Shown here in pieces: positions 1 through 24,000 of a DNA stretch of 24,000 nucleotides. How positions within the stretch are numbered: position 1 is the first letter of the stretch; each line of letters begins with the position of its first letter. Position numbers and translations under genes: made by a program. The notes beneath the pieces were generated by a model. The model had not been told where the DNA came from and searched no databases. It saw only the letters and a list, made by a program, of their open reading frames with translations. The stretch comes from an uncultured Pseudomonas sp. (GTDB lineage: Bacteria > Pseudomonadota > Gammaproteobacteria > Pseudomonadales > Pseudomonadaceae): positions 27,425-51,424 of the forward strand of contig CBIGPF010000017.1 in the NCBI GenBank assembly GCA_966191535.1, in the 5' to 3' direction.

Positions 1-752
<752 letters not shown>

Positions 753-766
753 CAGTGAGAGCTCGC

Positions 767-1024
767 TTAGGCAGCGACGACGCTTACATAGCGACGGCCA
801 AAGGCGCCTTTCACTTCGAACTTGATCACGCCGTCGACTTTAGCGAACAGGGTGTGATCCTTGCCCATGCCAACGCCGTAGCCGGCGTGGAACTGGGTGC
901 CGCGCTGACGCACGATGATGTTGCCTGCTTTAACAGCCTGGCTACCGAACAGCTTCACGCCAAGGCGTTTGCTTTCTGAGTCGCGGCCGTTGCGGGTACT
1001 ACCGCCAGCTTTTTTGTGTGCCAT
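767..1024 (-). CDS. rpmA: 50S ribosomal protein L27
   Basis: 85-aa [27 protein letters not shown]...; the L27 N-terminal signature is unmistakable. Follows rplU by 24 nt. Confidence 0.97.
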
Positions 1025-1048
1025 GAGTCAATTCTCCTAAAAAAGGAA

Positions 1049-1360
1049 TTAGGCCTGGATGCCGGTGATCTTGATTTCAGTGAACCACTGGCGGTGGCCC
1101 TGACGCTTCATGTGGTGCTTGCGGCGGCGGAACTTGATGATGCGCACTTTGTCGTGACGACCGTGGGAAACCACTTCTGCAGTCACTTTCGCGCCCTCCA
1201 CCACCGGCAGGCCGATCTTGACGTCATCGCCGTTGGCGACCAGCAGGATGCGATCCAGGTTGATCGCTTCGCCGGTGGCGACGTCGAGTTTTTCGACCTT
1301 AAGGAATTCGCCTTCGGTGACTTTGTATTGCTTGCCACCAGTAACAATTACTGCGTACAT
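1049..1360 (-). CDS. rplU: 50S ribosomal protein L21
   Basis: The ORF-track entry (126 aa) is trimmed to the internal start [14 protein letters not shown]... (ATG at 1358-1360), giving 103 aa typical of L21. The upstream 23 codons are Arg/Ser-rich and not L21-like. Confidence 0.93.
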
Positions 1361-1601
1361 CTGGATGTCTCCGTTAGACCTGCTCACCCGACGCTTTATA
1401 GAAAGAGAAATCGGTCGGCATGGCTGCATGGGGCCGGAAAGGACGCCCGTGCAATTGCGTAAGGCAGGATATGCCAGGGAAGTTCGGGGCCGCGATTGTA
1501 CGCAAACCCCTGGTGCGGATCAAGCCCCACGGGGCCTTGCCTTGACAGCCCAAACACCGGCACCTAGCATGCCGCGCAATCTACGAGGAGCGCTGTCTTT
1601 A

Positions 1602-2570
1602 ATGCAACCCCAGGCTTTCTATCGCGTGGTGGCGGACGACTTCACCGCCGTCGACGGCATCATCCGTCGCCAACTCACTTCCCGCGTTCCCCTGGTGGAA
1701 AAGATCGGCGACTACATCATCTCCGCCGGCGGCAAGCGTCTTCGCCCGCTGCTGGTGCTCCTCTCGGGCAAGGCCCTGGGCTATTCGGGCGATGACCTGA
1801 AGCTGCTGGCCGCCACCATCGAGTTCCTGCACACCTCCACCCTGCTGCACGACGACGTGGTCGACGCCTCCGGCCTGCGCCGCGGCCGCGCCACTGCCAA
1901 TGCCCAATGGGGCAACGCACCGAGCGTGCTGGTGGGCGACTTCCTTTATGCACGCTCCTTCGAAATGATGGTCGAGCTGGGCTCCATGCCGGTCATGCGC
2001 ATCATTTCCCAGGCCACCCGCGTGATCGCCGAAGGCGAAGTGCTGCAGCTGTCCAAGGTCCGCGACGCCAGCACCACCGAAGAAACCTACATGGAAGTCA
2101 TCCGCGGCAAGACCGCGATGCTCTTCGAAGCCTCCACCCACAGCGCCGCTGCGCTGGCCAACGCCCAACCGGAACAATCCGAGGCGCTGCGCCTGTTCGG
2201 TGACGCCCTGGGCATCGCCTTCCAGCTGGTGGACGACCTGCTCGACTACCGCGGCGATGCCGCCAGCCTGGGCAAGAACGTCGGCGACGACCTCGCCGAA
2301 GGCAAGCCCACCCTGCCGTTGATCGCCACCATGCGCGACGGCACCCCGGAGCAGGCCGCGCTGGTCCGCAAGGCCATCCAGCAGGGCGGCAGCCAGGACC
2401 TGGAAGGCATCCGCGCTGCCGTGGAAGCCGCCGGCGCGCTGGACTACACCGCCAACCTGGCCCGCGACTACGCTGCCCGCGCCATCGACTGCCTGAAGGC
2501 GCTGCCGGACAACGAATACAAGGCCGCGCTGATCGAGCTGGCCGAGTTCGCCGTCGCCCGCACGCACTGA
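1602..2570 (+). CDS. ispB: Octaprenyl-diphosphate synthase (trans-polyprenyl diphosphate synthase)
   Basis: 322 aa from MQPQAFYRVVADDF.... Both Asp-rich motifs are present (LLHDDVVDASGLRRG and FQLVDDLLDY). The 450-aa ORF-track version has an Arg/Pro-rich N-terminal extension overlapping rplU, which I rejected. Confidence 0.92.
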   Translation: MQPQAFYRVVADDFTAVDGIIRRQLTSRVPLVEKIGDYIISAGGKRLRPLLVLLSGKALGYSGDDLKLLAATIEFLHTSTLLHDDVVDASGLRRGRATANAQWGNAPSVLVGDFLYARSFEMMVELGSMPVMRIISQATRVIAEGEVLQLSKVRDASTTEETYMEVIRGKTAMLFEASTHSAAALANAQPEQSEALRLFGDALGIAFQLVDDLLDYRGDAASLGKNVGDDLAEGKPTLPLIATMRDGTPEQAALVRKAIQQGGSQDLEGIRAAVEAAGALDYTANLARDYAARAIDCLKALPDNEYKAALIELAEFAVARTH

Positions 2571-2586
2571 TCCTCTGTTTCGCAAC

Positions 2587-2621
2587 AGCCCGCCCCGGTT
2601 CACCGCGGCGGGCTTTTTGTT
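2587..2621 (+). terminator. Rho-independent terminator of ispB
   Basis: AGCCCGCC (2587-2594) pairs with GGCGGGCU (2607-2614), followed by UUUUGUU, 17 nt after the ispB stop. Confidence 0.8.
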
Positions 2622-2692
2622 GCCTGTCCGTTGACCGGGAACAACAGATCGTCGCCTGCGTGAAAATTTTTCCAATTCAGACTTGCTATTAT

Positions 2693-2711
2693 GATAATAA
2701 GAATTATTCTC
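2693..2711 (+). promoter_or_regulatory. Fur box overlapping the promoter of the 74-aa gene
   Basis: GATAATAAGAATTATTCTC matches the 19-bp Fur consensus GATAATGATAATCATTATC at 15/19 positions by my alignment. It sits in a near-palindrome ATGATAATAAGAATTATTCTCAT within a locally AT-rich stretch, 30 nt upstream of the ATG at 2741. Confidence 0.7.
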
Positions 2712-2740
2712 ATTAAACGGTCTGCACGGAGGAACACGCC

Positions 2741-2965
2741 ATGACCTACATGATCGACGCCTGGCTGGATCGCCCGCACCCCTACCTGCGCATCCTGCAT
2801 CGGGACACCGGGGAAGTCTGCGCGGTGCTGGAGGAAGAAGCCCTGGATGAGCTGCGCGAACAGGGCGGCCTGGAGCTGTCCGAGCTCAATACCAGCGAGC
2901 CGCTGGTGCTCAAGGAGCTGGTGCGCAACCTGTTCCTGTTCTGTTACGCCCGCGCGCTGCGCTAG
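2741..2965 (+). CDS. Small acidic conserved hypothetical protein (74 aa), probably Fur/iron regulated
   Basis: ORF MTYMIDAWLDRPHPYLRILHRDTGEVCAVLEEE.... It occupies the same position next to ispB as a small hypothetical gene in P. aeruginosa (recollection). Fur box immediately upstream. Confidence 0.65.
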   Translation: MTYMIDAWLDRPHPYLRILHRDTGEVCAVLEEEALDELREQGGLELSELNTSEPLVLKELVRNLFLFCYARALR

Positions 2966-3100
2966 ACGTTCTTTGCGATGGCGCAGGAAGCGCCATCGGT
3001 GCGGTCGCCGCCCGGGAGGCGGCTGCACTAGGGGCCCGGAGGGACCCCGCGCAAGCCACGGCGGTCAGGGACGACCGCCGCGGACTGCACCTCTGACGAA

Positions 3101-3718
3101 TCAGAGGATTTCCAGCAGCTCGACGTCGAATACCAGCACGCTGTGCGGCGGGATGCTGCCGACGGCCTGGCCGCCATAGGCCAGCTCGCTCGGTACGTGC
3201 AGGCGCCACTTGCTGCCGGCGCTCATCAGTTGCAGGGCCTCGACCCAGCCAGCGATCACACCGCCCACCGGGAATTCAGCCGGCTGGCCGCGCTCGTAGG
3301 AGCTGTCGAAGACGGTGCCGTCGACCAGGGTGCCGTGGTAGTGGGTACGCACGGTGTCTTCGCGGGACGGCTTGGCGCCTTCACCGGTGACCAGTACCTC
3401 GTACTGCAGGCCGGACGGCAGGACGGTCACGCCTTCGCGCTTGGCGTTTTCCACCAGGTATTCACGGCCAACAGCGGCGGCGGCTTCGGCTTTTGCCTGG
3501 GCCTCGGCCTGCATGCGCTCGCGGATCACCTGGAAGCTGGCGGACAGGACGTCGCCCGGAACACGGCTTTCAGCGCCGGCGTAGGCGTCGGACAAGCCGG
3601 CCACGATGGCGTCGAGGGTCATGCCCGGAACCGGGTTCTCGCGCAGCTGGTCGCCCAGCTGACGGCCGATACCGTAGCTGACGCGGGCTTCGTCGGTGGA
3701 AAGATTGAGTTCGCTCAT
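3101..3718 (-). CDS. fklB: FKBP-type peptidyl-prolyl cis-trans isomerase
   Basis: 205 aa from MSELNLSTDEARVSYGIGRQLG.... Has the FKBP N-terminal dimerisation region and the C-terminal FKBP domain (GTLVDGTVFDSSYERGQPAEFPVGGVIAGWVEALQLM...VLVFDVELLEIL). I chose the start at the second Met of the 213-aa ORF. Confidence 0.9.
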   Translation of the reverse strand: MSELNLSTDEARVSYGIGRQLGDQLRENPVPGMTLDAIVAGLSDAYAGAESRVPGDVLSASFQVIRERMQAEAQAKAEAAAAVGREYLVENAKREGVTVLPSGLQYEVLVTGEGAKPSREDTVRTHYHGTLVDGTVFDSSYERGQPAEFPVGGVIAGWVEALQLMSAGSKWRLHVPSELAYGGQAVGSIPPHSVLVFDVELLEIL

Positions 3719-3831
3719 GGCGGCGCTCCGCTGGGGGTTCAAAAAAGGGCCGCCAGCCTAGCACAGATGCACCGCCTCCCCCACCGCGCAGGCCTTGCGC
3801 AGCGGGAAGGAACAGGTGCCGAGCTCCCGAC

Positions 3832-4128
3832 TCAATGCAGCGGGATGGTCACGCCAGCGCCGATGTCGCGCTCGTCGTCCATCCCGCACATCTCGTCATG
3901 CACCACGGCATGCACCAGATGGAAGGGGACGCTGGGCAGCGCGCGAAGCACTTCCCGCGCGTGGGCAACCGAACGGACGCTGATGACGTGCCCGGCCTCG
4001 TCCTGGACCGGATAGAAGCGCGCGCCCATGCGAGCCTCCAGTACGTAGATATCGCCTTCCAGCGATACAAGGTTGATCTCGTCAATGTCGCCGGCGACAG
4101 AGCGGCTGGTCAGTTCCTGCAGATTCAT
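3832..4128 (-). CDS. Conserved hypothetical protein (98 aa)
   Basis: MNLQELTSRSVAGDIDEINLVSLEGDIYVLEARMG.... AGGAGG Shine-Dalgarno just upstream of the ATG at 4126-4128. The longer 134-aa version has a Cys/Arg-rich extension. No motif I recognise. Confidence 0.6.
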   Translation of the reverse strand: MNLQELTSRSVAGDIDEINLVSLEGDIYVLEARMGARFYPVQDEAGHVISVRSVAHAREVLRALPSVPFHLVHAVVHDEMCGMDDERDIGAGVTIPLH

Positions 4129-4254
4129 ATGCTGCACCTCCTGCGGGTTGATCCACGCCAGAAGTCTTGTACAGCAGGCGCTCACCGCAAGCCGAAAACG
4201 CAACCGCCCGTCCGTTTTGCAACGGCCGGGCGGCATGGATGGCGCGGCGGCGCC

Positions 4255-4749
4255 TCAGTGGTCGTGGCGCGTGGCCTTGTCCAGGTAGCCCATGGCGAAG
4301 GCCGAGAGAACGAAGGTGAGGTGCATGATCACGTACCACATCAGCTTGTTGTCTTCGATGTTCTTGGCGTCCATGAAGATGCGCAGCAGGTGGATCGAGG
4401 AGATCGCCACGATGGAAGCGGCCACCTTGTTCTTCAGCGAACTGGCGTCCATCTTGCCCAGCCAGCTGAGCTTCTCCTTGCCCTCGTCGATGTCGAGCTG
4501 CGACACGAAGTTCTCGTAGCCGGAGAACATCACCATCACCAACAGGCCACCGACCAGCGCCATGTCGATCAGCGACAGCAGCACCAGGATCAGGTCCGCT
4601 TCGGCGATGCTGAAGATGCTGGGCAGGATGTGGAAGATTTCCTGGAAGAATTTGATGGTCAGCGCCAGCAGGGCCAGCGACAGACCGATGTAGATCGGCG
4701 CCAGCAGCCAACGTGCGGCATACAGGGAGTTTTCGACGAATCGTTCCAT
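4255..4749 (-). CDS. yqhA: UPF0114/YqhA-family inner-membrane protein
   Basis: 164 aa [30 protein letters not shown]... with several hydrophobic helices. Closely resembles E. coli YqhA-type proteins by eye. Confidence 0.85.
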
Positions 4750-4811
4750 GGTGCTCGTAGGAAAGGTCTTGGGAAAAGGGCCGCCGAAGTATAGCGGAGG
4801 GCGTTGGCGAG

Positions 4812-4850
4812 TTATCCCGACTTTCTATGGATAAATATGTCTGTGGATAA
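4812..4850. promoter_or_regulatory. Cluster of three DnaA-box-like 9-mers upstream of yqhA
   Basis: 4842-4850 reverse complement = TTATCCACA (perfect DnaA box). 4826-4834 reverse complement = TTATCCATA (1 mismatch). 4812-4820 = TTATCCCGA (2 mismatches, opposite orientation). The two best boxes also form the 10-bp direct repeat TGGATAAATA at 4828-4837 and 4844-4853. Confidence 0.4.
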
Positions 4851-4936
4851 ATAGGTGGACGGCCACGGCATGAAGGCGTAGCGACCAGGCGCCCCGCGGC
4901 CTTCAGCGGATTGTGCAGGGGCTGCGCGATCCTCCC

Positions 4937-5278
4937 TCAACCCTCCGGGCGGAACTGGAAATTGCCGACATGGCGCGACCGCTCGCCGTTCAGGCGGCGC
5001 AGTTCGCCTTGCAGGTGCAACTGCCAGATGGGGGGATCCTCTGCCACGATGTAGCCCTGCTGGGCCAGGCAGTCGGAGATCGCTTCGAGTACGCCTTCGG
5101 CCACGAAAGGCCCGCAGAACGGGCCCTGCGCCTTGATGGCGGTGGGCTGCGCCCCGGACATGCCGGCGGCGCACAACAAGGTCCAGAGTCCATTCTCTCC
5201 GGCCAGCGGCCTGATCTCGCACTCGATGCGCGTGGTCAGCCCCAGACAGGGGCGGATAAGGCAGAGGTTACGCGGCAT
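4937..5278 (-). CDS. Hypothetical protein (113 aa)
   Basis: ORF MPRNLCLIRPCLGLTTRIECEIRPLAGENGLW... with GAGGGTG upstream of the ATG. No recognisable motif. Position is syntenic with a small hypothetical gene downstream of the Lon-like gene in P. aeruginosa (recollection). Confidence 0.5.
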   Translation of the reverse strand: MPRNLCLIRPCLGLTTRIECEIRPLAGENGLWTLLCAAGMSGAQPTAIKAQGPFCGPFVAEGVLEAISDCLAQQGYIVAEDPPIWQLHLQGELRRLNGERSRHVGNFQFRPEG

Positions 5279-5371
5279 GGCGGCACCCTCGCGGTTGTCC
5301 TAGGTTCGAGACTACACCCAGGTTCCGACACGCGAAAGCGCGGATTTATCCAGTCATCTTGCAGACAACGG

Positions 5372-5415
5372 AGTGTAAAACGCGCGGACAGGAGCGCCGC
5401 CGCGGCGCCCTGTCC
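5372..5415 (-). terminator. Probable terminator of the Lon-like protease gene
   Basis: GGACAGG(A)GCGCC-GCCGC-GGCGCCCUGUCC: a 12-bp GC-rich stem with one bulge (5386-5415), 10 nt after the stop. On the minus strand it is followed by GCGCGUUUUA. Confidence 0.5.
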
Positions 5416-5424
5416 TGACGTCAA

Positions 5425-7932
5425 TCAATCGACGTCCTTCTTCTTGCGGGCGCGTTCTTTCTCCACAGGTGCCTTTTCCACCGGCACCTTTTCTGCCTTC
5501 GGCTTGCTGGCGGGCTTGGCGGCGGCGGGCTCCTTGGCCGGCTTCTCCTTCTCTTCCTCGTCCATGCCCAGCTCGGAGATTTCCTTCAGGCGTTCGACGA
5601 CACGGGCGTTGACGCTGCCCTTGGGGAAGTGGCCCTTGGCGTCCGGCGCACCGGCCGGCTCGCCGACCAGCAGGCTCAGCGCCTCGTCGGCCTGGCGCAC
5701 GGCGTAGATGTGGAACTGACCGTTGCGAACAGCCTGCAGCACGCGCTCGTCGAGCATCAGGGTGGCGACGTTGGCGCGCGGGATGATCACACCCTGCTCG
5801 CCGGTCAGGCCACGCGCTTCGCACAGGCGGAAGAAGCCTTCGATCTTCTCGTTGACCCCGCCGACCGCCTGCACCTCACCGAACTGGTTGATCGAGCCGG
5901 TGATGGCGAAGCATTGGCGCAGCGGCGTGCGCGACAGGGCGGAAATCAGCGTGCAGACCTCGCCCAGCGAGGCGCTGTCGCCGTCCACGTAGCCGTAGGA
6001 CTGCTCCAGGGCGATGCTTGCGGAAATCTCCAGGGGGAACTCCTGGGCGTAGCGGCTGCCGAGGTAGCCGGTGAGGATCATCACGCCCTTGGAGTGGATC
6101 GGCTGGCCGAGGTTGACCTCGCGCTCGATGTCGACGATGCCGCTGCCGCCCGGATAGACGGTGGCGGAGATGCGTGCCGGCATGCCGAAGGCGGAGTCGC
6201 CGACTTCCAGCACGGTCAGGCCGTTGCACTTGCCCACCGCGGCGCCTTCGCTGTCGATCAGGATGATGCCGGCGAGGATGTCGTCGAGAATTCGCGCCGA
6301 CACACGGCCGGTGCGGGTTTCCTTGGCTTTCAGGGCCCGCTCGATGTGCCCGAGGTCGGTCACTTCCTGGCCTGCCAGCTGGCGGATGAAGTCCGCTTCG
6401 CTGACCAGCTGGAACAGATCGCCGATGCGCGCCGAGAGGCGCCCCTGGTGTTCCGCCAGCCGGGCGCTGTAGGTAGCCAGGCGCGCCACGGCCTCACGGG
6501 TGAGCGGCGCCAGGCCCTCTTCCGAGGTGCGGGTCTTGAGCAACTGGGCGAACTGCTCGAGGCTGTCCTCGGCGAGGGGGATGTCCTCGTCGAAGTCCAC
6601 CAGTACGCGGAACATCTCCTGGAAGTCCGGGTCGAGGTCCTGCAGCGTGTAGTAGATCTGCCGCGAACCGATGATGATCACCTTGATGTTCAGCGGGATC
6701 ACCTGGGGCGTCAGGCTCATGGCGGTCAGGCGACCAAGCTCGGCCAGGGGCGATTCCATCTTCAGCTGGCGCGATTGCAGCGCGCGCTTGAGGGCGTCCC
6801 AGACGAACGGCTCGCCCAGCAGCTTCTCTGCCTCCAGCACCAGGAAGCCGCCGTTGGCGCGGTGCAGTGCGCCGGGGCGCAGCTGACGGTAGCTGGTGTA
6901 GAGCGCGCCCTGGTCGGAGGCGTACTCGATGCGGCCGAACAGGTTGTCGTAGGTCGGGTGCGACTCGAACACCACCGGCGCGCCGCTGGTGGCGTGGTGG
7001 CCGATCGCCTGGTTCGGCGCGTACTGCTCCTCCAGGCCCTGCTTGCGTTGCGGGTCGGTGCGCTCGGCATCCACCAGTTGATCGACCACAGTCTTCAGCA
7101 GGTTGAGCTGCATGGCCTGCAGGTAGGCACTGACCCCGGAGTTGTTGTTGTACTTCTCCACCAGCGGCGCCAGCAGCGGCTGCAGCGCCAGGGTGATGGT
7201 TTCCTCGTTGAGCTGGCGCAACTGGTTGCTTGACTCGCGCTTCCACTGCGGCAGGCTGGAAAGCTCCTCGTTAAGGTGCTCCTCCAGGTCGGCGATGTCG
7301 GCGTGGAAGCGCTCGCGCTCCTCCTCCGGCAGCTGGGCGAAATCGGCTTCGTCCAGCGCCTTGCCGTCCTTCATCGGCGTGAAGGCGATGTTGGAGCTGT
7401 CGCGATAGAGGGCAACTTCCTTCTCCAGCGCCAGGCGCTCGACGGTGTCCAGGGCCTTGTCGTAACGCTGGTTGAAGGCGCGGTCGATGGCGCTCTTCTT
7501 CTGTTGGTAGGCCGGGTTCTCGAATACCGAGGGGAAGGTGGAGAGCAGGTTGTCGATCAGGTGATCGATATCGGTGCCGAACTCGGCGGCGCTGCCCGGT
7601 GGCAGCTCGATCACGCGGGGCTCGCGCGAATCATCGAAATTGTTGACGTAGACCCAGTCGGCCGGCGTCGGCAGGCGCTTGCCCTCGGCCTTCAGGTAAC
7701 GCTGCACGAACGAGAAGCGACCGGTACCCGGCTCGCCCATGACGAACACGTTGTAACCCGGACGCGGCATTGCCACGCCGAACTGCAGCGCCTCGACCGC
7801 GCGCTCCTGTCCGAGCACGCCCAGGAAAGGCTCCAGTTCTTCGGTGGTCTTGAAGGGAAACTGTTCGGGGGTGAAGGGGCGGGTCAGTTCATCGGGCGCC
7901 AGGCGCAGGCCGGCAGCAACGGAATCGGGCAT
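5425..7932 (-). CDS. Lon-like (LonC-type) protease: AAA-like domain with long helical insertion, C-terminal S16 Ser-Lys protease domain, basic Lys/Pro/Ala tail
   Basis: 835 aa. P-loop-like [14 protein letters not shown]. Long coiled-coil-like insertion. Lon protease motifs [11 protein letters not shown] (Ser) and [11 protein letters not shown] (Lys). Tail [44 protein letters not shown]. Confidence 0.88.
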
Positions 7933-7948
7933 TGGAGGTCCTTGCTTC

Positions 7949-7994
7949 GGGCGGCGCGAGGCCGCGGAGATTCGTCCGCATTCTCGCGCCGCCC
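7949..7994. other. Long GC-rich intergenic hairpin between the traR-like stop and the Lon-like start
   Basis: GGGCGGCGCGAG (7949-7960) is the perfect reverse complement of CTCGCGCCGCCC (7983-7994). The interior contains a second 5-bp hairpin, GCGGA (7964-7968) with TCCGC (7975-7979). No U-tract on either strand. Confidence 0.6.
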
Positions 7995-8028
7995 GCGCGC
8001 CACTGGCAAGGCAGTATTGGTGACAGTT

Positions 8029-8352
8029 TCAGTCCACCGCATCGGCACAGCGCAGGCAGTGCTCGGCGGCTGGCAACGCGCGCAAGCGGCGCTCCTCGAT
8101 GGTCTCGCCGCAGCGCGCGCACTCGCCATAAGTCCCGTCGGCCAGGCGCAGGCGCGCCATGCCCACCAGGCGCATGCCCGCCTCCGCTTCGGCCAGCAGG
8201 GCGCGCAGGACGTCATCGTTCTGCCGCTGCTGGGCCTGCTCGGCGAAATCCGGCGAATGACTGCTGCCGAGGTCGCGGCGAATGGCCTCGGCACGTTTGG
8301 AGTACTCGGCCGCCAACTGGTCCAGCGCCGGCCGTGGATCGAAATCGACCAT
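8029..8352 (-). CDS. DksA/TraR-family C4-type zinc-finger protein
   Basis: C-terminal CARCGETIEERRLRALPAAEHCLRC (CxxC-x17-CxxC) after a helical region. Start placed at MVDFDPRP (GAGGAAG SD upstream); the ORF-track start at 8382 is an alternative. Confidence 0.8.
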   Translation of the reverse strand: MVDFDPRPALDQLAAEYSKRAEAIRRDLGSSHSPDFAEQAQQRQNDDVLRALLAEAEAGMRLVGMARLRLADGTYGECARCGETIEERRLRALPAAEHCLRCADAVD

Positions 8353-8582
8353 GACTACTTCCTCGCAAGGGAACTGATTCAAGTGTGGTCGGTTCCAAGA
8401 CTTCCGCCGCTGATGCCGATCAACTGCCGGTCATCCGGGCCTATCCCGCCGAGCCAGCCATACTGACTGCGGCAGCGGTTGCCTTGACACCCGCAAGGCA
8501 TTGGAGAAAAGCTCTGACCAGGCGCTGTTTTGCTGTCAGCGACTGTTCAACGGTCCCCGACCTCAAAAAGAGAGAAAAGAAG

Positions 8583-9071
8583 ATGAAAAGGATTCTGCTC
8601 GGTACCCTCCTCGCCACCGCCTCCCTCAGCGCTCTCGCCGATGCACCCGGCAGCGACGGCTGCGGCTGGGGCAACATGCTGTTCAAAGGCCAGCGCGGCA
8701 CCGCGACCCACGTCCTGGCCGCCACCACCAACGGCACCAGCGGTAACAACACCTTCGGCATGACCACCGGCACCAACGGCTGCCACACCAACGGCGCACT
8801 GACCTACGGCGGCAAGCCGATGATCGTGCTCAGCAGCATGATGGACGAGCTGTCCGAAGACATGGCCAAGGGTGACGGCGAAGCGCTGACCACCTATGCC
8901 GTGGTACTGGGCGTGAAGCCCGAAGACCGCGCGCACTTCGCCCAGGTCACCCACGAGCACTTCGCGCAGATCTTCAACAAGTCCGACGTCACCGCCGAAG
9001 ACGTCTACGCCAACACCCAGGCCGTCCTGAAACAGGACAGCACCCTGGCCAAGTACGCCGAACAGGCCTGA
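8583..9071 (+). CDS. Secreted DUF3015-like protein (162 aa)
   Basis: Signal peptide MKRILLGTLLATASLSALA|DAPG. Motifs DGCGWGNMLF...TSGNNTFGMTTGTNGC recall the DUF3015 family. Start trimmed from the ORF-track 8385 to the Met at 8583. Confidence 0.7.
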   Translation: MKRILLGTLLATASLSALADAPGSDGCGWGNMLFKGQRGTATHVLAATTNGTSGNNTFGMTTGTNGCHTNGALTYGGKPMIVLSSMMDELSEDMAKGDGEALTTYAVVLGVKPEDRAHFAQVTHEHFAQIFNKSDVTAEDVYANTQAVLKQDSTLAKYAEQA

Positions 9072-9132
9072 TGGCCGACGCGAGCCCGCTGCCTCCCGGC
9101 GGGCTCCCCCTTCCCCTCCAGTAGTCCACTCG

Positions 9133-10998
9133 ATGCTCAAACGCCTGTTGCCCTGGATGGCGCTGTGCGCCTGTACCCCACTGCTGGCCTCGCCCGCGAT
9201 CGACCCACAACGCCTGCAAGCGCTGGCCGACGAGCCCTACTGGCTGGCCCTGGGTCACTACGAACACGCCAAGCTCGGTGGCTGGCGCAGCTTCGTCGAC
9301 GACCCGAAGTTCTTTCTCGCCAAGGACGGAGAGCGCCATCCGCAATCGGAACTGGCCGCCACCGTGAAGGCCCTCTACGCCCCGGCCAGCCTCGGCGACA
9401 AGCACGCCCAGTGCGTCTATCCGGCGCGCACCCGCTGGCTGCGCCAGCAGTTGCAGCTCGATGACCTGCCGGCGGTCGAGTGCAAGGAATTCACCACCTG
9501 GTACCAGGACATCAACCCGCACAGCGCCGTGCTGGTGTTCCCGGCCGCCTACCTGAACAGCCCGTCCTCGATGTTCGGCCACACCCTGTTGCGCATCGAC
9601 CAGGCCGACGTCGACTCCGACAACACCGCCCTGCTCAGCTACGCGCTCAACTTCGGCGCCTACATCGAGGGCATGGACAACAGCATCCTCTACGCCTGGA
9701 AGGGCCTGATGGGCGGCTACCCCGGCCTGTTCGCCCTGGTGCCCTACCGCGAGAAGCTCTCCGAATACAGCCGCCTGGAGAACCGCGACCTCTGGGAATA
9801 CCGCCTGAACCTGACGCCGGAGGAAACCGCGCGCATGGTCGAGCACGTCTGGGAGCTGAAGCAGATCCGCTTCAAGTACTACTTCTTCGACGAGAACTGC
9901 TCCTTCCGCCTGCTGGAGCTGCTGGAGATCGCCCGTCCCGGCACCGAGCTCACCGACCACTTCCCGCTCACCGCCATTCCCACCGACACGGTACGCGCGG
10001 TGAAGGACGCCGGATTGATCGAGCGGGTGGACTACCGCCCGTCCCGCGAGCGCGAACTGCTGGCCCGCGGCGAACCGCTGAGCCACGACGAGAAGGTGCT
10101 GGCCCGGCGCATCGCCGATGACGACAGCCAGCTGCAGAGCCCCGAATTCGCCACCCTGCCCACCGACCGCCAGGCGCTGGTGCAGGACACCGCCTTCCGC
10201 CTGGTGCGTTATCGCGCGACCGGCCAGGAGCGCGACCAGTCCACCGCCACGCGCAGCTACAACTTGCTCAAGGCGATCAGCCGCAACCCGCCACCGGCCC
10301 TGGACGTGGAACGCCCGGGCCAGCCGGAGAACGGTCACGAGTCCCGTACCTGGCAACTGGGCGCCGGCAGTCGCGACGGCCAGGCCTTCGCCCAGTACGG
10401 CCTGCGCATGGCCTACCATGACCTCGACGACAACGCCTACGGCTTCCCCCTCGGCGCGCAGATCGAGATCGGCCAGCTCAAGGTGCGCCAGTACGAAGGC
10501 AACCGTTGGCAGCTGCAGCAACTGGACCTGGTCACCATCCGTTCGATGACCCCGCGCAACGAGCTGCTCAAGCCGCTGTCCTGGCAAGTCTCCGGTGGCT
10601 GGGAACGGGTGATCGGCAAGCATAGCGACAACGACCACGACACCCTGGTCGGCCACCTCAATGGCGGCGCCGGCGGCAGCTGGAAGCTGACCGACGACCT
10701 GCAGGCCTACGCCCTGGGCACTGCGCGCATCGAGAACAACCCGGACTTCGCCGCCACCATCGCCCCGGCCATGGGCTTCGACACCGGCGTGCTGTGGAGC
10801 AACCCGCTGGGCAACCTCAGCCTGGAGGGCAAGGGCGATTACTTCCACAACGGCGAAGTGCGCCGCACCCTGAGCGTCGGCCAGCAGGTCGAGCTGAGCC
10901 GCAACCTCGGCCTGCGCCTGTCGGCCCAGCGCGAGTTCAGCCATGAGGCCAGCCCACGCAGCGAAGTGATGCTGGAGCTGCGCTGGTACCACTACTGA
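9133..10998 (+). CDS. DUF4105 (Lnb N-terminal-like) protein with probable C-terminal outer-membrane beta-barrel
   Basis: 621 aa with signal peptide MLKRLLPWMALCACTPLLA|SPA. N-terminal half has PYWLALGHY...FGHTLLRI...YFFDENCS motifs typical of DUF4105. C-terminal end has alternating hydrophobic residues and terminates in LELRWYHY (aromatic terminus typical of OMP beta-signals). Confidence 0.75.
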   Translation: MLKRLLPWMALCACTPLLASPAIDPQRLQALADEPYWLALGHYEHAKLGGWRSFVDDPKFFLAKDGERHPQSELAATVKALYAPASLGDKHAQCVYPARTRWLRQQLQLDDLPAVECKEFTTWYQDINPHSAVLVFPAAYLNSPSSMFGHTLLRIDQADVDSDNTALLSYALNFGAYIEGMDNSILYAWKGLMGGYPGLFALVPYREKLSEYSRLENRDLWEYRLNLTPEETARMVEHVWELKQIRFKYYFFDENCSFRLLELLEIARPGTELTDHFPLTAIPTDTVRAVKDAGLIERVDYRPSRERELLARGEPLSHDEKVLARRIADDDSQLQSPEFATLPTDRQALVQDTAFRLVRYRATGQERDQSTATRSYNLLKAISRNPPPALDVERPGQPENGHESRTWQLGAGSRDGQAFAQYGLRMAYHDLDDNAYGFPLGAQIEIGQLKVRQYEGNRWQLQQLDLVTIRSMTPRNELLKPLSWQVSGGWERVIGKHSDNDHDTLVGHLNGGAGGSWKLTDDLQAYALGTARIENNPDFAATIAPAMGFDTGVLWSNPLGNLSLEGKGDYFHNGEVRRTLSVGQQVELSRNLGLRLSAQREFSHEASPRSEVMLELRWYHY

Positions 10999-11046
10999 TC
11001 GCAGAAGGCGTGCCCTGGCCACTGCCATGGCGCGCCTCTGCCGGCA

Positions 11047-12102
11047 TCAGTCCAGGTAGGCCGCCACTTCCTCGGCACTGAGGAAACGCACGAGCTCCAC
11101 CGATGGCTGATGCGCATCATGCAGGCGGTCGGCGAAACCCGACCAGGAGCGCGACACCCCCTCTTCGGTATCCAGCGCGATCAGCACGCAGTGGCCGTGC
11201 TTGCGGCTGTTGCTGCGCAGCGGTGCCTCGCCCCACGCCCAGGCCAGGCTGTTGACCAGCTCGCCCTTCTCGAAGGCGAATACCTGCAGCCACAGGTATT
11301 GCGCGCTGTCATCACGCGGCACGTCGACCGACGCGACTGGCGCCGCAACCTGCAACCCGAGTCGCTCGCCATGGGCAGCCAGCAGCGGTTGCAGCAGGGA
11401 GAACGCATGGAAGTTGCAGTTGATGCCCTGCGCACTCACCACCAGCCCCGTGCGTGTCGTCGGCAGGACCACCACCAGCTCGTCCTCGTAGCTCAACGCC
11501 GCCGCGTGATCGAGGAAATGCAGGTTCTCGAAGGGCAGCGTGGTGTTGGATTTCACCATCGCGTCGATGTCGCGCGCCAGTTCGCCGGCGGCCAGGAAGT
11601 CGCGGTGATTCTCCCGCGAGCGCATCAGCATGGTCATCAGCGGCAGCACCAGCAGATCGACCGCAGCGTGCGCGCTGTCGATCCGAAATGACTGCGCCGG
11701 CGTCAGGCTGTCGAGTTGCGCACGGACCTGCCGGGCAGTGGCCTGTGCGTCCTCGTCGTCCTCCACCTCCTCGTCAGCGCAGTAGGGGCGCAGTAGCGCG
11801 AGCGCTCGCCCCAGCGCCTCGAGCAGCGCAGTGAAGGCAACACGCGGACTGGCGCCGCCTTCCACCCAACTGCCGCAGAACAGCGCCAGCAGCGATGCGC
11901 GGTTGGGATTGAGCTCGGGAAACAGTGCCGCGCACTGGGCGAGCAGCGTTTCTGCAAGGGGCGTCCCCAGGGTGTCGCGATACAGCTCACGGACATCGGA
12001 GCGCTGGACGAAGTCCTGCGCTTCGACCTGATCCTCCGGCGCCTCCACCGGCTGGCACAGGAACTCCACCAGCGACGCCGGCAAACCTGTCGCCAGCGTC
12101 AT
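11047..12102 (-). CDS. Hypothetical protein (351 aa), third gene of the NADAR-SUKH cassette
   Basis: Start MTLATGLPASLVEF... chosen because its ATG (12100-12102) overlaps the upstream stop (12099-12101) as ATGA. The 395-aa ORF-track version adds an Arg-rich extension. No motif recognised. Confidence 0.6.
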   Translation of the reverse strand: MTLATGLPASLVEFLCQPVEAPEDQVEAQDFVQRSDVRELYRDTLGTPLAETLLAQCAALFPELNPNRASLLALFCGSWVEGGASPRVAFTALLEALGRALALLRPYCADEEVEDDEDAQATARQVRAQLDSLTPAQSFRIDSAHAAVDLLVLPLMTMLMRSRENHRDFLAAGELARDIDAMVKSNTTLPFENLHFLDHAAALSYEDELVVVLPTTRTGLVVSAQGINCNFHAFSLLQPLLAAHGERLGLQVAAPVASVDVPRDDSAQYLWLQVFAFEKGELVNSLAWAWGEAPLRSNSRKHGHCVLIALDTEEGVSRSWSGFADRLHDAHQPSVELVRFLSAEEVAAYLD

Positions 12103-13040
12103 GCCACGTCTCCGTCGAGTTGATACTCCGCAACGCCCTGCTCGGCGAACCACTGGATCACCGCCTCGCGCTGCATCACCCGCGCATGCACCGGTCCATT
12201 GCCGCCGCCGGTCAGCAACTGGCCCAGGTCGCAACCCTGGGCGCGCAGTTGCTCCAGCAACTCGATATCACTGCTGCGCACTGCGTGGGTCAGCGCCAGG
12301 CGCTGCAACACTCCCACGCCGGCGATATTTCCCTGCTTCAGCGCCGCACGCCAATCGCGCACCAGCGGTCGCAGCGAATCCTGCAACTGCTGCGCCAGCG
12401 CTTCGCCCTCGGCGCCCGAGGCGGCCAGTTCATCCAGGGCTTCGAGCAACTCCTGCCCGGCGTCCGCGCCCTCGGCAAACGGGTCTTCGTCAAAGCCCAG
12501 CAGTGCGAACAGGCCGTTCAGATCGTCGGCCACCCGGGTCAGTGCGTCCTCGTGCAAGCGCAGCGGCCAGGCCGGCGGCAGCGCGCGACTCCAGGCGTAG
12601 ATGGCGCCGAACTCTTCCGGCTCGACACAGACGTAGACCCGCTCCAGGTACTCGAAACCGCCGATGGGCAGGAAGCCAACGCGGCCGTCCCACTCCTGGC
12701 CGTTCTCCTCGGCGACTTCCGCGGCGCACTCCTGCTCATGTTCCAGCCAGCCCCACAGATCGCGGTAGCCGTCGCTGTCCGGGTAGAACAGCTCGTTGAA
12801 CGAGTACGGATGCAGATGGCCGTCATAGTCAACGCACAGTTCGTAATCCAGGCTGCCACCGAAGGTGCAGCGCCACAGGGCGACCAGTTCCGGCGGCAGC
12901 TTGCTACGCAGGCGCAACTCGACCTCCGCGAGCTGGGCGTCGTTGATCGGTGGCTGTGCATCGTGGATGATGCGCCCGGCGAAGCAGGCCAGGCGATGCT
13001 CACGCAGCAGTTGCTGCTGCGCCGGTGTGAAATCAGGCAT
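12099..13040 (-). CDS. SMI1/KNR4 (SUKH-1) family protein with C-terminal ankyrin-like repeat(s)
   Basis: 313 aa. N-terminal LRSKLPPELVALWRCTFGGSL...FLPIGGFEYLERVYVCV fits the SUKH pattern. The C-terminal segment LALTHAVRSSDIELLEQLRAQGCDLGQLL...PVHARVMQREAVIQWFAEQG is ankyrin-like. AAGGAGG SD lies inside the upstream gene, and there is an 8-nt start/stop overlap. Confidence 0.65.
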   Translation of the reverse strand: MPDFTPAQQQLLREHRLACFAGRIIHDAQPPINDAQLAEVELRLRSKLPPELVALWRCTFGGSLDYELCVDYDGHLHPYSFNELFYPDSDGYRDLWGWLEHEQECAAEVAEENGQEWDGRVGFLPIGGFEYLERVYVCVEPEEFGAIYAWSRALPPAWPLRLHEDALTRVADDLNGLFALLGFDEDPFAEGADAGQELLEALDELAASGAEGEALAQQLQDSLRPLVRDWRAALKQGNIAGVGVLQRLALTHAVRSSDIELLEQLRAQGCDLGQLLTGGGNGPVHARVMQREAVIQWFAEQGVAEYQLDGDVA

Positions 13041-13602
13041 TGCCCCCCTCCTTGCGCAGCACAGCGCGCACGTTCATCAGGGCAACGCCCAGCAGGTTCA
13101 ACCCGCGCCAGCGCGCCGGATTGCCCGCATCGGGATGATCGACCGCCAGGCCGATACCCCAGATCGCATCCACCGGGCTGGCCTCCACCAGCACGCGATC
13201 GCCCGTGCCCAGCAGGAATTCGCGCAAGGCCGGGTTCTGCCCGAACTTGGCGTGATTGGCGCGGCTCACGATGGCCAGGCGTTCGGCATCCCAGGTGGCC
13301 TCGTCGAAACCGCGGATCTCACGGCCGATCGACTTCGCCTCGGCCGGCGAGCGCGCCGCAAGAATCCTCGCCAGCGCCGCCTCGTCACCAAACAGCCGGG
13401 CCTTGCCGGCCATCATGTAGTGCTCGGCGCTGCCGTAGGTCTCGCCGTCGATCTCGAAGTCTGCCTCGAACCACTGGCTGAAGCAGCTCTTGTCGACGTC
13501 CGCGGAGCGCTTGGGGCGATGCCCCCAGAAGTACACGTACTTGAACGCTTCGCCCGCCTCGATGCGTCGGCACAGCTGCTCGACTGTCATCGGTTCTTCC
13601 AT
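13033..13602 (-). CDS. NADAR (YbiA/DUF1768) family protein
   Basis: 189 aa from MEEPMTVEQL... with AAGGAG 6 nt upstream. Blocks align by eye to E. coli YbiA: SAEHYMMAGKARLF vs SEHYFQAQKF, VEASPVDAIWGIG vs VEHTENDAYWGDG, GLNLLGVALMNVR vs GKNRLGYLLMELR. Confidence 0.75.
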   Translation of the reverse strand: MEEPMTVEQLCRRIEAGEAFKYVYFWGHRPKRSADVDKSCFSQWFEADFEIDGETYGSAEHYMMAGKARLFGDEAALARILAARSPAEAKSIGREIRGFDEATWDAERLAIVSRANHAKFGQNPALREFLLGTGDRVLVEASPVDAIWGIGLAVDHPDAGNPARWRGLNLLGVALMNVRAVLRKEGGNA

Positions 13603-13637
13603 GATCGGCTCCTTGCCGCTACCACAAAACGCCGATT

Positions 13638-15254
13638 CTAACGCACCCCGTCGCTGATACCGGCCCAATCCAGGCCGAAGCGCGCCAGGTACTTGCGCAG
13701 GCGGTCGGCGTCGTTGGGGTTCTGCTTCTCCTGGCGCGAGACAGCGAACAGCTGCCGGCCAGCATCAGACAGGTTGCGTGCCTGCCGGCAGACATCGACC
13801 ACCGCTTCCAGCTGCACGCGGTCGAACAGGTCCAGCGCCTCGACGCCCTCTTCCCCCAGCAAGCGATCCAGCAGGCTCGACGTCTGGGTAGCACCCCAGG
13901 AGCGGCGCAGCCGGCCGATCTCCTCCTCCACCAGCACCTCGTCGATCCGTCCACTGTCGGCCAGGGTCGCCATGCGCGTGATGGACGCCGACAGCTCGCG
14001 GAAGTTGCCACTCCACAGCGCCTGCGCCGAGTTGGCGAACGCCAGGTAGCGCGTGCGCGCCTCACGGTTGAAGCGCACCAGCCGCCCTTGCTCGCGAGCG
14101 TGGCGCTCCAGCTCGAAGTCGATGTTCGGCTCGATGTCCTCACGACGCCCAGCCAACCCCGGCAGGTCGAACGTCCAGAGGTTGATGCGGGCGAACAGGT
14201 CCTCGCGGAACAGCCCCTCGGCGACGCGCTCGCGCAGATCGCGATGGGTGCCGGCGATCAGCTGGAAGTCGCTCCCCACCTCGCGGTCCGAGCCCAGCGG
14301 GAAGAAGCGTTTTTCCTCGATGGCCTTGAGTAGCATCGCCTGCTCGTCCAGGCCCAGCTCGCCAATCTCGTCGAGAAACAGCATGCCGCCATCCGCCGCA
14401 CGCAGCAGGCCTTCGCGGGCGTTCTGCGCGCCGGTGAAGGCGCCCTTGATGTGACCGAACAGCGCAGACATGGCGCCGTCGCCGCGCAAGGTCGCGCAGT
14501 TCACCTCGACGAAGCGGCCCTGGAACTGGTGCCGCGCTCGCTTGAGTTCGTAGACGCGGCGGGCCAGGAACGACTTGCCGGCGCCAGTCGGGCCGATCAG
14601 CAGCATCGGCGCGCGGGAGCGCCCGGCGACCCGCTCGATCTGTTCGATGGAGCGGTTGAATTCGGCGTTGCGCGTGGCGATGCCGGACTTGAGGAAGGCC
14701 AGGCTTTCTTCCTGCTCGCGGCGGAAGCGCGTGGCGATACGGTCGTAACGCGACAGATCGAGGTCGATGACCGCGACAGTCCCTTCCGGCTGCCGCGCCT
14801 CGTCCTGGCGCCGCGACGGCGAGGCCTGCACCAGCCGCGCCGGCAGATAGCGCGCCTCGGTGAGGAGGAACCAGCAGATCTGCGCGACGTGGGTCCCGGT
14901 GGTGATGTGCACCAGGTAGTCCTCGTGCTCGGTATCGAAGGCATAACCGCCGACGAAATCATGCAGCGCACCGTAGACCTCCTCGAAGTCCCACGGATTG
15001 CGCAGCGCCATAGGCTGCAGGCGCACCTCGGTCTCCGGCGAGACGAGCCGAACGTCAGCGGCAATGCGCTCGGCCAGCCCGACATCCCGCGCATCCAGCC
15101 CGTGGATCAACTCCAGGCGGTCGACCAGCAAGTCCTGCTGCTGGCACAGGCCGACCGTGGGCCGCCACTTCTGCCAGCGCGCCGCGCCCTTGCCGACGCG
15201 ATCGAGGGTGGAACCGAGGAAGCCGATGGCGACAGTCTTGCGTCCTGCTGGCAT
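13638..15254 (-). CDS. rtcR: Sigma54-dependent transcriptional activator RtcR (N-terminal CARF-like sensor, AAA+ core, C-terminal HTH)
   Basis: 538 aa. Walker A GPTGAGKS, sigma54-contact motif GAFTGA, Walker B LFLDEIGEL. The N-terminus MPAGRKTVAIGFLGSTLD is typical of RtcR rather than a receiver domain. Divergent from an rsr/rtcB/rtcA operon. Confidence 0.92.
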   Translation of the reverse strand: MPAGRKTVAIGFLGSTLDRVGKGAARWQKWRPTVGLCQQQDLLVDRLELIHGLDARDVGLAERIAADVRLVSPETEVRLQPMALRNPWDFEEVYGALHDFVGGYAFDTEHEDYLVHITTGTHVAQICWFLLTEARYLPARLVQASPSRRQDEARQPEGTVAVIDLDLSRYDRIATRFRREQEESLAFLKSGIATRNAEFNRSIEQIERVAGRSRAPMLLIGPTGAGKSFLARRVYELKRARHQFQGRFVEVNCATLRGDGAMSALFGHIKGAFTGAQNAREGLLRAADGGMLFLDEIGELGLDEQAMLLKAIEEKRFFPLGSDREVGSDFQLIAGTHRDLRERVAEGLFREDLFARINLWTFDLPGLAGRREDIEPNIDFELERHAREQGRLVRFNREARTRYLAFANSAQALWSGNFRELSASITRMATLADSGRIDEVLVEEEIGRLRRSWGATQTSSLLDRLLGEEGVEALDLFDRVQLEAVVDVCRQARNLSDAGRQLFAVSRQEKQNPNDADRLRKYLARFGLDWAGISDGVR

Positions 15255-15265
15255 GAAAAACGCCT

Positions 15266-15312
15266 CTATCTATTTGGATAACATCTTATCTTTTCATATC
15301 TATTCATGGATA
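15266..15312. promoter_or_regulatory. Candidate upstream activator sites (two TATCTATT-N-GGATA repeats)
   Basis: CTATCTATTTGGATA (15266-15280) and ATATCTATTCATGGATA (15296-15312). TATCTATT recurs exactly 30 bp apart, and each copy is an imperfect TATC...GATA inverted repeat. The sites lie about 125-170 bp upstream of the predicted sigma54 start. Confidence 0.35.
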
Positions 15313-15369
15313 GAAAAAGCCCTCCTGAATAATCGAATATTTTATTTTTAAATAAATTTAATCCTTAAA

Positions 15370-15382
15370 AATCAAATATTTA
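15370..15382 (+). promoter_or_regulatory. IHF-binding-site match
   Basis: AATCAAATATTTA fits WATCAANNNNTTR exactly. It lies between the upstream repeats and the -24/-12 element, in the most AT-rich stretch of the window. Confidence 0.5.
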
Positions 15383-15411
15383 ATAAAAATTAAAAGCCCC
15401 GAAATCAAAAC

Positions 15412-15427
15412 TGGCACGCTGCCTGCT
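15412..15427 (+). promoter_or_regulatory. Sigma54 (-24/-12) promoter of the rsr-rtcB-rtcA operon
   Basis: TGGCACGCTGCCTGCT has GG at 15413-15414 and GC at 15425-15426 with canonical spacing (consensus TGGCAC-N5-TTGCW). It is about 40 nt upstream of the rsr ATG and adjacent to the divergent sigma54 activator gene. Confidence 0.8.
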
Positions 15428-15468
15428 CTATCTCTGGCACCACCAACGAAACAGAGCGAGACGGCAAG

Positions 15469-17019
15469 ATGGCCAACACCCGACTGTTCAACACCCTCGA
15501 TGCCCGCCTGCCGGCCATCGACGCCTGCAACCAGAACGGAGCGGGCGCCTATGCCTACGGCGCACGTCATCAACTGGCGCAGCTGGCAGTCACCGGTTGC
15601 CTGAACCAGACCTACTACACCGATGCCCAGGATCAGCTGGATCGTGTGCTGGCCCTGGCCGGTGAGTTGGATGCCGCCTTCGTGACCCGTACCGCGATCT
15701 ACGCCCGTCAGCAGGGCCACATGAAAGACATGCCGGCATTGCTGGTAGCGGCGCTGGCCGCGCAACGCTCGTCTCTGCTGCCGGTCGCCTTCGCCAAGGT
15801 GATCGACAACGGCAAGATGCTGCGCACCTTCGTGCAGATCCTGCGCAGCGGCGCAACAGGCCGTAAGTCGCTGGGTTCGCAACCCAAGCGGCTGGTGCAG
15901 GACTGGCTGAACACCGCCAGCGAGCGCCACCTGCTGCAGGCCGCCGTAGGTAACCAGCCGTCGCTGGCGGACCTGGTGAAGATGGTCCACCCCAAGCCGA
16001 ACTCGGCCTGGCGTGAAGCCTTCTTTGCCTGGCTGCTCGGCAAGCCGGCAGCCGCCGACGCCCTGCCGCCGCTGACGCGGGACCTGCTGGCCTTCCGCAG
16101 CGGCGCCAGCGATGCCCTGCCGGATGTGCCGCACCTGCTGCTGGGCGACCGTCAGTTGTCTGCACAGCAATGGGCTGAGCTGGGTCGTCGCATGGGCTGG
16201 CACGCGTTGCGGATGAACCTGAACACCCTGGCACGCCACGGTGCCCTGTCCTTGCCGGGCGTGGCGGATGAGCTGGCAGGCCGGCTAGCCGATGCGCAGG
16301 CAGTGGCAAAGGCGCGGGTCTACCCGTACCAGTTGCTGGCGGCCTATCGCATGGCCGGCGCGGACGTGCCGCAGGTCATCCGTAACGCCTTGCAGGACGC
16401 CCTGGAGCATTCGCTGCAGAACGTCCCGGCGCTGAAAGGTTCGGTGGTTGTGTGCCCGGACGTGTCCGGCTCCATGGGCAGCCCGGTGACGGGTTACCGC
16501 CAGGGAGCGACGACCGCGGTGCGCTGCATCGACGTCGCGGCCCTGGTAGCAGCGGCGATCCTACGCCAGCAGCCACTGGCACGGGTAATGCCGTTCGAGC
16601 GCGACGTGGTGAACGTGCAGCTCAACCCGCGTGACAGCGTGATGAGCAACGCCGAAAAACTGGCTGCCATCGGCGGCGGCGGCACCAACTGCTCCGCGCC
16701 GCTGGCACGGCTGGCTGACGAGCGCGCCAAGGTGGATACGCTGATCCTGGTTTCGGACAACGAATCCTGGATCGATGGAAAGCGCCACGGCGCCACACAG
16801 ACGCTGCACCAGTGGGAGCGCATCAAACGCGTCAACCCGCAGGCCCGGATGATCTGCATCGACATCCAGCCTTACGGCACGACGCAGGCGAAGGATCGCC
16901 AAGACATCCTCAACGTCGGTGGTTTTGGCGATGCGGTGTTCGATGTGATGGCGCAGTTCGCCGACGGTCGTTACGACGCCCGGCACTGGGTACAGTTGAT
17001 TGAGTCGATGGAGATCTGA
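15469..17019 (+). CDS. rsr: Ro60-related protein Rsr (TROVE domain + vWA/MIDAS domain)
   Basis: 516 aa. The N-terminal two-thirds is helical-repeat (TROVE-like: YAYGARHQLAQLAVTGCLNQTYY...MVHPKP). The C-terminal vWA domain has the MIDAS motif VCPDVSGSMGS and later LILVSDNES. The context (rtcR, Y-RNA-like RNAs, rtcB, rtcA) matches the Salmonella rsr locus. Confidence 0.88.
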   Translation: MANTRLFNTLDARLPAIDACNQNGAGAYAYGARHQLAQLAVTGCLNQTYYTDAQDQLDRVLALAGELDAAFVTRTAIYARQQGHMKDMPALLVAALAAQRSSLLPVAFAKVIDNGKMLRTFVQILRSGATGRKSLGSQPKRLVQDWLNTASERHLLQAAVGNQPSLADLVKMVHPKPNSAWREAFFAWLLGKPAAADALPPLTRDLLAFRSGASDALPDVPHLLLGDRQLSAQQWAELGRRMGWHALRMNLNTLARHGALSLPGVADELAGRLADAQAVAKARVYPYQLLAAYRMAGADVPQVIRNALQDALEHSLQNVPALKGSVVVCPDVSGSMGSPVTGYRQGATTAVRCIDVAALVAAAILRQQPLARVMPFERDVVNVQLNPRDSVMSNAEKLAAIGGGGTNCSAPLARLADERAKVDTLILVSDNESWIDGKRHGATQTLHQWERIKRVNPQARMICIDIQPYGTTQAKDRQDILNVGGFGDAVFDVMAQFADGRYDARHWVQLIESMEI

Positions 17020-17024
17020 GAAGT

Positions 17025-17052
17025 CGTGCTCCGCCAATGAGGGCGGAGCACG
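17025..17052 (+). other. Perfect 11-bp hairpin immediately after the rsr stop (no U-tract)
   Basis: CGTGCTCCGCC (17025-17035), loop AATGAG, GGCGGAGCACG (17042-17052). It starts 6 nt after the TGA. It is followed by CAACGAAUUG, so it is not a canonical terminator. Confidence 0.7.
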
Positions 17053-17064
17053 CAACGAATTGAA

Positions 17065-17187
17065 TTTCGCGGCGTCATGAATGCCGTCGGGACTACAACG
17101 GACAAGTCCAGGCCGGCACTGCCGGCACGAGCCTTCCGCATCACGCTTGCGTGAAGTCCCGGCGACCCTTGTCATGACGAAGCGAGG
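17065..17187 (+). ncRNA. Y-RNA-like module 0 (YrlB-like: Y-type stem/loop/stem, no tRNA-like elements)
   Basis: S1 GUCAUGA (17074-17080) pairs with UCAUGAC (17172-17178) and is extended by UUUCGC:GCGAGG after a 2x2 loop. Internal loop AUGCC / GACCCUUG. S2 GUCGGGACU (17086-17094) pairs with AGUCCCGGC (17155-17163). The interior has hairpins GCCGGC-ACU-GCCGGC (17112-17126) and UCACGC-UU-GCGUGA (17141-17154). Confidence 0.6.
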
Positions 17188-17271
17188 CACGAATGCCGAC
17201 AGGTGTACAGGGTTCAGCTGGTTCGATTCCAGCCCGCAGCGATGCGGATCACTTGTCTCCCTTGTCGTGCC
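17186..17271 (+). ncRNA. Y-RNA-like module 1 (Y-type stems + T-arm/acceptor minihelix, no D arm)
   Basis: S1 GGCACGA (17186-17192) pairs with UCGUGCC (17265-17271). Loop AUGCC / UCCCUUG. S2 GACAGGUG (17198-17205) pairs with CACUUGUC (17250-17257). T arm GCUGG-UUCGAUU-CCAGC (17217-17233). Acceptor-like hairpin CCGCA-GCGA-UGCGG (17234-17247). Confidence 0.6.
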
Positions 17272-17289
17272 ACCCTTGTTACAGCGTTA

Positions 17290-17421
17290 TGCGACGAATG
17301 CCGGTGGAACTACACCCTTCCACGGTCGAGATACGGGTTCGAGTCCCGTCGGCTCCACTATCAGGGGGCCGTAGTTCAATGGCAGAACACGAAAATACGT
17401 TTCACCATCCTTGTCGTCGCA
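17290..17421 (+). ncRNA. YrlA-like Y RNA module 2 (permuted tRNA-like domain)
   Basis: S1 GCGACGA (17291-17297) pairs with UCGUCGC (17414-17420). Loop AUGCC / AUCCUUG. S2 GGUGGAA (17303-17309) pairs with UUUCACC (17400-17406). T arm ACGGG-UUCGAGU-CCCGU (17333-17349). Acceptor CGGCUCC (17350-17356) pairs with GGGGCCG (17365-17371) and is closed by a loop. Then UA, then D arm GUUC-AAUGGCA-GAAC (17374-17388). Confidence 0.7.
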
Positions 17422-17449
17422 CCTATTCACCCCGCCAGGCCGGCGGGCA

Positions 17450-17557
17450 GGCAACGAATGCCTGGGGCAGTACATCGGGTCGCGGGTTCGAACCCCGCTC
17501 CGCTCGCGCGGGTAGCTCAGTCGGTAGAGCAGATCTGTCCCTCAACTCGTCGTTGCC
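17450..17557 (+). ncRNA. YrlA-like Y RNA module 3 (permuted tRNA-like domain)
   Basis: S1 GGCAACGA (17450-17457) pairs with UCGUUGCC (17550-17557). Loop AUGCC(U) / UCAACUCG. S2 GGGGCAG (17464-17470) pairs with CUGUCCC (17535-17541). T arm GCGGG-UUCGAAC-CCCGC (17482-17498). Acceptor UCCGC-UCGC-GCGGG (17499-17512). Then UA, then D arm GCUC-AGUCGGUA-GAGC (17515-17530). Confidence 0.72.
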
Positions 17558-17582
17558 CCGGCCACCCATGAATTTTCGGCAT

Positions 17583-17710
17583 TGCAGTGGCGAATGCCGG
17601 TGGGACTACAGGACGGAAAGGTTGCGGGTTCGACTCCCGTCGGCTCCCTGGAGTCGTAGCTCAACCGGATAGAGCGCGCCGCATGTTTCACCACAACTCG
17701 TCGCCACGCA
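17583..17710 (+). ncRNA. YrlA-like Y RNA module 4 (permuted tRNA-like domain)
   Basis: S1 GUGGCGA (17587-17593) pairs with UCGCCAC (17701-17707), extended by UGC:GCA across a bulged A. Loop AUGCC / ACAACUCG. S2 GGUGGGA (17599-17605) pairs with UUUCACC (17686-17692). T arm GCGGG-UUCGACU-CCCGU (17624-17640). Acceptor CGGCUC(C)...(G)GAGUCG (17641-17656). Then UA, then D arm GCUC-AACCGGAUA-GAGC (17659-17675). The module ends 25 nt before the rtcB ATG. Confidence 0.72.
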
Positions 17711-17735
17711 GGACCAGTGATACAGGAAAACAGAC

Positions 17736-18962
17736 ATGCAAACGAAAACCTTCCAACTGCTGGAAGTCGCCAACGGCAAACCGATCAAGCTCTGGACCCA
17801 GGGCGTGCCGGTGGAAGACGACGCCAGGCAGCAACTGATGAATACCGCGAAGATGCCCTTCATCTTCAAGCACCTGGCCGTGATGCCGGACGTGCACCTG
17901 GGCAAGGGGTCGACCATCGGCAGCGTGATTCCCACCAAGGGCGCCATCATCCCGGCGGCCGTGGGCGTGGATATCGGCTGCGGGATGATCGCCGCGCGCA
18001 CCTCGCTGGTGGCCTCCGACCTGCCGGACAACCTGCACGGCCTGCGAACCGCCATCGAGAAAGCCGTGCCCCACGGGCGCAGCAACACCCGGGCAGGCCG
18101 CGATAAAGGCGCCTGGGAAAACGTGCCCGAGCATGCCGACGACGCCTGGCGCGCACTGGCCGGCCGCTTCAAGGTGATTACCGACAAGCACCCGAAACTG
18201 GAGAAGACCAACAACCGCAAGCACCTGGGAACCCTCGGTACCGGCAACCACTTCATCGAGGTCTGCCTCGACGAAGCGGACCGCGTCTGGTTCATGCTGC
18301 ACAGCGGCTCGCGCGGCGTGGGCAACGCCATCGGCAACCTGTTCATCGAACTGGCCCAGGCCGATATGCGCCAGCACATCGCCAACCTGCCGGACCGTGA
18401 CCTGGCCTACTTCGAGGAAGGCAGCCAGCACTTCGACGACTACGTGGAGGCCGTGGACTGGGCCCAGGACTTCGCCCGGCAGAACCGCGAGCTGATGATG
18501 CACTCGGTGATCGCGGCGGCGCGGCAGATCATCCGCAAGCCGTTCGAAGCGAGCCTGGAAGCGGTGAACTGCCACCACAACTACGTGCAGAAGGAACGCC
18601 ACTTCGGCGAAGAGGTACTGGTGACGCGCAAAGGCGCGGTGTCTGCGCAGAAGGGTCAGCTCGGCATCATTCCGGGATCGATGGGCGCACGCAGCTTCAT
18701 CGTTCGTGGCCTGGGCAACGAGGAAGCCTTCTGCTCGTGCAGCCACGGTGCCGGTCGCACCATGAGCCGCACCAAGGCGAAGAAGCTGTTCAGCGTCGAA
18801 GACCAGATTCGCGCCACCGCCCACGTCGAATGCCGCAAGGACGCCGACGTGATCGACGAGATCCCGATGGCCTACAAGGACATCGACGCCGTGATGGACG
18901 CCCAGCGCGAGCTGGTGGAAGTACTGCATACCCTGCGCCAGGTGGTCTGCGTGAAAGGATGA
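17736..18962 (+). CDS. rtcB: RNA-splicing ligase RtcB (3'-phosphate/5'-hydroxyl RNA ligase)
   Basis: 408 aa. Family motifs PDVHLGKGSTIGSV, GVDIGCGM, GTLGTGNHFIE, HSGSRGVGN, NCHHNY and SCSHGAGR (the site of the guanylylated His). AGGAAA SD 6 nt upstream. Confidence 0.95.
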   Translation: MQTKTFQLLEVANGKPIKLWTQGVPVEDDARQQLMNTAKMPFIFKHLAVMPDVHLGKGSTIGSVIPTKGAIIPAAVGVDIGCGMIAARTSLVASDLPDNLHGLRTAIEKAVPHGRSNTRAGRDKGAWENVPEHADDAWRALAGRFKVITDKHPKLEKTNNRKHLGTLGTGNHFIEVCLDEADRVWFMLHSGSRGVGNAIGNLFIELAQADMRQHIANLPDRDLAYFEEGSQHFDDYVEAVDWAQDFARQNRELMMHSVIAAARQIIRKPFEASLEAVNCHHNYVQKERHFGEEVLVTRKGAVSAQKGQLGIIPGSMGARSFIVRGLGNEEAFCSCSHGAGRTMSRTKAKKLFSVEDQIRATAHVECRKDADVIDEIPMAYKDIDAVMDAQRELVEVLHTLRQVVCVKG

Positions 18963-18971
18963 GGTGAAGAC

Positions 18972-19550
18972 ATGCTGCAACCCATGGAAAACCAGCGCAT
19001 GCAGGAACTGCGCAGCCGCCTGGAACAGGAACGCTGCGTCTTCGACTTCCGCGTGCTGACACTCGACCCGACCGCCACGCCCGGCGAGGCGGAACATCGC
19101 CTGGCGTTGCAGCTGCTATTCGAATCCATCCAGGAACGCGCACGCAAGTGGCAGGCGGACGTCATCGCCCGCCACCCGCAATACGCCACCCATGAATGGG
19201 CGGACCTGACGCCGGACCTGGCCAGGGCCCGCCCGCAGGCACTCGGTATCGAGGCGGTGCGCGAGCTGGGCCGCGACGACGGCCCGCTGTGCCGCGCCTT
19301 CCGCGACCCGCCCTACGGCACCCAGCTGCAGATCGCGGATTTCCGCGAATGGCTGCAGGCGCTGCGGCTGAATCCGGACGAAGGCCTGCAGGTGCTCGAC
19401 TGGGTCGGCGACGGCGATGCCGAGCCGCACCGCAGCAACTGGAGCTGCTACTTCGACGATGGCAAGGAATGGTGGGGCATCTGGTGCCTCACCCTGTACA
19501 ACCCGCGACGACGAACATTGTCCGCGCTGGCCGCCAGCGCGACGGACTGA
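18972..19550 (+). CDS. Hypothetical protein (192 aa) embedded in the rtc operon
   Basis: ORF MLQPMENQRMQELRSRLEQERCVFDF...WSCYFDDGKEWWGIWCLTLYNPRRR.... GAGGTG SD 6 nt upstream. It starts 9 nt after the rtcB stop. No family recognised. Confidence 0.6.
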   Translation: MLQPMENQRMQELRSRLEQERCVFDFRVLTLDPTATPGEAEHRLALQLLFESIQERARKWQADVIARHPQYATHEWADLTPDLARARPQALGIEAVRELGRDDGPLCRAFRDPPYGTQLQIADFREWLQALRLNPDEGLQVLDWVGDGDAEPHRSNWSCYFDDGKEWWGIWCLTLYNPRRRTLSALAASATD

Positions 19551-19569
19551 AAGAACAAGGAATGCCCCC

Positions 19570-20370
19570 ATGAACAGGGACGAACGACATCCGCTGCCCG
19601 CCGCCATGCGCGAACGGGTACTGGAGGAACTGGAAAGACTGGAACAGGAGCGCGGCGTCACCGTGCTCTACGCATGTGAATCCGGCAGCCGCGCCTGGGG
19701 CTTCGCCTCACCGGACAGCGACTACGACGTGCGCTTCGTCTACGTGCACCAGCCGGACTGGTACCTGCGCGTGGAAGAACCGCGCGACGTGCTGGAGCGC
19801 CCATTGACCGACGAGCTGGACCTTAGTGGCTGGGAGCTGCGCAAGACGCTGCGACTGCTGCGCAAATCCAACCCGACGCTGCTGGAGTGGCTGGACTCGC
19901 CGCTGGTGTACCGCAGCGAACCGGCAGCGACCGGAGGCCTGCGCCAGCTGGCGCGGGACTTCTACTCGCCCGCCGCGGCAAGGGCGCACTACCTGTCGAT
20001 GGCGAAGAAGAACTTCCGTGGCTATCTGCAGGGCGAAGCGGTTCGCTACAAGAAGTACCTCTACGTGCTGCGCCCGCTGTTGGCAGTGCGCTGGATCGAC
20101 CTGGGCCTCGGCATGCCGCCGATGGTCTTCGAGACGCTGATGCAAGCGACCCTCGACGACGCCACACAACGCGCCGAGGTCGAGGAACTGCTGGTACTCA
20201 AGCGCCAGGCGGTCGAGGCCGAATACGGTCCGGCGCGCCCAGCCCTGCACCGATTGATCGAGGGAGAACTGCAACGCGTGGAAGCCCTTGGCGCTCCACG
20301 TGGCGGCTGCCACGACACGGAGCGCCTGGACCGTTTCCTGCGCGAGCAGGTAAGGAAATACGCCAGATGA
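19570..20370 (+). CDS. Pol-beta-superfamily nucleotidyltransferase (RNA-ligase-associated RlaP-like, by recollection)
   Basis: 266 aa from MNRDERHPLPAAMRERV.... NTase signature YACESGSRAWGFASPDSDYDVRFVY (G-S ... DxD). Its stop TGA (20368-20370) overlaps the rtcA ATG (20367-20369). The ORF-track start at 19417 was rejected because it overlaps orf192 and has an Arg/Thr-rich extension. Confidence 0.72.
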   Translation: MNRDERHPLPAAMRERVLEELERLEQERGVTVLYACESGSRAWGFASPDSDYDVRFVYVHQPDWYLRVEEPRDVLERPLTDELDLSGWELRKTLRLLRKSNPTLLEWLDSPLVYRSEPAATGGLRQLARDFYSPAAARAHYLSMAKKNFRGYLQGEAVRYKKYLYVLRPLLAVRWIDLGLGMPPMVFETLMQATLDDATQRAEVEELLVLKRQAVEAEYGPARPALHRLIEGELQRVEALGAPRGGCHDTERLDRFLREQVRKYAR

Positions 20371-21392
20371 ACAGGAACCTCATCGAACTCGACGGCGCCG
20401 AAGGTGGCGGCCAGATTCTGCGCAGCGCACTGAGCCTGTCGATGATCACCGGCAAGGCGCTGCGCATCGTCAACATCCGTGGCCGCCGCTCGCGACCGGG
20501 ACTGCTGCGCCAGCACCTGACGGCCGTGCGCGCGGCGGCGGAAATCTGCGGCGCCGCGGTGGAAGGCGACGAGCTCGGCTCGCGCAGCCTGACCTTCCGC
20601 CCCGGCGCGATTCGCGGCGGCGACTATCGTTTCGCCATTGGCAGCGCGGGCAGTGCCGTGCTGGTCTTGCAGACGCTGCTGCCCGCCCTGCTGTTCGCCG
20701 ATGCGCCGAGCAGCCTGGCGATCAGCGGCGGCACGCACAATCCGCTGGCACCGCCGGCGGACTTCATCGAGCGCAGTTGGCTGCCGTTGCTACGGCGCAT
20801 GGGCGCGAAGGTCGACTTCGAGCTGCTGCGCCACGGATTCATGCCGGCAGGCGGCGGTGAGTTGCAGGTGTGTGCGGAGCCCGGCGAATTGCAGCCGCTG
20901 CATCTGCCGGAGACCGGAGGCGAGCGCTCGCGTTCGGCCCGCGCGCTACTGGCAGCCATTCCCGGTCACGTGGGGGATCGCGAGGTGGAAAAGGTGAAGC
21001 GGCATCAGGACTGGAAAGCCGCACACTCCGAGGTCGTCCGTCTTCCAGAGGACCAGGGCCCGGGCAACGCACTGCTGCTGGAGATCGAGTGCGAGCACTT
21101 GACCCTGGTGTTCTGCGCCTTCGGCCAGTCCGGCGTCAGCGCCGAGCGCGTCGCCAGCCAGGCGCTACGTCAGGCCGATGACTGGCGCCGCAGCGGCACC
21201 AGCGTCGAGGAACATCTCGCCGACCAGCTGCTACTGCCCATGGCACTGGCCGCCGGTGGCAGTTTCACCACGCCGGCGCTGAGCGATCATCTGCTGAGCA
21301 ACCGTGCAGTGATCGAAGCCTTCCTGCCGGTGCATATCGATTGCGAACCACGTGCCGCAGGCGGCCAGCACATCCGCATCACGCGGACTTGA
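20367..21392 (+). CDS. rtcA: RNA 3'-terminal phosphate cyclase RtcA
   Basis: 341 aa from MNRNLIELDGAEGGGQILRSALSLSMITGKALRIVNIRGRRSRPGLLRQH... (characteristic RtcA N-terminus). Also SGGTHNPLAPP and EEHLADQLLLPMALA (the region of the adenylylated His). The 501-aa ORF-track version is an out-of-context upstream extension. Confidence 0.93.
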   Translation: MNRNLIELDGAEGGGQILRSALSLSMITGKALRIVNIRGRRSRPGLLRQHLTAVRAAAEICGAAVEGDELGSRSLTFRPGAIRGGDYRFAIGSAGSAVLVLQTLLPALLFADAPSSLAISGGTHNPLAPPADFIERSWLPLLRRMGAKVDFELLRHGFMPAGGGELQVCAEPGELQPLHLPETGGERSRSARALLAAIPGHVGDREVEKVKRHQDWKAAHSEVVRLPEDQGPGNALLLEIECEHLTLVFCAFGQSGVSAERVASQALRQADDWRRSGTSVEEHLADQLLLPMALAAGGSFTTPALSDHLLSNRAVIEAFLPVHIDCEPRAAGGQHIRITRT

Positions 21393-21418
21393 CGCTTTCC
21401 TCACCAGCCGCTGGCTAG

Positions 21419-21448
21419 AGTCGCGCCATGTCACCTCGAGTGGCGCGA
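21419..21448 (+). terminator. Possible operon-end hairpin after rtcA
   Basis: GUCGCGCCA (21419-21427) pairs with UGGCGCGAC (21440-21448) around a 12-nt loop, followed only by CUCUUCC (weak U-tract). Confidence 0.35.
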
Positions 21449-21494
21449 CCTCTTCCGGCGTGTGTGCCCGCCTCACCGGCACATGGGAGTCCCC

Positions 21495-21854
21495 ATGGCG
21501 CACCGCGCCACCCTCGTCCTGCTCTGCGCCGCGCTGCTCGCCGGCTGCGAAACCACCCACGAAACCCTCCTCGCCCAGGGCTACCCACCGGCCTATGCCG
21601 ACGGCTATGACGACGGCTGCGGCAGCGGTCGCCAGGCAGCCGGGGCCATCACCGGCGAGTTCCGCAAGAACGTGCCGCGCTACCTGGACGAGCCGAAATA
21701 TGCCCTGGGCTGGAACGACGGTTTCCAGCAATGCCAGGCGATGCGCGTGAGCCAGGAACGCCAGCAGTATGAAGAGCAGCGCAACAGCGACCGGGACCGC
21801 GACTGGGAACAGGAAAAGGACCGCGCCCTGTCCCGCGCCCTGCGCGGCAACTGA
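21495..21854 (+). CDS. Small lipoprotein (119 aa)
   Basis: MAHRATLVLLCAALLAGC has the lipobox LAGC. GGGAG SD 5 nt upstream of the ATG at 21495. The C-terminal half is charged (QERQQYEEQRNSDRDRDWEQEKDR). Confidence 0.7.
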   Translation: MAHRATLVLLCAALLAGCETTHETLLAQGYPPAYADGYDDGCGSGRQAAGAITGEFRKNVPRYLDEPKYALGWNDGFQQCQAMRVSQERQQYEEQRNSDRDRDWEQEKDRALSRALRGN

Positions 21855-21894
21855 CCGCTGCGGCAACCATCCGCACCGGCATCGGGCCGCTCGC

Positions 21895-21908
21895 TTGATT
21901 TCGGTCAA
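21895..21908 (+). promoter_or_regulatory. Anr/FNR-type box upstream of ccpR
   Basis: TTGATTTCGGTCAA vs consensus TTGAT-N4-ATCAA (one mismatch). Its centre is about 82 nt upstream of the ccpR ATG, compatible with a class II (-41.5) promoter plus a roughly 40-nt leader. Confidence 0.6.
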
Positions 21909-21982
21909 GCCGCCAACCCTCTCACTGCCCTCTCCTTGAACTCAGAAGAAAGAAACCAACGCCTGAGAAAAGGAGACTCCAC

Positions 21983-23014
21983 ATGCAGCCCATCAAACTG
22001 GCCCTGGGCAGTCTGCTGCTGGCCGTGAGCACGGCCGCGGCGCAAGCGAACGCCGACGCCCTGCGTGACAGCGCCAACAGCATCTTCAAACCCATCCCGG
22101 CGCAGGCCAGCGACACGCTTGACCCCAACCAGGTCGAACTGGGCCGGCAGCTGTTCTTCGAGCCGCGCCTGTCCGCCAGCCACGTGATCAGCTGCAACAC
22201 CTGCCACAACATCGGCACCGGCGGCGCCGACAACGTCCCCGCGTCCAGCGGCCACGCCTGGCAGAAAGGCGCACGCAACTCGCCCACCGTGTTCAACGCC
22301 GTCTTCAACGTCGCGCAGTTCTGGGATGGCCGCGCCAAGGACCTCGAAGAACAGGCCAAGGGACCGGTACAGAACCCGGTGGAAATGCACAACACGCCGA
22401 AGAACGTGGAGGCGACCCTGCACAGCATGCCCGAGTACGTCGCGGCCTTCGAAAAGGCCTTCCCCGGCGACAAGCAAGCGGTCAGCTTCGACAACATGGC
22501 CCGCGCGCTGCAGGCCTTCGAATCGACCCTGATCACCCCGGACTCGCGTTTCGACCTCTATCTCAAGGGTGACGACAAGGCCCTCGATGCCAAGGAGAAG
22601 AAGGGCCTGCAGACGTTCATGAGTGCGGGCTGCATCAGTTGCCACAACGGCGTGAACCTGGGCGGCCAGGCCTACTTCCCGTTCGGCCTGGTGAAGAAGC
22701 CTGACGGCAAGATCCTGCCCACCGGCGACAAGGGCCGCTTCGAGGTGACCAAGACGCAGAACGACCAGTACGTGTTCCGCGCCGCGCCCCTGCGCAACAT
22801 CGCGCTGACCGCGCCGTACTTCCACAGCGGGCAGGTCTGGGAGCTGGAGGAAGCGGTGGCGATCATGGGCACTGCGCAACTGGGCAAGCAGCTCAATGCC
22901 GAAGAAGTCGGCGACATCGTCGCCTTCCTCAAGACCGCCACCGGCAAGCAGCCGAAGGTGGAATACCCACTGCTGCCGCCGAGCACCGCGACCACCCCAA
23001 AACCAGTGGATTGA
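21983..23014 (+). CDS. ccpR: Di-haem cytochrome c551 peroxidase
   Basis: 343 aa with signal peptide MQPIKLALGSLLLAVSTAAAQA. Two haem-binding motifs, CNTCH and CISCH. PLRNIALTAPYFHSG motif. AGGAG SD upstream. Confidence 0.93.
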   Translation: MQPIKLALGSLLLAVSTAAAQANADALRDSANSIFKPIPAQASDTLDPNQVELGRQLFFEPRLSASHVISCNTCHNIGTGGADNVPASSGHAWQKGARNSPTVFNAVFNVAQFWDGRAKDLEEQAKGPVQNPVEMHNTPKNVEATLHSMPEYVAAFEKAFPGDKQAVSFDNMARALQAFESTLITPDSRFDLYLKGDDKALDAKEKKGLQTFMSAGCISCHNGVNLGGQAYFPFGLVKKPDGKILPTGDKGRFEVTKTQNDQYVFRAAPLRNIALTAPYFHSGQVWELEEAVAIMGTAQLGKQLNAEEVGDIVAFLKTATGKQPKVEYPLLPPSTATTPKPVD

Positions 23015-23022
23015 CGACGAGC

Positions 23023-23048
23023 CTTGTAGGAGCGAGCTTGCTCGCGAA
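23023..23048. repeat. Pseudomonas REP-type palindromic element
   Basis: TTGTAGGAGCGAGCTTGCTCGCGAAC contains the palindrome GCGAGCTTGCTCGC. I recognise this intergenic repeat as recurring widely in Pseudomonas genomes. Confidence 0.6.
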
Positions 23049-23123
23049 CGAGCCCAGCAGCGGAGCCAGGTCGCGTCGCGGGCACGCTCGGCCCGAAGAA
23101 GAGCAGGCAGCGCGTCGCCCACC

Positions 23124-23150
23124 CAAAATTAAAACGGGGCCGAAGGGCCC
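23124..23150 (-). terminator. Probable gdhA terminator
   Basis: Minus-strand GGGCC-CUUC-GGCCC (23137-23150), an all-GC 5-bp stem, followed by CGUUUUAAUUUU, about 23 nt after the gdhA stop. Confidence 0.5.
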
Positions 23151-23172
23151 GGTGGGCAAAAAGGCGGAGCGC

Positions 23173-24000
23173 TCAGACCACGCCCTGGGCCAGCATCGCG
23201 TCGGCGACCTTGACGAAGCCGGCGATGTTGGCGCCCTTCACGTAGTTGATCCGGCCATTCTCTTCGCCGTAGGCGACGCAGGCATGGTGGATGTTCTGCA
23301 TGATGCCGTGCAGGCGCTGGTCCACTTCACCAGCGGTCCACAGCAGGCGCATGGCGTTCTGGCTCATCTCCAGGCCGCTGGTGGCGACGCCGCCGGCGTT
23401 GGAGGCCTTGCCCGGCGCGTAGAGGATGCCGGCCTCGAGGAAGATATCCACAGCCTCCAGGGTCGACGGCATGTTCGCGCCTTCGGCCACGCAGATGCAG
23501 CCATTGGCCAGCAGGGTGCGCGCGTCGTTGGCGTCCAGCTCATTCTGGGTGGCGCAGGGCAGCGCGATGTCGCAGGCCAGCGACCAGGGGCGCTCACCGG
23601 CAATGAAGCGCAGGCCGGGGCCAGTCATCTCGCTGAGACGGCCGCGACGGACGTTCTTCAGCTCCATCACCGCTTCCCACTGTTCCAGGGTCAGGCCAGC
23701 CTCGATGAACAGGGTGCCTTCGGAGTCGGACAGGGAGATCACCTTGCCGCCCAGCTCCATGACCTTCTGCGCGGCATACTGGGCTACGTTGCCCGAACCG
23801 GAGATCGCCACGCGCTGGCCGTCGAAGCCGCTCTCGCGGGCCTTGAGCATCTCCTGGGCGAAGTACACGCAGCCGTAGCCGGTGGCTTCCGGACGGATCA
23901 GGCTGCCGCCGTAGGTCATGCCCTTGCCGGTCAGCACCGACGTGAACTCGTTGGACAGGCGCTTGTACTGACCGAACAGGTAGCCGATCTCGCGGGCGCC
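23173..24000 (-). CDS. gdhA: NADP-specific glutamate dehydrogenase, C-terminal 275 codons (5' end beyond window)
   Basis: The frame stays open to the window end. GKGMTYGGSLIRPEATGYG, the Rossmann motif VAISGSGNVAQYAAQK, and the C-terminus GANIAGFVKVADAMLAQGVV are typical of GdhA. Confidence 0.92.
   Translation of the reverse strand, partial: GAREIGYLFGQYKRLSNEFTSVLTGKGMTYGGSLIRPEATGYGCVYFAQEMLKARESGFDGQRVAISGSGNVAQYAAQKVMELGGKVISLSDSEGTLFIEAGLTLEQWEAVMELKNVRRGRLSEMTGPGLRFIAGERPWSLACDIALPCATQNELDANDARTLLANGCICVAEGANMPSTLEAVDIFLEAGILYAPGKASNAGGVATSGLEMSQNAMRLLWTAGEVDQRLHGIMQNIHHACVAYGEENGRINYVKGANIAGFVKVADAMLAQGVV

Follow-up and report, generated by a model that had tools for sequence, protein, structure and literature searches.

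An optional three-gene tail behind rtcR in Pseudomonas and its plausible link to RNA repair

Introduction

The Rtc RNA-repair response is widespread, but little is known so far about its natural triggers and helpers. The locus described here raises the question of whether genes lying directly behind rtcR, its sensor gene, take part in this response or simply stand beside it. The window, i.e., the whole stretch of 24,000 nucleotides that was analyzed (uncultured Pseudomonas sp., assembly GCA_966191535.1, contig CBIGPF010000017.1, positions 27,425 to 51,424 of the forward strand), carries three such genes, encoding a NADAR protein, a SUKH-ankyrin protein and an uncharacterized protein, hereafter P3. 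In the original prediction, they were regarded as a tightly coupled and perhaps partly accessory cassette, co-expressed with rtcR and possibly acting as a counter-toxin module.

Results

Layout of the locus and gene junctions

The window contains a divergent rtcR, a sigma54 promoter and the determinants of a Ro60-like Rsr, a YrlA-type Y RNA, RtcB, RlaP and RtcA. The product of rtcR (13638..15254, minus strand) is the sigma54-dependent RNA-repair activator (PF06956 RtcR at 5.5e-85 together with Sigma54_activat; NF038308 at 850 bits for a cut-off of 650), and the gene marks the left edge of the slot occupied by the cassette. Then follow, on the same strand, the NADAR gene (13033..13602, 189 aa; PF08719, TIGR02464), the SUKH-1/ankyrin gene (12099..13040, 313 aa; PF09346, AlphaFold2, Foldseek) and the P3 gene (11047..12102, 351 aa), which belongs to an uncharacterized two-domain family. 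The right border is a DUF4105/Lnb_N gene (9133..10998, plus strand; PF13387, PF25222, PF25225), convergent with the cassette and found at the same position in 27/27 loci compared. The frame made of rtcR, DUF4105, DUF3015 and Lon around the slot is invariant.

The stop codon of rtcR (TAG, 13640-13638) is separated from the NADAR start codon (ATG at 13602) by a spacer of exactly 35 nt (13637-13603). The NADAR gene ends at 13033 and overlaps by 8 nt, ATGCCTGA, the SUKH-ankyrin gene, whose ATG lies at 13040, with an AAGGAGG motif within the final NADAR codons. The stop of the SUKH-ankyrin gene and the start of the P3 gene share an ATGA (12102-12099), and P3 ends at 11047. The coordinates originally proposed for the 35-nt gap, the AAGGAGG, both overlaps and the 351-aa gene were thereby confirmed. 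In 11/11 main-clade species, the gap measures 35 nt and the overlap of NADAR with SUKH-ankyrin 8 nt, and 7/7 three-gene species keep the ATGA. All three cassette genes (dN/dS 0.11-0.16) evolve under purifying selection, like the flanking genes. Their composition is native; a recent horizontal transfer of the cassette was considered and rejected, GC and GC3 matching those of the neighboring genes.

The NADAR protein

The first gene encodes a stand-alone NADAR protein, a predicted N-glycosidase with both conserved motifs of the family. The PF08719 profile was matched over positions 1-163 of 163 (183 bits for a cut-off of 35.1, E 5.5e-54), and TIGR02464, the profile of riboflavin biosynthesis intermediates N-glycosidase, reached 163 bits for an equivalog-domain cut-off of 73.7. 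Matches in the PDB included 8BAU (9e-20) and YbiA 2B3W (3e-11), with which the motifs SAEHY (Glu60) and DAIWGIG (Asp144, Trp147) align; following the literature, we take these three residues to be catalytic. The gene is single-copy in the window's genome (G000), and the P. aeruginosa representative G013 likewise has a single NADAR gene, behind rtcR. In PADLOC, the protein matched PDC-M42C (2.5e-41), but the candidate defense system PDC-M42 is incomplete, as only component C was matched and neither SUKH-ankyrin nor P3 matched anything in that collection. All four NADAR subtypes assayed in a previous study, YbiA included, hydrolyze ADP-ribosyl-guanine in vitro (PMC11125620).

This stand-alone subfamily is widely conserved, with 53-67% identity across phyla, and adjoins rtcR in 3 of the 80 best loci. 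Adjacency to rtcR was seen only in three related genera, and in two other Pseudomonadaceae genera having both genes, NADAR is unlinked to rtcR. Elsewhere, its recurring neighbors are NrtR, KptA, DUF4291 and a microbial PARG, none of which is a toxin; riboflavin genes were not a recurring neighbor in the ORF-cluster survey of 80 related NADAR loci. A role of NADAR on the KptA by-product was rejected, KptA not being found in the window's genome (93% complete). In Achromobacter, a NADAR protein 58% identical to that of the window is likewise coupled to a downstream uncharacterized protein.

The SUKH-ankyrin protein

According to profile searches and structural modeling, the second gene encodes a SUKH-1 plus ankyrin protein with a predicted binding function and a polyimmunity-type architecture. 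PF09346 was matched over residues 31-175 (38 bits for a cut-off of 25.4, 3e-9), and homologues carry PF13637. The family profile retrieved ankyrin/DARPin chains from the PDB (E 2e-29, profile positions ~233-353), and the AlphaFold2 model (pLDDT 95) retrieved through Foldseek Knr4/SMI1, BF1740 and YobK (probability 0.98-1.0) in addition to DARPins. Hence, the domain identities given in the original prediction held for both proteins: NADAR by PF08719 (5.5e-54), SMI1_KNR4 by PF09346 (3e-9), and the ankyrin repeats by profile and Foldseek.

The immunity domains SUKH, ankyrin and Imm33 frequently occur as fusions or in clusters (PMC3482391), and only the long SUKH-ankyrin paralogue of P. aeruginosa adjoins an Imm33 gene. 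The short form was seen only behind rtcR: within the genus in 11 species, counting that of the window, and outside it in five loci whose rtc operon make-up differs; all homologues with at least 60% identity and a readable context lie in the rtcR slot. Pseudomonas sp. Pc102 still carries it, although a deletion has left only a 51-aa leader-like ORF of NADAR there. The protein keeps 40-50% identity across phyla (dN/dS 0.11). No toxin domain was detected among the neighbors of SUKH-ankyrin (rtcR, NADAR, P3 and DUF4105), nor any polyimmunity array.

The P3 protein

The third gene represents a conserved, previously undescribed family with a confidently predicted fold (AlphaFold2 pLDDT 90, pTM 0.87), made of a helical N-domain (~1-200) and an alpha/beta C-domain (~204-351). 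It returned no match in Pfam, NCBIfam, PADLOC or PHROG, and the P3 profile none among PDB sequences. Foldseek against the PDB and BFVD yielded only helical-repeat noise (best E 0.09, TM <0.2), Pfam at E<=1 on 66 P3 members gave no consistent family, and hhalign found no match to the SUKH-ankyrin family. Long or distant members carry TPR alone or no domains. The family comprises 362 representative clusters at E<=1e-3, with a dN/dS of 0.13 and a conserved residue set, Glu81/Arg161/Glu292/Arg318/Trp320. Among 67 loci outside Pseudomonas, no conserved partner was found, the neighbors being lineage-specific housekeeping genes; NADAR lies near P3 relatives in two of them, plus one fragment, and is absent from 64/67. 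In Variovorax and Achromobacter, P3 stands alone amid housekeeping genes.

Slot occupancy across species

The three-gene tail is optional. Of the 25 species of the genus that carry rtcR, 12 have an empty slot, two have NADAR alone, four have NADAR and SUKH-ankyrin, with the SUKH gene broken in one of them, and seven have all three genes. These states are interleaved on the tree and require at least 12 changes. The suggestion that part of the cassette is accessory is borne out by the empty slot in 12/25 rtcR-bearing sister species, and so is the statement that P. aeruginosa has fewer genes in this interval, since the slot of G013, whose DNA is 99% identical to that of a P. aeruginosa contig, contains only NADAR. 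NADAR is old in the slot, since two outgroup genera, Metapseudomonas and Ectopseudomonas, have it there as well. Two empty-slot genomes were checked for NADAR-family genes, and none was found anywhere in them. A link between this optional tail and RNA repair is plausible.

Transcription and translation signals

A single near-consensus sigma54 match, the -24/-12 element TGGCACGCTGCCTGCT (15412..15427, plus strand), is present in the gap between rtcR and rsr. Its targets are rsr, the Y RNAs and rtcB, and it points away from the cassette. Because this sole sigma54 promoter of the gap faces rsr/rtcB and the cassette is on the other strand, the cassette lies outside the unit induced by RtcR and sigma54. 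Over the whole window, sigma54 matches occurred at chance level (13 for 15 expected), and a candidate second sigma54 promoter within the SUKH gene (TGGCGC-N5-TTGCA, 12382-12397) was discarded as being at that level.

In a simple scan of 10800-15600, insensitive here as it missed the promoter of rtcR itself, no terminator-like or sigma70-like site was found, which agrees, within that sensitivity, with the terminator-free rtcR-NADAR gap of the original prediction. Where P3 and DUF4105 converge, a strong GC-rich hairpin (10994..11051) takes in both stop codons, with energies of -39.3 and -40.9 kcal/mol and z-scores of -3.1 and -4.0 for the two strands; both transcription units likely end there. 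Empty-slot species instead have a perfect 14-bp hairpin (z -3.25) that covers the stops of rtcR and DUF4105 and so sits immediately after rtcR. Taken together, the lack of a terminator-like site, the fixed 35-nt gap and the strong hairpin placed only after P3 make read-through from rtcR into the cassette probable. The 107-nt gap behind rtcR in M. otitidis, which has a hairpin and a U-run, counts against this reading. An internal promoter within the 3' end of rtcR is a possible alternative: in PAO1, a reporter made from the region upstream of PA4580 showed measurable bimodal expression (PMC9765613), and PA4580 is, by gene order only, probably the NADAR gene next to rtcR in P. aeruginosa. The tight coupling of the three genes predicted originally is upheld by the short conserved junctions and by the strong hairpin found only after P3.

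The 35-nt spacer itself can fold into a hairpin (13604..13636, minus strand; -16.1 kcal/mol, z -2.1), with its 3' arm base-paired to the Shine-Dalgarno sequence of NADAR (AUCGGC.UUUUGU / GCAAGG.GCCGAU, with UUUUGC in most sister species). Six of 200 shuffled sequences fold equally well, and no U-tract follows it. Its inner stem is kept in 11/11 main-clade species and its outer stem is broken in two, so that comparative support for this hairpin is weak.

Discussion

Proposed role of the tail

We consider the cassette to be an optional three-gene extension of the rtcR unit, housed in a slot of gain and loss, which would provide standing damage control complementing inducible Rtc repair; we see about an even chance that this explanation is right. 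Transcripts initiated at the rtcR promoter would cross the 35-nt spacer and stop at the strong hairpin after P3. A ribosome terminating at the rtcR stop could open the hairpin masking the NADAR Shine-Dalgarno, and the 8-nt and 4-nt overlaps would then hand ribosomes over to SUKH-ankyrin and to P3. The cassette products would thus be made alongside RtcR at a standing level, without induction by RtcR and sigma54. NADAR would strip N-glycosidic adducts or metabolites of the ADP-ribose type, SUKH-ankyrin would neutralize a protein partner by binding it, and P3 may contribute some further step.

As regards the counter-toxin module proposed originally, the coupling, the domains and the accessory character stood, while a toxin gene, a NADAR-rtcR linkage outside three genera and a partner of P3 did not come to light. 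Such a module is still something that we infer, because no toxin gene lies nearby. The same idea has already been voiced for NADAR and RtcB of P. aeruginosa in a preprint (PMC11888443), whose proteomics lists, as Gac/Rsm defense targets of this species, an RtcB homologue together with "a NADAR family protein".

Alternative explanations

The 3' end of rtcR, which abuts a convergent gene, might for that reason simply be permissive to the gain and loss of genes, the three being unrelated to Rtc, with NADAR as a metabolite-damage N-glycosidase acting on riboflavin intermediates or free ADP-ribose derivatives and the other two performing separate jobs. The TIGR02464 score (163 bits for 73.7), the housekeeping-like conservation of the NADAR subfamily across phyla, its NAD/ADP-ribose metabolism neighbors elsewhere and an adjacency to rtcR confined to three genera are all in keeping with this, as are the interleaved slot states with their at least 12 changes and the solitary P3 of Variovorax and Achromobacter. 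Such hitch-hiking is nevertheless rather unlikely in our view: the short SUKH-ankyrin is found solely behind rtcR, in 11 species of the genus and five outside loci, the gap has stayed at 35 nt and the overlaps are kept, NADAR has been retained behind rtcR in three genera, and NADAR and RtcB are both Gac/Rsm defense targets in P. aeruginosa (PMC11888443).

The exclusive association of the short SUKH-ankyrin with the rtcR slot, and its persistence in Pc102 without NADAR, would also suit a regulatory module, in which SUKH-ankyrin, perhaps with P3, acts as a co-transcribed anti-activator of RtcR while NADAR makes or destroys a small ribose-phosphate ligand of the RtcR CARF domain. Both SUKH and ankyrin are protein-binding modules, and co-transcribed protein modulators of sigma54 activators are known (NifL-NifA, HrpV-HrpS). 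However, 14 of the 25 rtcR-bearing species have no SUKH-ankyrin in the slot and their rtcR is still 85-97% identical, and one species carries a broken SUKH-ankyrin gene, making this module improbable. Another long shot is that SUKH-ankyrin and P3 are partners of the Rtc sensor rather than immunity proteins: SUKH-ankyrin would bind RtcR or a damaged-RNA-bound factor and set the threshold of RNA repair, NADAR would clear a ribose-phosphate or ADP-ribose-type signal or adduct, and P3, with its conserved residue set, would serve in that circuit as an enzyme or ligand sensor of a new kind. A toxin-antitoxin pair like YbiA-YarT or DarT1-NADAR, with NADAR as antitoxin of a downstream ADP-ribosyltransferase toxin, has a precedent in the myxobacterial YbiA-like NADAR located upstream of the ART toxin YarT (PMC11125620); here too NADAR is the first cassette gene, and the 58%-identical protein of Achromobacter is also coupled to a downstream uncharacterized protein. 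This reading is largely refuted and retains a very slight probability, as neither SUKH-ankyrin nor P3 shows an ART domain or fold, the product of the gene right after NADAR is of the SUKH immunity type, NADAR is missing from 64/67 loci with P3 relatives, and NADAR is alone in the slot in three species.

Significance

In one Pseudomonas lineage, a sensor gene thus carries a modular tail that has been repeatedly gained or lost, and the variation of the slot offers natural with/without comparisons between close species. Besides, the analysis draws attention to a form of SUKH-ankyrin encountered solely behind rtcR and to a conserved, unannotated family of 362 representative clusters with a confidently predicted fold. 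If it is true that the tail protects against nucleic-acid ADP-ribosylation or other toxins, enzymatic reversal, toxin binding and end repair would be gathered in one locus; if it is not protective, the locus would be a clean case of an operon growing by accretion where two convergent genes meet.

Comparison with known systems

The window shares with the rsr-Y RNA-rtcB-rtcA paradigm of Salmonella and E. coli a divergent rtcR and a sigma54 promoter, but rtcR is alone there, whereas here it is followed by a three-gene tail on the same strand. The SUKH-1-ankyrin fusion is common to the cassette and to the SUKH/Imm-ank polyimmunity proteins (Zhang et al., 2012; PMC3482391). In polyimmunity systems, however, a toxin or an array is adjacent, while the SUKH-ankyrin of the window has neither and is more conserved than usually expected of arms-race immunity genes. 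In DarT1-NADAR and YarT-YbiA (PMC11125620), NADAR is tightly coupled to the downstream gene, as in the window, but the partner is an ADP-ribosyltransferase instead of an immunity-type binding protein.

The Pfam family and both motifs of the NADAR protein are also those of the stand-alone NADAR/YbiA N-glycosidases (COG3236) of Phytophthora nicotianae (8BAU) and E. coli (2B3W). In E. coli, ybiA belongs to the LexA-controlled dinG-ybiB operon (PMC11125620), whereas the NADAR gene of the window follows rtcR and its activity is a predicted one. A close counterpart is the NADAR of P. aeruginosa (probably PA4580), an orthologue with 66% identity lying in the same rtcR/DUF4105 frame; P. aeruginosa has NADAR only, behind a 55-nt gap, whereas in the window the gap is 35 nt and SUKH-ankyrin and P3 have been added.

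Organization of the locus

On the minus strand of the window, rtcR (13638-15254; PF06956; NF038308, 850 bits) ends in a TAG codon followed by a 35-nt spacer and three overlapping ORFs, encoding a 189-aa NADAR protein (13033-13602; PF08719, 5.5e-54; TIGR02464, 163 bits for a cut-off of 73.7), a 313-aa SUKH-ankyrin protein (12099-13040; SMI1_KNR4 (SUKH-1), 3e-9, residues 31-175) and a 351-aa protein, P3 (11047-12102). The final NADAR codons contain AAGGAGG and their overlap with the SUKH-ankyrin ATG reads ATGCCTGA, and the SUKH-ankyrin stop and P3 start overlap as ATGA. When re-read, the three-gene anatomy of the original prediction (coordinates, spacer and both overlaps) proved exact; its calls of RtcR, NADAR and SUKH-1 are borne out by the profile scores, and the domain search returned nothing for the third protein. 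This three-gene tail behind rtcR is confirmed and clearly non-random. A complete RNA-repair operon runs divergently from rtcR and comprises a Ro60-like rsr, a YrlA-type Y RNA, rtcB, rlaP and rtcA. Because the sole sigma54 element of the rtcR-rsr gap (15412-15427) points to rsr, away from the tail, the tail products would be made along with the RtcR sensor, without induction by RtcR.

Occupancy of the slot across species

The window's species belongs to a P. aeruginosa-group genus with 34 species in our collection, and the comparison of the region behind rtcR took in the window, the 24 remaining species of the genus that carry rtcR, and two genera as outgroups. The frame formed by rtcR, the convergent DUF4105 gene, DUF3015 and a Lon-like protease was invariant throughout. 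The slot between rtcR and the DUF4105 gene was empty in 12 of the 25 rtcR-bearing species (window counted), and held NADAR alone in two (G013 and G044; outside the genus also in Ectopseudomonas alcaliphila), NADAR with SUKH-ankyrin in four (outside the genus also in Metapseudomonas otitidis) and all three genes in seven, including the window. The original prediction's statement that PAO1 has fewer genes in this interval is right at the species level, since G013, the P. aeruginosa representative (99% identical in DNA to a contig of that species), carries only NADAR. In one of the four two-gene species (G018, L165), an in-frame TGA after 68 codons of the SUKH gene gives what looks like a decaying copy beside an intact NADAR. 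In Pseudomonas sp. Pc102 (L182, 5676-6001), NADAR is cut to a 51-aa ORF that retains the original start and abuts the SUKH ATG (TGATG); therefore, the SUKH gene is still coupled to upstream translation after NADAR loss.

Slot states were interleaved on the tree of the DUF4105 gene, with empty and three-gene species as well-supported sisters and at least 12 changes, a pattern that recombination could blur because the tree rests on a single gene beside the slot. Both outgroup genera carry NADAR at this position, which suggests an old occupant with repeated losses. The unit varies elsewhere too. A Peptidase_C92 gene, a second type of accessory addition to the rtcR unit seen in some relatives, lies just ahead of rtcR, on the same strand with a 3-nt gap, in L182 (3460-4068) and L189 (1969-2577). 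The gene beside rtcB in a Stenotrophomonas maltophilia-labelled MAG (L186, 962-2104) is a Band_7 gene, at the position that rsr has in the window; the rtcR-NADAR-SUKH tail and the DUF4105/DUF3015/Lon frame show no change.

Transcription and translation signals

The rtcR-NADAR spacer measured exactly 35 nt in 11/11 main-clade species. It forms a small hairpin (13604-13636; -16 kcal/mol, z -2.1), with the 3' arm base-paired to the NADAR Shine-Dalgarno and no U-tract behind it in the window; the inner stem is kept in all 11 species, and two have a broken outer stem. The 8-nt NADAR/SUKH overlap is conserved in 11 species and the 4-nt SUKH/P3 overlap in seven. A far stronger hairpin spans the convergent P3 and DUF4105 stops (-39 to -41 kcal/mol, z -3.1 and -4.0), and empty-slot species (L168-L179) have a perfect 14-bp hairpin containing the rtcR and DUF4105 stops (z -3.25), which in G014 reads ACUACUGAGGCGCG-GCG-CGCCUCAGUAGU. 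Therefore, an end-of-unit structure stands behind whichever gene is last. We infer from these signals that transcripts from rtcR would read through the spacer and that the three genes would be translated sequentially, each coupled to the gene before, which the placement of the end-of-unit hairpin fits. The C-terminus of RtcR itself differs, ending in LDWASLRD in empty-slot species and in LDWAGISDGVR in the window.

In M. otitidis (L022, 291-401), 107 nt separate rtcR from NADAR, and this gap contains a long hairpin with UUUUU behind it, resembling a terminator; therefore, coupling to rtcR may differ between lineages. In PAO1, a reporter on the region upstream of PA4580, which we infer by gene-order counting only to be the NADAR gene, gave measurable, bimodal expression (PMC9765613), leaving room for an internal promoter. 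Our promoter scan is insensitive in the GC-rich DNA of the window. A sigma54-like -24/-12 motif with one mismatch, TGGCGCAGCAGTTGCA (12382-12397, minus strand), lies within the SUKH ORF, some 280 nt ahead of P3; it was rejected as a second sigma54 promoter for the tail, matches of such quality occurring at chance level in the window. At the ribosome-binding region of NADAR (13606-13614 in the window, with the corresponding site in L018, L022 and L166), three lineages have GCAAGGA and P. aeruginosa has CCAGGGA. The site resembles both a Shine-Dalgarno and an RsmA/CsrA-type ANGGA site, which is notable given that Gac/Rsm targets reportedly include a NADAR protein. The small RNA RsmW (2972-3092, plus strand; Rfam RF02809, 77.7 bits) is encoded about 10 kb from the tail.

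The three protein families

The window NADAR keeps the SAEHY and DAIWGIG motifs, its nearest solved structures being the stand-alone NADAR 8BAU (9e-20) and YbiA (3e-11). It is single-copy in the window's genome, as in P. aeruginosa, and no NADAR gene was found in two empty-slot species checked. Across Actinomycetota, Bacteroidota and Pseudomonadota, the subfamily shows 53-67% identity. Among the best 80 NADAR loci, rtcR lies upstream in three, all Pseudomonas relatives. In 200 evenly drawn Pseudomonadaceae genomes, an orthologue occurred in 18 and adjoined rtcR only in the window's genus and one other; two further genera have both genes far apart. Elsewhere, recurring neighbours are an NrtR Nudix regulator, KptA/Tpt1, DUF4291, microbial PARG and a metallophosphoesterase, a set that points to ADP-ribose metabolism and agrees with the link to RNA repair already noted (PMC9503650). 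KptA was not found in the window's genome. In two Achromobacter-type loci (L010, 8001-11512; L145), a NADAR with 58-60% identity to the window's is translationally coupled, by a 4-nt overlap, to a 272-aa protein that matched nothing in Pfam or PDB, and the convergent strand carries a P3 homologue at a distance of about 600 nt.

The SUKH-ankyrin model (AlphaFold2, pLDDT 95) matches Knr4/SMI1/YobK structures and DARPins, and the family profile matches ankyrins (2e-29). Long relatives (about 417 aa) are widespread; that of P. aeruginosa lies elsewhere in the genome, adjoining an Imm33 gene. All short forms found (307-318 aa) lie in the rtcR slot, in 11 species of the genus (window included) and five further loci, of which one has Band_7 replacing rsr beside rtcB and two an extra Peptidase_C92 gene ahead of rtcR.

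The P3 family comprises 66 close clusters, drawn from Pseudomonas, Variovorax, Achromobacter and Burkholderia, and reaches 362 representative clusters when the threshold is E<=1e-3. Its confident model (pLDDT 90, pTM 0.87) has a helical N-domain and an alpha/beta C-domain without match in PDB or BFVD; searches of Pfam (even at E<=1), NCBIfam, PADLOC and PHROGs likewise gave none. The conserved polar residues Glu81, Arg161, Glu292 and Arg318, with Trp290 and Trp320 (128 representatives, median identity 23% to P3), hint at a binding or catalytic site. In Burkholderia contaminans (L011), a P3 homologue comes after the WGR-DUF4132 gene of a vWA/SWIM/DUF5682 cluster, and a two-component system and transposase-like genes lie in the about 5.5 kb between it and an RHS toxin gene.

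Interpretation and relation to known systems

We hold, with about even confidence, that the three genes are an optional extension of the rtcR unit, which would supply standing damage-control functions beside inducible Rtc repair. The main rival, that a permissive junction has taken up passengers with no functional relation, is rather unlikely yet deserves most weight among the alternatives. In 67 loci outside Pseudomonas, the neighbours of P3 are lineage-specific: NADAR is near in two, plus one fragment, and SUKH-ankyrin or rtcR never. All three genes are under purifying selection (dN/dS 0.16 for NADAR, 0.11 for SUKH-ankyrin and 0.13 for P3, against 0.10-0.12 for the flanks), and their base composition is native. 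That they modulate the regulator is improbable, and a toxin-antitoxin pair is largely excluded, with only a very slight chance. No toxin gene was found near SUKH-ankyrin, and arms-race immunity genes are usually expected to be less conserved than this gene.

Returning to the damage-control reading, published in vitro work found removal of guanine-linked ADP-ribose by each NADAR subtype tested, YbiA among them, and an ART toxin is paired with a YbiA-like antitoxin (PMC11125620). The SUKH, ankyrin and Imm33 domains have established roles in immunity and occur fused or clustered together (PMC3482391). Among the Gac/Rsm defence targets of P. aeruginosa, a proteomics preprint names "a NADAR family protein" together with an RtcB homologue and interprets both as counter-toxin factors (PMC11888443); the NADAR protein is most likely the orthologue of the window NADAR, because P. 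aeruginosa has only the rtcR-adjacent one. Our literature search found no paper mentioning NADAR together with RtcR. The NADAR-plus-RtcB defence idea has been published before; the new elements are the modular slot, which offers a natural series of presence and absence, the short SUKH-ankyrin form restricted to it and the unannotated P3 family.

Follow-up and report, generated by a model that had tools for sequence, protein, structure and literature searches.

The window analysed here is a 24,000-nt stretch of DNA from an uncultured Pseudomonas sp. (GCA_966191535.1, CBIGPF010000017.1:27425-51424), with positions counted from its first letter. It contains an RNA-repair operon in which rsr and rtcB flank a long gap:

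13638-15254, minus strand: rtcR, sigma-54 enhancer-binding activator, divergent from rsr (Pfam RtcR, 5.5e-85; Sigma54_activat, 2.9e-49)
15412-15427, plus strand: putative sigma-54 type promoter TGGCAC-GCTGC-CTGCT (pattern match and direct reading)
15469-17019, plus strand: rsr, Ro60 orthologue (Pfam vWA_Ro60, PF25045, 7.6e-20; TROVE, PF05731, 1.4e-6)
17020-17735: rsr-rtcB gap, 716 nt from rsr stop to rtcB start
17026-17051, plus strand: 10-bp GC-rich hairpin without U tract, directly 3' of the rsr stop (from folding)
17736-18962, plus strand: rtcB, RNA ligase (Pfam RtcB, 5.3e-133)
18972-19550, plus strand: 192-aa ORF of no family, between rtcB and rlaP
Downstream of the 192-aa ORF, plus strand: rlaP, then rtcA

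The Pfam matches confirm both flanking genes and thereby the 716-nt gap described in the original prediction. Rsr carries the TROVE and vWA domains of a Ro60/Rsr partner and falls into a common 90% cluster with P. delhiensis WP_089391119.1, the next relatives being only 77% identical. The sigma-54 type promoter (TGGCAC-N5-CTGCT) is separated by 42 nt from the rsr ATG downstream and, judged by the RtcR-controlled operons known from E. coli and Salmonella (PMC7790460), would work as a promoter. A search for sigma-70-like promoters and intrinsic terminators inside the array of modules described below found none. The hairpin at 17026-17051 has counterparts of other sequence at the same site after the rsr stop in related loci (L001, L002, L004, L006, L007, and L022) and could be a processing or 3'-end-protecting element of the rsr mRNA.

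Downstream of rtcB, the 192-aa ORF matches neither a Pfam nor an NCBIfam family. P. delhiensis lacks it and has rlaP directly after rtcB; relative to that locus (L081), window positions 18963-19555 are an insertion. Homologues lie just 3' of rtcB in L031 and L001 (65-68% identity) and, more distantly related, in L024, L022, L076, L007, L078, and L006 (37-43%), so that the ORF is apparently an uncharacterised accessory gene that recurs in RNA-repair operons of this kind. The mechanically called rlaP ORF (19417-20370, plus strand) probably starts too early, as the P. delhiensis RlaP start MNREERHPLP corresponds to a window ATG at about 19570 (MNRDERHPLP). Elsewhere in the window, the small RNA RsmW (RF02809) is found on the plus strand at 2972-3092 with 77.7 bits, exceeding its gathering score of 52.

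The gap holds five tandem modules, each built of a basal stem S1, an internal loop with AUGCC on its 5' side, a second stem S2, and UACA. They are given below with their covariance-model matches, either to Rfam YrlA (RF02553) or to R1, a model made from 39 short (54-70 nt) modules taken from other genomes only.

17074-17178, plus strand: module 1; S1 GUCAUGA (17074-17080)/UCAUGAC (17172-17178); S2 GUCGGGACU/AGUCCCGGC; apical domain of two hairpins, T-arm lost; R1 match at 17076-17176, 27.8 bits, E 2e-6
17186-17271, plus strand: module 2, YrlB-like Y RNA; S1 GGCACGA (17186-17192)/UCGUGCC (17265-17271); S2, T-arm-like hairpin CUGGUUCGAUUCCAG, second hairpin; R1 match at 17185-17272, 28.4 bits, E 1.3e-6
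17291-17420, plus strand: module 3, YrlA-type; S1 GCGACGA (17291-17297)/UCGUCGC (17414-17420); T-arm, 7-bp acceptor-like stem CGGCUCC/GGGGCCG, UA dinucleotide, D-arm; YrlA match at 17291-17423, 57.3 bits, E 3.1e-12
17450-17557, plus strand: module 4, YrlA-type; S1 GGCAACGA (17450-17457)/UCGUUGCC (17550-17557); short acceptor-like stem; YrlA match at 17451-17559, 68.4 bits, E 2e-15
17587-17707, plus strand: module 5, YrlA-type; S1 GUGGCGA (17587-17593)/UCGCCAC (17701-17707); 6-bp acceptor-like stem; YrlA match at 17587-17710, 79.4 bits, E 3.7e-17

All stems, loops, and coordinates quoted in the original prediction are present in the sequence, and the five-module architecture it described is borne out feature by feature. 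AUGCC is unchanged in all five modules and UACA follows S2 in each; on the 3' side of the loop, modules 1-3 share (C)CCUUG, where modules 4-5 have CAACUCG. The quoted S2 pairs form in five out of five cases if G-U pairs are allowed. Searched on both strands of the 24 kb, the pattern GAATGCC-N7-10-TACA matches five times, always on the plus strand of the gap, compared to an expected count of 0.00 (100 shuffles). Similarly, a first detector, which combines the GAATG[CT] motif, 6-bp S1 pairing, and T.G ahead of the S1 3' strand, returns exactly five modules from the window and none on the minus strand. Folded as single sequences, modules 2, 4, and 5 adopt S1 and S2 as proposed; the z-scores of the single-sequence folds are modest (-2.2 to 0.0). 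For module 2, the minimum-energy fold is the proposed structure, and folding of the whole 716 nt again yields modules 1 and 2 as separate units.

The covariance-model scan that had been proposed as a check on the five modules separates two groups. Modules 3-5 match YrlA at 57-79 bits, with YrlA E-values from 3e-12 to 1e-18. Relative to the YrlA gathering score of 69 bits, module 5 lies above, module 4 just below, and module 3 below, so that annotation at the Rfam gathering threshold picks up a single module of the five here, and one or two at each locus of the relatives. Neither module 1 nor module 2 matches YrlA in the Rfam search of the window; this search matched module 1 to no family and gave no metazoan Y RNA match. 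Module 2 reaches 27.2 bits (E 0.004) against YrlB (RF02565), short of the gathering score of 97 bits, and its L007 orthologue reaches 18.9 bits. Hence, module 2 has a YrlB-like architecture, yet is not a member of Rfam YrlB as defined. With filters off, modules 2 and 1 are the two best matches of R1 in the 24-kb window, and modules 5, 4, and 3 are also within the top six.

The 5' strand of the YrlA Ro60-binding stem carries the motif GNCGAAN0-1G (Chen et al. 2014). Module 3 (GACGAAUG) and module 5 (GGCGAAUG) conform to this motif, while its first G is missing from module 4 (AACGAAUG) and module 2 (CACGAAUG). In module 1 (CAUGAAUG), U replaces the C and the partner base compensates, giving UGA where the other modules have CGA. 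The cmscan alignments further resolve the degree of tRNA mimicry: module 1 has neither T- nor D-arm, module 2 has a T-arm only (CUGGUUCGAUUCCAG), and modules 3-5 combine T-arm, acceptor-like stem, and D-arm. The YrlA arrangement of a T-arm 5' of the D-arm, an acceptor-like stem between them, and UA before the D stem is found in modules 3-5 and not in modules 1-2. All five modules lie on the plus strand 55-690 nt 3' of the rsr stop, within the <4 kb from rsr, on the same strand, that delimits YrlA genes. The YrlA matches of modules 3-5, together with the independent model R1 for modules 1-2, support the proposed identity of all five as candidate Y RNA-like structured RNA genes.

Scanning species-representative genomes with an Rsr alignment yielded 80 loci, nearly all of which show the order rtcR (minus), rsr (plus), gap, rtcB (plus). 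In 68 of the 80, the pattern GAATGCC-N7-10-TACA is confined to the plus strand of the rsr-rtcB gap. Because S1 pairing is a criterion of the first detector, S1 counts on the sets derived with it are biased. S2, which is not among its criteria, is fully paired (7/7) in 82.5% of 263 modules, against 15.7% when 5' and 3' strands are combined across loci, and these modules hold 77 distinct S2 5' strands. Among the 39 short modules, 95.3% of cells are paired versus 74.3% in shuffles and 33-57% in slid controls; both sides change in 14 of 16 pairs, a level reached in 0 of 500 shuffles. The module 2 family (19 sequences, from Pseudomonas to Ralstonia and Chitinimonas) shows compensatory changes in 12 of 22 predicted pairs, including the T-arm-like hairpin and the second hairpin. 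Per-position tables likewise display compensated changes in S1 and S2, exemplified by an A-U pair in S1 of module 4 that is G-C in the orthologues. The array of P. delhiensis (L081, GCA_900187975.1), 93% identical to the window, carries double compensatory changes in S2 and the T-arm of module 2. Across the 80 related rsr loci, the stems thus covary strongly, and the S1 and S2 pairs are compensated rather than disrupted, so that the refuting condition named in the original prediction turns out in its favour. The five pattern matches against 0.00 expected exclude chance.

In contrast, the view that five copies form an uncharacterised expansion does not hold. A relaxed detector, whose matches fall mainly in the gaps (about 290, against 29 on the rest of the plus strands and 12 on the minus strands in total), allowed us to count modules at 73 rsr-rtcB loci. 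One module is present at 1 locus, two at 12, three at 21, four at 20, five at 17, and six at 2; arrays of two to six are the rule. P. delhiensis has five modules in this same order. So do other close relatives, namely Metapseudomonas otitidis, five species of Ectopseudomonas, and Pseudomonas sp. L007, L013, and L022, in which a short first module is followed by a T-arm-only module of ~86 nt and YrlA-type modules of ~127, ~104, and ~115 nt. Thus, the five-module cassette is ancestral rather than a special expansion, arrays of 2-6 modules being usual for this operon in relatives.

Each position keeps its own S1, namely GGCACGA (position 2), GCGACGA (3), GCAGCGA/GCAACGA (4), and CCGGCGA/GUGGCGA (5), with the differences compensated. 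YrlA modules at the same position are on average 83% identical across genomes, whereas those at different positions within one genome average 67%; module 3, for instance, has 89-91% identity with its counterparts at position 3 in L001 and L002. By these identities, the paralogs group by position and not by genome, and are therefore old.

The first position is the most variable. In P. delhiensis, the apical domain of module 1 contains a T-arm-like hairpin (GCAGGUUCGAGCCCUGC), the 5' half of which is gone from the window through a 12-13-nt deletion. Since this genome's deletion hit a T-arm that P. delhiensis keeps, the absence of mimicry in module 1 is a recent loss. Consequently, the gradient of tRNA mimicry noted earlier is present in the sequence, but its module 1 end reflects a recent deletion and not a designed grade. 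S1 and S2 of module 1 are intact despite the loss of the T-arm. The module aligns with that of P. delhiensis and with the first-position modules of L020, L026, and L029. The P. delhiensis-type architecture, in which S1 without CGA is followed by S2, a hairpin, the T-arm, and a second hairpin, also occurs at first position in Chitinimonas, Uliginosibacterium, and a Rhodocyclaceae MAG, while other Pseudomonas species have a 54-58-nt version there. As judged from the first modules of the 80 loci, "mini" Y RNA modules of 54-70 nt are common at the array start in Pseudomonas, Burkholderiales, and Verrucomicrobia. They consist of S1, the AUGCC loop, S2 (GGUGGGAC), a ACUACAUCC-type loop, YUUG, and the S1 3' strand, and have no Rfam match at E up to 1. 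That the apical insertion of module 1 comes from a repeat or a mobile element was rejected, nothing similar being found in the window or the 80 loci, and a metagenome scan with the 5' half of module 1 gave 0 matches.

Its apical domain differs by 12-nt and 3-nt indels from a genome 93% identical to this one (P. delhiensis), and such fast change means that module 1 may be decaying. Extended to module 2, this would leave only the YrlA-type modules 3-5 functional and make modules 1-2 decaying duplication relics. The lack of the CGA of the GNCGAA motif in module 1, the deletion of its T-arm, with indels at only 7% overall divergence, and the failure of both modules to reach any Rfam threshold point in this direction. 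We nevertheless consider such a relic state unlikely, as modules 1 and 2 retain complete S1/S2 pairing and the invariant loops, are the top two matches of an independent covariance model, and belong to classes that recur at the same array positions in Pseudomonadaceae and Betaproteobacteria with compensatory changes.

It is more improbable still that the array acts mainly in cis, as a structured spacer for processing, stability, or the rsr/rtcB expression ratio, rather than through trans-acting RNPs. Its position within the operon, without promoter or terminator of its own, the conserved hairpin directly 3' of the rsr stop, and the correlation between gap length and module number (r = 0.61) would suit a spacer. 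However, the conserved parts are the Ro60-binding stem and the tRNA-like domains, neither of which a spacer needs, distinct paralogs are each kept over long divergence, and the orthologues in Salmonella and M. smegmatis accumulate bound to Rsr (PMC4201824).

A relic of a tandem tRNA gene array or a protein-coding region can practically be dismissed: although weak Rfam tRNA matches bridge adjacent modules in relatives, the GC-rich region contains long ORFs (one of 159 aa at 17193-17672), and a gene is called over the array in P. delhiensis GCA_900187975.1, ARAGORN finds 0 tRNA genes in the window, ORF length, frame, and strand vary among close relatives, the called gene has no Pfam family, and substitutions track base-pairing instead of codon structure. 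ORFs of 159, 122, and 97 aa were rejected as coding for the same reason of differing length, frame, and strand, and tRNA identity was rejected because, beside the ARAGORN result, only partial sub-threshold tmRNA and tRNA-like matches were obtained. The call in P. delhiensis, a 217-aa gene at 4113-4766 of L081, is most likely a mis-annotation. The weak tRNA matches (L002 5846-5984; L004 5845-5968; L062 5710-5831; L007 5842-5982 and 5985-6121) extend from the D-arm of a YrlA module into the T-arm of the module after it. Hence, a tandem YrlA array in shifted register resembles tandem tRNAs, which fits the dimeric-tRNA origin model of YrlA cited in bioRxiv 10.1101/312249. Actual tRNA genes, 13 in number, lie upstream of rtcR at L066 (4-1557), a proteobacterial MAG whose rsr-rtcB gap contains five Y RNA modules.

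With good confidence, we therefore favour an ordered cassette of five Y RNA genes in the rsr-rtcB gap that would be transcribed, excised, and bound by Rsr. As part of this explanation, position 1 would represent the first-position class that lost its T-arm in this genome, position 2 a YrlB-like RNA with a T-arm only, and positions 3-5 three old tRNA-mimicking YrlA paralogs. RtcR would activate the sigma-54 promoter 5' of rsr, giving a single transcript of rsr, the five modules, rtcB, and the downstream genes, from which endonucleases would cut out each module as an RNA of about 85-130 nt. Rsr would bind and stabilise these RNAs via the S1/AUGCC-loop/S2 element, with (C/U)GAAUGC on the 5' and YUUG-UC on the 3' side. 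The apical domains would then offer distinct faces to partners, that is three tRNA-like heads, one T-arm-only head, and one without T-arm; partner proteins could include PNPase or other tRNA-binding proteins. Structures, family relations, covariation, cassette conservation, and operon context are observed in the window and its relatives; co-transcription, excision, Rsr binding, and head presentation are inferred from Salmonella, M. smegmatis, and Deinococcus (PMC4201824; PMC7790460; bioRxiv 10.1101/312249). Several Rsr RNPs with different tethered partners are plausible. The acceptor-like stem of module 3, 7 bp long with A-C after it, suggests by analogy with M. smegmatis YrlA that RNase P could cleave this RNA.

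YrlA and loci with several Y RNAs are already known, and the array is a fine illustration of an RNA type described before. In the literature searched, we found no description of ordered arrays of 3-6 modules or of two non-Rfam classes, although Supplementary Table S1 of Chen et al. 2014 may tabulate multi-copy arrays. The two classes absent from Rfam at threshold are the 54-70-nt mini/first-position modules and the T-arm-only GUGUACAUC modules. A broader proposal, which we put forward tentatively and hold to be somewhat less probable than its opposite, is that the rsr-rtcB operons of Pseudomonadaceae hold a conserved cassette in which distinct Y RNA classes, at most five or six, follow one another in fixed order, each forming a separate Rsr RNP, with variations in many Beta- and Alphaproteobacteria and Verrucomicrobia. 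If each class is indeed kept for its own Rsr RNP (gate-only, T-arm-only, and three different tRNA mimics), not one but several specialised Ro60 particles, a small family, would come from the operon, which bears on the function of bacterial Ro60-Y RNA particles in RtcB RNA-repair operons. Genetically tractable Pseudomonas species carry an ordered set of five distinct, anciently kept Y RNAs where standard Rfam annotation gives one or two per locus. With every class open to deletion and every RNP to pull-down, this provides a concrete way into the question of why bacteria maintain more than one Y RNA. Additionally, the annotation of the 217-aa "gene" over the array in the P. delhiensis assembly is corrected.

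The gene layout is that of the RtcR-controlled rsr-Y RNA-rtcB operon of Salmonella, with rsr-yrlBA-rtcBA as precedent (PMC7790460); the two Y RNAs of Salmonella are at the low end of the two to six that are the rule in the 73 loci. YrlA (RF02553) is a tRNA-mimicking Y RNA of Salmonella Typhimurium, M. smegmatis, and >250 species (PMC4201824; bioRxiv 10.1101/312249). Chen et al. 2014 reported 355 YrlA sequences from 254 bacteria and 22 phages (276 genomes) and tabulated all copies <4 kb from rsr (PMC4201824); with 355 YrlAs in 276 genomes, some loci with more than one copy must already have been seen. Modules 3-5 resemble YrlA in the basal stem with CGAAUGC on the 5' strand, in the T-arm, acceptor-like stem, UA, and D-arm in this order, and in their location directly 3' of rsr, on the same strand, inside the RtcR-controlled operon. 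They differ in that three anciently diverged tandem paralogs stand here where Salmonella has one, with module 5 alone reaching the Rfam YrlA gathering score. The acceptor-like stem of module 3, 7 bp and then A-C, is that of M. smegmatis YrlA, whereas Salmonella YrlA has 6 bp.

Salmonella (RF02565) and M. smegmatis have a second Y RNA bound by Rsr, the smaller YrlB. It shares with module 2 the Ro60-binding stem and a T-arm-like hairpin without D-arm, and the position of module 2 on the 5' side of the YrlA-type modules repeats the yrlB-yrlA order of Salmonella. In contrast to YrlB, with 27 bits against a gathering score of 97, module 2 belongs to a separate conserved subfamily that is marked by GUGUACAUC together with a second hairpin and occurs in Pseudomonas, Chitinimonas, Ralstonia, and Uliginosibacterium. 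In Deinococcus radiodurans, rsr has the RNAs on its upstream side, and the tRNA-like elements within them follow another arrangement. Nevertheless, Yrn1/Yrn2 of this bacterium and the metazoan Y RNAs likewise occur as several Y RNAs beside a Ro60 gene, each combining a basal Ro60-binding helix with a variable effector end, and the 54-70-nt short modules of the relatives amount to little beyond this helix.

Follow-up and report, generated by a model that had tools for sequence, protein, structure and literature searches.

The 715-nt spacer between rsr and rtcB in the RNA-repair operon of an uncultured Pseudomonas sp. is filled by five tandem Y-RNA-like modules (A–E), of which C, D and E are ordinary paralogous members of the known YrlA family. 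Very probably, the spacer encodes a five-module Y-RNA array with three YrlA-class paralogues that would be transcribed with the operon, partnered with Rsr and equipped with a tRNA-like effector end, a function that we assign by homology. All coordinates refer to the window, i.e. the whole stretch of 24,000 nucleotides that was analysed. The five-module organisation extends the account of the earlier note, whose module 1 is our module B and whose modules 2–4 are C, D and E.

The RNA-repair operon

The operon has the order rsr, Y RNAs, rtcB, rlaP, rtcA, and the following features were identified around the spacer.

13638..15254, minus strand: rtcR, sigma-54-dependent activator of the RNA-repair operon (Pfam RtcR 5.5e-85, Sigma54_activat 2.9e-49)
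15412..15427, plus strand: promoter-like site of the sigma-54 type, TGGCACGCTGCCTGCT, in the AT-rich stretch from which rtcR and rsr diverge, about 40 nt before the rsr start codon
15469..17019, plus strand: rsr, Ro60 orthologue and presumed Y RNA partner protein (Pfam vWA_Ro60 7.6e-20, TROVE 1.4e-06)
17736..18962, plus strand: rtcB RNA ligase (Pfam RtcB 5.3e-133)
19417..20370, plus strand: rlaP, RNA-repair nucleotidyltransferase of the Pol-beta family (Pfam PF10127 RlaP 4.2e-95)
20379..21392, plus strand: rtcA RNA 3'-phosphate cyclase (Pfam RTC 1.7e-78), within ORF 19887-21392

The rsr product matches Deinococcus radiodurans Rsr (PDB 2NVO) over its full length with an E-value of 2.6e-22. The true start of rlaP is probably later than annotated, as the domain begins at about residue 64 of the ORF, and the rtcA ORF is matched by NCBIfam across residues 165-497 (6.2e-139). 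The site at 15412-15427 is of the GG-N10-GC type and deviates from the TGGCAC-N5-TTGCW consensus by one mismatch. At this stringency sigma-54-like matches are not enriched across the whole window, and the argument for the site is therefore carried by its position and context. Neither sigma-70-like promoters nor plus-strand terminators were found between 15200 and 19700. A strong hairpin (17026-17051) is located directly 3' of the rsr stop codon.

The gene content is that of an RtcR-regulated rsr-yrl-rtcBA operon, comprising a divergent rtcR, the sigma-54-like site and, on one strand, rsr, Y RNAs, rtcB and rtcA; by analogy, its regulation may be the same. Modules C-E are positioned 272-691 nt past the rsr stop codon on the rsr strand, well inside the distance of 4 kb applied by Chen et al., and rtcB starts 26 nt past the end of module E (17710).

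Five modules in the rsr-rtcB spacer

The modules and their elements are listed below.

17074..17178, plus strand: module A, Y-RNA-like, with terminal helix GUCAUGA/UCAUGAC and helix GUCGGGACU/AGUCCCGGC, without T or D arm
17186..17271, plus strand: module B, Y scaffold with T arm GCUGG-UUCGAUU-CCAGC (17217-17233), without D arm
17234-17247, plus strand: GNRA-capped hairpin CCGCA-GCGA-UGCGG of module B (minimum-free-energy fold)
17291..17423, plus strand: module C, YrlA-type Y RNA; S1 17291-17297/17414-17420, S2 17303-17309/17400-17406
17333-17349, plus strand: module C T arm ACGGG-UUCGAGU-CCCGU
17350-17371, plus strand: module C acceptor-like hairpin CGGCUCC-ACUAUCAG-GGGGCCG, 7 bp
17372-17373 and 17374-17388, plus strand: module C UA and D arm GUUC-AAUGGCA-GAAC
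17451..17559, plus strand: module D, YrlA-type Y RNA; S1 17451-17457/17550-17556, S2 17464-17470/17535-17541
17482-17498, plus strand: module D T arm GCGGG-UUCGAAC-CCCGC
17499-17512, plus strand: module D hairpin UCCGC-UCGC-GCGGG, 5 bp including one U·G pair
17513-17514 and 17515-17530, plus strand: module D UA and D arm GCUC-AGUCGGUA-GAGC
17587..17710, plus strand: module E, YrlA-type Y RNA; S1 17587-17593/17701-17707, S2 17599-17605/17686-17692
17624-17640, plus strand: module E T arm GCGGG-UUCGACU-CCCGU
17641-17656, plus strand: module E hairpin CGGCUC-CCUG-GAGUCG, 6 bp
17657-17658 and 17659-17675, plus strand: module E UA and D arm GCUC-AACCGGAUA-GAGC
17339, 17488 and 17630: U55-equivalent positions of modules C, D and E

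The 7-bp S1 helices of the three YrlA-type modules carry the GNCGAAN0-1G motif on their 5' strand (GACGAAUG, AACGAAUG and GGCGAAUG). The segment after the second helix, for which YUAY is the criterion, reads CUAC in module C, GUAC in D and CUAC in E. The sequence GGTTCGANNCC occurs four times on the plus strand of the 24 kb, always within the spacer, compared to 0.29 expected occurrences, and the D-arm pattern was matched twice with 0.00 matches expected. These counts, like the Rfam E-values given below, are far from what chance would produce.

Module A was matched by our model R1 (described below) with 29.5 bits (E 3.7e-05), and an orthologue was found in only one other locus (L001). Twelve Pseudomonas loci have kept module B, and both its S2 and its hairpin show compensatory changes there. 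An assignment of module B to the Salmonella-type YrlB (Rfam RF02565) was rejected, as it scored 27.2 bits compared to a gathering score of 97.

Assignment of modules C, D and E to the YrlA family

The Rfam YrlA covariance model (RF02553) aligned to modules C, D and E over positions 1-114 of 114 in each case. Scores were 79.4 bits for module E (E-value 1e-18), 68.4 for D (2e-15) and 57.3 for C (3.1e-12). The gathering score of 69 is passed by module E alone, D missing it by 0.6 and C by 11.7 bits; all three E-values are far below the limit of E < 5e-5 set by Chen et al. The T arm (5-bp stem, UUCGANN loop), the adjoining loop-closed acceptor-like helix (7, 5 and 6 bp), the UA dinucleotide and the D arm that the earlier note had placed in C, D and E were re-extracted to the base, and the distances between S2 and the T stem that it gave, 23 (C), 11 (D) and 18 nt (E), agree with our coordinates. 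Its central proposal, namely that a Y scaffold carries a circularly permuted tRNA-like domain as in Salmonella YrlA, is upheld by the end-to-end Rfam alignment, the position 3' of rsr and 5' of rtcB, the covariation and the conserved tertiary-contact nucleotides including 15:48. Wang et al. 2018 describe YrlA in very similar terms.

Standard tRNA finders had been expected to miss these modules, and ARAGORN indeed called no tRNA gene in the whole window and left related modules in 80 other loci uncalled as well. Canonical or permuted tRNA genes were thus rejected: the modules have no anticodon loop, an S2/S1 stem stands in place of the anticodon arm, and the acceptor helix has a closing loop and no free ends. 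The idea that S2 replaces the anticodon stem needs to be modified, since the replacement is not direct but a short anticodon-like helix of 2-3 bp, which covaries in relatives, intervenes between the tRNA-like core and S2. Membership in the tmRNA or two-piece tmRNA families was likewise rejected, as the matches are partial and below threshold. Module C reached 33.1 bits (E 7.6e-05) with Rfam tmRNA_permuted (RF04321), which has a gathering score of 47; the match covers model positions 36-95 of 213, corresponding to the T arm and acceptor of module C, where a match to the tmRNA model is also sub-threshold.

The different spacing of S2 and the T arm had been likened to class I and class II variable arms. 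This comparison proved loose, as the equivalent of variable-loop positions 44-48 comprises 4-5 nt in modules C, D and E alike (AGAU, GGGUC and AGGUU, respectively). The length differences are caused by insertions that immediately follow the conserved YUAC and precede the short anticodon-like helix on its 5' side, in a region already named V loop or V arm by Chen et al. 2014 (PMC4201824). A V hairpin in module C, pairing 17314-17316 with 17324-17326, was considered as a class-II-like arm and rejected; it is located 5' of the anticodon-like helix, and with both-side changes in 3 cells only, covariation appears to support it weakly.

Minimum-free-energy folding of single modules yielded z-scores of -0.3 to -2.75, which are not distinctive. 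The T, acceptor and D hairpins were all reproduced for module D, and the D arm was absent from the minimum-free-energy structures of C and E. The cloverleaf-like fold therefore rests on comparative evidence and not on thermodynamics.

Homologues, covariation and tertiary contacts

Model R1 was based on a single sequence, module E, and on a structure written by hand, and the other modules were aligned to it by Infernal. MAFFT alignments (of the three modules, and of D with E) misregistered the D arm or the 3' strand of S2 and were not used for models. R1 matched module C with 60.0 bits and returned 186 matches in 80 Rsr loci of other species (81 sources by another count), every one of them downstream of rsr and on its strand. 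Three-copy arrays were present in 20 other loci. While the number and order of modules vary between lineages, rtcB is constant and follows the array on its 3' side in essentially all related loci.

Over 142 distinct homologous modules, 95.7% of cells are paired, compared to 37-61% when slid, and changes on both sides were detected in 30 of the 32 pairs; none of 500 shuffles matched the observed values. Every helix shows covariation, which in S1 extends to six of the seven pairs. The fraction of paired cells is 99.3% in the T helix, 93.6% in the acceptor and 98.7% in the D helix, with compensatory changes in each of them.

The nucleotides expected for a tRNA elbow are conserved among 103 distinct full modules. 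In the T loop, U55, C56 and A58 are invariant (103/103 each), and U54 and R57 are each present in 102. The D loop starts with A in 101 and ends with A in all 103 modules (A14 and A21), and UA (U8-A9) is found in 83. The 15:48 Levitt pair is G:C in 56/103 and A:U in 33/103; in the window it is A15:U48 in modules C and E and G15:C48 in module D.

The individual modules are distinct entities. In other Pseudomonas species each module of the order B-C-D-E has its own orthologue and the order is kept, and type-specific orthologues recur in Betaproteobacteria. Module C is 96% identical to its counterpart in L001, compared to 76-77% (over about 60 nt) to module E of the same array, and the alignment of module C orthologues is 97.9% paired.

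A model for the function of the array

We propose that the S1 terminal helix with G-N-CGAAUG on its 5' strand would be the binding site of Rsr (Ro60), as deduced by analogy, and that the far end of modules C, D and E would fold into an L-shaped tRNA-like domain as solved for Salmonella YrlA, held together by the T-loop/D-loop elbow and the 15:48 Levitt pair. Having no promoter or terminator of its own, the array would most likely be transcribed from the RtcR/sigma-54 promoter upstream of rsr. Judging from RtcR induction in other species, a transcript of rsr, Y RNAs, rtcB, rlaP and rtcA would be made when damaged tRNA accumulates, and would then be cut and trimmed to individual RNAs that Rsr may stabilise. 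The tRNA-like end could act as an effector module, showing a tRNA elbow to a tRNA-binding partner. It might thereby tether Rsr to an enzyme, for instance PNPase, or, as a decoy, draw off nucleases and modification enzymes that are directed at tRNA. Rsr binding, pseudouridine formation in the T loop by TruB and dihydrouridine formation in the D loop by DusA are carried over from other species and may apply here as well.

Two other explanations of the spacer were weighed against Rsr-bound RNAs. The structures could act mainly in cis, regulating the translation of rtcB or shielding the operon mRNA as a structured leader or intercistronic element. The array occupies the entire spacer up to 26 nt before the rtcB start codon, internal promoters and terminators are absent, and the strong hairpin right after the rsr stop codon would fit such a role. 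We nevertheless consider it very improbable, as the homologous RNAs of Salmonella and Mycobacterium smegmatis are processed, stable and Rsr-bound (PMC4201824), every module is self-contained, closed and provided with its own Rsr-site motif, the modules change in number and order between lineages while rtcB does not, and it is not obvious what a tRNA-type tertiary fold would do in cis. Even less credible is the explanation that the modules are functionless, decaying remnants of a tandem tRNA gene cluster. Their T and D arm sequences are tRNA-typical, and an origin from a dimeric tRNA transcript has been proposed for YrlA (cited in 10.1101/312249). However, pseudo-tRNAs would hardly lack any anticodon arm and any ARAGORN call in the spacer, keep an invariant position beside rsr, or retain type-specific orthologues in a kept order across Pseudomonas that recur in Betaproteobacteria, and the covariation of the Y-scaffold helices S1 and S2 effectively refutes this explanation.

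The acceptor stem of module C

In sequence, the acceptor stem of module C resembles that of tRNA-Ala and tmRNA (G3·U70 and A73), a feature that appears to be specific to one lineage. It comprises 7 bp (GGGGCCG/CGGCUCC) with a G·U pair at 3:70, followed by A (A73) and CUA. It may be identical to the acceptor stem of the lineage's own tmRNA. This raises an alternative for module C and its orthologues, namely that RNase P opens the acceptor loop and that trimming and CCA addition generate a two-piece Y RNA, with a 5' half ending in CGGCUCCA(CCA) and a 3' half starting with GGGGCCG, which AlaRS might charge. We regard this as unlikely, although several observations point towards it. Besides the stem of exactly 7 bp with G3·U70 and the A preceding CUA, the sub-threshold tmRNA_permuted and tmRNA matches are limited to the T arm and acceptor of module C. 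Acceptors of exactly 7 bp occur in 35 of 128 scored modules, typically with a loop of 7-8 nt that begins with A. Thirteen other Pseudomonas orthologues retain G3·U70, one of them (L004) with a compensatory change at 5:68, and a Budvicia module (L076) combines G3·U70 with a full ACCA (CGGUUCC-ACCA-CUAU-GGGACCG). Furthermore, M. smegmatis YrlA, the sole studied case with a 7-bp stem, is cut by RNase P and has CCA added to it in vivo (PMC4201824).

On the other hand, C-type orthologues of the fluorescens lineage have C3-G70, 8-bp stems and GAAAA loops, and betaproteobacterial 7-bp stems mostly carry other pairs at 3:70. G3·U70 was accordingly rejected as a general trait of 7-bp YrlA stems, being found mainly in one Pseudomonas lineage with scattered cases elsewhere. 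Moreover, the Pseudomonas orthologues with the G·U pair are close relatives, so that its retention is weak evidence of selection. CCA is not encoded in module C, which has ACUA instead, Salmonella YrlA is uncleaved (PMC4201824; Hughes et al. 2020, PMC7790460), and the likeness to tRNA-Ala could be left over from an ancestry in tandem tRNA genes (a model cited in 10.1101/312249). A more far-reaching version would see B-C-D-E as functionally distinct tRNA decoys, with the C-type as a cryptic two-piece RNA that is opened by RNase P, completed by the CCA-adding enzyme or RlaP and charged by AlaRS. This is speculative and decidedly unlikely; if true, it would provide an aminoacylatable tRNA mimic tethered to Ro60 during RNA-damage stress.

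Comparison with known systems

The Rsr-partnered YrlA array proposed here is an ordinary finding, since three-copy arrays were seen in 20 other loci; tRNA mimicry by YrlA was described in 2014, including for Pseudomonas (Chen et al., PMC4201824), and a crystal structure bore it out in 2018 (Wang et al., 10.1101/312249). Chen et al. 2014 (PMC4201824) reported all YrlA-like matches within 4 kb of rsr and counted 355 RNAs in 276 genomes, so that multi-copy loci are already on record there. The present analysis is of value for annotation: two of the three YrlA copies as well as modules A and B are under the Rfam cut-offs and would stay unannotated, and the spacer would then pass for 715 nt of empty sequence in an RNA-repair operon. 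In addition, a conserved set of YrlA paralogues with acceptor stems of 7, 5 and 6 bp in a genetically tractable Pseudomonas offers a convenient system in which to look for the binding partner of the tRNA-like domain and to ask if 7-bp forms undergo the processing seen with the M. smegmatis RNA.

Two-piece (circularly permuted) tmRNA shares the order of T arm, 3' acceptor strand, (CCA), intervening segment and 5' acceptor strand, and has G3·U70 and A73 in common with module C. It differs in that module C has neither a tag reading frame nor pseudoknots and that the full D arm present here is absent from tmRNA. Circularly permuted tRNA genes were reportedly found in red and green algae by Soma et al. 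in 2007. In these genes, as here, the 3' half comes before the 5' half, with an acceptor that is initially loop-closed; they mature to real tRNAs with an anticodon loop, whereas the modules carry an S2/S1 stem, the presumed Rsr-binding part, instead.

Among Y RNAs, D. radiodurans Yrn1 and Yrn2 are similar in being Rsr-bound, encoded beside rsr, provided with a T arm and made as several Y RNAs per precursor. They differ in that their T/D elements are oriented otherwise, a clear D arm is missing and they are located upstream of rsr; their two-strand Ro site resembles that of metazoan Y RNAs. M. smegmatis YrlA (Chen et al. 2014) and module C both have the 7-bp acceptor stem that makes the M. smegmatis RNA a substrate of RNase P and CCA addition, and M. 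smegmatis YrlB has a T arm without a D arm, as does module B. Unlike the array described here, the M. smegmatis Y RNAs are upstream of rsr and are not RtcR-controlled. A putative YrlA of Pseudomonas fulva, from the same genus-level group, was predicted beside rsr (Chen et al. 2014, Fig. 1C).

The closest correspondence is with YrlA of Salmonella Typhimurium (Rfam RF02553; PDB 6CU1; Chen et al. 2013, 2014; Wang et al. 2018). Salmonella has one YrlA and one YrlB, compared to three YrlA-type paralogues and two other Y-like modules here, and our operon additionally contains rlaP. The acceptor stems of the array vary (7, 5 and 6 bp), with the 6 bp of module E as in Salmonella YrlA. Both systems share the operon position, 3' of rsr and 5' of rtcB under RtcR (presumed here), and the order of elements, in which a terminal helix with GNCGAAUG for Rsr binding (again presumed here) is followed by YUAY, the T arm, the closed acceptor stem-loop, UA and the D arm, and the nucleotides that form the tertiary contacts in Salmonella YrlA are the same ones that are conserved in modules C, D and E.

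YrlA modules in the rsr-rtcB spacer

The spacer between rsr and rtcB encodes five tandem Y-RNA-like modules, rather than three or four, because modules A and B lie upstream of modules C, D and E. The latter three belong to a known RNA family, YrlA, in its known context. Below, S1 denotes the terminal helix and S2 the second scaffold helix of a module.

Modules of the rsr-rtcB spacer
Module A, 17074-17178: two scaffold helices without tRNA parts; orthologue found only in L001, an Rsr locus of another species
Module B, 17186-17271: T arm and GNRA-capped hairpin without D arm; 12 Pseudomonas loci keep it and show compensatory changes
Module C, 17291-17423: T arm ACGGG-UUCGAGU-CCCGU; acceptor-like hairpin CGGCUCC-ACUAUCAG-GGGGCCG (7 bp); junction UA; D arm GUUC-AAUGGCA-GAAC
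Module D, 17451-17559: T arm GCGGG-UUCGAAC-CCCGC; acceptor-like hairpin UCCGC-UCGC-GCGGG (5 bp); junction UA; D arm GCUC-AGUCGGUA-GAGC
Module E, 17587-17710: T arm GCGGG-UUCGACU-CCCGU; acceptor-like hairpin CGGCUC-CCUG-GAGUCG (6 bp); junction UA; D arm GCUC-AACCGGAUA-GAGC

The region 17290-17710 was read directly and each element then re-extracted by coordinate. This recovered in all three modules the order described in the earlier note (T arm, abutting acceptor-like hairpin, UA, D arm), as well as its lengths for the stretch that separates S2 from the T stem, 23 nt in C, 11 nt in D and 18 nt in E. The motifs of the spacer are beyond chance: GGTTCGANNCC occurs four times on the + strand of the 24 kb, all within the spacer, against 0.29 expected, and the D-arm pattern gave two matches against 0.00 expected. 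ARAGORN called no tRNA in the window, in line with the expectation that a tRNA finder would miss the modules.

The Rfam YrlA model (RF02553) aligned over its full length to modules E, D and C, with 79.4, 68.4 and 57.3 bits and local E-values of 1e-18, 2e-15 and 3e-12, respectively. Module E lies above the gathering score of 69; the tested features of YrlA membership were present throughout, except that C and D fall below this curated score. The likeness to the tRNA mimicry of Salmonella YrlA, which the earlier note had correctly and carefully observed, is supported by the Rfam match, the operon context and the covariation. This mimicry is already published, and the locus adds one more member. 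One study described elements T, AS, D and V, with an example from Pseudomonas fulva, and reported every YrlA-like match near rsr (355 in 276 genomes; Chen et al. 2014, PMC4201824); YrlA RNAs have also been characterised as circularly permuted look-alikes of tRNA whose acceptor loops are closed and vary in length (Wang et al. 2018, 10.1101/312249).

The order B-C-D-E is syntenic in many Pseudomonas lineages, each module type having its own signature: C combines a long insertion 3' of CUAC with an acceptor stem of 7 bp and a D loop of 7 nt; in D the linker is minimal and the hairpin, of ~5 bp, ends in a tetraloop; in E the linker is 18 nt and the D loop 9 nt long. In module A the Rsr-site motif reads AUGAAUG, an alteration that is compensated on the opposite strand. 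The triple array is common rather than peculiar to the window, since three full tRNA-like modules were also found in 20 other loci (module E model matches in 80 Rsr loci) and the Rfam model gave three to four tandem matches in L001, L004, L017, L046 and L076, several above the gathering score.

Arrays elsewhere varied in form. At 5826-6703, L046 (a Rhodocyclaceae MAG) has a tandem array of four or more YrlA-type modules; one of these, and one module at 5967-6080 of locus L048, have a 3-bp D stem, GCC-AAGCGGUCA-GGC, and thus D arms resembling those of class II tRNAs. In eight Oxalobacteraceae loci, YrlA-like modules lie ~1.2-1.5 kb or ~300 nt past rsr and have an extra stem-loop directly 3' of the D arm, e.g. 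CUGUGG-GUAA-CCACAG, which looks like an anticodon arm with a tetraloop closure.

Covariation and tRNA-type fold

A covariance model built from a single sequence, module E, with a hand-written structure gave 186 matches at E <= 0.01 in the window and 80 Rsr loci of other species; all the matches share the strand of rsr and lie downstream of it. In the 150 best matches (142 distinct), aligned to the model, standard pairs filled 95.7% of cells, compared to 37-61% with partners slid by 1-3 columns; fitting an alignment to the model biases it towards the structure, yet the slid control is decisive. Two-sided changes occurred in 30 of 32 pairs, and none of 500 shuffles reached the observed values. 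Six helices were each supported: S1, S2, a 3-bp anticodon-like helix, T stem, acceptor stem and D stem.

Tertiary contacts were counted in 103 distinct modules having both arms. The T loop reads U-U-C-R-A-N-Y (U54 in 102; U55, C56 and A58 in all), A opens the D loop in 101 modules and closes it in all 103, and UA forms the junction in 83. At the Levitt pair 15:48, 56 modules have G:C and 33 have A:U, and the pair switches within the window from A15:U48 in C and E to G15:C48 in D. As the loop contacts are conserved and this pair switches, a tRNA-type tertiary fold is supported as far as sequence comparison reaches. The single full YrlA-type module in 13 loci of the P. fluorescens group breaks these rules, with GG in place of U8-A9 and often A:C or A:A at 15:48.

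The proposal that S2 replaces the anticodon stem needs one amendment: the replacement is not direct, as S2 is separated from the tRNA-like core by a helix of 2-3 bp (UCG/CGA in C, AUC/GAU in D, CGG/CCG in E). This helix limits the variable-loop equivalent of each of the three modules to 4-5 nt. The differences of 23, 11 and 18 nt are due to insertions 5' of this helix, after a conserved YUAC, in the region that Chen et al. 2014 (PMC4201824) label "V", and the small hairpin there in module C showed only three compensatory cells among 27 orthologues. For these reasons, the suggested parallel to class I and class II variable arms is not well founded.

Module C and tRNA-Ala

The acceptor stem of module C, GGGGCCG/CGGCUCC, has G·U at 3:70, followed by A. 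These are identity elements of AlaRS, also present in tmRNA, which explains the sub-threshold matches of module C to the Rfam tmRNA and tmRNA_permuted models. Module C might accordingly be processed and alanylated, which we regard as improbable. An exact 7-bp acceptor stem with a 7-8-nt loop beginning with A is widely recurrent, and M. smegmatis YrlA, the sole studied 7-bp case, is cleaved by RNase P and receives CCA (PMC4201824). Furthermore, the first YrlA-like module of Budvicia aquatica (L076, 5660-5806) combines a 7-bp stem with G3·U70 and also encodes ACCA (CGGUUCC-ACCA-CUAU-GGGACCG). However, module C encodes no CCA, G3·U70 is missing in fluorescens-lineage orthologues and most betaproteobacterial 7-bp stems, and Salmonella YrlA is uncleaved. 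The Budvicia module, the most tRNA-Ala-like member seen, also has an extra hairpin 3' of the D arm, in the anticodon-arm position.

The RNA-repair operon

The protein upstream of the array (516 aa) has Ro60 vWA and TROVE domains and matches D. radiodurans Rsr (PDB 2NVO) over its full length (E 2.6e-22); its closest match is Rsr of P. delhiensis (95%). The gene rtcR is divergent from rsr, a sigma-54-type site, TGGCACGCTGCCTGCT, lies ~40 nt upstream of the rsr start codon, and neither a sigma-70-like promoter nor a + strand terminator was found in 15200-19700. Downstream of the array follow rtcB, a conserved ORF, rlaP and rtcA.

Features around the array
12099-13040, - strand, beyond rtcR: SUKH/SMI1-KNR4 protein
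13033-13668, - strand, beyond rtcR: NADAR-domain protein
17026-17051: hairpin GUGCUCCGCC-AAUGAG-GGCGGAGCAC
18972-19550, + strand, between rtcB and rlaP: 192-aa ORF, no Pfam or NCBIfam match
19417-20370, + strand, between rtcB and rtcA: rlaP, Pol-beta-family RNA-repair nucleotidyltransferase (PF10127)
2972-3092, + strand: RsmW small RNA (Rfam 77.7 bits, gathering score 52)

NADAR and SUKH/SMI1-KNR4 genes are often tied to toxin or immunity systems and ADP-ribosylation systems. RsmW, of the Rsm/Csr family of protein-sequestering RNAs, is unrelated to the YrlA modules and indicates a Pseudomonas host. The strong hairpin begins 7 nt past the rsr stop codon and, lacking a U tract, does not resemble a terminator; it may act as a barrier to processing or stabilise the rsr mRNA 3' end. 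Directly 3' of it lies GCAACGAAUUG, similar to the S1 motif of module D. Homologues of the 192-aa ORF occupy the same position in Pseudomonas rtc operons, with 65-72% identity in four loci; seven loci have homologues at ~37%. Almost all loci with a homologue have an array of three tRNA-like modules. RlaP extends the 3' ends of RNA by 1-2 nucleotides (PMC12776372).

By homology with studied systems, from which we infer every step for this organism, the operon would probably be expressed upon RtcR activation by damaged tRNA (PMC7790460) and the Y RNAs would be processed out of a polycistronic transcript. The terminal helix of each module, with GNCGAAUG on its 5' strand, would bind Rsr, and the tRNA-like end may serve as an effector-binding module. 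According to proposals in the literature, the RNA could link Rsr to PNPase in the degradation of structured RNA, or it could lure tRNA-directed nucleases as a competitive decoy. In Salmonella, TruB and DusA modify YrlA, which takes on the L-shape of a tRNA (PMC4201824; 10.1101/312249). The locus is the Pseudomonas version of the rsr-yrl-rtcBA RNA-repair operon, the same operon as that known from Salmonella (PMC7790460).
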